A DNA stretch of 64,000 bases. Source: Bigelowiella natans CCMP2755. Lineage: Eukaryota > Protista > Cercozoa. Shown here piece after piece: positions 1 through 64,000 of the stretch; within the stretch, counting starts at the first letter, position 1; every line of letters begins with the position of its first letter. A program made the position numbers and the translations under genes. The notes beneath the pieces were generated by a model. It was not told the origin of the DNA and did not search any database. It saw only the letters and a program-made list of their open reading frames with translations. The stretch is from the NCBI GenBank assembly GCA_000320545.1, contig ADNK01001434.1, positions 62,001 to 126,000 of the forward strand. The letters are read 5' to 3'.

Positions 1-763
1 TGTCGGATTTGATGGGAAGGGGGCGCATGAACGATACCCTGGGGTTCCATCAGAGGATCTTGATGGATTCCTCAAAGCAGAGGTCGTCTCTCTCGAGGAG
101 ATGAAAGCATTAAAATCATATTTGCAGAGTGAGAAAGTCATCCGCATGAATCGTAATGTGGTGGAAAGTGTGATGATTCATGCCGACCTGGAGATGGATA
201 ACCTCTTCGTCGACCGTAAAGCTGCAAAGATCTCCGCTATCATTGACTGGGCCGATCTTCAGTGTGGTCCGCGCTCGGAAGATTTCGCACGACTTTACTG
301 CAGGCTCCATGAAGATCCCAAATGCTGGTATCAATTTATTTGTGCGCTGCTTAAAGTATATATCATTCAACCTTAGAAAGTTGTGGTATTATTTGTTTGC
401 GTCTCGTGATGTCATCCTTTGTTTCTGTGAATCTCATAGGAAAGCACTGCTTGATGGATACTCAAAGCTAGCAACACCTCCATCGTAAGTAAATCCTCAT
501 CTAAATTGTCTCTCTTCCAACTTCTGACTTCTGTACCTCAAGATTCTGAATATCTGTTTCAAACCATCACCACATCTATCAAATCACCGCTTAGGATCAA
601 GGAAATTGAACTCAGAACAGTGGAGCTTCTCCTCTGGCTCCTTCCGGGCAAACGAGATGCGGCGAATAAAAATGAAGATAATGGTATTGGTACGAAGAAA
701 CAGCTGGTTGAAGATTTTAGACGATGCAAACAGCTGTTACTCTCTATTGTTGCTCCAAGATGA
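1..763 (+). CDS. Aminoglycoside phosphotransferase/choline-kinase-like protein, 5' end outside the window
   Basis: Frame is open from base 2. Brenner-type motif IHADLEMDNLF followed by AIIDWAD..GP..EDFA. Introns ~328-439 and ~485-594 join ...KCW|KALLDGY...PPS|IKEIELR to the stop at 763. Confidence 0.75.
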
Positions 764-1306
764 ATTCGCTGTATTCGAATTTTAACGTATAACACAATCG
801 AGCTTCGAGCATTGACCGTGTAAATATATACGCATATGCGAACATGTCTACGAGTCCTAACATTCCATACAGGCCGAATGTATAGTTCCCGTGATTTGAC
901 TTGCTGCCGAATAAGATATGCCACCCTCCAACCAGAGCGTAAGTAAGCTCGTCCACAGCTATTGATATTAGTTTGCTGCTAGCTGCAAGTCATGTTCTAA
1001 ATTGTAAAACAAGTACACTAGCCACTACATAGAAACAATGACATCGAGGCTACACTCCGTTACAACTAGATTTCGGCACAATAACGCGGACATCTGCGAG
1101 CATTTCAAGTGTACGTGTTTGGACACAGCAGTGCGCAGTGACAATCTGTACCTACACATAAGCATGAGCGATGCTCATGCCTATCACTATGCCAGAGCCC
1201 GTCATGATGGGAGAACATGCTCATGAGTGTTGTGTGATAGTGTATCGCAAACACATGTATGGCGGCAAAGCTGATATCTGGATAGCGTTCTGCGATCTTA
1301 AAAGTT

Positions 1307-2639
1307 TTACATTTTACCAGTCTTGCTCGGCCTTTCATTCATTTCCTCACCTCTTTCCTCTAAAGATATCTCGGCCCACACATCAAACACCGGCAGCGGG
1401 TCGGTGTATCCGTTTGCCTCTTCCATGCGCTTTCCACTTCCGTCTCTGCTGCCGCTGTCACCAGTAGATACCCTCTCGCGATTGCAGCAGCTGTCGCTGC
1501 TAGCAGCGTCTGTACCTGTCCTAGTTCGGGTAGAAGAAGAATTCATATTAAGACTGTGCTGTGATCCACCACCTCCCCCTTGTTCCTCGGCACTAACTGT
1601 CTGCGGCTGCTGCTGGGGTTCTCGCTGCGGTGATGGGTCGTTGTCGTCAAGCATGAGAGACATAGCGGCCTCCGGATCGAGTTTGCGCGTTAGGAGGTGC
1701 TCCCAGGGCGGGTTGCGCTCCTCCAAGTAGCGGCCGAAGACGTACTGGAGACCCTCCTTGTCGACGAAGCTCGACGCGCATGATCTAGAAGGATATATGG
1801 GTGGTTGGTGACATCGCAAGCAAGCGCTTATCGACAAGTAGTTCGGAGACAAAAGAGGGACTAAGAGAGGGAAGAGAAGAGAAAGAATGTCTCATCCCCA
1901 CTTCAAACTCGCCATCCCTCTTCCTCTTCCACAGGATTTGGGAGGAGGATGGAAGGAGAATCACAGACACAAAAGCTGCACCTGTCAATATACATGTCGT
2001 CGTCATCGTCATCGTTAAGCCGCGAGTGGTCATAGGGATCCCCTGGTGGCGGTGAATAGGGGAGGAGAGCCGGGGAGAGGAGGGGGGGGGGGTAAGAAGC
2101 AGTAAAGATGGCGACAAATGTAAGACTACAGAGCCATGTATTCGATAGTGCAAGCACGGGATGGCAGTGATTATCAGCTGATGTCCGAATGAGTGCGCGA
2201 TGATTTGTGAAAATATATATTCTGCTCCTTTTGTATCATCCTTATCATCATCAGCATTAGGGGCAGCATCTTCGTTATGTTATGTTCGTCGTCGTTGGTT
2301 GCTTATTTCTTACTCGCCCATTGAATCGGGTACCAGTGCTGGATAGATCCTGAGAATACAACATCATGTTTTGGAATGGCTTGTGTGATGTTAGGTAAGC
2401 GCAATCAGCAGCAGCAGCAGCAGCAGCGACAACAGAATATGCTACGGATTCTTGGTGGTGAAAGTATGCATCTGCTTTTCTATCGTTCATGCGTATGTGC
2501 TCGAATCCGTGCTGAGGTTTGTTTGTTTGCTGTTTTCTCGCATGCAGAGGCTGTAGATGAGAAGATGGCACTAACCAACCTCTGTTGTATTGGTATATCG
2601 TCATCTCCACGCGTTTGATTGGTATCGTCTAGAGGTGTT

Positions 2640-2685
<46 letters not shown>

Positions 2686-3130
2686 CGCACACGCACACAC
2701 GCACACGCGTTTGATCGAAATCATCTAGAAGCATTCACACACAAATACACATACACATACACACATACGCGCGCGCGCATGCACATGTATTGAAAAAGGG
2801 AGGGGGGCAAGGGAGAGAGAGAGTTAAGACATGTGTAGTAGTTAGGACCTGGGTCTTGAGAGCACCAAAACTGTTTGTAATTAATAATTGTTTCCGTTAA
2901 GTATACCCGCAAGGAAACTATTATCATCATCATCATCATCATCATCATGCGAGTGTCATCATCTAACCCCACATACGCGTATTCTAGTTTTTCCCAACCC
3001 CCTCCCCCGCATCCCCAGACATACGTATGTATGTGCATCATAACTTATTTGAGGCAAAAAGAGGAAAATAATTATAAGAGGAACGTTCGTTTTGCTCCCC
3101 CATTTTCCAACAGTTGGCCTTATTTTATAG

Positions 3131-3166
<36 letters not shown>

Positions 3167-3852
3167 CATGGTCGTGCGTGTGAGCTTCATCTGCTTGCCA
3201 CCTGATCAACGGCGAGGGTGAGAAAGGGGCAGGGATGCGGAATCAAGGTCATTGGGACGAATACAAACTCCATGCACACAACCATTCTATCGCAAGCGGA
3301 GCGACTTAAGTGACTGAAATACTCCAGGGGCTTGTAAAATGAATGAGAGAGAGAAACAGAGAGAGAGGGAGGGAGAGAGAGAGAGAGAGCAATTCCACCA
3401 GGCAATATCGTGATCTCTCGGACGTAACGGCCAGACACTTGGTGGACAAGTAGGGCACCGAGGATGCCCCCAATCAGGGGGGGGGACAGCATTAAGACCT
3501 AAATGACATGTACAATGATACCGTCAAGCACAGAACACGCAAGAACGAACGCACGTAGAGAAGATTCACAAGCATGCAAGAAAAGCGCGCCGCAAGAAAA
3601 CGCCTCGGTGAACAGCAACGCCTGCATCTTACCATCGACACAGCGCTCTGTGACAGCACTTCTGGTAGCTGAAATCCTGAGAGAGAAGCGGCCATGCCGA
3701 GCCCCGACGATATGGAGACTGAGTGCGATATCCAGAGCGCAGCACGAGCGGAACCAGCTGGATACCTAGTACCAGTGCAACCGTCCATATTCATCTATAC
3801 CTCTCGCTGCTTTCGGCTTGGGTTGGAGTTTTCCGCCCCCCTCCCCCCACTG

Positions 3853-3895
<43 letters not shown>

Positions 3896-4620
3896 ATTCC
3901 ACCCCCACCCCCTTCAGTTACGTTTAGAGGAGGTTTGAGAGATGCCATCATCAATGGTTTTAGAACTCTATGTGGGTGTGTGTGTTCTCGCTAAGTGCCT
4001 GTAAACGACGCGGTCCTTGCGAAAGCGATCGACAGGTAATCCACTACAAGTCAAACACACAGTCAAGCAGCTCAGGATTCAAGATTGATTCCAACATGAA
4101 TGAACTAAGCCCTCCCCCCCCCCCCCTCTCTCTCCCTCCCTCCCTCCCTTTCACTATACTGCACCATGGCTCATCTTGCTTTCAATTTCTTAACGGACGC
4201 CTCACTACCTATGAATCTTAAACTGCGAGGCATCTGCTCCTATCCCAGGGTGATCACCGTGTCGCGGAATAAATAGCGACAGCTCACGCCCCCCGCCACG
4301 CCCCAGGCGACTATTGTGAACAGAAGACAGAGGATGAGAACACAGATCGAGGGGGAGAATGGTCGATTCTAACAAGCACAACCGGACAAGAGGAGATCCT
4401 GTGCCGCACCGTGATGTCCATCTCCTCATGATATAACGTGCCTCCCTCTAGGTGACGTCCGTCCCACCAGCGGTCGCCGGGCGCCAAAGCTCCGAAGAGG
4501 AGGAGGAGGAGGAGGAGGACGAGGTGTCGTGTCGATCGACGATTTGTTGTGAGAGCGCTGGCGCTCTTCTGAAACCCCAAACGCCGTGCAAATCCTAGGG
4601 AATTTGCCTTGTCGCAGCAT
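1307..4620 (-). CDS. TMEM70/TMEM186/TMEM223-family mitochondrial inner-membrane protein, multi-exon; the middle exons are uncertain
   Basis: Manual splicing gives an Arg-rich N-terminus (MLRQGKFPR...), KDRVVYR|YP, two hydrophobic segments, then RYVREITILP|GGKQMKLTRTT|IFG and C-terminal SFVDKEGLQYVFG. These match my recollection of the family pattern (TM2-RxVxxxxLxxGGxxxxLT..FG; DxxxFxxVFG). Confidence 0.55.
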
Positions 4621-4805
4621 GAAGAATGCGCTTGATACTTGTTTCTTGTTGTCGCAGGACGAAAAAGACTCCTGAAAACGACCTACCCCCGCGAGGGGAA
4701 AGACGCTGTGAACAACAACACGGGAACCCACTTCGGTTGTAGGGAGACGGCTAGATTGGAACACGAGCACTACGGCAAGGAAAGTGGCCCAAGTAGTCTG
4801 GGGGA
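4621..4805. promoter_or_regulatory. Probable compact bidirectional promoter
   Basis: About 185 bp separate the inferred divergent start codons of the TMEM-like and NLR-like genes. Confidence 0.45.
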
Positions 4806-5215
4806 ATGTCCTCACCTTCCAAGAAGGAGATGATGGACTTCATCTTCGGGTACGGCAGCATTATCAATTATAAGAGTCGGAGCTCCACCCTGGGCCGGAA
4901 CAAACCAGGAGGAGGAGGAGGAGGAGGCGGTAGTGGTGGCGCTGTCCTAGCGCGGATTTCTGATAAGGTTAGTTGGACGTAGGGCTGGTAGAAGAGGAAG
5001 GGAGAGGGAGGAGGAGGAGGAGGAGGACGACGACGTGTACTTATTGCCCCTGTTTTCTTGAATGGTAAAGGCTCACGTCACGCACGCGTGTTTTAGTTCT
5101 TAATGTATCGCATATCCTAGTTTCCCTGGATTCGCACGTGGTCGTTTCGGAGCTCCACGGGTTTCACAGCTTTGGGATTAAGGTGATGACACACTCCATG
5201 AAAACGGGCGACAAA

Positions 5216-5253
<38 letters not shown>

Positions 5254-7073
5254 ATTCAACCCACCTCACCACCTCCTATGCTCTTTCTCCAGGAAATGCC
5301 GGCCCTCCGAAACGCCCCTGGGCCTTAACGGCGTGATCTTCCCAGTGGAGGATCTTACTGAATTTGATAAACGGGAGGCAGGGTACTATCGGATCCCTCT
5401 CGATCCCGCGTATCTATGCGACTTTCAGGCCATTCTTCGTGACGTCAAGCAGAAAGACGAAGACACCGATAATGGCAATGGCGACAACGCCAATACCAAT
5501 GGTGGTACCGACCAGAAAACGACCGCATCGGCGATGGGGCCACAGTGGGTGCAGAAGCTGGAGAATCTTGCAGCTGCCCGCCCCCTGGAACCGAGATCTC
5601 CCTCCTCGTGCATGCGCGTGTGGATCTATATTCCAGAAGAATCGAAGCCCGCGACCGGAGAGTTTCCCATCTGCCAAAGCTACGTGGACACGTGCCTCTC
5701 AGGCTGTCTCGAGGAGGGGGGGGAGGCGTTTGCATGCGAGTTCATTCAGAAAACGCGCGACTGGTGCGCATACTATCTAAACGATATTCCGCTCAGTCGG
5801 CGGCCGTGGCTACATCGTGGCAAGCAATATAGGAAAGTCGACGAGATACTCACACGGTACGTATTGTTCATACCCAACAACAACAACAACAACGATGACG
5901 ACGACGACTATAACAATAACAATGACAATAATAATAAGAAGAACAATAAACGCTTTCCATCGCACGCCTACACACATCAGCTCCCCGCATCCCACCAACA
6001 CACATTGTATTGTGCGCTACACCTACTCCCCTCGCCCCCTCTCCTCCTCTCTTCCGCAGGTACAACACAACGACGCATGTCAGCGAGCGCTGCCACCCGG
6101 AGGAGTTTGCCGCTAAGTTTCTAAAGGGAGTGGCTGGGATGTGGGGTGTGCCGCGGCGGAATCATCTTTTCGCAAGTCGCGAGCGCGAGATCGAGGACCT
6201 GGAGAGTTTGTTCGCGGCCGCTGGCAACCACACGCGCGTGCATATCGTGGGGCTGGGAGGGGTCGGCAAAACGCAGCTCGCGATCGAGTATGCACATAGA
6301 CATTACCGCCACCCCTCTCTCACCCGCCATCATCCCCCCGCACCGAGACCACTGCGGGGCAGTGCCGGAGGAAGAGGGGAGGGACAGGATCAAGACAACA
6401 ATGAGAAGGTGCAGCAGCGGAAGGACGGCAAGGGCCGCGTAAGGTCTGTTGTATGTGGTGTGTTTCTGTCTGTCTGTCTGTCTGTGTGTGTGTGTGTGTT
6501 TGTGTGTGTGGTTATTTTTGCAGTTTACCACTTCCTTCATCCTCCCCCTCGCGATCCTCCTCAAATTACTCACACACACTCAAACACGCACACACACACA
6601 ATGAATACTAAAATTAGGGTTAATGCCAGCAGCAGCAGCAGCAGCAGCAGCGAGCCGCACGAAATAGCATTGACGAAGGGGAGCGCAACTCATGGCGGAG
6701 AAAAGCAGCCCACCTTATCACGAAGTCGTTCTTCAAATAGATATCGGCTCATCGTATGGGTATTTCATTTGCAGCAGTAGAGGCAGCAACAACAGTACTA
6801 GTAATAGTAGTAGTTGTACTGCCTGCCACTACAACAACAACATCAACAACAACTACTCTACTACCACTACTACTACTACTTCTGCTATTAAGCGATCCAC
6901 CGTGGTCAGCAATCAGCACGATATTATTCTATCGCCAGGTTCAAGCGGAGACGAGGGAGGCCCTCGTAAATGATCTGTGCTGCGCCGCGATGGACTTCGG
7001 TTTGGACGTCAAAGGCAAAACCAACCTGCAGGTAGGTAGGTAGGTAGTAGCATGTTATTGGTGACGATCGATC

Positions 7074-7109
<36 letters not shown>

Positions 7110-7446
7110 GTGAGGATGATCGATTGTGGTGATTGGAATCAACCACAACAATGTTGGTGATTCTGATCTTGCCATGTTACACAACTGCGTCGTCTCCAAG
7201 AGGACGATGAACATGACCGAAAAATAACGACGATGATGATTAGCTTTTACACTCAACGGTTCGGTGTCATCTCTGTCTTTCCAGGACAGAGAACGTCGCC
7301 GCTTCGTACCATTGTTGAAACTGCATGTATGTTTCTTTCATGCTGCATCTTCTTCTTCTTGTTTCTTCTTCCTCTTCTTCTTCCTCTTCTACTGCTGCTG
7401 CTCTTCCACAACCTAATACGCCCTCTGCAACCCCCTCTTCCTTATT

Positions 7447-7487
<41 letters not shown>

Positions 7488-8013
7488 ACTTGTCCTTGAT
7501 CCATCCAAAGGTGTCGGAGACGTTCAAAGCGAGCCTGTGCCAAAGTCAGTCGGCCTGGCTGCTGATATTCGACAACGCGGAGAGAATGGACGTCATCGAG
7601 GAGTTCACACCCAGGGGAGGGCAGATGGGGCATGTCCTCGTCACTTCGCGTGTACGCCATAACAGGCAGGAGGCAGCGCTCTTGCTCGATTGCTTCTCCA
7701 CGGCTGATGCGCTGTCGTTCCTCCACCGTGCGGCTGGTCCTGCAGCGGGCGTTCTAGAGCCATTCGATAAGGAGGAGAGGGGGATCGGAGGGGGAGAAGG
7801 AGGAGGAGGAGGAGGAGGAGGAGAGAGCGGCAGCGAAGACGCGAAGAAAGAAAGGAATACTGCTGCTACAGCTAGTACAATAGCTACAGCGGCTGTAAGC
7901 TTGACTCCTACTTTCACGTCGTCGGGTGAAAAACTGGTCAAGATGCTGGGCGGACTTCCATTGGCCCTGGCAATGGCGGCAGCATATATGCAGCGTTCAG
8001 ATCTTTCCTGTAA

Positions 8014-8052
<39 letters not shown>

Positions 8053-11000
8053 ACACGGCTGTAATAAGCACTGTACATTGTCTACCGCCACCACCAACAA
8101 TATATTACTAGTTATTACGACGACGGTGAGGGGGAGGATATAACTCGTATGTTACCCTCCCATCTCATAATTACCCTCATCTTTAACCTTCCCCCCCCCC
8201 CCCCTTCCCGCCCTTAGGCAAGGAGTATATCCTCAAATTCCGACGAAGCCGCAACAGGGCGCAGCTGCTGGAGCACAAGATTTCCCAGCTAGCGGACTAC
8301 AGGACAGGGTTAATCGCCAGCCTGTCGCTCAGCATATCGAAGCTAAAGCATGAAAGGAAGGAGGCCAGCGAAGTCCTGCAAGGTGGGAGGCAACGACAAA
8401 TGAACTAAGCAGCTGTTGTTCTTCTATTCTTGCTATAGCTGTGTATTATTATATCTGAGTTATTGCTCGTTTCTGTCCTATTCCCTCTCTCTACCCACCC
8501 TCTTTGCCTTTTCTCCTCCCTCTTAATTTGACCCCCCCCCCCCCCCCCCCCCCCCCTCCACACACCAGATCTGAGTTTAATGGCACCAGAGGGTATAACC
8601 AAGAGCATGGTTCGTGCTCTGCTGGTGCAGCATCGGCGGATGAGGGAGGCAGAGAGAATTCGTCTAAAAAGGGAGAAGAGAAGGAAAGAGGGGATCATGA
8701 TGATGATGATGGCAGAAAAGAAGAAGATAAGTGATGAAGAAGCGAAAAGGCGGAAGGAACATGTAGCCGACAGCACCTCTTCCTCCCCGTTGTCTTCGCT
8801 GTTGTGGAATCGCAACTGGACCCTTGCCGCCGCATGTCTGTGGTGGTGTTGTTTCACAGGCTGCTGCTGGTATATCGTGGTCGTCCGGTGGGGGAGCAGC
8901 AACTCGAGGAGCCTTTTCAGCAATCCATTCCTGCAAGGTGGTGATGATTATGATGATGATTATGATGGGGATTCGTCAACTATCGGCGGGCAGCAGCATG
9001 TCAAAGAAGATGGTATAGTTCTTCCCTCCTACGGGTCATTCTGGTTGCTGTTACTGCTACTGCTCTCGCTATTCCTTGCCCTGATTTCGTCAGTAGCAGC
9101 GTTCGTCCCATTTGTAGCCCCGACCCCATTCGTACTGGTGCCAGCCGCGAGAGGAGGGAGTGCAAAAACATCATCATCATCATCATCATCATCATCTACT
9201 TCATCATCTTCATCACCACCGGTTGCTTCCTCCTCCTCCTCCTCCTCCTCCTCCTCCTCCTCGTCGTCGAGCTTAAAGAAGAAGACAACGGGGAGAGAGG
9301 GGACGAGAGAGAAGAAAATCGACCTCGAAGACGACATCGACGACATCGACGACGACGACGACGAGTTAGAGGAAGGTGATGGTAATGGAGATCATTCTGA
9401 TGATCATACAAAGGAAGGCGCTTGGATTATTGCAGGTGGCAAATGCAGAAATGGGCGACAGAATCACGGTGCTTCCGCCACCACAATCACCACAATCACC
9501 ACCACCACCACCAGCAGCAGCAGCAGCAGCAGCACAACTACCGTCGACACAGATGCACTGTGGGACGCATTGAAGACATACAGCCTTCTTATCGTGCGAC
9601 AGTCACGCTCAGCCTCCATGCACAGGCTGCTGCAGGAGGTCATTCAAGCGGTGTGCTTCCGGTCCTCCTCGCAGCGCCAATCAGCACTTGCGCGATGCGT
9701 GGCGGCGCTCGAGCAGCTTTGGTCGTTCGATCCGGATAATACGAAGACGTGGCAGCCGGCGGCTGGCCTCATCGACCACATCAAAACCGTTGCGAACAAC
9801 GTTATGTTGGAGCTGCAAGGAGGGGGGAGGAAGAAAAAGAAGAAGAAGAAGAAGAAGACGAGGAAAAAGCAGCGGAAGAAGGCGAAGACGCTGGCGCTAC
9901 CAGCGGCGGTGGCGACCTCGTTTCTGGGATCGATTGCACGCATCCTGACCCACGCCGCGGTATTTATGACGATGGCCTTCAACAGATTCGAGGAGGCGCA
10001 CAACGTGCTGAACATTGCCCTACACCTCAGCGAAGCACGCATCAGGATCGTCAGCAGAAGAGCAAGAACAAGAACAAGAAGAGCACGACGAAAAGACAAC
10101 GAGGAGTTAGACCATCATGATGATGATGACGATGATGACGATGATGAACATGGTGACGATGACGATGTCGACTCATCCAAGAAGCAGCAGAGCGACGTGG
10201 TGAGGGCCATGAGGGAGCATGCCGTCACCCTGCGATCGCTGGGGCAGGTGCTGCGCTATAGAGGTTTATATGTAGAAGCAGAGGCTAAGCTTACCGAGGC
10301 ACTGGATATACAGCAGCGGCAGCAGCAGGAAGAGGAGGAGGAGGAGGAGGAGAGCGAGAAGAAGGGGGGGGGGGATCAAAAGAAGGAGCATCGCTGCTAT
10401 AGTAGCAGCAGCAGCAGCAGCAGCAGCAAGTAAGTTATTCGTTGATGTAGCTGTGCATGATGTTGATTTCGTTGTTGGGAAGATGGAGAGGAGGAGGGGG
10501 AAGAAAAAGGAGGAAAGAATAAACAGCAGCAAGAATGGGTCGATGAGAAGGAGGGATAAGGGAGAGAGTTGCTTCTTCACTACTGCTGCATGGTAGTCAT
10601 GGCGTCGATGTGCTATAGATGTGTGATTGCGTCGATACGTGTGTGTGTGTGTGTGTGTCTATTTGAGTAGCAGTAGCAGATTCGAGTGTGCGGTTACATT
10701 GCACGAGCTTGGAGTATTGTCTCTCAAGATGTCGAGGAGGCAGGAGGCTGAGCAACTTCTTGATCAGGTAGTAATAATGCCTGCCGCCATAGGAACAAGC
10801 CCACCCACCTGCCTACGAGAGAAGAGAGGCATGCCGCATCTTTTTCTAATCCCCACCCCCCCGTAACGACGTGTCTTCTTCACCCCCCCCTCAGGCACTC
10901 GCGCTCAAACGAGAACATCTCAAAAACTACGTTGAGGAGGAGGAGGGGGAGGGGAAGGAGGATGAAGATGAAGACGAGGAATCAGACATCGACGATGTGA

Positions 11001-11651
11001 ATGAGGACGAAGGAGAAGATGAAGAAGAAGATGATGAAGAAGAAGAAGAGGCATTACCAAGCGGAAAATCAAATGGAGGCACTCCTAGCTCTGCTAGTAT
11101 TAGCGACGCTGCCGCTCCCCGCCGCAGCAGCCTCCTGCGTTCTGTCGCGGCTACTCTCCACCAGCTTGGCGTCATGGCCATCAACTCGCGGCCTCCCCGC
11201 TACGAGCATGCGGAGCGTCTGCTCAAAGAGGCGCTGATGCTCGAGCGCAAGTGCGGCGGGTACACCTCCAGCGTGCGCACGGCTGCAACGCTGACGCAGC
11301 TAGGAAAGATCGCCCTCAGGAGGTCACGGCTTGCGGGTGCGGAGTGCAGCCTGAAACAAGCGCTCAGCATCCTCACCAAGACGTATAAGTCCGAGATGCA
11401 CGTCAATGTTGCTTCGGTGCGGCATCAGCTGGCAGCTCTGAGCCAGAGGAGAGGGCTCTTCGACGATGCCGCCTACCAGCTGAGGCAAGCGTTGCGTATC
11501 CGGCAGAAAGTCTACGGAACTTCAAGACACCTCGAGGTGGTAGTGGTGGTGGTGGTGGTGGTGGTGGGTGGTAGTAGACAGATAGGTGGCATAGCTACGC
11601 TTTGAGAAGTGTCGCGTCGTCGTCGTCGTCGTACTCGTAGTAATAGAAGAA

Positions 11652-11684
<33 letters not shown>

Positions 11685-13326
11685 ATAGTAGCACGCGATG
11701 GTTTTCATTCCTCGTTGTTGATTGCTTTACTTTGCTCGCAGCCGTAACTGACCAACCAAATACTGAGCGTAGTTTTGCGAATGATTGAGGAGTGCTGCTG
11801 CTGCTGCTGCTGGCTGTATGCTTCTTCGTTGATATTCATATTCCTCACTGCTGCCAGGTGGCGTACACGTTCCACGAGCTAGGGCGCCTAGAGCGAGCGC
11901 GCGGGGATCTCTTGTCCGCTGAGGGCTACTTCCGTGAGCAGGATGCGATCTTATCGCTCCTCATACGACAAGGGGACGATACTGCGGCCGCTGCAGAAGC
12001 GGCAGCAGCGGCAGCAGTGATATCAGAACGTGGGGACACCAAACAGCCTTGGTGCAACGACGTAACCAAACGTGCGAAGATCGGGAACGTTGCGGTGTCG
12101 TGCCTTTATGCCCTCAGGGGCGTGTATAAGGAGATGGGTTCCGAGCGCGATGACGACCTGAAAAGAATCACTACGCGCCTCACGGAGCTCCGACGGGAGG
12201 TCAAGCGCGACACGCAGCACCTGCAGCGACAGCGCCAAAAACGACGGGCGCGACAGCAGAAGGCGAGGACGATGGAGGGCAACCAAGATAGAAAAAATGA
12301 TAATGAAGAGGAGGAAGAAGGTGATGATGATAGTCAGAATGGTGAGGATTGGAGTGGTGGTGAGGAGGGAGGCGGGTTCTACGAGGAGGAGGATGCCGAC
12401 GCCGGAGATATGCAGGTCTGTCATATGTAATGTGTGTGCGTGTGTGCATGTGTGTGCATGTGTGTGCGTGTGTGTGGGGCGTGAGAACAAAGTACACGTA
12501 CACATGAAGGCACACAATTAAGTCGTATGTCAATGCAAACTGGCATGAAAGATGATCTTATCGCCATCATCATCATCGTCGTCATCTTCACACCATCAAA
12601 TAGGTTGCAGCTGTCCCGGTATCCATCAGCATGGCGCTGGCCCTCCGAGAACGACTCCGTCAGATTCTCGTCCAACGCTCTGCAGCAGCAGCGGCATCAC
12701 ACACAGTTGTCACTATTCGCCCGAAAATGAACGCCAACAGCCAGGACGGCGACGATGAGATATTGACTCAGTTGTACCGCAAGATTAACCGCGAGTGTGC
12801 CGAATGCTGTGCTGCCGCAGAAGCCGATCTAAAGATACTAGCTACCAAAGCGATGATGTCGGAGGAGTCGTCGGGGGGTGCAAAGTTCAGGCGGAGAAGG
12901 AGGCGTAGAGGAGCAGCGAGGAGGAAGATCTTGTCGTCACTGATTGAGAATCTCAAAACCATCTCCCAGATCACCCTAAAGCTCTCTTCGAGAGTAGGTG
13001 ATGGGGAAGGAGAAGGTGTGGGGGTGGCATTAGACGATAATGGAAAGAAAGCCAGCGACGGAGAGAACAAGGAGGGCAGCGGCGTTCCCTTAGGTATCAA
13101 TGTGGAGGCAAGTCCTGCTGCTGGTGACCATGCAAATACTACTGGTATGAGCACCAACGCCCATGATGTTAGTAAGCAGCAGAATAAGAACAAGAGCAAG
13201 AGGAACAAGAACAAGAACCAACGCAGCAGCGGCACCAGGGCGGTGTTGTTTACGGCGTGCGACTCCATTAGATCTCTTGCCAGAAAGCTCGGTGTCGTTG
13301 TGAACGACAAGGTGGCGGCAAGCTAA
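4806..13326 (+). CDS. NLR-like STAND protein: N-terminal GGCT/ChaC-like domain + NB-ARC + TPR repeats, with a hydrophobic insertion
   Basis: GGCT-like part: MDFIFGYGSIIN..SR (exon 4806-4967), RTWSFRSSTGFTALG (exon from 5121), NGVIFPV..LTEFDKREAGYYR, PICQSYVD. NB-ARC: VPRRNHLFASRE, P-loop GLGGVGKTQLAIEYAH, Walker B WLLIFDNAE, HVLVTSR, GGLPLAL, MHRLLQEV. TPRs: AVTLRSLGQVLRYRG.Y.EAE, AATLHQLG, VASVRHQLA, VAYTFHELG. Confidence 0.9.
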
Positions 13327-14397
13327 CTAGCTGCGTGCGCGTTACAAGTGGCCGATGACAATGCATACGACTAGACCCGATCGTCACGCTCAAAACAATA
13401 AATAATGATTGATACATCACATATGTAATGCATGCTAGCGTAGCATGCTAGCATGCCTAGCTAGGTTGTGCATGCTAGCATGTACTGCATTTCACATTTA
13501 GTCACTGCAGCAAAGCAAGACGGTCAGTGCAGTTAGCTAGATCGGATGATTTCCGACGCTGTGTTAGCAGCAGTTGCACCTGAATACTAGCTAGCTAGGA
13601 ATGGCGCTTGGTAGCCCTCACTAGCTGCAGTCATGAGCCAATGGAGCCGCGTATGGCCGTAGCTGTGATTCATGGCGTGCAAGCGCGCATACTAGCATGG
13701 ATGTTTTTTATATTCAGAATTATTGTTGCGAAGGACTCATCTAGTCATTATCATGCACGTGGAGTCAACTATGGTCCTAGTCGTTATTGATGCACGTCTA
13801 GCTAGCATAGCGTACGCCGTTTAATCATACGTAGCCAGGCAGTCTGCCATGCTGCTACTATGTATGACATCAGATCCGAACATAGCTAGATAGCAACGTG
13901 GCGTAAATACCGATTATTGCACGCAACACAGATTTACATCACCTTCACCGTAGTGATATATCGAAAGTTGTGATAGATGTAATTAGAACAATTAGTGCAC
14001 ATTCTACTTTTCACTTGTTGCAACCCTAAGATTTGTTTACTGTTATATCGATAAGAATCCTGTGGTCGGTGATCCTTGTCGCAATAACAATAGCGGCTGC
14101 TACGGCAGCAGGAGGGGGAGAGCAAGGATTCCGAGGTAATAAATATGACGACAAGGGATATCTCACAATTATGAGTATTACTTCTACACTGGTTTCTTTC
14201 TTCTAAGGTAAAGCTGCTCATACGGGCACTGCTGCAAAACGGTTGATTTATCGACGATGGAGCTCGTATGCATGATGGATGGACCCCTCCACTATTCACA
14301 TCCCCCTCGCCCCTCACCGTTATGCATTCACTTCAGAAATAGGAGTTAGTTGCAGCTGGGGCGTCTAGGGCGTGGTTGTAGCGACAGCGTCGTCAAA

Positions 14398-17135
14398 TCA
14401 AACGCTATCTAATATACGGTCCCAGGCCTCCTTCCTGTGCTTCTTCTTCGCTTCGTTTTTCGTAACATCGGCGTCGAAGATCTTCAAGCACTACGTATAA
14501 CAATAATGCCCAAATATCACAACACACACCACCGCCGCCACCACCAACAACAACACATACTACTACTACTACTACTACAACAACAACAACAATGGGCTGA
14601 CGTATGCGCCACAGTGCTACTACCTGTTCTACTAGGTGGGAGTCTATATCGACAAATATCTTGAGAACGTTTAGCGTTAATGTGCTCACGGTCTGGTTCC
14701 AGTGGTTCTGAGAGTTTATGTGCAAAGCTGCACATCGAACAACCAACAACACCCAACAAAGAATTAGAAGAAGAAGAAGAAGAAGAAGAAGAAGAAGAAG
14801 AAGAAGCAACCCATAACAACTCAGCACCAACCAACGATAGGAAAGAGAAGGATGGGGAGAGAGGAGCAAGAGGAGGAGGAGGAGGAGGAGTGGAAATCTC
14901 ACCCACGCCACGTAGCTATGATTAATATCTACTTGTTTTGGATATCCCCCCCCCCCTCTCTGGGGCTGACAAAACCTGGGTAGATGATAGGCAGGATCTC
15001 CTTCCGGTAGTCGGCAATCAAGCTGGATATGTACTCGTTGTGCCAGAAGAAAAGCGCACGTTCTGCGATCTAGTAGTAGGGAAAATTGTATTCAATAAAC
15101 AAGTAGAAATCTTTATATACATTGATAATTTTACATATGTATATATATATATATATATATATATGCATCTAATTTATTCCTGAGCGGTAGCCATCACACT
15201 TCCCCCCCCTCATCATAATCATCATCACCACCACTTGCCTCAACCTTATCAGCAGGCAAGAAAGAAATACTGATAACAATCATAAGCACAGGTAGGTAGT
15301 AGACAATAACAATAATACCTGGAAGTGAGGGCTCCCAATTGCCTTTCCGATACGCTTAAAGAGCGGTTTGAAGATCATCTCGAATTCCTCCGGCTGCGTG
15401 AGTTCCAAGACCTCCTCCAGCTCGTTGAGGAAGAGCAGCTCCTTACTACTATTTAGCACCGGCCAGAACTTGAGGAGTCCTAGGATGGCCTCGGTGGCGA
15501 GGGTGTGGTCCTTATCGACGAACTGTGTCACGCAGTACGACAGCTGCCTGTGGAAGACGTGCAGAGGCTTCACCTTGTGCATCGGGATCAGCGCGGTCTT
15601 GAAGAACTGCTTGTGCTCAGCTTTCAGAGGGAGCGCGAAACCGTTGATTATGCTCCCTTGGAAATGAGGAGGAGGAGGAGGAGGAGGAGGAGGGGGAAGG
15701 GAGAGAGACAGAGAAACAGGGGGTGTTAAAAGTCGAAATTAGAGCAGGACTTCCAAGGTGTTATATCGAAATATCTATAACATATATTATTCTTGCTCTT
15801 CCCTCTCTATTAAGTGTTGATTATGTGAGGTTGTGGAAATGAGTGTGCTGGCGGGAAAGTGGAGAAAGTTTAGTAGTAGTAGTAGTAGTAGTAGTAGCTG
15901 TAGTAGTAGCTGGTACGAAACAACACGAACCAAGAATCTCCAGCAATTCTGCGACACCGTTATGCCTCTCAGTCTCATAGATGAAGTTGTAGAACGTCGT
16001 GTTGATTGATTTCCGGATATGAGCTGTAACAATTTTATTTACACCAACCCACGTAGTAGAGAGAAATCAAAATGTCATAGGATTCATTCAGAAATAAGGA
16101 GGAGTAGGAGGGGAGGAGGAAGAGAAGGGGGAGGAGGGATTGGAAGGAAGGGGGGAACGAGCGATCCTTTTAGGCATATATATGAAGAAAAAGTCAACGA
16201 ACCTCGAAGCATCATGAACTTGGCGTACACTCTATGCAGAATAGTCTTGAGATAGTCGCGCTCGCGGGGGTCCTCCGAATCGAAGAGCTCCAGCAAGTTG
16301 TTGACGAAATCGATCGTTATAAACTTCCTCATAAGCCGAACTTCCAAATCCCCCGACACGATGAACCGTAAGAAAAACTCGTAGACGATCTGAAGATGAG
16401 GCCATGCAACCTCAAAGACGGGCTCTTCCTCCTCCGGGTCAATCATATTCTGGTGGACCTGAGCAGTGCGTGCGCGCATGCGGGTTAGCAACAAAAAAAG
16501 GAAAAATATTACGGTTTTGTCGGTGCAACCTTGTATCGAATCGGTTAGTAGTACCATTCATGGGACAACACTCATGACACAATATTCGCAAGTCACTCGT
16601 ATCTTCCCGAAGTAATACCACTACTTTATGATTGTCAAAGTGAGGAAGAAGACCGACCTTTGGTGGGAGATTTCTAAACAGGTTGATGCGCACCATCTTC
16701 ATAATTTCCACGACGACGTGTTCCGAGAACACTGCCTTGGACTTTCCAACGAAATCAACAAGTTCTAGCAACAATTGTCTTTTCACCTCTATCCCTCTGG
16801 AATCTATTTGGGACTGTTGCTCTCCGTCTTTTGACCAATCAAACATTACGCAGCACAATCGGAGTTTTTCGATGAAGAGCCGAACGCGTCCGTTTTGCGG
16901 CGTCTCTTGAAATGTTGGGCTTGGTTTAAGGAGATCTTTAATTGTCATGGGGGCCTTATCAATATTTTAATATTCACATCAGGATCCACGACGAGGGCGG
17001 AGGAAGGAACAACAGCTTAGTATTCACAACTCACCACATTTTCTGCGCGCGTACTATTCTTTGTCGGGCTCTTTGCGTCGTTCATATTTCTGCTTTTGGG
17101 TTGGGCACTCTCTTTCTTTGAGGCATGCTGTCCCT
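14398..17135 (-). CDS. PPP2R5: Protein phosphatase 2A regulatory subunit B' (B56); 5' end uncertain and may extend further upstream
   Basis: [61 protein letters not shown]...[32 protein letters not shown]. Last exon reads CLKIFD...[10 protein letters not shown]. Confidence 0.96.
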
Positions 17136-18595
17136 GCAAATAGGAAAAAGTGAAATACTACCGTATCAACGAAACGGAAATCTCATTCTCTTACCTTTTT
17201 CTTGAACTTAAAAATCTGCTTTACTGCTGCTTTCATTTAACTGCAATTCGAACCCAAATGGGATACACGAATAACTTAAACAACCGCTTCCGTATATCAC
17301 AGCGCCACAGCTCCAGTTTTGAGTACCGGGGGGGGGCTTACAGTTTTCCTGCGAGGATAAATTGAGCAGGCTCCTGAGGAATCGGAGAAAAGGAACATAG
17401 GGGCAAGTTAGCCAAGAATGAAGGGACATTATGAAAGGTTGAAGTAACTTCGCTACTGGAATTCTGCTATCCAAATCAGAATTCAACAACTGGTTCAAAC
17501 ATTAGAGCTCTGCCATCTACACTCGTTGATGAACATGATACTTGAGTATTCTGCGGGAAAACTTGCGAATAGGTGAAAAATAATGCAGCAAGCAACTCCC
17601 CAGCCCACTGCACTTCAAAAATGAATCATGCGGAAGACGTTCATGTGTACAAGGTTTGGGATTGGACAATATCCACGGACGTTGCAAACGACGGAGCCTT
17701 ATGGGGGGTTCACAGATGCGTTTAATCGTCCAAAGGTAATTATAAGATACAAATTCTGACGATCGTAGAACAATTTTCAAGAAATGAAGATAGAAATGCA
17801 CGAATATTGCACAGATATTCCTCAATACTCCTTTAAATGGATGTCCAATTTTGCGTGTTGCAGCAGATTCAGAAATCTCTCGTTTTAACTTAAAGAATTG
17901 GAGAGTTTGGATTGCTTTTTTGCAATAAGACAAACGATTATCGGGCTATTTTCCACATCAAAAAAATGGCTTGGCCAACAGGAGAATCACCCCTAATGTA
18001 CAACCCAAATTTCCAAGACGACTCAGTAGAAAATTCTCATGTTTAACAATATTGCCAAATCCTAAAATGTTGGCTTCTTGGGATGGCGATACGACTGGGA
18101 CAGTCCGAGACACATATTATTATTGCCGGTAGATCTATTCGGAAGTCCACTAGATTTGCCGACAGTTTATCTGGAAAAAAGCTCTAATTATTTTTTGTAC
18201 TGAAATCCTGGAAATCCATTTGGAAATCATCAATCGCTGGTCCATGAACTACAGGGTAGATCTAGCGAAATTACTTGGACTGCGACATCACAGGGGATCT
18301 CCAGAACTTATCTCACGTCTCGGACCGAGCTCTCGAATGGACGGCCGTTGGGGCCTCATGCACGATCATAAAGCTGCCATCTTAAAATCGCCAAATTCTA
18401 AATCGCGACGTAATTATCAGGAAAAACATATACTAGTGATGTCGTAATTAAGAATAGGATTGTCCAGTGCCATTCTGAACAAATAGCTCGGCTTTCGAAC
18501 TATCTGAATCCACGTCGCTGGGAATGGCGTGTGCGACCCCCTCTACGTAGATCGACCTTGAATCGCAATTGCCTCTGGAGGGTGGAAAATTGACC

Positions 18596-20373
18596 ATGAA
18601 TTCGCGTCCTCAGAACATTATTGTTCATGTATTCCTGGTTTTCTTCATTGTTTGCTTGGTGAGTTTGTCGTCCTCGTTCTTACATTCACATTAATGGAAA
18701 GAGCAGCGTTGACCGCTCTTTGGGGAATCTTATCTCCCTCATCTATTCCGTCACCCTTAATGCCATGGATTTCAACGAAAAATACACTTCCTGTATGTAT
18801 TATCGTCTTATTTCAACCACAAACGATCGCTGTTCGCCAGATGGTCACGATGGCGCCAAAAAGGAAAAGTCCCAACGCCATTCGCTCAGGTGGTCATCTC
18901 ACTGGAAAAACTCCCCTCCCATTAATTGAGTATCACCAAAAGCATTTCACGCATTGAAATATGGATAATTTAGGGATCTGGGAAACTCCTGTGTTCACGC
19001 CCATTCCTGGGAAGCTGAGATCAAGAGTAGACCGCTCTATGGGAGTCGACATTGGCACTCCGCAGAGAGGAGGCCGAGAGGCTGAGGAGACGATCACCAT
19101 CATGTACTACCCAACACAATTTTTCATCACTTCCCACAGCTGGCTGCAGCCATGTTTTTCTAGGAGCCCAACCCCCTTGCGCCGCACATGATCTACATTG
19201 GCTCATACGAAGCTCTTGTTTCACATATTTAAGGTGCGCTGGAGCCTGTGGCGCAGGAAAGTCAAACCTTCTCTCCGCAATCTTTGCCTCCCCATTCTCA
19301 AATTCCAAAAGACTTGGGCGCACACGCCAGGTATTATCTGTTTTATTTCTTACTGCTTTCTAGAATACATACCCACGCAGTGCTGCTGCTTCGTGTCTAC
19401 AGATTTCAGAATCGACGATGAGCTTCAGCGCAGATGGAAGGCCGATAAAGTTGAATCTAATTGACACGCCGGGGTTCGACTTCAAGACGGTGCGTTTGCG
19501 TGCGCAATCAGGATGATCGATCCACTACTGAACCCAAATGTTTTCACGCGTTCTTTCCGTTGTTCTCCGTTCTTTTTTCAGCATGGAGATGTTGTTTTCC
19601 ATCATATGAAAGAGAGAGTGGTTGATTACTCGTTATCTTTCCCCCCCCAGGGCACTCGCGAGGGCGCATTTGACATGGTCCAAGAATTCTTAGAAAGCCG
19701 ATTCAGACGTGCGTGGAACCTCGAGAGCAAGGGTCGCCGTCAACGGAAGTTTGGTGTAGGCGTCGACGCCATTCTCTACACGTTCAGGCCTAATCGAATA
19801 GATCCCGAGGACTTAGAATTCCTCCAGGTGTGATAGATAGCAAAACGATGACGACGACGACGACGACAAAAACAAGAACAACATTCAACTAATGACAAAG
19901 CAGGAGTACTGAGAAAAGGGAATTGCTTAAATATGACACAACGCTGACACATCATCACCATCATCATCGTCATCATCGTCATCATCATCATAGGTTCTCC
20001 AACGCTATGGTGCGATTGTACCCGTGGTGACGAAGGCAGATGCTCTGACCTCAGGAGACCTGGCTCTGTTCAAGCAACGCCTCGCTCACCAATTGCAGGT
20101 TGCTTATTTTCTTCTTGTTGATGGCAATCCGTCTGTCATCATCATCATCGTTGTTATATTGAAGATAGACCAATCCGTCTGTCATCATCACCATCGTTGT
20201 TATCAGAGCGCTGGAATCGAGACTTTCTGCCCCCCCCTCGCCACCGTTGCGCCTCAGTTCCAAGTGAACCCGCAGCAAAAGCAGCACCAGCAAGACTTCA
20301 GGGTAACTGGTTTACCATTTGATTTTCTTCACAAAAGCATTGCTGCTGCTGTTACGATAACTTCATGTGGGCG

Positions 20374-20404
<31 letters not shown>

Positions 20405-20873
20405 AACCATGTTAACCAATCAGCTTCCTGGCACCTCGGCTGTAAGCAATTCGCAGCTGTCTGTTCTCCGGTCCCTTCTGCTCAACGACCTGCAGAGGCT
20501 GCGACAAGTAAGGATGTGGATTATTGTGGGGAGGGAGGAGGGGTTGTCTTTTTTTGGGGCAGGAGCTGGGGGACAGGGAATGGTGCTTATTGTCGCGAAT
20601 TGCCGAATGTCAGCCATCATCATTTTATCCCTCCCCAACACTCCGCAGGTGGCATGGTGGCGATACGAGGAATTTGCCAGGAGGCGGCTTTGTAAACAGG
20701 TGGAGTGGACAAATGATGATGAATGATGATGATGATGGCGAAGAGATACAGGAAGGAAGATGGGGAGGGGAAGAAAGTCGATTGTGTTTGTAAAGAAAAA
20801 AATACTATAACCCCAATCCATCTTCTCCCTCCACTTTTCCTCTGGACGTTCGAACGCACATAAACATACACCC

Positions 20874-20917
<44 letters not shown>

Positions 20918-21498
20918 CTTTTTTCGGTGCTGTATCCGCGTGGAAAAATATTGAGATCCCGATGTGCAAAGCCCATCGATCGATGCTTTGCTACATTCCT
21001 TTTCTTTCCGAGTTTGCTCCTTCATACCCTGTCGAACGTCCGTCGTCCCTTTTCCCCTTCATTCACCAAAACATACTGGAATCATTATAATAACTAATGG
21101 TTCCGGCTTTCCAGTGGACGCAGTCGCCGCCATCGTCGTCGCCGCCGCTGCCGCATCATTCGCCACAACAGCCGTTTACTCCTCGCCGTAGTCCTCCTCC
21201 TCCTCTTCTTCCTCCTCCTCCTCTCCCCCCCCCCCCCCCCACCTGGTGCAGCCCGTAGTGGTAGTAGCGCTTTACGAAGTCGCGCGCCTCCCCACACGGC
21301 GGCGGCGGCGGCAGTAGCTGCGACTCGCACCACTGGGAACCGACATGCCTCCCCAGCATCCCCAGCGAGCAAGTTGAGTATGGTGGACAACGATGATGGT
21401 TATGATGGGGATGGCTACGGGAAGAAAGCAGCAGGCGAGCGGCGGCGACGGCAGCGGCGGCACAAAATTCAGAACGACGGCGACAAAGTCGGCCACGG

Positions 21499-21547
<49 letters not shown>

Positions 21548-21694
21548 TTGTCTCCCCCTTTCGTTTTACTCCTGTATGCCGTTTATCTGGAGATTAAGAT
21601 TATTTCCCTACTTCCGATCCTAAAACGCCGTAATGATGAGCTTTGGTGTGGTTTGTTGTCTTTTCTTCTGCTTCTTCCCTATCCTTCCTCCTCC

Positions 21695-21733
<39 letters not shown>

Positions 21734-22340
21734 GTGTGGAATTTAGTACGCCGCTGCTGATCGCACACGTCGCGTGTTAGTAAACTGCCTGCGCGTTGGA
21801 TTGGCTGGGTTCCTCGCCTATCGATATAAGATCCGTCAGGACCACAACAGCGGAAACATGACAGCCGTCAACCTCTCCCCCACGAGTTTCTTCGACACTC
21901 TTAAGAAGCTGTACTCTCCAGGCAGTCTCTCCTCATCATCATCTTCCCTTTCCCCATCCGCTACAACGAGCATTGGAACCGCAGTCTCTGCTGCGGCACC
22001 GATCTCTGCTGGCTCATCGCCCCCCCCTGCCGCTACGGCGAACACCCCACCCCCAGCATCATCATCACCATCAACAACATCAACACAGTCGGTGGGAGCG
22101 ACGGTTGCCTCTACGGCTGCAGCGAGAAGGGGCAAAGATGTCATCGGCAGCAGCAGCACGGACAAGAACAGCATGACCGACAAAAGCGGCGAAGGTGATG
22201 ACGACGCGGAAGGATTCTTCAGGAAGCGACCCTGGCTCCTTGTCTTCCCCGCCGCTTTCGGCGCGTTCGCTGCCCCAAAGGTCATTAACGATCTAAGGTG
22301 GGTTGGAAGAAGCATGTTCGATGATCTACCCCCATCCTAA
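18596..22340 (+). CDS. Divergent septin GTPase with N-terminal signal/anchor-like segment, Pro-rich tail and C-terminal hydrophobic segments
   Basis: Spliced ITIM|CAGACGAGKSNLLSAIF (G1), LNLIDTPGF (G3), VDAILYTF...DLEFLQ, IVPVVTKADALT (G4), and LRSLLLNDLQRLRQ|VAWWRYEEF (septin C-terminal helix). The first exon assignment is less certain. Confidence 0.82.
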
Positions 22341-23358
22341 GGTACACATGCAGAGAGAGAGGGAGAGAGAGAGGGGGGGGGGAGAGCAAGATGGACGGAC
22401 TTGCGATATGAATCTCGCACTATGCGGAGTAAGCGAAAAAGTGCGACCGCATTCGGATATATCATTGTACTATTAAAGGCGTGAAACATAGCATGTTCTC
22501 TAATAATTGAACATGCGGAAGAAGAGTGGCCGATATATCATGTGTGAATCAGCGCACTATATTAGCGCAAGTTACTATTGTTACATGTGCATGAATGGCA
22601 GCGTCTGGCTGTGCGTATGTGGTTAAAGCAACTTGCACATAGTGGCTAGCTAGCGATAGCGATACATCTAATAAATGTACCAGAGCCACGTCAAGCGTTG
22701 CGCATGTCTCAGCTTGTGCTCCAATCTGCGAAAGAGCGAGAATGTCAGTTTGTACACATCTCATCACACTTTATTGCCATCATTAGCATGGCGTGCAACA
22801 ATTTATCTAGGATAAATATTTGTCTAGGATAAATAAACAAATAAACCATGCGCGCTGTTTTTTAATTTTGCCCTCGCTCAGCGCATATCTAGTTATCATA
22901 TTATTGCTGTTTTTTAGCTTAGCGCCGCCTATCTAGCTATGCTGCATCATTGCATCATCTGGATTTCTGTCGTATATGGTATGCTCACAATAAAGCTATG
23001 ATATCTAGATATCTAGATATGCGCGGATATATACGGAAGAGCTAGATAGCTAGATAGTATTCTGGCATTCTGGCACGCTTGCAAACAAGCATCGTTTTAC
23101 TACGGCATTAAAGCGCTGGGATCTGCGATGTCTTCCTTATTCATCCTCATCATGATTGATTATACTATCAAAAAACTATCATTGCGTATCTGGCAAACAG
23201 CTACTTATCTCCAAGAAGATGGTTCTTAAAACATCCTCAGTCTTATTTGTGCTGAATCTTACTCACCAACCAGCCCGTCATCGCTCGCATCGTGCGGATC
23301 GTCATTCGCCGGAATCTTCGAGCCCGTCACCATGGCCGCTGACGCCTCGTTTTCCCCT

Positions 23359-23413
23359 TCACCGCTCCTTGATGTCAATGCCACCGGCATGTCTGGAGTG
23401 CGAGGGAACACAC

Positions 23414-23460
<47 letters not shown>

Positions 23461-25032
23461 CATATTTAACGCATGTCCGTGATGGAAGGGAAATTGCACG
23501 GGCAACCACGAGAAAACAGAAAACGAAGGTCTACCGTGAAAGAGCGGCAGAAATCCGTCTTTTCGTCGTACTTTGGCACCGTCAGAGATGAGTTCTGCTA
23601 CTGGTGTTATTTCTCCTAGTTCTATCTGAGAATCCTCCATTTTCTCCTCTTCCTCCTCGTCAACCATCCCCCCTCTCGTGGTGGTGCTGCTGTTCTCCTC
23701 GAGCGCACTTTTCCCTCTACGTTCCTGATACTTACTGTATGCCACGAGGAGAATCCCAGCTCCGATCATGCAGACCCCAAGAATCGTTATGCCATTCGCG
23801 GCCTGAGGTTGTTTGTTTGTTTGCTTGCTTGTGCTGCTCGGAGTGGCTATAGGAAAGGACTTCGTTGGCATGTTTTGCTCGTGGGGGGAGGGGGGGGGGG
23901 GGGGGGGGGAAATAGGAATTTGAGCTTTTAAAGACAGAATGCCCTCAAAATGCAGATACGACAATAGTACTTACCGTCTTAAAGATAACGAATTCCCAAA
24001 GATACGCAAAAGCGACGTCAGTGGAGCGGAGCAGCGCTGAAGGGCCTGCGGGTGCTTTCTGTTTCGCGAGAGGAGACGACAGCGAGTGGAAGAGAGAAAG
24101 AGACGAAGAGATACTAAGGGTAAGCGGCAAACAAAGGCAAAAGCCAACACTCGTCGATCTCGCTATATATACTGCATCTCCCCACAACCAACCTGTCCGG
24201 CGTAGTTCATCATGAAATGCCCGAAAGTTCCAAACTGTAGTAAGATGTCATTATTACCAAATTTTAGAGCAAACAATCATCGTGATCACCGCCACATCGA
24301 TACGGCGCCACAAAAGGACATTGTACTATTTCTCCCCCTCCCCCCCCCCTTCGGAGTGCTGATTTTGGCACCGCGCTGGCTACTACTACTTTATCGAGAG
24401 AGGTGATGGCGATACAGGTACCGACGACGACTATGATGCTGATGATGCATGCGTGTGGAAGGAGAAATATGAAGAAGAGGGAGTGGATTGGAGCGAACCG
24501 TGCACATTCCTGCGATGTACACCCAGCCAAGCTTAGACGGAAACGTCATCCTAGATACCTGAATGATGATGCATTTATGAGTCGAGTGTGCTCGTTTGGG
24601 GTCCATACAAGAAGAGGGGGCGAGCCATGCGTGCATGAATAAAAGTGTGTTCTCCTCTTGCTGCCTCCCCGCCTCCACCTCCCTCTCACCCCTACTCTCT
24701 CTCTATTTATTTATGTCTAGGCTCGCATGCATGAAGGCACTAACTGCAATGTTATCCCGCTGCTGCTGCTCCTCCTGCTGCTGCTGCTGATGATGATAAT
24801 GCTACAATTATACACTCACTGTGTTGGCAAGGACGAATGAGATGAGCATGCTCCCCACCACCCAGGACCACAACAGATTTAGAAGGTGAGCAGCCTTGGC
24901 CTTTCGTACGATCACGAACAGGCATCCTCCGATCAAGCTCCCTTTTTTGGTATTATTGGTGGGGGAGGGGGTGTAGATAACCATTTTGGTCAGCGAGAAG
25001 GCAAAGCCATCATGATTGCAAAAAACAAAGCT

Positions 25033-25072
<40 letters not shown>

Positions 25073-25576
25073 CATGTATCGAGCGTGGTGATAGTAAGAA
25101 GCAGCAACAGCAAAGAAGCAGACAACGACCTCCCATTGCTGTGAGATACCCGATCCAAGCATATGGGTGATGACTCTCTGCGGATGCTAATGCAAAAAGG
25201 GACAGGTGGAGAGGGAGTCAGGGCTTAGGCTTGAAGGGGGGGCGGGGGGGGGCACTTTGCAGGTAAATGGTAAGAGAAGAAAAATGAGGAGGAGTGGGAG
25301 GAGAACTATCCTCGTCATTTGCAATTTCGCCTATGTCTTTCAACTTGCACGCGCGGAGCACACAGACTGCGAGGAATCACCATGGCCACCTCCCTTATCA
25401 AACAAGAACGAGGGCTGAGCCACCAAGATCGCACCTCCTACGTGGGAGGGGGGGGGGGGGGGGATATAGAAGAGTGGATGCCGAGGAAAAAGAGGGGGAG
25501 GGGGGACCAGGAAACTTCTGGACATAGCATCTACTACTACTACTACTACTACTTCAACTTCTGCAGCTACACAACT

Positions 25577-25610
<34 letters not shown>

Positions 25611-26088
25611 CAGCGCTGAGGAGGATGGATGTTGCTTTCAGGATTGTGATAGGCTCCCCGAGCATTATTCGCGCTACGACGACCGTAACCACCTGACCTC
25701 AGGCGGTAAGATGGGAAGATCACAAGAGAATTCCACAGCAGCGGCACAAGAGGAAGTAAGCTTATCAGTGCTGCGAGTTGGGCGAAAGCGAAGCGCAGGG
25801 GGGGTGGAGGTGGTAATTAGGGTCAAGTCACCGGATATAATGAAGATAGTGATATCGCGTCTCCTACGAGAAAGATAATGTGGAAACGCGACGATGACAA
25901 CAAATGGTTAAGACAAGGTTCGACGGTGATATGGCGGTGACAATGATGATTATGATGATCATGATTGTTGTGATGACACGATTATTGGATGCATGTTTCG
26001 CGAATTTCACCACCGATGGGCAGCAGGACAATCGTGAAGAAGTAACAGCAGAATCCACAGCCCCCAAGTACCTATGTTAAAATTATTA

Positions 26089-26129
<41 letters not shown>

Positions 26130-26377
26130 CAGATGAAAGTATTAAGTGTTTATTAACTGGCGCAATTGTTAGCGAACAGTGAAAAAAAAACATAATGTTA
26201 TTACCCCACGAAGAAGAACCCACTTTCTTGTCGGGTGCTACAGATGCAAGTTGTAAATTGAAGGACAAACACGGAAATTGAAGAAACAAGTTATGGACGA
26301 CTTCTCAACCACATCAGTAATCATTGGCACTACAAACGCGACAACTATCCACTACTACTACAACAACAACAACAACA

Positions 26378-26411
<34 letters not shown>

Positions 26412-26743
26412 ACTTCTATTCCTACAACAAAGTAAGTATTCTTCCACCACCTCTCCAAACCAGGTCGGCACTTTGTAGTAAAATAGGCCGCTGAGCACTA
26501 CGACGCCTTGGGCTGTGGCTCGCATGAACACCAGCTGGAAGGCCGGGACTCCCGATTCTACGCACATATGATGATATTTTCGATGTGTAGGGGATTAATG
26601 GATGTAATGTGCGTTTCTGTGCAGTTGTTACCTGCAGCCAGCTTCACGAAGACGCCCATAACAGAGAAAAGCAAGGCACTCAAGAACATAATCGTCAGGG
26701 CCGTGGACTCAACGCCCATACCACAGCATTTCAGCACCGCCAT
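23359..26743 (-). CDS. EamA/DMT-family transporter (SLC35G-like), 10-TM type
   Basis: LSALLFSVMGVFVKLA, IPAFQLVFMR, ARIMLGEPIT, ILVAQPSFLF, FVIVRK, APAGPSALLRSTDVAFAYLWEFVIF, GITILGVCMIGAGILLV; two EamA repeats. Confidence 0.9.
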
Positions 26744-27180
26744 TGAACCTGCAGGATGTAGCAAGTCCTGGTTGAATTCTACCGAATTCTATGGAGCGGA
26801 TAGAAGAAGCGTGGGGCAACCAGGGTGCGAGCAGCTGAGGTCTGGCTGAGCCCGTCGCCTTTCTGGATTCCGAATTTCGGTCGTAATGAGCAAGCGGCAG
26901 TTTTAACTTTGTCGCAGACATAAAATGGATGGGGTTCTCGATTTCTCATGTCGAACATAAGGCCGACGACCGCAAAAACACAGAGGTTTTCCCCCGGTGC
27001 GACGCGCATCATTTCGTTGTCGCAGGGAAGACTCAGATCGCGGCAGCGAATTTTCAGAGAAAGTGAGAAAGTGCATTCGGATGTCCGTGGATGTTGTTGT
27101 CGCACTCCCAAGATTCGGAGGAGGCGCCTCCGAGGAGGAGCAGGAGCCATTCCATTCGTACGTCCCCTCTGCCAGGTGCG

Positions 27181-27678
27181 ATGGAGGACAGCAGCAGCAG
27201 CAGCAGTGGGGTGAGATTCAACCGGGCTGAAGACGATTCACCCTGTATCGGACAGAAGCGCGCCAGGATCGCCCTTTTTAGGCCTGTCATCGTCGAGGCG
27301 CTGGCGTTTCTACGTCCTCTCGAGTACACACCCAATGAACCCTTCCCCTGACCTGATTCGCTAATCCTCGTTCCCAGAGCAATCAATGTGTTGCTACTCT
27401 CCATGTCGCGAACGTGTATGATGTACGCGATGATGATCGTTCACAGATTACTCAGCACGGAGTCAGTCTGCAAGTCCTGGAGGGCCATCCTCCGGGAGCA
27501 CGATCAGGTATGGAGAATTAGCTATGTGTCATGGTACCTAGGCGCTACAGACCACACACGTAGACGGCAGCAGTTGCGTGAGGACAGCACGGAAGGTCTT
27601 CTGGGTAGCCTTCTCACACGAGCACGAAAACGCTGGAGGGACCTTATCGTATGGGTAGTAGTAGTAGTACTGCTGCTG

Positions 27679-27726
<48 letters not shown>

Positions 27727-28067
27727 CCAATTACCGTACTTACACTGCTTCACACTTTGTCAGCCATCTTCTTGAATCAATCCCCCACATTGTCACTGCT
27801 TGTGTTGGTTTTGAGGATGTTATTCGCTTTTGCTGCAGAGGAGCATGGCGGAGGCTATGCGTTATAAACCGGGCGATCCGCGCGTGTGTCAGCGAGTGAA
27901 CATCACCAAAGAGTCTCTCACCAATGGCACCTTCACCGACGACACCACCGCAAATAGCAGCATGGCCAAAAAAATGTTTCTTCGCCGCCTCATGTTGCTC
28001 ACACGCGGCGATGATATCAAGAATGCTGCCGACGTCTTCGAGAATGTAAGTAAAACAGCCCATGGTA

Positions 28068-28108
<41 letters not shown>

Positions 28109-28918
28109 TGTTGTTGTTGTTGCAGTAGTAGTACCAGCACCAGCATCAGTAGCAATGGTAGTAAATCCGTAGTAGCAACCAAGTCTGCAGTAGAATCTCG
28201 CTCTCATTCCCTTCAATTATGATATTGTGTTGGTCGGATCCCGTGGTTCTTTGAATACGTGCAACGAAAATCGCACAGGACAACGATCGCCCGTAAGCTA
28301 CTATCCGAGCTCATTCATGCGTGTTGATGATATAGGGAACGAGTCTAGTTTTAAATTTCAGTTAGAATTTGCTTATTATAGAATCTTGTCGTCGTGCAAG
28401 TTATAGGTGATTGTGTATACAGCACAGCTGTCCGCAAGCCGTCAATATACTTTTTGTTGGTATCTGCTCGCAGATGTATGGCACACGGGGTTCGAAAACT
28501 ACAGCCGTTGCAGCATACTCACCGTCTCCTAGCCCATGCTAGAGAGCAAGCCCCTCAGCAGAATGACCATGATCGTTGCGTTGAAGAAAAGCGGCTCCGA
28601 AGAAGCTCCCAGATTGCCTACTTCGAGTGCTTGGTGGAAGAGGCATCGGTAGGGCTGGTATCAGAGTCGAGTGTATTTAACGCTCGTGACCACGTCGGAT
28701 GGAGAAGTGCTAGCGTTGGGTACCACAGCGATGACGGTAGTAGTAGTCATAGGAGCAGTAGTTGTAGTAAAAGTAGAAGAAGAAGAAGAAGAAGAAGAAG
28801 AAGAAATAAGTAGTAATAGCGTGAATAAATAGCGCTAGTAGTAATTACGTAACCCGGTTCTGTTCTGATCGTGTTAATACAATACTAAGCTTTAGTCGCG
28901 AAGATGAGAGCGATCGAC

Positions 28919-28965
<47 letters not shown>

Positions 28966-29800
28966 CATAGGAACAGCAGCGGCAATAGTAGTTAGTAGCA
29001 GTAGTAGCAGTAAGTACGCCGCTTTTGTAAGGCGGGCTATACTTCAACCTGAGGGGAGCGGAAAGGGGCGACGAAGAATCCGAGGACGAGTTTTTTAACT
29101 TTATGGACCCTGGACCAGGTATTAGTAGTAGTAGTAGTAGTAGTAGTAAGCACCAGTAGTAGCAATTGCTGGTGATGGCAGAGGTAGTGGAAAGAGGTGG
29201 CAAATACCTCTTTACAAGAGGGTTCTTGATGATGATAGCATAGCAATGGTCATTGTTGTTGGTGTTGGTGTTGTTGTTGTTGTTGTCTGCAGAGTATGGG
29301 GAAAAGCTGTCGTTCGGGGAGCCATTTGGAAAGGCACACCCAGTAAGGCGCATGAGCTTACCATCCAACACTGCACAACACACACACACACACATAAATA
29401 AAAAATATATATCTAAAGATATGCATATACGTGGGAACTATATGAAAGCTTTGCTCCTATATCTCGTATATGTCACTCTTATCCACTTCCCCTCCTCCTC
29501 CTCCTACTTCAATCCGGTCCTTTCCTCGTATTGTTATTTCTCTTCCATAAACGGTAGTCCGTCGTCGGCTGTGGTGTGGATTTTGCCACCTCCACAGTAA
29601 GTCGTTGGACATTTATAGGGACAGAGGAGACTATCATCGTCTCCCGCTACTTCCCAATTATCATATTCACCACCAAGAACCATTCTATTTTGCAAGAGAT
29701 GTTGTCGCTCTCCTTTTCCCTACACGATCATTGAGCCGCCGTTCGTCGTATCTTGTATCAGTAGAGCATCCATCATTTGACGATGTGGGGATCTAGTGGT
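27181..29800 (+). CDS. F-box + SPRY domain protein; 3' end approximate
   Basis: Splicing across ~27324-27447 gives F-box LFRPVIVEALAFLRPLE|LLSTESVCKSWRAIL...VWR. SPRY motifs: IAYFECLV..ASVGL, VGW..ASVGYHSDDG|GLYFN, FGEPFGKAHP|SVVGCGVDF. Confidence 0.8.
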
Positions 29801-30287
29801 GTCAGTCACAATGAATGCATTCATTCATTCTATTATCACTAGAGAACCATTGTTATTTTCTGCTTCGCGCATCGTAACATCCTAGAGCTATGAGGTACGA
29901 ATAGACACTATGCACTCGCACTTGTAGGTATTCTTCACCCTGGAAGGAAAGCTAGTTGGTGCTCGCACGTTTCATAGGAAGTCACTAGAAACTGCGCGTC
30001 TGCCTGCAGTATCCATTCACAGAAAGGGTAGCATTCCGTAGTAGCATGTTGGCAGATTATAATAAAGTTAAGCAAACTGCTATAGCAGTGGCACGTGCTC
30101 TTTTGAACCCGGATTCCAAAAAAATAAAGTGTGAGCGTCGACCATTTCTGTCCTGCGTTCTGGGACAGAGATCATCGACGTTTGCAGGACCGCGATTTTT
30201 TTTTTCACTCTCTTCATTCTGTGGTGCGACGCATAATGAGAAATGAGATGAACGAATGACCGGGATGACAATTCAACAATGATGATG

Positions 30288-30304
30288 GTACGTGGTGGAT
30301 AATA

Positions 30305-30344
<40 letters not shown>

Positions 30345-30392
30345 TTGAATCTTCACAAATTCTAATTATTTTTTTATAATCCACCACGGTAC
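30288..30392. mobile_element. Small foldback/MITE-like element with imperfect ~27-bp terminal inverted repeats around (AT)n
   Basis: GTACGTGGTGGATAATAAAAAAA at 30288 versus TTTTTTTATAATCCACCACGGTAC ending at 30392. TA dinucleotides lie at both outer ends. Confidence 0.45.
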
Positions 30393-31359
30393 AGGGGGCC
30401 TGTGCGCATTGCTGCGCTGTTCGTCACATTTCCTGTTCGACATCGACGGTTACGTACTTCGACGCTTAAATTGCCGGGGAAATGATAGAGCTGGGAAGGA
30501 GTCCCTCTCCGTCTCTACCGCTGCTGCAGAGAACAGCAATTGTGGTAGACCCTGACGTCAGGTGTTGTGACATGTGTGTCCACACAGCTGCTGTGTTGGA
30601 CGCTGACAGCAAATACATTGTCTTTCTTGGCACTTGAAACAGAGCCGCAACCATCTACACATGTCACACGCAACACAGCCACATCGCTTCTTGTCATCTT
30701 TCTGCGCCAGCGCGCAAATTACACGATCAGCCGCACACCTGTGCCAGGCATCTGTTAAAATAGTCTCGTCTGAAGGCATGACAACACTGCATAAAGCCAC
30801 ACACATGCAAACAGACTTCATCATGGATGATCACAAATCTAGCCATATGCAAAGCTGAAAGCATGTGCTTTCCACGCGCAGGCATTGACAGGTGCAACTG
30901 GCACGCATGGCACTCATGCACAATTGGTGAATGCCATTGATGCAGTCATGCAGGCAGTGCTATGGGCATGTACGTCTAGCTATTCACGTGCAATGCAATG
31001 TGTTGCCGCAGAGAGGCACCTACGGTGCACGATGAGTGCGAGTGTTGCGTATTGCGAAACACTTAGCTTAACATCGACAACATGGTAGCAAACTCCAAAC
31101 GCTGCAGTGCTAGAGTGCGTGAAATATTGCAACTACTATGATGTTGCGAAAGCAGCATTAAAGCAGCACACATGAAGTGCACGCAGTTCTTCACATGATC
31201 TTTGCTCATCAGCATGATTCCACAAAACATTCCCCCACGAATCGTACAGAGAATCTACAGACAACTTGTGTCTCTACACCTTCCAAAGTACACATGTACC
31301 ACATACACGTACGCATAGAGAAAAAGATAACTTGTGTCTCTATAATCGAAATCATAATG

Positions 31360-32113
31360 CTATGAATGCCCACGGAAATTAGCTTTCAGAGCCTCATAAA
31401 ATTTCTGGAAGTCATCACTATTCCCATTGCCAAGATTTCTTATCTCTATGATAGATGTATCAGATTCTTCCTTGTACGCGTAGATGTGCATGAGGCATTG
31501 AACTTGCAAGTTTTGATCTGCCTTCTCCCCTTTCAGCGTGAGAGAAACTTTCATCTGTAATCAGCGAATCGACGCAACGTGTGTCAGCTTTGCTTCGAGC
31601 GGCAATCATCAGTGACACATGCATATACGAGTTCACCTGCCACGAACAAGAGCTCTACACGGGTGTTGCACAGACGCGCTCCACACAACAGACAGGCTCA
31701 TCTCATACTCGCAGTTTCAGCACGCATGGCTTTATTCCATCCAGATTCGTGAAACATATATCCTTCTGCCTAACCCCTACTACTATTACTACTATTACTA
31801 CTACTACTACTACCGCGAGCGTTCTATCGAGTTCCAACAGCACATCGGCTTTGCAGTGGTCCAACATGGCGAGCAGATACTTCATCGTTTCGAACGGTGA
31901 GTCCCGGTGTACGACCTTGGTGTGAAACTTTATCGGACCTAGCTTTTCGCTATAAATACGAGCCTTTCCGTTTATAGCCTAACGGTAAGTCAGCCTCAAT
32001 GTAAGAAGAGGGATAAACAACTTGAGATGCTCGGCTCAAAGTCAAGCATTTTCAATCCGTGATCTTTCTATAATTTCAAACGAAAGACGCAACGCACACT
32101 CATGTGTACTACT

Positions 32114-32146
<33 letters not shown>

Positions 32147-34828
32147 CACAACTACTGAGTACAGGCAAGGTAGAAATGACCAACTTTTTCGAATGCGGTT
32201 TCGTCAATCTTCTCCGTTTTCTGGAAAAGATGTTGGAGGGGCGGGATTTCGTATGCGATATCCGTCAAGGCCTTAAACTTTTTAGAAAATAAGTTATAAT
32301 CTGTTTCATCGTCCGTCTCCACAGATCGTTTCGCTGCTGTTTTTACTGCGAAGGCATAGCTGCCTTCGTCTTCCACCTTTTCCTCCCTTAAAAGAGCGTT
32401 AGCCCATTTTATCTTCTCCTCCATTTCCTTCTTCTGTGATGATGATCATGAAAATAGTAGGAAAAAGGGAAGGGTTACGAATGAGAAAGCACTGGCAGAC
32501 AGGGCACTAAATGAGTAATTTTGTAGAAGTAAATGAAAGTAGAATCTCTTCGGGGTGTTCTTTTTGTTTGGAGCTGATGGATGCTTGCTGGCTTACTTAC
32601 AGGAGAAAATGGTTTCCTGCCTTTTAGTGTTTGGTGCGACATAATTTTTCCGATATCAGCTCTCTCGGACGGGTCCCACGCAAGCATTTCATACAATAAG
32701 TCCATATCTTCCTCGAATTTATACACTTTTACATCCCAATTCCTATCTTCTTGCTTCGCCTCCTTCTGCAACTCTTCCACGTCCCTGGTAGCCAGCGAGA
32801 GAGAGAGGGAGGGGGAGAGGGGAAGAGGTTAGGCTCGCTCATTTTCTATGGTATTTAATGTCGTTGACGCTTACCCCATGCTGTAGCACGTCCTCGTGTT
32901 ATAGCGTCCAAGTGGATGCAAATGTAGCACCATTGGAAACCCCACAAATTGCTTCGATTTGAGGTAATCGTGAATGTGTTTCACTGAGAAGAAAATGAAG
33001 ACGAAGAATTACGATCCTAGCCGGTCTGCTATGGAGCCGCAATGTGAAAATGGTGATGATCACTAAGATGGCGAGAATGAAACGGTGATGACGGTTGGTG
33101 AGTAATGATGAGACATGCAGCAGTTTCTTCTTAATTGACTTACATGGGAATTGAGCTCGGTGTTTCACTCGATTTTTCCGAATCAACTGTTTGAAAACAG
33201 TATTCCAGAAAGACTTCTTATCCCCCTTCTTTAGATATTCCTGGAGACTATCCACGTCCTCGTGGCCGCGAAAGAGTTGGAACCGGTACTTCATTGCAAA
33301 AAAAAGGCACCCAGAGCTGAATATATCAACTTTGTAGTCGTAAGGTTTCCTGATTAATGATTGATGACGACAGCATATTCATCAGTAGACCATGAGGGGA
33401 ATGTAGTACTTCTAGCTCCTTTCTTGGTGTCATTATCGAACAGTTTCAATTAACTTCCTAAGACATCTACCAGGTCATTACGTTCGTCCATTCATAAAAG
33501 ATTGTATGGTGTGATCATCATTATTCGTCCCCGTCATCATCGTCATCATCATCATAATCTTTCATCAAACTGACGGGGAACACATTTTGCGAAGAACGGG
33601 TCCTTTGCCACCGTTTCCTTGACTTTCGCCGTGATTTTGGCCCCTGTGCACGCAACAACAACAACAATAATCACCACACACGCACACATGCACACACATG
33701 CATATACATTCGTCATTGTAAAGAAAGGAACAACAAGCTGACAGATATAATAGTTGCACTCTCTGTGCGTGGAGCCAGAGTTTGTGTACACAGCAAAGGC
33801 ATGACTTTGGTACTTTTGCTAATTCTCCTCCCCCTTGCACCCCCCTTCCTCTGATGATACATATCTTCAAGCAGCATTCAATGGTTAAAAGCTTGCTCTC
33901 GACTTACCTAATTTTTTTGTGTTCAATAACTTCGGGTGCCATATAGCCCGGGGTTCCCACATATCCTTCGGCCTTCTCTTCTTTAAACACGCAGCTCCCA
34001 AAATCTCCGACTTTCAGTATGAAATCCGCTCCAATCAAGGTATTGCTGAGCTTTATGTCCCTGTGGATAATCCCCTTTTTTTTCATAAATTTGAGTGCCT
34101 CCACAAGCTGTCGCCGGTACTCCTGGACTAGTTTTTCGCTTAATGTTGCGCACCTTAAGAAGTCGGAGAGATTGCCATGTTCGCAAACCTCAAGTGGGAG
34201 GTACACAGGTAAAGACTGTTTACCGTTCTTGTGAGTGAATATATATTCGCCGTGTCGTCGTCCGTTAATGATATATTGGCAGGGCTCGAGCTCGGATAAA
34301 GCTCTCCACTCTCTTTCAACATCCCTGCGAAAAAGAGAGTGGGCTTAGAACGATGCTGCCACACGTGTCTCGAGCACCGTTTATTTAATTTTAAAATTTA
34401 CTGAAATCGCAAATAAACTCGGAGCAGCATTGTGGTTGAAGAGTTATATCTCCCCTCCCCCCGCCCATCTCGTTACGGGCTGACTATCCTCACCGTTTTC
34501 TATTCCTGTTCCATTGGACTTTAAGAGCAACGTTAAATGTTCTGGAAATTTTATCATACATTAAAAACATCTTTCCATTTCTGTCGTTGTCAAAAGACCA
34601 ATTGAATCAACTTATCCACAACACACACCTGTTTTCTACTTTACACGTAGCCAAGTAAACTCGGCCAAAGCTGCCCTTCCCTAGATGTTGTTTGAGTTCG
34701 AAATTTCCCAATCTCCGTTTCATATTTTCAAAAGTCACGGCATTCTGAAACTCCTCTGGCTCCTCTTCCTCCATGTTTCCTTTAGCGTCCTCCGTTGTCT
34801 CTTCGTCTACTTCCATCTTATCGCTCAT
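31360..34828 (-). CDS. Ser/Thr protein kinase (CAMK/Polo-like catalytic domain) with C-terminal KA1-like domain
   Basis: LGKGSFGRV, VALK, HRDIKLSN, DFG, GTPGYMAPEV, YDYKVDIFSSG, MLAWDPSER. The tail IIEIRNLGNGNSDDFQKFYEALK resembles a KA1 terminal strand-helix. Confidence 0.92.
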
Positions 34829-35153
34829 CTTGTATTCGTTGCTCGTTCTGGCGTAAGATAGGTCGGTGGACCTGATCGGACTACTATGTCAAGCGCTCAA
34901 CTACGAGTATTTCGTAGATCTAGATGTGATGTATGGGAACTCAGGACAGATCGTAGAGCCGCTTTATTATTTAAAATCTCGACGTTCGCCTCGCCTCCTG
35001 AGCGACAACCAAAAAAAACGACATGCACTGCGACATACCTACTAGCTTGTCGCAGAAGAAGAGAACCATCCGTAACACTAATTTACGACCCGGAACTACA
35101 GGGCAGATCAGGTGATAAATGGTACATGTGTTTGGAGACTCGCTCGATACGTC

Positions 35154-35340
35154 ATACCTTCTCGGCCTTTTGGCTAAGATCAAGTGTAGTATCTGTTCTT
35201 ATCAGCTTAATCTCTGATACGCGGCCCACTGGGTCGCTTCAAGATTAAACTTATTTTTGAGCCGTGAGGAGCCACCATAGCTAGCTATGGCCTTCTCGTA
35301 AGTGGCCTCGGTCTTGCACCTTTCAACCGAGTGCTGCTGG
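35154..35340 (+). ncRNA. U2: U2 spliceosomal snRNA
   Basis: ATACCTTCTCGGCCTTTTGGCTAAGATCAAGTGTAGTATCTGTTCTTATCAG, containing the branch-point recognition sequence GTAGTA. Stem IIa TATCAG/CTGATA, Sm site ATTTTTG, stem-loop IV CTCGGT-CTTGCAC..-ACCGAG; ~187 nt. Confidence 0.97.
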
Positions 35341-35751
35341 TACCTACGGGTACCCCCCAACAAACCCAAATATTTAACCTGAAACTGAATCTAGACCACA
35401 ATTCTTCAAGAATCATAATAATAATTCACATGAACATGATCTTCTGTCGGTGCTCCTGGAAAACCGAGGGATTTGGTTGTCCAATTTTCGGGCAGAAAGA
35501 CCCGTGGTTTTAGCAGACTCCAAGTGACTTTATGTTGTCGCAACAAAGTATACGAGGAGGTATAGCCGTTTGATGGAAGGTTCTGGGAACGTAGTAAAGT
35601 TTTGGGAAAATTCTTGCAACGACATTCTGTTGCCCGGTGCTCGGTTTTAACACTGTCATCGCAGACTGAGATTAGCCATCAGAGGTTCCCTCCCCCTCTA
35701 CACAAGTATTAATGGATTTTGAACTTCTGGTTTATTTTTTTATGCGGTCAG

Positions 35752-36689
35752 ATGGGAGACAAAGAAGAAGGTCAAGTTGCACGCAGGCAAGCGAACGGAG
35801 GAGGCGAGTTCTTATATCGTGTGGTTGAGGTAGATCAGTCGACTACAGAAGTACTCTGCTCCTTGTATTACACAATCATGCTCATACGATATTTTACTAG
35901 CAAATGCAGGAGAGGAGTAATGCGTTCTAAAACCAGTGAAAGGATCACTATGTGATTCGATTGTGTTAACTTCGTGGCTCTTCCTTAGTATGCTCAATCC
36001 TGGAATGACCGCGCTGCACTGCCATCCGTCTGTAAGAGCTGGTACGCTTGGCTCAATTCTGGAGCCAAAGGTAGGAAGCATGAGGGCTATTCATAAGTGC
36101 AGAACGGGGGAAAGGGGGGAAGGAGAACGACTGACGGATAGTAGCGCTCGACGGCCCAAATACCTGCCTTTCGCATGCACATGCATCTATTATGTTGTGA
36201 TAGTCATCATTTTCGTGTTGAGAGGGTGTAGTCCTATCATCTAAAATGTGCTTCATTATTTGGGTTGATTCAGATGGAAAGATGTGGCGCGTTCTTTGCG
36301 GATGCTTGGAACGTGAGGGTTGGGCGTCCATCGAGCACTTCGCCCATAAAGGAGGGAAGCACGATCTGAAATTCAATTTCCTTAAACTGTTTCACATGCG
36401 CAATATGATCGAGGTGGGTAAATGGAGTAAACGCGTTTTCTTGTATGTTTACGTCTACAAAGGAATACCACTGTCGTCATGCTTGACGTAGAGTAGAAAA
36501 GGACGATGTAGTTGTAAGCACAGGCACAGCGTGTATGGTACAGTGCGTGATAGAAGTCATTTTTGTCCCACTCCCCTCCACTATAATTCTTCCCTCAGAG
36601 AAAAGGCGACAGCAAGTTCTCTATGCATGTCGCTGTTCGATTCCGCCCTGAACGGAAAGTGAAGGTGGGAGCTGGATCACTACTAACAT

Positions 36690-36723
<34 letters not shown>

Positions 36724-39087
36724 ATACACTCACACACACATGGAGTTGAAAGATACCAAATGCGATGCTTTCTCTCTCACAGGATGACGGAAAACACTCG
36801 TCGTTGGCAAGTGGAGCTGTCATAATCCCACTGTAAGTAAACGTGAGCCAGCAGATTTAACAAAGAACTGTTGTCTCAGCACAGATATTCATCATTTATC
36901 GAAGTTGCTTCGAGTCATCATGCATGGAACGCATAGACATGTGTCATATTTTGACAACAGTAAAAAGAATGACAATCATGAAATTCATTCTCCGTCGGAA
37001 CTTTCAGCATCTGCTAACGAGCTGACGTTTTCCTTTGTCGGTCTTCTTTTCCTTTGTCGGTCTTCTTTTGCGTCGTCGTTACGAACAACAAGGCATCAGC
37101 GACTGCAGATGTTGAAGGCAACGACACGCAATAAGTCGGAGCTTAACGCCAAGATGAAGCGACAATTAGGAGGAACAGGAAGGAAGAAGAAAGGCAAAAA
37201 AAAAAAATAGCAATAGTTAGTAAACAAAAAGAGATAGATATCGCCACCCGGAACAGTAACATATTAAATATCTGTCACGGTTCATCAGTAACATTAGTTA
37301 TTTTGCCCCTTCCCCCCCCCTTCCGTTCTTCCCCTTTCCACTCTCTCTTTCCCCTCCCCCCCCCTCTGTGATCCATTTCATCATTCCTGGACATCAAAAG
37401 ACACGATCGTTGTGCTCCATAAGAAGGACAATCACCACAATAACAACAACAACAAAACAAACCCAGAATCAACAGCCGCCGTCCACTGTGATGATAGTGG
37501 TGGCGCTAAAAGCAGCAGTAGTAGCAGCAGTAGCGGTGATGCTCAACCTCAACTTCGTCGTCGTGAGGAGGACGTCTCCAACTCCGAGGATGATGGTAAA
37601 AACCCCGGTGATCATAAGGATAACGTCCATGCGCGGACGCACGCGATGGCGCGCGTTGTATCCATCGACCCAAGTGCTAAGCAGGTACTAGAAGAAGAAG
37701 AAGTAGTAGTAGTCGGAGTAGTAGTAGCTGCGTAGAAAAGAAGTCCATAGGACACAATAGCGACGGGGATGGGTTATGATAGAGATAATAATGATAAATA
37801 TAAATGGGGGAAAAAAAAATTAATGATAATAGTGATGCTAGTAATGGTGGCGGTTTTGGCAGGTCGTGATGCTCGCCAAAGGCGTGGGATTGCGCGGATT
37901 TGATTACGACTGTGTGATGAACGAGGAGACGAGTCAGGTAAAGGACAGACAGCAAGGGGGGGGTCACAATTTCCTTGGAACTAACACGCCAGCTCTCTAC
38001 TACCGGACGTCATGATTACGATAATAGTATTGATGATATGTGGTGAGGGATGGTAACTGCTATCCAATAATATATATACACATATATTACCGATGCTGTT
38101 CGTTTTCGACATCAGGCTGCAGCATATTCCAAATGCGCTGGGAGTCTTGTGAGCGACTTTCTCAACGGTGTTACTAGTAACCTCTCATCAACCTTTGGCT
38201 TTATTTTCCAGCGACGCGGCATTTCTAGTGTCTGTCATTATAGTCTTGCACTTCTTCTTCATCATCGTGATCCAAATCATAACCGCGCACTCTCAGGGTT
38301 CAATGCTGCGCTATTCGTATACGGACAGACAGGCACGTGCCTTCTCAATTGTCTCGATAAATTGACACAGCACACAACGCACTACACTTTTTATTCATGC
38401 ACATAGAAGCAACCGTGAAAACTATTGAGAATTCACGTATCAGTGATAATGACGTCGTCTTTCCCCCACATTCGCACCTCGCTAACGCATGCGTCTTATC
38501 CCCTCCCTCCAACCCCCCCCTTTTTTTTTAAAACCACATAGGTTCTGGAAAGACGCATACGATGTTTGGTCCTGAAAGAAGTGGCGAGGACGATGGCTCC
38601 GACGGAGAAACGGTACATCCATAGCACTTACACATAAGGCCAAGCTTATCGACTACCAGCGTTCGATGAATATATGCCTCCCCCACCTCACTGCTACTCT
38701 CCTACTCTTGCTGGCGGCTGGGGGTGTGCTGTTTTGCATTGTTGCTTGTATGGTGGTTGCGTAGAATGGGGTCGTCCATCGAGCATGTGAGCATATCATG
38801 GCAAAGATCCACCAGAGAAATAAGTACGGTTGCCAGGCCAAGGTAGAAGTAGTAGAATAGTGGTAGTCGATATTGGTTAATGCCTGTGCTGCCCATGTCG
38901 CTGCTGCAGCTAAGTTGCTTCCACGCCAACGAAATCTGAAGGAAGTAGTTCTTGCGCGGCCTCGTGTATAAATGAGGACACCGATGATGATCTTGGCTGT
39001 TGTTGTGAACCGCGCTATTACGCCGATGGGCCATCTCATTCCCTATCTGACACTTGCACACAATTGGTGATACGTAACACCTCGCAT

Positions 39088-39123
<36 letters not shown>

Positions 39124-39772
39124 GTGCATAGGTTGGAATATCGTACGTGGAAGTATACGGCGAGGAGGTCACCAACTTGCTCAAAAGCGGTAGCAGCAGC
39201 AGCAGCAGCAGCAGTAGTAGCACGGCGTGTTGTGACAGACCTATTCGTAGCCTGCAGCAGAGCAGAAAAGAAGCGAATAGCAAGCAGCGAGGAGGCAACT
39301 ATGTGGGCGATGGTCAATCGAAAATAAGTTGATTTCACCAGAAACAACAACTAATCTTAGGCGAGCTGGTTTCGAGGAACAAAGCGGCGGCGCGCGAGTA
39401 TGTGATGAAGGTGCGATCCTCCTTCACAATCACAACAGCACAGTGAAGTCGATGCATGATAAGCCGCGCCTGTGATTGGTCCTTCTCGCCTGTTCGGAAG
39501 ATCTCTAAATAAGCAGCTCAAGATACGTGGGGATCGTCCTCGTCACCATTGCAACCATCCTGCTGCGTTTCGATACGATATAATCGGCGAATTGAGAGCC
39601 TCATTCCTTCATTCTTTCTCAATGTATTCTCCGTTCAGGGCCAAGCAGAGGCGAAAGTGGAAGATCTTCACCACCTGCACAAGCTTCTGCGCGAAGGGTG
39701 AATGAATCGCGTTTTTTGGCTGAAATTAAGAATCATAAGTGCAGTGAGTATGACCGCCATCAGTAAATGGGA

Positions 39773-39811
<39 letters not shown>

Positions 39812-40023
39812 ATAACGATGATGATGACGATGATGCTCGAAACAACTGTCGAAGTACTGTCATATTGAAAACAAATGAAGATGTCGTGGACGGCAAAGGA
39901 TTAAGCATATCTCATTCTCACGGTTGATGATCGTGTCAGGGAGGTACAGAAGCGTCGTGCTGCAACTGCAATGAACGAGAGTAAGTGTAGCAATGCGCCT
40001 CTCGTTTCAACTTTGTTTTCTCA

Positions 40024-40061
<38 letters not shown>

Positions 40062-40492
40062 CTAGGGTCCTCCCGAGCGCATACTCTGCTGATTTTCAGG
40101 CTACAGCAGGTAATATATGGTGCATTGTGTATTTGGAGTGAAATTGCAAATTCAGCACCTCTACACTCAGACAGGAAGGGCATGATTTAGAAGAACATAC
40201 TACTTAGATTTCAATCATATATCCAATGGTTGCCGTGATAGCCTTTTTGAGTTATTTCTCTTTCCAATCTCTCCTTCTCCGATTCTTTCTACTCCTCCTA
40301 TTCCCCCCCCCCCCTCTTCACCTGAAAGCTGCACCCAAAGACCAAAATGACGCTAGAGAGTCGTCTGATATTAGCGGATCTTGGGGGTGCGGAACAGGTG
40401 TGATCTGATGGCTAAAACTCAGCTGCTGTGGCACTAGGAGGAGGGGGGGAGAGAGGGGTGGGGAGAGAAGGAGGCGGATAAGGAGGGGTGGA

Positions 40493-40551
<59 letters not shown>

Positions 40552-40930
40552 GGGAGAGAGAGAGAGAGTGTGTGTGTTTGTGTACTACAACTATTAGGAT
40601 CCCCTGAGATGTAATGCCATGCACAGATCAAAGAGAGTAAAGTTTCTGGTGAGCGGCTGAAGGAGGCAGGTGTGATTAGATGGGATAGAAGAGAGAGAAG
40701 AAGAACAAGAAGACTTTATGAGAAAATCTATTGTTGTAGAAGTCGTGGTCGATGAATTGTTGTTCAATCTCCTAAACGGCACTCCCCCCCCCATACACAT
40801 ACACACGCATGCACACATACATACAGAGAGATCTAGAGAAAGAGAGAGCGATAGAGAATAAATTCTTCTTCCTGCAGCTACATCATCCATAAATATACTC
40901 ACTCACACACATACACATATATAATATGAA

Positions 40931-40977
<47 letters not shown>

Positions 40978-41254
40978 AATTTATATTTTACATATGTACA
41001 TGTGTGTGTGTGTGTATAATTTTTAGTATTTATCAATCTTGGCTTGCTGGCTCTTAAGCAGTGTATCGATGCATTGCAGAGAAGAGAGGTGAGTCGAGGC
41101 GATCGTCGCTTTTCAAACAATCTAAAAGTAGCGATAATGATGATAATGATGATTAATCAATGATGTGGATGACTTGACTGGAATGCTGCTTTGGGCGGTA
41201 ATTTAGAATCATAATATCAAAAGCCGTCGATTGTTAGCTGCCGATGTGTGCGCG

Positions 41255-41294
<40 letters not shown>

Positions 41295-41331
41295 TTCTCG
41301 CCCCCTCTCTCTTCCATATACAGAGACATAC

Positions 41332-41363
<32 letters not shown>

Positions 41364-41704
41364 GCAGACTTACGTGCCATTTGGTGACTCGCAGCTGACG
41401 AAGCTTCTGAGTAATACTTATTAAGTAAGAATTAGAAAACAAAGAGGGTCTCTCAGGACGAGTTGGTCAATATTCTTGTGGTGAAAATATATAGATGAAT
41501 GTCTATAGCTCACCAGCTAAATGTTCGCTTCTCGGCGGCATGCATACCACATGCTTGCACACATTTGTATGTGCATTTTTTGTGTGTGTGTATGTGTGTG
41601 TGTATGTGTGTAAGAGAGAGAGAGAGAGAGAGAAGGAAAGAGCCCATATTTATACATAACATATCTTATTAGGTGCATCTCTTGGGGGAAACAGTAAATC
41701 TGGT

Positions 41705-41743
<39 letters not shown>

Positions 41744-42412
41744 TTAATATTGTTTGTGTCTCAACCCTCCCTGCATTTCTTTTTACTTGCCCAAATATGT
41801 AATCATATGCACATACTTCAACACATAACTCATTACCTCTTATATATACTGAGAATGATGTTTGGCATGATATTATGACACCTTATAAGGAGTGATTATA
41901 TGCGCGAGCAAAGCGCCTGTCGACTCGACGATGACAATGGAAGCTTTGAGATTTGGCGAGAGGTAGGCAGTCCCTCTCCCAGTCATCATTGCGGACTATA
42001 GAGCAAATTCCTCCATCATCAACAATACTCTTTAGCGAGTAGAGACATTTGCATGTTTGTGGGTCAAATATTTGTCCGGGGAGTTGTTCGCGAAGGTCTA
42101 TACCTTTGCTAAGGACTGCAGGCTGCGACTTTCATTGTTATCATATTATCATATTAATGAATGCTGTTGATAATATGGGCGACGGTTGTGTCGTCACTGA
42201 AGGTCTTGGTCATTATTATTGTAGGAAGCAATTTATGATTTCAGACGACCGAGTGTTGCTCATTCTTCTCTCTGTTCATTTTCCCTCCTCTTCCTCTCTC
42301 TCTCTCTCCCCCCCCCCCTTATTCAGTTGTCGACAAATCGAAAGTAGTGCCTCACAGGCCAAGGGAATTGCGTTGAGGTGTGTTAATGGATGTTTATGCG
42401 TGTGTATGTGTC

Positions 42413-42454
<42 letters not shown>

Positions 42455-43153
42455 ACTTCTGACCTCTTATATCATCTCCTCTTCCTTGCAATTTGCATAC
42501 GTTTGTGTACCTTTCACACTGCACTGAGCAGCGTCATGGAGCGGCTCAACCGCCAGATTCAGGAGTGTGAGGCCGCCATCAAAAAGAAAGAGCGCTGGGA
42601 AAACAGAAAGGTACCATCAAATGCATTCTGTTCTAAACATGCTGTTCTTCATGGATCATTCCTTTCTTGCAGCGAATTGGTACGCTGTCTGTTGGCTTGC
42701 AGTCGCAGCCACGATTTTGAATATCTTCAGATCAATTGCTACTACTACTTTCCTATTATCATACTCCTAATGTGCTGCTAGGTGGAGCAAATGGACGCGA
42801 TTGAGGGCAAGCAGGTACACACACGCGTGCGCATGCACACAAACAGTTTACCACCCCACTGAAACGTGCACACTCTTGCTTGTGTAGAGAGCTCCACAGA
42901 ACTGATCGGAATTATCATATCGCTGAGATGGCCCCCACCCCACCCCTTCCTTCCCTCCCACTCCCTAGGTGTTTGTCCAGTCATATCTGGCTGGTGCCGA
43001 GGAAGAGCGGAAACAGCTTACGGTAGCATTGAACCACATGATTATGATGGAAATATATGTCTCAATATGCGTCTTAAGTGATTTTCTTCCTATATTATCC
43101 GACGCACCATTTAGGCACTTTTGGCCAAGCGCAATGCATTGCTAGGAATGTGA
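35752..43153 (+). CDS. Kinesin-like motor protein with N-terminal F-box and short C-terminal coiled coil
   Basis: HVAVRFRP, FDYDCV, FLNG|FNAALFVYGQTG|SGKTHTMFG, SYVEVYGEEVTNLL, AATAMNE|RSSRAH, LADLGGAEQ, FINLGLLALKQCI, YVPFGDSQLTKLL, SLGGNSK, EALRFGER; stop at 43151-43153. The F-box comes from exons 35752-35829, 35989-36070 and 36274 onward. Confidence 0.92.
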
Positions 43154-43787
43154 TGACCACCAGCAAAGGACTTACCGAAAGCATTTTATCTTCTGGTTTG
43201 CTCCAGGACGCGCGGGATCTGAACCAAACCGATTTCTTGAAGCGCCATGAAAACATGTTTGTTTGCTACATGCGCCACACACATGCTAGCATGAGTTACT
43301 TATTGTTACAGCAATAAATAGATTTACACGCAGATTTCAGCGTGAAATGTGGCACATCACCACGCTCTAGTGCTATAGAAACAACATAGCGACGGCTGGC
43401 TAGTGCAGGGCAAAACTTCATCGTTGATCGACTTCGCTGGCGCTCACGTCTAGCTAGCTAGACGTGCATGCTAGCATGTATATGCATTACAAGCTTGCAA
43501 GACGCTCGATTGCAGCGCGTTTGTGCATGGATGTTAGCTTGTGATGCTACACCGCATAGCATTATTGCTTGGCATGCGCCATAGGTACTCATCTAGGACA
43601 TACACATTGCATTGAAGCGCACATTGACTTGCACGCTCTAGCTAGCTAGCGCTGAGCGATGAAACTTACGTACGCTATATTACTTAGATAATATGTTTTC
43701 TTCGAATTCAAGTGTTTCATACTACTACTTTTTTTCTTTAAAATTTTAAACAAATGGTTTCATCTCGTTCATCAGTTCTCATTATTG

Positions 43788-45359
43788 CTAATTTTCCTTC
43801 TTCTTCTTTCCACTTTTCATAGAGTTTTCATCACCATCGCCGCCAAATTCGCTCATGATTTCGCTCGCAATAGGCCCAAACCACTTGACCGACAGGCACC
43901 TTACCAGTTATTACGACGACGACGACGAATGCGCGAATCATCACAAAATCAATACCGACTCGAGAAAGCAAGGGGTAGCGTTGCTGCTGTGGCTGTATAG
44001 TCATGAGAAACTCCAAACAAAAATGAACTGAAGAAACCTTACTGGCATCTCAGAGCATCATATTTTGGCGATGGAAATATGCAAGGCTTGCGAATAGTGA
44101 AATGCGTGTGTCAAGACTTTTATTTCTATTACTATTGCTACTATAAACTACTACCACTACCACTGCTGCTACTACTCCTACTACGGCAACTACTGGTGCT
44201 AATGCTACTACCATATTATGAGGGTCGTCGCTGGGTACACCACCATTTCAAACATACTCACACCTGATTAGTAGTAGTATCGATTAGAAGAAGAAGATGA
44301 TGATGTTGATGAAGACGACGACGACGACAACGACGATGATGATGGGGCTATTATCATCCCAGCACCGCCATAACAGTGTCGCTGTCCGTATACCTTGAGC
44401 GTACATCGGGTGGTGGTAGTAGTCGTTGAGAAACAGCGCCAGCCACAGTGGGAAAGCAATCAGCCGTGTCGCAATCCAGGAGACCGCCAGCGCGAGGAGA
44501 TTGACTCTGTACAGAGCCCCTTTGGCGATTCCGAAGTCCCGGTACAAGAACTACGTGCACAACAACCGCAGCAGCAGCAGCAGCAGCAGCAGGTACCAGT
44601 AAAAGCAAATAATGTGTCAGAGAGCAGGCAAGCAGAAGGCAATTTTCGGAAGGATTTATCAACACCACTAACAGGGGGAGAGAGTCGTCCGGACTGTGGG
44701 GTTGCGCGAGGGAGTGAGCGAGCGCATGCGCGCGCGCGTTTGTGTGTGTGTGTGTGCGAGGTAGAAGGCTTGGTGAGAGAAAAGAAGAAAGAAAGGCTCG
44801 AAGCTCCGTCTCAGTATGAATCAAAAAAATTGGGGGCAAATAAGCACACAAGTGGAGTGTGAAACCTTGTTGTTGAGGAAGATGATCGAGATTTCGCACA
44901 TTCCGTCCATCGCGCCAAAGAAGTGAAGCCGATCTGCACGCAGTGAGGTGCTTCAAGATTGCTCATTACTTTTTGCTTTAGTAGTTATACACCGCAGGTA
45001 GCAGAAATAGGAAAGCAGGTTGTTTGTTTAACATTATTGGTCCTTACGGAGGAACAGGCCTACAGCGAAGCACGAAATGCTTATGACGTGGTGTATGTGA
45101 ATAAGCCACATTCCCTGTCGATTAGGAAGAAGAAGAGGAAGAAGATGAAGAAGAAGAAGAAACGGGTTACGAATGGGCACAGCACAACGATCTAATCTAT
45201 AGCTTCAAAGGGCCCAGAACCATCGATCGAAGTGCTATTGCGAGCAATGTAACCACTACCTTTTTTTTGTCCCCGAGAAGGACCGAAGAGACGGAGCGCA
45301 TAAAATTCTTTGCGATGTAAAGCACCTGAAAAGAATCTGTCAGTAAGCATACACACACA

Positions 45360-45392
<33 letters not shown>

Positions 45393-46241
45393 CCACATAC
45401 ACACAAATATATCATATCATATCATATCATATCATATCATATCATACAAAATAAACCACAATCAAATGGCATTTCAGAAGTACCAAGAACCAGTAACTAC
45501 TCCGATTCTCCCCAGTCCATCGAGCTGCGGCACCTTGCATGCCCAGCATGTATGAGGCGTGGCTGGCGAGAAATGATATCACCTGGTGAATATCGGCGTC
45601 AGTGGGAAGTCAATTTCGATATTTTTATTTGGGTCGTTCAAAAAGAAGTACATGTTTCCATACCGGAAGATAGACGATGTTGAATAGATTATCCGCGAAG
45701 GAGCCGCGATATTCTCTCTAAATGAGCGTGTACAGTTGTATACATTTAATCATGATTTGGCGTTATATTTGTGTGCCCGACGCCACGACTTACAAGTAAA
45801 TCATGCCGGAGTATTGTTGCACGCGGACAAAACCGAGCGAGAATGAACCAACACCATAAGTACTTATCCGGCGAGGCACGCTAGTTACTCATCCCAAAGA
45901 CGGCGCGTCAGTACCTTGACATCAGGTGCTACAACTGGGACCATCTACAACGTCAGTGGGAATCAGTTTATTAATTGACTGAATAAGGACATCAACGTCA
46001 TGAATTCACGAAAGAGTAAATCGTGTACTTGATAGAGCGTCAGATAGACGAGCGTCATCGCCAACGTGGCCACCATCTGAGTGAGATATCAGGCGCAGGA
46101 ATGAGCTCGGAGCATACAGCAAGAGTTTGCATTTCAGAGTGTGAAAGAAGATCTTAGAGGTACCAGATGCTCTACAATTTCCATGCTGCTGTCCTGCTGG
46201 AACAGCGAGCGGAGGAAGGGTATGAAGGCCAGAGGAGCCAT
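43788..46241 (-). CDS. TLC (TRAM/LAG1/CLN8) domain ER membrane protein
   Basis: WLIHIHHVISISCF (HH motif), TEL|SLPLL (ELSTP-like), NLLALAVSWIATRLIAFP, LSVKWFGPI; C-terminal KKKEN* is a KKxx ER-retrieval signal. Confidence 0.75.
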
Positions 46242-46704
46242 TCTTCCTTCCTGGATAGATCTACTATTCAGAAGGAAAAATACTATTTCGCGGGGTTTAT
46301 TCTGTCTAAAATAGCCTGAATATACATGTGGCGACAACAAAAATAGCCAACAACATTCAAAATCTACGCCGATAGCCTCGGAAGCGTACGGAGAGAACGG
46401 AAACCTACAAGAATTTACGAATAACGACATAGGTTTTTAGCTGAATCTGCCACAGATGCTCTACTAAACAGCAAATCGATGTGTAAAAACTCCCAACAAA
46501 CAAACGTAAATTTTCCGATGTTGCCGATCATACTTCTTCTTTCCGAAATTCCTTCGATGGAATTGTGCCCATCGCCCATGGGTCTTAGTGTATGGGCGTG
46601 GAGATCGTGCTACAATGAATCTCCGATGTCGTTCCTATTAAATTGAAGGCATTTTCCAGCAACGATCACTAAAACTCGCAGGTGGCGATAGTAACAACAA
46701 TTTC

Positions 46705-47906
46705 ATGCGACTGGGCCGCCTCGGAACTGCCTGCATGGTGAGTGGGGCTTATTACAGTGTGCGCAGCATCTGGGATGGAATTTCTTCACTCTTTCGTTTT
46801 TTTGTTGGGGTTCCGATATCCGAGGATTTATACAAGACAAAAACAAAGCTGGTTTTGCATAATAGGTGCAAGGTGCAACGCTCCTGCTCTATTTCTCCGT
46901 TATCGCTGTGCCAGTCAAGGCGCGCTTCCGCCCCACAGATTACGGCAAGGTGCCCACCAGTCAGACTACATTTGTATTTTTATTAACGCAGTTGAACTCT
47001 CCTTCTTTGTGCCCTTTAATTTTGCTCAGAATGGCATCACCACCAGACTGAGGGATGGGCCTATCCGTCACCTCAAGATTGCACCCCGCTCTGTACTCGC
47101 ACATAGAACAAGGAAGCTGCGACTCTCAAATGAGAAAGCGGAGGCTCCACTTATTGCCATCTACCCCTCTTCACGGCTGTCCGTTGCCCTCAGATGCCGC
47201 TCATCGAAAGGTTCATATGCCGCATCGTGGTGTAAATCTTTTCCGACAAGTTGACGTGTAATCAGAGGACAAGGAGAAGCAGGATAAGGAGGAGAGCAAG
47301 AAGGACAATATGGACCAGATGAAAAAAACTCTTGAGCGCGCGGGCTACGACTCTACGATGGCCAAGGCGAAGCTCGAGGAGTGGCGGTCTCTCGGCCTGA
47401 ACAGGTTACACACACTTCGCATATATTCCTCCATTCTCACACCTCAAGGCAGGTTTATGAAAATGCAAAGAAATACGGAGGATTAATGTAAGTAATATAT
47501 GATTCTCATCTGGCCCTCTGCTTCTTCTCTCCCCCGCCCATTAGCTCTAGCTCTGTGCGTGATCATCTTGTTAACGGGGCTGTGAAAGGACTGCTGACCA
47601 AGTTCGGATGGCTTACTTTCTACGCCACTGTTACATACTTGCTCTACCAGTGGTCTTTAGCAGGAGGGGAGGGGCAGGGTGGCATGATTCAAATCGTGCT
47701 AATAATGTTCACCTACATCAACGCCTACTCCTTCTGCCAAGAGTACGTATACGATAACTTATCCGTGGGAGAGAAGAAATAATAATAAGAAGCTACTTGT
47801 AGTACTCGTTCTACTACTAGTAGTCGCAGTAGTAGTAGAGATTGTAGGAGTAGCGCTGAGGGATATGCCTGGCAACACAGATGCACAGATACAAGCACAC
47901 ACAACA

Positions 47907-47952
<46 letters not shown>

Positions 47953-48530
47953 CAGGTAAGGACCCATAATACTCCTCCACTAGCTTCGAATTTCTAGCTT
48001 ACAATATATTTATATTGGTATTGATACTGGCATAGATATATGCGGCGTGCATGCGTCACCGCAGCAAGATTAAAAACCTTACTCACGTACCAACGCTAAA
48101 AACAGGCTACTTCTTTTCGGCACCTTGGCCTACGCGACTCTGCAGTTTGCCTCCAACCCGATCCTGCTAGATGCGATCAAGGAGATTGCGGGAGATTCGC
48201 CGGAGATACCCGCCCTTAATGTAAAACCACAAAAGGTTGTTGACGTCTTGAAGGTCTTCGCATCATTGCAGGAGCTCAACACTCGGCTAAGAGATATGAA
48301 GTTCGAGTCGTCTCCTCTCGATGCGCTCGGCTCCATGCTTACGCTGCAAAGCCAGGATGTCGATATCCTCTGCGACATCGATGTAATGATGTCCCGCACA
48401 TCATATGTTTTATGTTATATTATGTTATTTGTTATGAATATATGAATAATATTTATCGTAGTATGTAATTATAAGTGTGGTTTTTGAAGTTGGATTGCGA
48501 AAGAACGACACCAACATGTCACTGAATATG

Positions 48531-48568
<38 letters not shown>

Positions 48569-48701
48569 TACGTATCGCTTATGATATCCCGGTTGGATGT
48601 CCCCCCCTCGTCTGAATGCCTTTGCGAAGGACAAGGATGCTTGCATCGCCGACCTGGACACGGCCGCTAGGATCTTCAATCGGTACATGTTACGGCGCGC
48701 G

Positions 48702-48735
<34 letters not shown>

Positions 48736-48781
48736 TCTATTACACAATATATATCTTGCGTTTGTGTTTGTTTGTTTTTTT

Positions 48782-48818
<37 letters not shown>

Positions 48819-49159
48819 GAGATTTACTTGATGCTCTAATGACACCACAACTCAAATGTTTACTCCCGACGATAAAATTGCCATTACCAATCCCCACCCT
48901 CATCAGATACGACCTAAACGGTGACCAGCGCCTGGAGCAGGAGGAAGTGCGGCTTATGTTAAGCGACGTTGGTCTGAACCTCGAGGAAGAAGAGGTGGAG
49001 GAGGCGATACGGATCCTTGATTCTCTCAATCAGGACGGCTATGTTGGGTTCGACGAATTCGTTGCATTCTGGCAAAACAAACTTATGCAACCAGAAGTTA
49101 CTGCTGCTGCTGCTGCCGAGCAAGAAGCAGGTAAGAGTAATGATTTGGATAGGCAATAA
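46705..49159 (+). CDS. Membrane protein with a C-terminal EF-hand pair and a bipartite (signal + transit-like) leader, probably plastid-targeted
   Basis: Spliced leader MRLGRLGTACM|VQGATLLLYFSVIAVPVKA, then an Arg/Ser-rich region ending LRCRSSK, then an acidic mature start. Hydrophobic segments at 47600-47750. EF-hands YDLNGDQRLEQEE and DSLNQDGYVGFDEF. Confidence 0.8.
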
Positions 49160-49578
49160 TAATGATAGGGCTCATGATCGCCAGACTGCAGCTTTGCATG
49201 TCATGACCCTGTTGTCGTCGCGGCGATAATAGGGTCATAACGAGCGGAAGAAAGCGTAGGAGATTTTGCCTCCTGGTAGGGCGATAGAAACGGTGGTGTA
49301 TAGCTGTAGCTGCAGTAGTTCTGATAGTAAAGTGCGGAGAAAGGACGCCTAATGATAACGCACAAAAGCCGCTCCAATGTTCCAAGCCAAATAAACGAAA
49401 ACTGTTGCTACGTATGTGTGTACAAGATGAAGGTCGACAGTAGCCATGCACTATGACTTTACATCTTGCATGTTTATTAATTTTTCGCATGCCTAAGCCG
49501 CACACAGCATGGCTAGATGGGCTCACTAGCTCTTCACATGACTAAGGTCATCATTGGACATGCACCATGCCAGCATGT

Positions 49579-50235
49579 CTACTTGATTAAGCCAGTTCAA
49601 AGTTGCTCTCTCACTAGCACACCGTTGACGCTTTGAGTTCTTCAACGGGTGCGAATTCGATCTGCACTAGCTTGTCCTTTTTCACATCCGCAGTCTCTGT
49701 TCACATATACACATCAAACGATGTGCAGATGTCCTGCTCGGCATGTGCACAATGCCTTCTGTCCGAAAAAGTCATTTTTCCACCGACCGCAACCGTCGCA
49801 TTCTGCACAGAATTCCAGGACGGGAGCTAGCTAGCTAGGTCACCGATCGAGCCAGCGTGCAAAGTTTGCAGCCACACGTGTGCCACAAACTCTTTGCACC
49901 TGCTAGTTGAGGGCTCCCTGGGGAAGACCTTGGAAAACATGCTCCATGGTTGCCTTTGTTGATCTGCGCAAAGCTCACGACAAAGTCTGGAACCAAGGCG
50001 TGCGAGTTGAGCTGCCACGAAGATGATGAAGTGGTGTGACCGGCAATTGGTGACGAACAGACAAGGGTGCACGACTAGACGAGCTCACGTCTTCCAGAAC
50101 GTGCTGGCTTTTCAGTCAAATGAAGTCAGGTCTCCAACTGATCTGTCCCTTGGCCAACCTTTTGTTCAAGTTTTGGACCTTGCGAAGGCAAAGCAGTTGA
50201 TGCAGGTTGAAGGCTTCCACGGCCCGAAGGAAGAA
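49579..50235 (-). pseudogene. Possible decayed intronless coding or TE relic
   Basis: Manual translation of one minus frame reads protein-like (includes CAECDGCGRW) with only TGA/TAG interruptions, and the in-register antisense frame is largely open. Weak support. Confidence 0.3.
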
Positions 50236-50621
50236 TGAACTGTGAAATTCGAAGTTTCGAACTGCAGAAACTCCATCGTAGATACATGTACAAAAAAGGA
50301 CATTGTGGAAATGGCGGTTTCGACCGCCCGAACCATTTCTGGGATTTTCAGCACAAATTCACCCTAAAATGCATGGCATTGCTGTCAAATCGTGTCAAGT
50401 ACCGGGTTCTACTGATGATTTACATTCCCATGTCTTTAGGATGCTTGATGGACTCCTTGTCGCACTACTGAAAAGCAATTGATCAATGAATGGCGACGGA
50501 TGTATTGTTAGGCGTAACGCCGCAACTCGAATGGTAACGTTGAAGTGCCATTTTAGTGTTTGTGTATTGGATCTCTGTCGTCGCAGAAAGGATCATCGCT
50601 AGATTCTACAAAAAGCGAAGT

Positions 50622-50640
50622 GTTACCCCTTCCTGAAGAG
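50622..50640 (+). repeat. 19-bp direct repeat, copy 1 (GTTACCCCTTCCTGAAGAG)
   Basis: Identical to 63017-63035; both copies are followed 6 nt later by CAATGG. Confidence 0.85.
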
Positions 50641-50662
50641 CTATGACAATGGGAAGCCATCC

Positions 50663-52389
50663 ATGCTGGGCATAACTCTTGTTATCCTTGGGGCCCTTTG
50701 CACACCGCAAGGGGTTCTGTCCAAAGATCAAGGAAATGCTGCTGTCCATGTCCCTAACAAGCTCGAGCAAGAACCGTTGTGGATCGACTACGAAGATGAA
50801 AATGATGACTCCAAGCCAGAACTGTCGCGGATCGGCCACGAAGATGAGAATGATGAATCCAAGCTAGAACGGATCAGCGAAAGAACGAAGGCATTCGCTG
50901 GCGTACTTTCCGCAAAAAGTCACAGCCACAATCCCCACGGCCACAATCCCCACAGCCACAATCCCCACAGCCACTCCCCTCATGGCCACAGTCCCCACTC
51001 CCACTTCCCTCATGGCCACAGTCCCCACTCCCACAATCCTCATAGTCACAATCCTCATGGCCACAGTCCCCACTCCCACAATCCTCATAGCCACAATCCT
51101 CATAGTCACAATCCCCACTCCCACAATCCTCATAGCCACAGGTACTAGCAGTTGTCGAAGTGTAGCTTGATAGAATTTCTGCGTTTATTTAACCCGCAGT
51201 CACATTTCATTTATTTGTATTTTCGAAGATTGTCCATGCAATGGAGGTGTTTTATCAATGTGCTTTCATTACAGAGACTTAAATTCAAAAAACTTTGACA
51301 ACAAAAATCATCCGTACTCTCTTTCCTGTTTTACTATGATACGCGCTCCCTCCTCCGCGTTCGATGTCTTCTTGAAATATTAAATGTTTGATTGTCAATA
51401 TTTCCGTCAGCCCGCACGTTCATACCCCCGTACCTACAAAGTTCCCCACACCGGCACCGACTCCGTTCCCTACACCGGCACCGACTAAATACCCCACACC
51501 GGCACCGACTCCGTTCCCTACACCGGCACCGACTAAATACCCTACACCGGCACCGACTCCGTTCCCTACACCGGCACCGACTAAATACCCCACACCGGCA
51601 CCGACTCCGTTCCCTACACCGGCACCGACTAAATACCCTACACCGGCACCGACCCCAAATCCAACGCCTTTCCCGACACCACTGCCGACACCCGAGCCCT
51701 CGCAGAGCCCTACCCATGTGCCTACGACACAGTCTCCAGGGACATCAAGCCCTCGCACTATGAGCCCGACGTCGCTGGCTCCTACGTCGATATCTCCAGG
51801 GACTGAGTCCCCGAGCTCGTGCGCACCGAGCTCGTGCTCACCGAGCTCGGTCAGCCCGACCCCAAATCCAACGCCTTTCCCGACACCACTGCCGACACCC
51901 GAGCCCTCGCAGAGCCCTACCCATGTGCCTACGACACAGTCTCCAGGGACATCAAGCCCTCGCACTATGAGCCCGACGTCGCTGGCTCCTACGTCGATAT
52001 CTCCAGGGACTGAGTCCCCGAGCTCGTGCGCACCGAGCTCGTGCTCACCGAGCTCGGTCAGCCCCGCAACCCGCTCACCTTTGGCGGCAGGGAAGACGTT
52101 TGGTCCAACAGAGGTGCCGACATGCTCACCTGTGACGAACTCCCCGACGTCCCTGCAGCCAACCTCTAGCGCTCCTTCCACCTGTGCGCCCACATCTCGG
52201 TCTCCGTCGAGTGCTACACCTGCAACGATTAGTCCTTCGACCTCTGCACCGCTTACGGGAGGCCTGACTCACCACCCTGTCACCAGCATGCCCTCATTAT
52301 CACCAATCACAGCAGCGCCATCTACGGTATGCATCCTTGATTTCAGTGTGATTGTGAAGAAACTGTGTGCTTAAGAGAGGAAGTTTACG

Positions 52390-52427
<38 letters not shown>

Positions 52428-54918
52428 GTGGTCGACATGCACTCCTCCTTCGTGGTGCCCTCCATGTAGTGAATTTACTGCCCCCATTTGCTTGTTAAGC
52501 ATAGATTCGTTATCATTTCTTATCTGGAGTCGCTGCCAAAAAAGATACCTTTATTCCGTAATCATTGAATTAGGTCTGCCCGACAACGGGCTCACCGTCA
52601 TCTGCTAGCCCAAACACCTTTACCCCAAGCACTTCCGCGCCAATAACCACAACACCAGTTACTGTGGTCCCCTCTGCAAGTCCCTCAACTTCTCCATCCG
52701 CCACTCCATCAACGTCCTCTCCATTAACGCTACACCCTGTGTCATCGCATCCCCTCACTGCGAACCCGACAATTGCTCCTAGCTCGCTCAGCCCTTCCAC
52801 AAATGGTCCCGTAACTTGCGTTCCAATAACGAAGGCACCCAGCTCACTCACTCCGTCGACAAGTAGCCCCGGGACTCACGCTCCAACGACGTCGGCACCT
52901 AGCTCACTCAGCCCCTCCACGAGGAATCCTACGACCGATGCACCGACAACCTTAGCGCCTGTGACCGAAGCACCGACGCGGAGTCCTCTTACGGCGGTTC
53001 CAAGCTCATCGCCAACTACGACCTGCCCAAGCCAGGGTGTCGTTCCTTCCTTCGATCCAGAGGTCTGGATGTACACTCGAGATGATGATAGAAAATCGGG
53101 GCTCGGCGACAGAAATATGTGGAAGGGGGGGGGGGGAGGAGAGGGGGGCATTGACTTATGTTTGCTCTGCTAATCAAGTGCATTTGTGTTTCGCAACAAG
53201 TCTTGAGTACTCTGCTTCATCCACTTGAGAAGTCCTCCCCTTAATTCCCCATTCACTTTTATTTTCCCTTGGTCCTTCCCGCCCTTCAGGTCTCTGCTCC
53301 TGTAATCCCGTGGGCCTCGACTGCAACCTTCGATAGTGCTCTGACGATTGTGAACGTGATTTTTACGGCTGCGACAAATGAACCCGAATGCACATCGCTA
53401 CTTACTACGGAGTTGATCAGAAAACTTGGCAAAGAATACAAGTGCCTGTGGGTGCGCTCGACGCAGCTAGACCTGATCACGGGCACAAATCCCACGATAC
53501 TTCCGGAGGAAATCTTACACATCAGGGCTGGAGTGCTGGGCGATCCAACGTTTAGAGCTGTGGCAACTGCTCATCATGTATCGGTGTCAGCGCCCAAAAA
53601 TCCTCTTCCTGTCTCCCTTTCGCTCACCGGCCCCACTCTAATTGGAAGGTGTGTGCTGGCGGTGTAGCAGTATAGGAAGGTGGTGGTAGAGGATGGCCAT
53701 GGTGGTGATGGTGGTGGTGATGGTGGTGGTGATGGTAGTGAAGCGGTGAGTGTTGTAGGTTATTCATGTTTCAATGTTAACTGTGCAATCATTTGACTTG
53801 ACTTGCTTTCTGTCCTGTTGGTGCTATCATCGTCGTGATTCCGGTGGGGTTAAACATCACAGATGCGACCCTGTTATGCTTCGCACAACCGTGACTGGTG
53901 CTGGTGGCCGAGCTGTAACACATTCTTGGACGTACGAAGGGGACAATAGTGCGCAGGATACTGCCGCCATGAACGCCGTGCTCAAGCGAGGATCTACAAG
54001 CTCCGTGATGAGCTTTGTAAGCGGAAACTTCACAGACGGAACACATACCTTCCGCTTGAATGTCAGCAATTTCATCGGAGTTTCTGGAAACGCTGTCCTG
54101 ATCTTTGTTAAGAATTCCGAGGTCGAGCCACCCAAAGTTGCCCTTTCTGCAGGTGGGCTAGGAATCTTTGTGCATGCACGCGCTGTCAAATATACTGAAC
54201 ACAGAGTTGCTTCTCATCGCCATTCTGACTCCTCTCACTTTCAGGGTCCCTGATCGAAGCTTCCACAGACTCACAAGTGGTCCTGCGCAGTCAAACAGAG
54301 CCACCGCTCGAGTGCGCAGGTTTTGTCGGCTCGACGAGATTCTATGTCACTCGTGCAGTTTGGACACCAATCACGAGCCAAACTGTAAATGTAAATGGCG
54401 AGACCATAAAACTAGCAGCCCACAGGGCTGCGACAGTGTCGAAGGTGTGGAGTGGAAACTCGATGCTGCTGAATTCTGGTGATCTATCACCCAATGAGCT
54501 GCCTTATGGATTCCAGCTGCACGTCACCACACTTGATTTTAGGTACGACTTGTCATCACACTTAGCATCAATCTGCTTGCCGTTCGTTGTTTTCACGATA
54601 TGCTCTCTCGGTCAGATCGACTATCCCGCGTTTGGTGGGAGAGACAAAGCTTACGCAGCTGGTCAAGATGTACCCGGGCACTATTAGCACTCAGCTCTCC
54701 GGCGGCGCTTCGAGGCAGATCCCGGTGACATCCAGTGTATCACGCTCATTCATCATCACTGCATCGCCCAAATATGACCCAGCAGATGCATCGCATGCTT
54801 TGGCGTTTGCCTGGACTCTAACTGATGCCGTCTCCGGAGTGCCAGTAGTTATCCCGACCTCAGACATCCTGGGGAATCAGCTCACCCTGAGCACCGATCT
54901 CCTCGTTGCGAACAAGGT

Positions 54919-54959
<41 letters not shown>

Positions 54960-54967
54960 TCAGAGAG

Positions 54968-55013
<46 letters not shown>

Positions 55014-55498
55014 AAGAGAAGTGAGAGAAGTGAGAAGTGACTGTTGATGGAAAGAAAGAACAGTGAAACTTCCACTCTAGCGACGTCAGTAACCACCACT
55101 GTTGGCAAAATAACAATTTGAAAAGGTTTACTCTCTGACCGTTACCGCAACTGGAGTCAAAGGCCTCAACAACACTGCACGCACCGCCACAGACCAGCAA
55201 TTTATCTACACTCTCGCTCGCGACATCCCCATTGTAGATGCCACGGTAGAGAATGGAGTCGTAGGCAGCAGCGGCGCACTGAAATTCAATCGTGAGGATA
55301 AACTCAAGCTAAAGATGTCGGCTACCGTTTCCGGTAGTGCACCGATAACGTACAGCTGGAGCTGCGAGACAGGAGGGTTTGATCTCGGTAACGCCCAGTA
55401 AAAAAGCTATGTTTTGCTTCATAATGAATGTCGTGAATGTCGCGTACATGTGTGCGAATAGAATTGGGATATTCTCCTCCCCCCTCCCCCCCCGCCCC

Positions 55499-55545
<47 letters not shown>

Positions 55546-55554
55546 CCTCCCCCG

Positions 55555-55590
<36 letters not shown>

Positions 55591-57463
55591 GTGTACTTGT
55601 TTTATGCGTACCAATATTTACATGTGTGTTGTATCACCATCATCATCGCCGTCAAGTAATCGACCTTGTTGTCATCGACAATATCATGTGCAGGTAACCG
55701 AGACAACCGCCGTACAGGCCTTAACGAAACGAGGCTTGTGATCGCGGCGGGCGTGTTGCAAGCAGGCGTGGTGTATCAATTTCGAGCATCGGCCACAGCG
55801 TACGGCATAACAGGAGCCTCAATTGTGCAAGTGCAGATGAACTTTCCACCAGCCTCAGGATCCTGCCAGGTCTGTATGCTTTCTTCCTGTATTCACCACC
55901 ACCACCACCATCACCACCACAACAGCAACAACAATAACGAGTCAATAATGGCGGTGGCAGCGGCGTCGGCGGCTGCGGCTACGACGACGACAAACACCAA
56001 CATATTTGCACGGAACTCTCTCTTTCCTCGCCCGTAATGGCTTCTACCCTCCCGTCACACTAACAATTATCAACTTTTGACAGGCGTCGCCGAGCGTCGG
56101 GCAGGCATTACTGACAGAATTCCTGCTGTCGTGCACGGGCTGGGAAGATGAGGACATGCCACTCAAGTACAAGTATCAGAGCGAGCAGGCAGGCAGCTTC
56201 GTCGATCTGTGCGACTCACGCTACCTCGAGAGTTATTCGACGATGTTGCCTGCGGGCGAGACAGGAAACCTCACCATACGCGCCCTCGTCGTGGACAATC
56301 TTGGAGCAACGGTGCAGAATTTCATGCAGGTTAGAGAGACAGAGAGTTTATTCGACTTCATCTTCCACAAACACGCATGCTTCTATGATCGACTACAAAT
56401 TGACCATACTGAACTCTCAGGTGCGACTTGAAGTACGCAAGGTGGTAGTGGAAGACAGTATTGGCGAGATCGAGAAAAGGGCGAGGCAGGGCGATACAGA
56501 GTCCGTCACCGTGCTTATCTCGGGAACCACTGCGCTTCTCAACGCGAATGCCTCGCTTCTCACATCAAATACATCATCCCATTCAACCGATAGTGGAGAA
56601 GGGGAAGGCGGTGGAAATTCCGGCGATAGCAGTAATGGTGCCGTCAATGCTTTGGTCCAAAAGACACGTACAAGCCTACTCTCTACAATCAACACGCTAG
56701 TGCTTGCCGGCGGGGAGAGCGATGATAAGTTCACGGCAGTTGAGGCGCCAGCCAGCCTCATTGAAGCGGTGACGACAGTGTCACATCCTGATGAGCTGAC
56801 AAGCGAGTCGCGAATACTTGCTGTCGAAATGATTGCGAGTATGACCTCCAGCCCGCTTAACTCTTTCTCTGAGAGCACGGTGAAGTCTACAGTTGGAGCG
56901 ATTGCCAACGTTATAAAGAGCTCCCAGGAAAGCTCGTCGTCCTCTGAAGCGGGTAGTCCTTGAATTAGCGTAGCTGGTGCACGCGCACGCACACGCACAC
57001 AGAGAGATAGAAGTAGGCAAAGCAACATACTAGCATATACACTAAACCACAAAGTCGAAAATAGGATTGTATACACCCAATATACGCGCCACACACGCGC
57101 GCACAACAAACGTTGTCATCATAATATTTCGTCCTTCCTCCCCTCCTCTCCCCCTTCCTCTTTCGTAGAGAAACAATCGCTAGGTCAGACCCTGGAACCG
57201 ACGCTGGCGCTACTGGGATCAGGAATGCTCAAGAGCGCCTCAGAAGGAGAAGATCCCGTCGAGCTTGTGGTGGAGGGCATAAATATTGTCTCTCAAGTTG
57301 TTAGTGCTGATGAAGTCCAGGGAAAGAGCTACTCGACTTCGTTCGGCTCGGAAGTTGTGATGCCACAGTCGCTCGATCTCGGCCTCACAAGCAGTGTTGA
57401 AGTATCTATAACGACACTTAAACAGCAGATTTACCCATCCTACAGGTAGTATCTGTCCGTTTG

Positions 57464-57503
<40 letters not shown>

Positions 57504-59772
57504 CTGAACATTGGAATCAAATCCTGAATGATCATCCTTTGCCTGCCGTCATCACTGTTGTTTTCTAGTCACGTGTCGGACAGCTTATACGAGGCGCAAA
57601 CCATGGTGGTGAACCTCGCTGTTGGTGGCGTTACAATCGAGAATAACACCGCGAGTAGTGGTTCGGCCTACGTGCTCAAGATCCCTCTCAACACGTCAGG
57701 AATGACGAGTACCACTTTGGATAGTCTACAGTGTCGCTTTTGGGATCCTCAAATCTACAATTGGTCGACAAACGGCATTACTAGCTCCTCAGCTGAGATC
57801 GGTGGTGAAGAAGGAGACTTCCTTGTGTGTGAGAGCTCCCATCTCACTTGCTTCTCGTCTGCCATCGAGTTTAAGATTGCGGTAGAAAAGCAACAATATC
57901 AGCACACTAGCAACAATTGATGAATGAATTAGTCGACGTGGTGGTGGTAATACGTGGTAGCAAGTAATTTCATGGTGCTACTGTCTTGTGGTCTGTGTTT
58001 GCTGAATGCAATGGTCGTCATCACTTGTAGCCCTCAGATCAGGTGTTCGCTCCCTTTCCCCCCCATTTTTCTGCCCCTCCCTTCCAAAATAGGTTAACAC
58101 AATCAATGAAGAAGACATTCTGCTCGACGCCTTCTCGTTCAAAAACCCTGTATTTACTTGGTGCATTGTGATTATTGGCCTATGGGGACTAGTACTGCTC
58201 ATCGGCGGGCAGTACGACCGCTGCAACGCTCAAAAATTGTCCCAAGAGGAGTTCTGGCGAAAGAACAATGGCATCTTCCACCTTCGCTTCAGGCCTCGGT
58301 CGGTACACTCTTTCTACAAGCGCACCTCCTGGGCCATGAGGCACAAGCACCCTTGGGCTGCGGTGCTGATGCACCACGGCGGAGACTTCATGAACACGGT
58401 CAAGAGGAGTACGATTCTTACCGTGCTCATTTTCAACACGATGACAGTGGTCATGCTGCTGCGCGGGCAGCGGCAGCAGCTTCCCTTCCTGACTTCGGAT
58501 TTTGCGACCACGTTGGTTGCCATAATGTTCTCCCTCCCAGTGCCAATGATCGTATTCCGAATCTATCTAAGGCCCATTCCTAAGAAGCTACAGATAGAAA
58601 GCAATAGAATCGAGCAAACCAACACAGGCTGCATGGGCCAGGTGCTGAACATCTTCATGGCACTGCTGCTGGAAGAGGTAGCGATACAGGAAGATGAGGG
58701 CGATGACAATGATGAGGAGAAAAAGAAGGATCGGCAGACACAGGCAGCTGTAGCAGCCTCTTCGCTCTTTTCAGGGGCTTCAGCTATGAAGGGCACGAAA
58801 TCCTCCACAGCTCGTATCTCAACATTACTCAAATCACAACTTAAATTGGATGTTGATGTTGACACGTCACTGCCGCCGTGGCTGCGCGAGATCAAGGCGA
58901 AAGAAGAGCACAAACTACAAGATTCCCAACAGAACTTGACATCTTCAGCGTGCCATTTGATGGCAATCTCTTCCGAGTCAGGAGGAGCACCAGCATCAGG
59001 CCAGAGGGATCTCCAGGCTAGCACGTTAAATATCGATGTTAATGTCAACTGTAATGGCAGTAATGGTCACCGCGAGCGAAATGATACCTGTGCTTCCGTC
59101 GAGTCTACGAGAAGTGAGAGGCGTAGGGGCGCGGTGCTGCGCAGTTCGCGGGTCGCATCTGACGTCTCTTCAGTGATCCAGATATCCAAATGCATCAACC
59201 CTGAGGCTTTAGTTAACGCTAAAGCGTTCAAAAAGAAGGGGGATGAAGAGGAATTTAAGGAGATGAAGGAAACCAAGCAATCCAAGCGGCGCGGGTATCG
59301 GTCAAGCATGGTCTCCACAGCCAGCGACGCTCCCCGGCCAATGGGCTTTTACCGCAATAGCATTGATCCACATGTCCCTATGATAGAGGAAACAGCGGAC
59401 AACGGTAAGTAAGAAGGGAGCAGAGAGATCTATTCAGTGTGGACCCAAGAGATAATATCTTTGGTTGTGTTGAGTAGAACGTTGGGATATATCTTTGTTC
59501 TCATCCTATCGAACTATATCTTTGTTCTTTTCCATGTTCAACAGGATGCTGCGGAGATCCCCTCTACCCAGTTGGACACCCGAAGCTAAAAAACTGGGGA
59601 TACTCGTACAATGACGTTGTAGGTCTGATTGGTTCTGCGGTGTTCATTATCGGTTGTTTCTTCCTCATGTGCGTGCTCTCCTGGCGATTTCGTGGTGTAA
59701 ATGATGGCTGGACACTCTTAACCTTTCTCACTTTCATCGAGGATGTCGCAGTGCGGGTTAGTACTTCACAAT

Positions 59773-59840
<68 letters not shown>

Positions 59841-62058
59841 CGTAATAGTATTTTACAAAGAAGATATGTGATGAAAATGAAAAGGTGCAACCTGCCAAAC
59901 AGTTAGGCTTTCCTATTTATGACAGAGAGGAAAGAGAAAGGGGGAGGAGAGAAGTTCTTTGTGGAAATGAGGGAGAAAAAGCAACCCATAGAAAGTAGAC
60001 CTTTATTTTTCTGTTATGCGAAGGTCGTGCTGGTGGCCATACTTGAGGCACTATTCTTCTTGCCCCTTAATCCTGCCTCTTGCGGTCGTGAATTTCTGGA
60101 ATTACGGCGTGAGCTGGCGGAAGCAACCAACGTACAGGAGCGTGACTTCTACCTCACTAAGGAGGATGGTATCGAAATTGATCCGTCTCGTAAGATATCC
60201 GCTTTCAATAACGGCTCCACAGCAGCAGAACTTGGCGTCAAGATTGGCCTGGATGTAGACGCTGTGAACGGTGTCATAGCTGCATCTGGCAAGCATGCCC
60301 GCACGATGATCCGACAGGCGCTGAAGGAGGGTGAGGGGAGCGAAAACAGTGGATACTGGCTTACGCTTTTTTTCCAAATCTCCGAGAGCCAGGCGAAAGA
60401 GCTGGTCGAGTTTGAGCTGGACGTGGAAGAAGATGGTTTTGAGGTCAATGAACAGCTGCGCATCACTGAAGTGGTAAAGGGCACCAAAGCTGAATTGCTT
60501 GGAGTTCAATGTGGATGGCGCATCATCTATATCAATGATAAACGTGTCCGCAACTTGGAGGACGCTGTCAACGCCTTCCACATTGCGCATAGAATTGATC
60601 TCTCCTACACAATTCGCTTCCGCACCGACGTTCAGAAAGTAAACGGACCTCAATATGGTACTGTTTTATCGGAGGGGAAAGGCGGGGAGGTGTTGCAAAC
60701 GGTACAAGGCCACATTACTGGTAAACAACATTCTAGCAAGATGCTCGCGGACCGCGTCAAGAGTACGAGAAATCTTTATAAGGACATCAATCAGCCTAAG
60801 TAAAGACTCACAATCTGTAACATGAAGGGGTGCCATTGTTTTGAAATTAAATATTATATAAATATATATATTTATGTATACATTATGTGTATGTATATAT
60901 AATTCCTTCGTTTGCTTCGATTGGTGCATGGCAACCTTACCCTTATCTTTTGCCTCTTTATTCTACTTCTTTAGGTACGTAATGGCGCGTAGCCTTCGGA
61001 AGCAGATGTCTAAGATGGCGCTGCTGGATACCCATAAGAAACGGTCGCATGAGATCTCTACACGGAAGCTTCGGAAGGCGAGTACATCAATTTCTTCCCT
61101 TGGATCTTCACAGCAGCAGCGGCAATCGGAGAAATCCATAGAGATGGCGGATATTACGAGTTTTCCTTCCTGTTTCTCACCTACCAACAGCAACAACGAA
61201 TTGATCATGCTCAGCCCGCGGCGTGACATTCTGGAAAGCCCAGAGTCCATAATTCTCGAAGACAACACCATGCATAGTCCCAAGTCTTTCATCTTTGAAG
61301 AAAGGAATGAAAAAGGAAAGAGGGCGGGGGGACAGCAAGGTGGCTTGAACACTAGAGAGAAGAAAGCGGGAGAAAAAGCAAACTTAGAAGATGCTGAAGG
61401 GAGGAATGAAAAAATGAAGCAGAGTAAAAAGAATGGGGATCAGGTTAGTAAATTGGGAATGAAAAAGCGGGGGGTTAGAGGGAGTCGACGCAAGGAGAAA
61501 TCTACATCGTCAACCAGGCGTCGCCGAAAGGCGAAGCTATCATCGGCTTCCACTAAGCTGCCTTCATCATCGTCGTCAAATGTGACTAGCAATATGGAAG
61601 CAGCAGGAGAAGGAGGAGCTATGGAATTCAAGCGCGCTGGAGGGCATAGATCAAACAAAAAGAAAACAGCATCCGCAAAACGAATTCGTTTCACTGACGA
61701 CGATGTTCGAGGAGCATCGGCTGTTGCCAAGCCGTTGGCGATCATTACTACTAGCCATGAGGGCCACCTAGACACAAACGAAAGTGCACTGCAAGCTGAA
61801 AATGCTCGCGATTCCCAAACTGAATCAGACAGCAGCGAACGTAAGATTGAAGTTCAACCACAGCAACGACGGCGCAAGAGGCGGGAGCAGCAACAATCTT
61901 CACCATCTAATTTCATCACTTCAGCGATCCCTGACACCTCACTTGCATCGTCTTCGTGCAGCAAAAAGAAAAGCAATGTGCCCCGAAGTGGGAAGGATGT
62001 TTCTGAAAGCTTCAAGAACGTCACTAGGGATTTTGACCACATCTCCATTGCTCTTTGA
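50663..62058 (+). CDS. Polycystin-1/REJ-like receptor: signal peptide, His-rich and Pro/Thr/Ser repeats, REJ, GAIN/GPS, ~5 TM, two PDZ-like domains, low-complexity tail
   Basis: REJ: [16 protein letters not shown]...[10 protein letters not shown]|[25 protein letters not shown]: CRFWD...WSTNG...[12 protein letters not shown]1-like HPWAAVL...TVKR. PDZ-like: [16 protein letters not shown] and [26 protein letters not shown]. Confidence 0.88.
50920..51140 (+). repeat. Coding 15-bp tandem repeat encoding (H-S/G-H-N/S-P)n, about 14-15 units
   Basis: [20 protein letters not shown]... in ORF 50663..51148. Confidence 0.95.
51430..51650 (+). repeat. Coding 24/48-bp tandem repeat encoding [16 protein letters not shown]
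   Basis: Near-identical CCGGCACCGACT units alternating TKYP and TPFP. Confidence 0.95.
51649..52064 (+). repeat. Two apparently identical 207-bp (69-aa) tandem copies
   Basis: GACCCCAAATCCAACG at 51651 and 51858; the peptide [12 protein letters not shown]...SSVSP is repeated verbatim. Confidence 0.93.
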
Positions 62059-63016
62059 AGATGATCATTCGCTCTCTCAATGCCCAAACACGCCTCACAT
62101 TTCCAGTTTCTTCATCTGTTCCTGTTTCAATTCGGGCTTCAATTTCACTTTTTCAGCATTGCATTGTCTAGCTGTGATGCAAGTGATGCAATTGTCAACC
62201 TAGCAATTTGAATTGCTTCCACATTCGTGAAGATCACAAGTTTGACAGTGTTGCATGTCAGGCTAGCAGGCAAAAACTGTTTGCGCCTTTGAAGTGAGTG
62301 ACACCCGAACCCAATGCGTTCGTCATCCTTGTTGCGGCGATGACGAACTCATGCGGATGTGCTCGATTTCTTCCCATGCTGGCATGCCAGCATGACTGCC
62401 AGCTCTGAATTGCAGCAACGCTTTGTGTGCATGCCAGCTAGCCAGGTAGCCAGATCACATGCTAGCATGGCAGCTGAAAGGTTCAAGATTCAAAGTTCAA
62501 GATTTCAATGTTCGCGTGCTGTGCCAACAAGCGCTCGGTGCGCGCAGCGGGCACGCAATGCGACATGGCATGCATGATTTCGCTGCCCTCATCAGCCCAT
62601 CCACTTGCATTGGCGTGCAAGCGCGCATTTCTTGTTTTCACGGAAGAATCGCCAGAAAAGGGCGGAGCAGAAGATGGGACGGAAAACGAGCCGCATCTCT
62701 TGTCGTTGGTGGAAAATCGGCTATGATGGCAGAGTCTACACCAGCTACCAGCTCCTGTTCCTCCCCTTTCTGGTTGGTCATTGATTTTTGGATGATGGCA
62801 TGACCTCTTCGGGTTGACGGAGTCTTTCATCCCTCACTGTTGAAGCAGTCTTGTTTTGAGATGTGATGATTGTGATGATGACAAAAACGGAATGTCTGCA
62901 ACATTGTTCATTGCTCGTCGTTGTCAACTTTTCAACCTGAACTTCTGCTAGGGGTTTGATGAGGATCGTGTAAAATAAAAAACATTAGAAACAAACAGCA
63001 ACGAAGAGAATGTTTC

Positions 63017-63035
63017 GTTACCCCTTCCTGAAGAG
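63017..63035 (+). repeat. 19-bp direct repeat, copy 2 (GTTACCCCTTCCTGAAGAG)
   Basis: Identical to 50622-50640. Confidence 0.85.
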
Positions 63036-63302
63036 AATTATCAATGGATGAGAAGGGTGATGCCTTCTTCATGGAAGGATCAACAAATTCGCGTTTTTCA
63101 TTAGCTCAAGCAGAAAATCGAGTTGACACTCATGAAGTGTAAATAAGGGGAACAAAATCGAACTACCTGTTCTTATTTTTCAATGTACATTTGTTCATTT
63201 GCTACATAATGGTACTGTGTGGGATAAGGATGATTTCCTACTGCGCAATGTGTCGTTGCAGTCGTTGCTTTCATTTCATACATCAGAATCTGCTTGCCAA
63301 CA

Positions 63303-64000
63303 ATGTCCAAAAATCAACCTGCGTCGCCGAAAGCAATGAGCTTTTGGAAATCTCTTGAGAAGAAGGCACGAAACGAAGCTAAAGGTATGTCTTTCGTGTA
63401 AAAATTGGAATTTACTAATTTTCTGCCTCAGGACGTACCAGTGGCTCGAAACCTCGGTCCCGCAAGGGCACAAGATCAAGGGGGAACTTGAAAGTTGATA
63501 CAAATTTGAATGATAAAAATAAATCACAATCGATATCAGAGGAAACGTCAGATCCCAACATAGAAACGAGCTCAATTGGGTCTGGATCGCCTGGTCCATA
63601 TGACCAACTAAACCGAAGAGATTTTGTAACTACGCCGGGGGAAATTACGTCTGCTGAAGGGAAATTGTCTCAACAAATGAAAGTCGGGAAAGAGCAAAAA
63701 CCTTTGGCTCCCGACGGTTGAAGAAAATGAAGATTATTTAACCATGAAATGTTTATTTCAATTTATTTCTCATGTACTGATCAGGCATTGACAAAGACGT
63801 TCAGGAACTGATTCATTCTATGCTGAACGAACAGTATGAGAGTGCACAGACGCGGCTTGAAGATAAAGAATATCTGCAAAAGTTCTACATCCTTCTATAC
63901 ATTTTTTTAATTTAAGATGTTATATTCTAATTTTTCACAATAAGAGTGGCAATGGCAAATGCAAAGGCATCAATTGGAGATTTAACTGGGGTTGATGAGT
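63303..64000 (+). CDS. 5' part of an unknown multi-exon protein, running off the window
   Basis: MSKNQPASPKAMSFWKSLEKKARNEAK|GRTSG... joins ORF 63488..63721 and then |GIDKDVQELIHSMLNEQY across short AT-rich GT-AG introns. Confidence 0.55.

Follow-up and report, generated by a model that had tools for sequence, protein, structure and literature searches.

In the 64,000-nucleotide window (the whole stretch of Bigelowiella natans CCMP2755 DNA that was analysed), positions 4806-13326 of the forward strand hold a single transcribed gene of 13 exons (Table 1). Exon-by-exon translation predicts a protein of approximately 1,980 residues, and the enzyme, NB-ARC and TPR parts of this protein are encoded by a single transcript.

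Table 1. Exons, motifs and other features of the gene (window positions)
Feature	Position	Strand	Comment
Upstream in-frame TAG	4794-4796	+	12 nt before the ATG at 4806
Exon 1	4806-4967	+	ATG and first GGCT-like strand; covered by X1 contig 1
FGYGS loop	4845-4859	+	Exon 1, sequence
Exon 2	5121-5182	+	FPWIRTWSFRSSTGFTALGL strands, GGCT-like domain; donor joint 5183-5292 in X1, X3, X12
Exon 3	5293-5856	+	Remaining GGCT core and helical extension; PICQSYVD motif
FDKRE of FDKREAGY	5363-5377	+	Exon 3; candidate catalytic Glu codon 5375-5377
SRRPW	5795-5809	+	Exon 3
Intron enzyme/NB-ARC	5857-6059	+	203 nt, GT..AG, in frame
Exon 4	6060-6443	+	HPEEF linker motif, P-loop
P-loop GLGGVGKT	6250-6273	+	Exon 4, sequence
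Exon 5	6618-6759	+	Low-complexity linker; YRLIVW end (RNBS-A strand); joint 6760-6938; start inferred from exact 232-nt fit of X1 contig 1
Exon 6	6939-7031	+	VQAETREALVNDL...GKTNLQ; both joints (6760-6938, 7032-7510) in three runs
Exon 7	7511-8009	+	Walker B, TSR, GLPLAL
Walker B LLIFDNAE	7559-7582	+	Exon 7, sequence
TSR (RNBS-B)	7643-7651	+	Exon 7, sequence
GLPLAL	7952-7969	+	Exon 7, sequence
Exon 8	8218-8382	+	Winged-helix region begins; tblastn colinearity with P0003 residues 504-557; length agrees with 378 nt of X1 contig 2 upstream of 8570
Exon 9	8569-10429	+	One open frame with long low-complexity runs; contigs cover 8570-9158, 9275-9481, 9547-9816, 9874-10107
Two hydrophobic segments	about 8811-8888, 9037-9141	+	Exon 9, inserted in winged-helix region
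MHRL	9618-9629	+	Exon 9, sequence
First TPR	about 10200-10310	+	Exon 9
Exon 10	10668-10767	+	TPR (AVTLHELGVL...); TPR_10 E 3.5e-3; acceptor ambiguous, several in-phase AGs at 10667-10679
Exon 11	10895-11536	+	Acidic linker, then TPR block 11138-11536
Exon 12	11858-12415	+	Final TPR-like helices, charged tail; splice sites from sequence
Exon 13	12604-13326	+	C-terminal region
Conserved peptide FTACDSIRSLARKLGVVVND	13249-13314	+	Exon 13
Stop codon	13324-13326	+	Exon 13, sequence

The exon structure is documented by spliced contigs from three studies (runs X1, X3 and X12, over 4700-10600). A 1,846-nt contig spanning 4700-7783 carries the 5' UTR, the enzyme exons, the P-loop exon and the Walker B exon (exons 1-7). 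The intron that separates the enzyme exons from the NB-ARC exons is spliced out in X1 (shorter side 255 nt) and X3 (142 nt), contigs of all three runs lack introns 5183-5292, 6760-6938 and 7032-7510, and all four introns seen spliced have GT..AG termini. For the introns at 4968-5120 and 6444-6617 the recorded coordinates of X1 contig 1 agree to the nucleotide, and the 130 and 232 nt lying between its aligned pieces are exactly what the exon model predicts. The junctions of exons 10-13 are based on colinearity with the relatives P0003 and P0001; the raw RNA of X21 yielded only 17 aligned reads, all within 7852-10018 and too few for joints. The contigs therefore confirm the in-frame GT-AG splicing of enzyme domain to NB-ARC that had been called in the original prediction, and with it a single transcript across 5855-6060. 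Two further candidate features were rejected: a mini-exon at 7285-7326 (DRERRRFVPLLKLH), which is skipped by the transcripts and missing from relatives, and an intron excising the hydrophobic insert from exon 9, since the contigs are continuous over 8570-9158.

The N-terminal domain had been described as GGCT/ChaC-like. That it has a GGCT fold is supported by a structure model of residues 1-257 of P0003, a close relative that serves as a stand-in for the window's domain (pLDDT 91.7). Among the best 16 Foldseek PDB matches to this model all 16 are GGCT-fold proteins, as are all of the top 13 VIA rows, with VIA Z scores of 11.8 for human GGCT (154 residues aligned), 11.1 for YkqA and 9.8 for yeast ChaC; yeast and human ChaC are among the best solved structure matches. 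The whole P0003 model also gives Atlas TM values of 0.75-0.77 against bacterial clusters of 259-274 aa named gamma-glutamylcyclotransferase. The fold thus stood, but the ChaC assignment found no counterpart in Pfam: ChaC (PF04752), GGACT and AIG2_2 had no match in the window exons, searched singly, at E up to 1, nor in nine full-length or stand-alone relatives, which represented the whole protein, at E up to 0.01. By Pfam the domain is not a canonical ChaC; it falls in a GGCT subfamily of its own that has a helical extension. Modelled as a complex of two copies, the enzyme domain scored 0.00, which speaks neither for nor against self-association.

All 32 family positions conserved at 90% or above are retained in the window, including the YGS loop and the Glu of FDKREAGY, which are invariant in 65/65 aligned members, as are many pocket-lining residues. 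Residues F, G, G and S of exon 1 fall on invariant family columns and R, W, T, A and G of exon 2 on conserved ones, while the helical extension carries invariant Q, Y and D residues in the family. The best PDB profile match, AIG2-like 2jqv, is weak (E 0.1); it aligns with FGYGS and, in register, with the candidate Glu of the RE..Y motif. A partial hhalign match to E. coli ChaC (86.5% probability) spans the YGS and GxxRxF strands and pairs the window's FGYGS with FGYGSL. Judged by sequence comparison, the nearest named family is the Francisella FTN_0599 'ChaC' group (NF049903), which window exon 3 matches at E 1e-3 and family members at E 5e-19 to 2e-9. The corresponding bit scores (68.7 for P0143, the best; 37.3 for the P0001 N-terminus; 18.7 for window exon 3) all fall below the 480-bit cut-off, so the profile points to significant homology but not to an equivalog. 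Because these scores are so far below the cut-off, and Pfam ChaC, GGACT and AIG2_2 are not matched, substrate specificity is not transferable from the named families.

Downstream of this domain, the P-loop, Walker B, TSR, GLPLAL and MHRL motifs occur in the order of an NB-ARC/STAND protein, and the motif set originally listed, FGYGS and FDKRE included, is present in full. The NB-ARC domain of the window is spread over six exons and no single one reaches the PF00931 gathering score of 23.5 bits; exon 4 comes closest (12.8 bits; AAA_16 E 2.3e-5), and exon 7 alone has no Pfam match. PF00931 is above cut-off in the relatives P0003 (26.8 bits) and P0004 (29.1 bits) and is precomputed for four further relatives, and traces of DUF7779 occur in the winged-helix region of relatives. 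Between GLPLAL and the MHD motif lies a hydrophobic hairpin insert of about 100-200 residues. The predicted C-terminal TPRs are recognised in exon 11, where TPR_12 (PF13424) scores 42.4 bits against a cut-off of 30.1 and TPR_10 (PF13374) 41 bits against 27.5. An effector-NOD-sensor layout, with NB-ARC followed by TPRs, is thus supported. In 20 of the top 150 representatives a CD.[LIV]R motif falls in the C-terminal 60 residues.

The GGCT subfamily is large and the fusion recurs. A phmmer search with exon 3 gave, at the level of 50% identity, at least 757 representatives. In bacteria the subfamily occupies more than 510 loci, distributed over Alphaproteobacteria, Burkholderiaceae and other groups. 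Of 35 representatives with a length of at least 900 aa, 34 have both RE..Y and RRPW; every one of these 34 has a P-loop or a Walker B motif, and 29 have the P-loop. The fused enzyme domains form one branch (SH-aLRT 96) marked by SRRPWLHR and HPEEF motifs, with named members from a chrysophyte, a synurophyte, a dinoflagellate and a choanoflagellate. Full-length fusion transcripts are available for Paraphysomonas, Mallomonas and Didymoeca (MMETSP, EukProt), and L001 encodes both parts in one uninterrupted ORF of 1,304 aa. The architecture search thus recovered the same GGCT plus NB-ARC fusion from several distant protist groups, and a literature search found no description of a GGCT-type enzyme fused to a STAND/NLR protein, in keeping with the view that the effector class is uncharacterised. 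A Protein Atlas feature search gave scores of only 0.82, a lead rather than evidence.

By tblastn the gene is colinear with P0003 over 4833-13314, at 42-68% identity. The TPR block is the best-conserved long part (68% to P0003, versus 38-59% for the others). Identity to P0003 is 57.6% for exon 4 (residues 227-317), 54% for exon 7 (380-458) and 57% for exon 10 (880-907); 9546-10310 in exon 9 matches residues 680-868 and 11852-12205 in exon 12 matches residues 1072-1162. Exon 6 shares 81% identity with P0001, and the C-terminus in exon 13 is 73% identical to P0003 and 68% to P0001; the C-terminal peptide and the hydrophobic hairpin of the winged-helix region are conserved too. A profile A1 search shows the gene to be single copy in the 91-Mb genome (exon 3 E 2.6e-45). 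The same genome has two canonical ChaC loci, which means that the fusion gene is not needed for glutathione turnover.

It is plausible, and we propose it tentatively, that the GGCT-fold enzyme, NB-ARC and TPRs together form an APAF-1-style switch that responds to a conserved signal by cleaving a gamma-glutamyl compound, most likely glutathione. The enzyme domain, to judge from its motifs a catalytically competent one, lies N-terminal to an NB-ARC nucleotide switch. The conserved TPRs would bind a conserved signal, endogenous or widely shared, and binding would release the NB-ARC for nucleotide exchange and oligomerisation. The GGCT domains, which oligomerisation would unleash or concentrate at a membrane, would then cleave their gamma-glutamyl substrate, in the most likely case converting glutathione to 5-oxoproline and Cys-Gly, and a local or cell-wide collapse of the thiol buffer would act as the output, for stress or for death. 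The working analogy is mammalian CHAC1, which reduces glutathione in this way in the unfolded-protein response, as a pro-apoptotic stress output. Since the gene is single copy and colinear with its relatives from end to end, and its TPR part is best conserved, an APAF-1-style sensor of a conserved signal fits better than a fast-evolving, diversifying pathogen receptor. The broader idea, that membrane-tethered APAF-1-like switches execute regulated death or stress arrest by destroying glutathione, is more speculative and at present doubtful.

Human GGCT, whose substrates are gamma-glutamyl amino acids, is the best structural match and outscores ChaC, and the helical extension with its invariant residues could shape a different pocket. 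Most GGCT-fold families, moreover, do not cleave glutathione (PMC7340319). The substrate might accordingly be a gamma-glutamyl amino acid, a gamma-glutamylamine, a gamma-Glu-epsilon-Lys crosslink or a specialised metabolite, and the output a signal or metabolic adjustment rather than redox collapse. We regard this as unlikely, though worth serious consideration, as the named family closest in sequence is the Francisella one linked to the use of glutathione, and E. coli ChaC can be aligned over the first strands and over the motif that surrounds the Glu.

In arms-race receptors the repeats are usually the most variable part, whereas here no other long segment is as well conserved as the TPR block, and the gene is single copy and colinear throughout with its relatives. 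Similarly, PADLOC defence families gave no significant match (Avs2 reached 16.6 bits over the P-loop of P0003; P0001, P0004 and P0143 gave nothing). It is hence rather improbable that the protein is a classical immune NLR whose TPRs recognise pathogen or virus molecules to trigger abortive death via glutathione depletion, even though the effector-NOD-repeat order is typical of NLR-like STANDs, the same genome has at least 11 other NB-ARC loci and the effector RipAY, by way of work cited in PMC7340319, sets a precedent for glutathione depletion in host-pathogen conflict. A non-catalytic role, in which the GGCT fold is reused as an adaptor or ligand-binding module that signals via partners, has parallels in those NLR N-terminal domains that are adaptors but is very improbable for a domain whose YGS loop and Glu are invariant across the family and kept in the window, as expected of an active enzyme. 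[quoted passage not shown] This artefact is effectively refuted and has almost no probability left, since 5857-6059 is spliced out, with GT..AG ends, in contigs from two studies, exons 1-7 are joined in a single contig, both parts share one ORF in relatives and the conserved enzyme domain itself straddles the intron, with the conserved R of ERxHPEEF sitting past it in exon 4.

Among the cargo known from STAND/NLR proteins are proteases, nucleases, NADases, pore-formers and kinases. With a gamma-glutamylcyclotransferase these outputs would gain a new chemistry, in which the main thiol buffer or a different gamma-glutamyl compound is destroyed, and if the broader idea of membrane-tethered, glutathione-destroying switches is correct a ferroptosis-like, metabolite-depletion death effector would be built into an NLR-type protein. 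The fusion is expressed and retains its candidate catalytic motifs. It recurs in four eukaryotic lineages of supergroup level, including relatives of animals, its range taking in chlorarachniophytes, stramenopiles, dinoflagellates and choanoflagellates. It therefore offers a testable entry to protist sensing coupled with redox collapse or glutathione turnover, and is relevant to the question of whether the depletion of glutathione by CHAC1-type enzymes when animal cells die has more ancient counterparts that are hard-wired. The GGCT subfamily itself is one that Pfam misses.

Several known systems share parts of this architecture. With the Francisella FTN_0599 family the window's domain has a common GGCT core and helical extension, the NF049903 HMM matches covering profile positions 62-242 of 266. 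The Francisella protein is periplasmic and membrane-anchored, and genetic evidence alone shows that bacteria with a ggt deletion need it to grow on glutathione (PMC7340319). Bacterial relatives of that family are stand-alone proteins of about 220-280 aa, whereas here the domain forms the N-terminus of a STAND protein. ChaC1/ChaC2, Gcg1 and E. coli ChaC (PF04752) have the fold (Z 7.6-9.8), the FGYGS start and the next strands in common with it, but are small, soluble and transcription-controlled, in contrast to a domain that is fused to a nucleotide switch and not matched by Pfam ChaC. The NB-ARC-TPR STANDs of fungi, bacteria and brown algae share the P-loop, Walker B, TSR, GLPLAL and MHD-type motifs, the winged-helix region, TPR_12/TPR_10 repeats and the effector-NOD-sensor order; the present protein differs in its hydrophobic hairpin insert and in TPRs that are conserved rather than shuffled, and a GGCT effector is not among the classes given for fungal NLRs or Ectocarpus NB-ARC-TPR genes in the literature consulted. 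APAF-1, like the gene described here, is single copy and conserved. TIR and SIR2 NADases on STAND/NLR scaffolds embody the same concept, in which a switch controls an enzyme that breaks down an essential small molecule, but differ in fold, chemistry and presumed target, NAD+ in their case and a gamma-glutamyl compound in this one.

The gene lies on the plus strand and comprises 13 exons, with splice sites read off the sequence and checked against public sequencing runs; an in-frame TAG precedes the start codon by 12 nt. The original prediction was of a GGCT/ChaC-like domain spliced in frame to an NB-ARC and TPRs, and the transcript contigs place the enzyme and NB-ARC exons in one message. Contigs were available from three runs belonging to three studies (X1, X3 and X12), which are labelled merely as guessed RNA; they lack the introns and the intron ends are canonical, so their source must be spliced mRNA. 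The intron before exon 4 is spliced out in X1 and X3, and a single X1 contig of 1,846 nt, spanning 4700-7783, runs from exon 1 into exon 7. The fit of its two unlisted parts, together with the introns seen to be removed, accounts for all six exon 1-7 junctions on this one contig. Other contigs extend over 8570-9158, 9275-9481, 9547-9816 and 9874-10107, with breaks at low-complexity repeats only. The junctions of exons 10-13 are based on colinearity with relatives because contig mapping covered 4700-10600 only, and raw RNA reads from X21, a run of 2026, were too few to contribute splice evidence. A phase-0, 42-nt open stretch at 7285-7326 with good AG and GTATGT borders was considered as a mini-exon and rejected, as it is skipped by all spliced contigs and missing from relatives.

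Within the exons are coding runs of poly-Ser, poly-Asp/Glu, poly-Lys and poly-Thr, at which the transcript contigs are interrupted and most of which are missing from relatives. Microsatellites of the (GT)n, (CT)n, (CA)n and (ATG)n types are abundant in the introns, and C tracts of ~15-25 nt stand immediately 5' of acceptors.

Coordinates of the gene and its features in the window
Feature	Position	Strand	Remark
Gene	4806-13326	+	13 exons
Introns	4968-5120; 6444-6617	+	unlisted contig parts of 130 nt and 232 nt equal the model prediction
Intron	5183-5292	+	GT..AG; absent from X1, X3 and X12 contigs
Intron	5857-6059	+	GT..AG; absent from X1 and X3 contigs only
Intron	6760-6938	+	GT..AG; absent from X1, X3 and X12 contigs
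Intron	7032-7510	+	GT..AG; absent from X1, X3 and X12 contigs
Hydrophobic segments	8811-8888; 9037-9141	+	exon 9
C-terminal peptide	13249-13314	+
Coding low-complexity runs	8640-10430; 10920-11060; 12230-12420
Intron microsatellites and C tracts	6455-6510; 7060-7110; 7440-7485; 8015-8050; 8190-8210; 8535-8560; 10640-10660

Window exons were searched singly, and full-length relatives stand in for the whole protein. Exon 3 alone (187 aa) retrieved 757 representatives (E ≤ 1e-3) from a library of 1.84 billion proteins. Pfam matched no family over the first 250 residues of two fused relatives, P0003 and P0001. The GGCT fold anticipated for this domain is borne out on an AlphaFold model of P0003 (residues 1-257, mean pLDDT 91.7), built from A1, which aligns 65 N-terminal domains. 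In a Foldseek search of the PDB with this model the first 16 matches were exclusively GGCT-fold proteins, among them human GGCT, yeast and human ChaC and Bacillus subtilis YkqA, with AIG2-like proteins next. VIA-align Z scores were 11.8 for human GGCT (154 of 169 residues aligned), 11.1 for YkqA and 9.8 for yeast ChaC, and the whole model, including a helical extension, gave TM scores of 0.75-0.77 to ESM Atlas bacterial clusters named gamma-glutamylcyclotransferase. By sequence, the sole curated family to match is NCBIfam NF049903 (FTN_0599_fam_GGCT), with E values of 5e-19 for stand-alone relatives, 2e-9 for the P0001 N-terminus and 1e-3 for window exon 3, all scoring far under the 480-bit cut-off. 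A profile comparison with Escherichia coli ChaC, covering the YGS loop and the strands after it, reached 86.5% probability; the best PDB profile match, AIG2-like 2jqv, has the FGYGS and Glu in register but is weak (E 0.1). When the window exons were added to A1 as separate fragments, the family residue was found at all 32 positions conserved at ≥90%, including Gly and Ser in the YGS loop and the R-E of FDKREAGY. Exon 4 supplies another of these positions, the Arg of ERxHPEEF, so the conserved domain spans the 5857-6059 junction. On the modelled structure of P0003, the N-terminal domain belongs to the GGCT-fold superfamily; it is neither a Pfam ChaC nor an equivalog of Francisella FTN_0599.

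The NB-ARC and C-terminal TPRs of the original prediction are likewise recovered. The P-loop, Walker B, TSR, GLPLAL and MHRL motifs follow in order, and exon 11 by itself passes the Pfam cut-offs for TPR_12 and TPR_10. The best single-exon NB-ARC score in the window (12.8 bits) falls under the Pfam cut-off because the domain is divided among six exons, whereas the relatives P0003 and P0004 reach it; Pfam detects NB-ARC and TPR families on P0003 and P0001. These two proteins (1,291 and 1,304 aa) are colinear with window 4833-13314, and the TPR block is 68% identical to P0003, against 38-59% in other long segments. Roughly 100 residues are expected between GLPLAL and MHD in other NB-ARC proteins; the gap in the window is far longer, at ~550 residues, compared with ~200-300 in relatives. 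This insert holds two hydrophobic segments as well as low-complexity runs, and a simple hydropathy scan found at least one hydrophobic segment in the same gap in 11 of the 14 representatives having P-loop, Walker B, GLPLAL and MHD. The predicted segments of exon 9 would anchor the switch in a membrane so that its two halves face the same side. The C-terminal peptide FTACDSIRSLARKLGVVVND, 73% identical to the end of P0003 and 68% to that of P0001, is a candidate tail for autoinhibition or docking; the motif CD.[LIV]R occurs in 20 of the 150 best representatives (of 757), within their final 60 residues.

The fusion of a GGCT-like domain to NB-ARC recurs among relatives and in named protists: Paraphysomonas imperforata (MMETSP transcript), Mallomonas annulata and the choanoflagellate Didymoeca costata (both EukProt), and Symbiodinium natans, whose 716-aa model bears the UniRef title 'Gamma-glutamylcyclotransferase AIG2-like domain-containing protein'. 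A P-loop lies ≤200 residues past the RRPW motif in 61 of the 150 best representatives (of 757), and among these 150, 35 have a length of ≥900 aa, and 34 of them carry RE..Y and RRPW, each together with a P-loop or Walker B. Stand-alone members of 220-280 aa are common in bacteria (>510 loci confirmed, chiefly Alphaproteobacteria and Burkholderiaceae), and one from a Planctomycetota MAG carries the NCBI name gamma-glutamylcyclotransferase. In a quick, unrooted maximum-likelihood tree all 42 eukaryote-type domains (fused domains, short fragments with SRRPW and one GRRPW variant) fall on one branch (SH-aLRT 96), and 20 stand-alone or otherwise fused members on a separate one, a topology consistent with one fusion event.

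Some relatives differ in layout. P0035 of D. costata (1,626 aa) has ~340 extra, apparently disordered N-terminal residues before the GGCT-like domain, and in P0002, P0010, P0011, P0034 and P0105 the domain is preceded by 240-370 residues lacking a Pfam match. In P0005 (725 aa) it lies mid-protein, after ~250 N-terminal residues without a family and before a SAM-dependent methyltransferase (Methyltransf_31, E 5e-28). On a metagenome scaffold (L001), a relative is encoded by an uninterrupted 1,304-aa ORF; this intronless gene (8001-11915) is head to head with a kinesin gene (4853-7813, minus strand).

Given the order of enzyme, nucleotide switch and repeat sensor, the simplest reading makes the GGCT-like domain the output of the protein, and the invariance of its catalytic-type residues argues for a working enzyme. 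Glutathione is the best guess for its substrate, since the first strands resemble those of ChaC and the closest named family is that of FTN_0599, the 'ChaC' that Francisella requires for growth on glutathione once ggt is deleted; most GGCT-fold families, though, have other gamma-glutamyl compounds as substrates (PMC7340319). Two canonical, intron-split ChaC (PF04752) loci elsewhere in the genome (C3149:36178-36506 and C273:18914-19887; L004-L008) suggest that ordinary glutathione turnover has its own enzymes. A profile search with A1 matched this gene only in the 91.4-Mb assembly, which has at least 11 other NB-ARC loci. As to what is sensed, the single copy, end-to-end colinearity, TPRs that are the best-conserved long segment and conserved C-terminal peptide are more in keeping with an APAF-1-like protein that senses a conserved signal than with a polymorphic receptor for pathogens. 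Under the mechanism proposed, activation would proceed via oligomerisation, the hydrophobic hairpin would tether the protein to the membrane and the output may be death or stress.

No PADLOC defence family matched. The original prediction knew of no characterisation of this effector class, and a literature of ~8.4 million papers and preprints yielded no account of a STAND or NLR protein that carries a cyclotransferase; such an effector goes unmentioned both in work on the effector domains of fungal NLRs and in work on the NB-ARC-TPR genes of Ectocarpus. At least one member already has its GGCT-like domain identified by automatic database labels. The protein is rated as an NLR-like switch with an effector class hitherto undescribed. 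Its scaffold is of the NB-ARC-TPR STAND type.

Follow-up and report, generated by a model that had tools for sequence, protein, structure and literature searches.

Can a kinesin motor carry, on its own polypeptide chain, an F-box, the part by which a protein usually docks onto a ubiquitin ligase? This question is raised by a stretch of 64,000 nucleotides from the intron-rich alga Bigelowiella natans (the window, to whose first letter all positions refer unless stated otherwise), in which an earlier note had read three short exons as an F-box running in frame into a kinesin. We find that a single real, expressed and heavily spliced gene carries both an F-box-like motif and a kinesin motor, and that the fusion is real. 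The best explanation of the locus, to which we give a probability of roughly 0.55, is an expressed protein with an F-box-like head and a divergent kinesin motor, the head putatively tethering an SCF core to microtubules. The protein combines two known domains in a new way, and full-text literature searches turned up no report of an F-box–kinesin fusion.

Gene structure and expression

The first three coding exons, which the earlier note had assembled, are joined exactly as it proposed by spliced transcript contigs from runs X3, X4 and X1, drawn from three studies (Table 1). The joints 35829|35989, 36070|36274 and 36413|36599 are each GT..AG after the shift stated by the tool, and the codon split at 36070/36274 reads GAT, encoding D. 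Beyond them the frame does run on to the kinesin strand FSMHVAVRFRP, which lies in exon 4. The contigs of X3, X4 and X1 are tagged 'RNA?', yet the introns are absent from them. Public reads of four runs were mapped on 35500–41499, the interval that the splice map covers.

Twenty further small exons continue the reading frame after the first three. The resulting model, built from contig joints, side lengths, loose ends and splice sites, comprises 23 coding exons of 30–284 nt each, totaling 1685 nt with zero in-frame stops. This is the exact span from the ATG to the end of a 1738-nt contig of X4; hence a single assembled transcript carries everything from the leader through the F-box-like exons to the end of the motor. 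The 469 nt between 38844 and 41412 also agree with the contig. All 22 coding introns are GT/GC..AG, and two of them (38168–38296 and 39981–40065) were deduced from contig coordinates, being missing from the joint table. The second of these, 85 nt long, is a (CA)n repeat with a GTAAGT donor and an AG acceptor that is stop-free in frame, so that reading through it produces a spurious 'THTHTH' exon that masks switch I.

No long open frame exists in the region, where stop-free pieces reach at most 145 residues and the exons on the + strand are short, which bears out the earlier remark that the architecture cannot be seen in the open reading frame track. A 23-exon gene of this kind shows that much of the domain architecture of this intron-rich genome is not visible in open reading frames. 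RNA maps the gene up to 41962, and it extends past this point; Pfam returned no domain for ten open stretches on the + strand between 42.3 and 47 kb.

The protein starts M-G-D-K..., with the ATG at 35752 as the first base of its exon. A leader intron of 67 nt (35685–35751, GT..AG) puts the leader exon straight onto this ATG, and the leader carries in-frame stops before it, so the open frame begins at 35752. The leader joint is also present in one raw read of the stranded RNA-Seq run X22, whose reads nearly all share one orientation, in keeping with + strand RNA.

Several minor features of the transcript and its introns were recorded alongside. Within the spliced 5' leader (35400–35684), short open frames begin at several upstream ATGs, one of them at 35431; the main frame may thus be under translational control, or transcription may in fact start further downstream than the contig implies. 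GC..AG borders are used by two of the 22 coding introns (37194–37400 and 38333–38541), both backed by spliced contigs, and (CA)n/(GT)n microsatellites fill several introns (39981–40065, 36682–36741 and 40480–40600). Run X1 holds 0.58 of the sampled words and also contains unspliced pieces over confirmed introns (38112–38333 and others), which could be intron retention, pre-mRNA or DNA in the run.

Table 1. Exons of the F-box-like kinesin gene, in window positions, with encoded residues, content and the basis of each assignment (HMM, kinesin HMM unless stated otherwise).
Feature	Position	Strand	Residues	Content	Basis
5' leader exon	35500–35684	+		upstream ATGs	joint 35682->35750 (+2) in X3 and X4 contigs and one raw X22 read; X3 contig reaches at least about 170 nt further upstream
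Exon 1	35752–35829	+	1–26	start codon; end EFLYRVVE fits F-box helix 1	
Exon 2	35989–36070	+	27–53 and first base of 54	F-box-like core, helices 2–3, SVCKSWY	
Exon 3	36274–36413	+	54–100	KMWRVLC closes F-box-like motif, then ~40-residue linker	
Exon 4	36599–36664	+	101–122	kinesin beta1 FSMHVAVRFRP	joints on both sides; HMM 94–100
Exons 5–7	36783–36832, 37093–37193, 37401–37684	+	123–267	~145-residue low-complexity insertion; end is motor strand VVSIDPSAKQ	contig joints, splice sites, phases; GC donor after 37193
Exons 8, 9a, 9b	37863–37937, 38116–38167, 38297–38332	+	268–322	strands to first P-loop half FVYGQTG	HMM 138–180 in order; 55/35-letter sides; GC donor after 38332
Exon 10	38542–38612	+	322–345	second P-loop half SGKTHTMFG	joints 38332|38542 and 38612|38765; HMM 182–191; also matches kinesin paralogues
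Exons 11–14	38765–38842, 39132–39189, 39361–39410, 39639–39697	+	346–427	alpha2 to loop 8 region	joints, loose ends, HMM order; exon 12 is Pfam Kinesin 126–144, 13.4 bits
Exons 15a, 15b	39940–39980, 40066–40109	+	427–455	switch I NERSSRAH	summed lengths equal contig
Exons 16, 17	40329–40397, 40627–40669	+	456–493	switch II LADLGGAEQ and loop 11	joints 40109|40329 and 40397|40627; HMM 313–342
Exons 18, 19	41027–41088, 41368–41410	+	493–528	alpha4 LLALKQCIDAL, loop 12 YVPFGDSQLT	X3 depth, loose end 41412; Pfam Kinesin 255–272; HMM 345–377
Exons 20, 21	41673–41702, 41890–41962	+	528–561	LGGNSKS, motor end ALRFGE	HMM 380–407; 101-letter loose end of X4 contig equals 28+73 nt

The F-box-like N-terminus

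The F-box-like three-helix motif occupies approximately residues 16–62, at the very N-terminus, and is followed by a linker of ~45 residues and then the motor. F-box profile searches were run exon by exon, and each score is that of a single exon rather than of the spliced N-terminus. Exon 2 alone (27 residues) matched PF18511, F-box_5, over positions 15–34 of 42 with an E-value of 5e-4 (p about 2e-8 per comparison) and 20.0 bits against a curated cut-off of 25.5. With PF00646, which the earlier note had named as a check, the same exon gave a match at E 0.088 and 13.2 bits, under the cut-off of 20.5. No F-box profile match rose above its curated cut-off in these exon-wise searches, and Pfam returned no family besides F-box ones for exon 2. 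A six-frame scan of the 91-Mb genome with PF18511 produced exactly one match, exon 2 itself (E 0.065). A language-model search with exon 2 listed F-box clusters for all of its ten best hits at a score of 0.81, which we take as a lead only; a PDB search with this exon alone gave no match.

We also built an HMM from 21 F-boxes of the same genome and searched it with filters off. The best local matches fall at positions 11–14 for exon 1, 21–40 for exon 2 and 41–47 for exon 3; they are colinear and abut the exon junctions. Anchored at the junctions and scored without gaps, the end of exon 1 reaches 8.9 bits (positions 9–16) and the start of exon 3 reaches 12.1 bits (41–47), values attained by shuffled exons in 0.0007 and 0.0026 of trials and by random window peptides in 0.007 and 0.002, respectively. 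With the 10.7 bits of exon 2, the three pieces add up to about 32 bits with no gap costs deducted, near the top of what the 21 genuine F-boxes score when each is left out in turn (median 21.8 bits, range 7.8–32.9). On this small HMM exon 2 alone is not outstanding within the window, where a chance segment scores 11.5 bits.

At the level of residues, EFLYRVVE, SVCKSWY and KMWRVL align with positive scores to HMM positions 9–16, 28–34 and 41–46. The hydrophobic pattern of helix 1, the V-C/S-K-x-W core and the closing L/M-W are all present. Helix 1 lacks its canonical initial Leu-Pro and has Gly-Gly at the aligned positions; the Pro is likewise absent from about half of the genome's own F-boxes in the HMM alignment. 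The layout recalls canonical F-box proteins such as Skp2 and TIR1/COI1, in which an N-terminal motif of ~45 residues with the same helix 1 pattern, VCKxW and closing Trp is followed by a further domain. The TIR1-type model F-box_5 is the best Pfam model for exon 2, and plant TIR1/COI1 is the source of that family; COI1 also does without Leu-Pro, a parallel that serves as a lead only. Canonical F-box proteins differ from the present one in that an LRR, WD40 or Kelch domain lies downstream, whereas here a kinesin motor does and the Leu-Pro is lacking.

The earlier reading of the N-terminus as a match to the F-box pattern thus survives in part: the likeness comes piecewise, in order and abutting the junctions, but passes no curated cut-off and lacks the Leu-Pro. 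We regard true homology to the F-box as very probable. The 60 N-terminal residues might instead be an unrelated helical leader that merely resembles an F-box. Such a coincidence would fit a site chosen by eye for its F-box likeness, pieces none of which is above a curated cut-off, and a window segment that equals exon 2 on the own-genome HMM; yet three independent pieces match consecutive sections of the profile at the exon junctions, the combined chance is about 0.065 across the genome for exon 2 multiplied by about 1e-5 for the flanks, and the Pfam and language-model matches are all F-box families. We judge chance likeness very improbable.

Descent from an F-box leaves room for a head that has lost Skp1 binding and is now a helical cap, a regulatory or dimerizing piece, or a segment with no role. 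This is the main rival to a Skp1-binding head, and one we hold to be rather doubtful. Gly-Gly in place of Leu-Pro and the sub-threshold F-box scores speak for it, as does the lack of detectable orthologues or paralogues that could show constraint. Weighing against such a relic, helix 1 retains its hydrophobic pattern, the VCKSW core and closing Trp are likewise in place, the missing Pro is shared with about half of the genome's F-boxes as described above, and several studies show the gene expressed with correct splicing.

Exon 3 had no match in Pfam, and the linker it encodes belongs to no known family. Searched against 1.84 billion protein representatives, exon 3 found 0 matches, its own gene product included; against its own genome it found itself and two chance matches (E 0.2–0.3), with no paralogue.

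The kinesin motor and its relatives

The motor spans residues ~105–561 and beyond, and its catalytic motifs are complete. Beta1 (FSMHVAVRFRP) covers residues 107–117, and the P-loop GQTG|SGKTHTM, which conforms to GQTxxGKT/S, is split over the RNA-confirmed junction 38332|38542. The loop 8 region contributes VSYVEVYGEEV in exon 12, switch I, a form of NxxSSRSH, lies at residues about 439–446 across exons 15a and 15b, and switch II (DLGGAE) at residues about 472–477 in exon 16. Compared with DLAGSE, switch II retains the D, the second G and the E and shows Ala-to-Gly and Ser-to-Ala variants. Loop 12 departs from the microtubule-binding motif H-I/V-P-Y/F-R-D/E-S-K-L-T: Gly replaces the conserved Arg, and Gln the Lys. 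A low-complexity insertion of ~145 residues follows beta1, and the motor has no canonical neck linker.

We searched the exons against a kinesin HMM made from five uninterrupted paralogue motors of the same genome. Sixteen of the 17 motor exons match it in strictly increasing, abutting order over positions 94–407, and tblastn with kinesin paralogues gives the same exon order. The Pfam Kinesin matches per exon are faint and far under the cut-off, as expected because the pieces are only ~20 residues long. Together with the P-loop and both switches, this colinearity upholds the claim that a kinesin motor follows the N-terminus: the motor is complete but divergent, as judged from its sequence. The genome holds at least 60 kinesin loci, none of them a close paralogue.

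Among known families, the motor was compared with kinesin-13 (KIF2/MCAK). Alpha4 reads LLALKQCIDAL here against LLALKECIRAL in kinesin-13, and exons 10 and 18 have a kinesin-13-like paralogue among their best matches. The motor differs from kinesin-13 in that KQC replaces KEC and that no KVD stretch stands between beta1 and the P-loop; since this loop 2 KVD finger is absent, we assign the motor to no family despite the likeness of alpha4. A family call from exon-wise sums against 45 own-genome loci was discarded, as the sums of 248–289 bits are mostly noise and none stands out. Single-exon PDB searches gave no match for exons 10 and 16 and, for exon 18, KIF2A as the sole match at a non-significant E of 1.6; a lysostaphin match for exon 21 was rejected as spurious. 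The insertion in exon 7 (37401–37684) is rich in Asn, Ser and Asp, and its stretch DDSGGAKSSSS resembles a DSG-type phosphodegron.

Proposed function and neighbouring loci

The genome encodes Skp1 at four loci and several cullins, so the partners of an F-box protein exist. We propose that the F-box-like head would bind Skp1 and that the motor would thereby carry or anchor a Skp1-Cul1 ligase core on microtubules, microtubule binding by the motor being assumed. Skp1 binding is the hinge of this model, and we put it at slightly better than even odds. As the motor occupies the position usually held by a substrate-binding domain, it would present tubulin or microtubule-bound proteins to the ligase, or just place the ligase on the lattice. 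A role as substrate receptor for microtubule-bound targets is a tentative suggestion that we hold at less than even odds. A 'motorised' SCF, in which the motor replaces the substrate-binding domain and Skp1-Cul1-Rbx1 is walked along or parked on microtubules to ubiquitinate tubulin or lattice-bound proteins, is a possibility we rate slightly lower still. If true, it would be a direct physical coupling of a cytoskeletal track to protein turnover, of which literature searches found no description for any organism.

To our knowledge, SCF ligases and kinesins meet only in trans, with F-box proteins marking kinesins for destruction. SCF-Fbxw5 is reported to act on kinesin-13 in trans (PMC8441365), SCF-beta-TrCP to control STARD9 via an insertion in its motor domain (PMC4310736) and FBXB-65 to act on UNC-104 (bioRxiv 10.1101/2023.08.13.553108). 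These cases share with the present gene a functional link between SCF-type ubiquitination and kinesin motors, and the present motor, like that of STARD9, has an insertion, which here is large and Ser/Asp-rich. In the Fbxw5, beta-TrCP and FBXB-65 cases the F-box protein and the kinesin are separate polypeptides, whereas here they form one chain.

As with other F-box proteins, the fusion protein would itself be exposed to ubiquitination, with a correspondingly limited lifetime. Carried further, a Skp1-bound F-box might mainly drive SCF ubiquitination and turnover of the kinesin itself, for example timed to the cell cycle, with no other substrates. Autoubiquitination within SCF commonly makes F-box proteins unstable, which lends this idea some weight, as does the Ser/Asp-rich insertion with its DSG-like stretch. 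Kinesin levels are also reported to be under SCF control in trans in animals (PMC8441365; PMC4310736). Against it, the tail beyond 41962 could hold a substrate-binding part, though Pfam found no domain there, and we consider turnover of the motor as the main function unlikely. The tethering of an SCF core to microtubules is our preferred reading. A single chain of F-box protein and motor would reveal a new means of bringing ubiquitination to the microtubule lattice or, alternatively, of fitting a motor with its own timer; the N-terminal ~100 residues together with Skp1 would make a simple testable construct.

Elsewhere in the same genome, no other F-box match lies within 45 kb of a kinesin match. 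An apparent second F-box–kinesin on the neighbouring contigs C837/C838 proved to be a gene with a U-box and an F-box-like motif next to an unrelated kinesin fragment. That gene (L014:95–655, G000:C837, + strand) encodes in one frame a U-box (PF04564, E 4e-11) followed directly by half an F-box-like motif (PF12937, E 1.4e-4), namely its first half; the product would unite two different ubiquitin-ligase modules in one protein.

Within the window, a second F-box gene lies 8 kb upstream of the kinesin gene (27091–28813, + strand), its motif split by an intron between FLRPLE and LLSTESVCKSWRAIL. One of its exons matches PF12937 (E 0.011) and a later open stretch weakly matches SPRY (E 0.065), which suggests an Fbxo45-like F-box/SPRY design. 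The position of the motif intron differs between this gene and the kinesin gene. An origin of exon 2 by copying from the F-box gene at 27.4 kb was rejected, as introns interrupt the two motifs at different places and DNA similarity is confined to the VCKSW codons.

Between the two lies a multi-exon protein kinase gene (32152–34828, - strand), with GKGSFGRVY, HRDIK and DFG in open stretches. Its start codon, at 34828, faces away from the kinesin gene; the leader of the latter begins only a few hundred bases to the right, and the two genes may share a bidirectional promoter. Further downstream, 51388–53173 (+ strand) consists of long open stretches with Pro/Thr/Ser-rich tandem repeats, given as 16-letter units, that look like a gene for a mucin-like or cell-surface protein.
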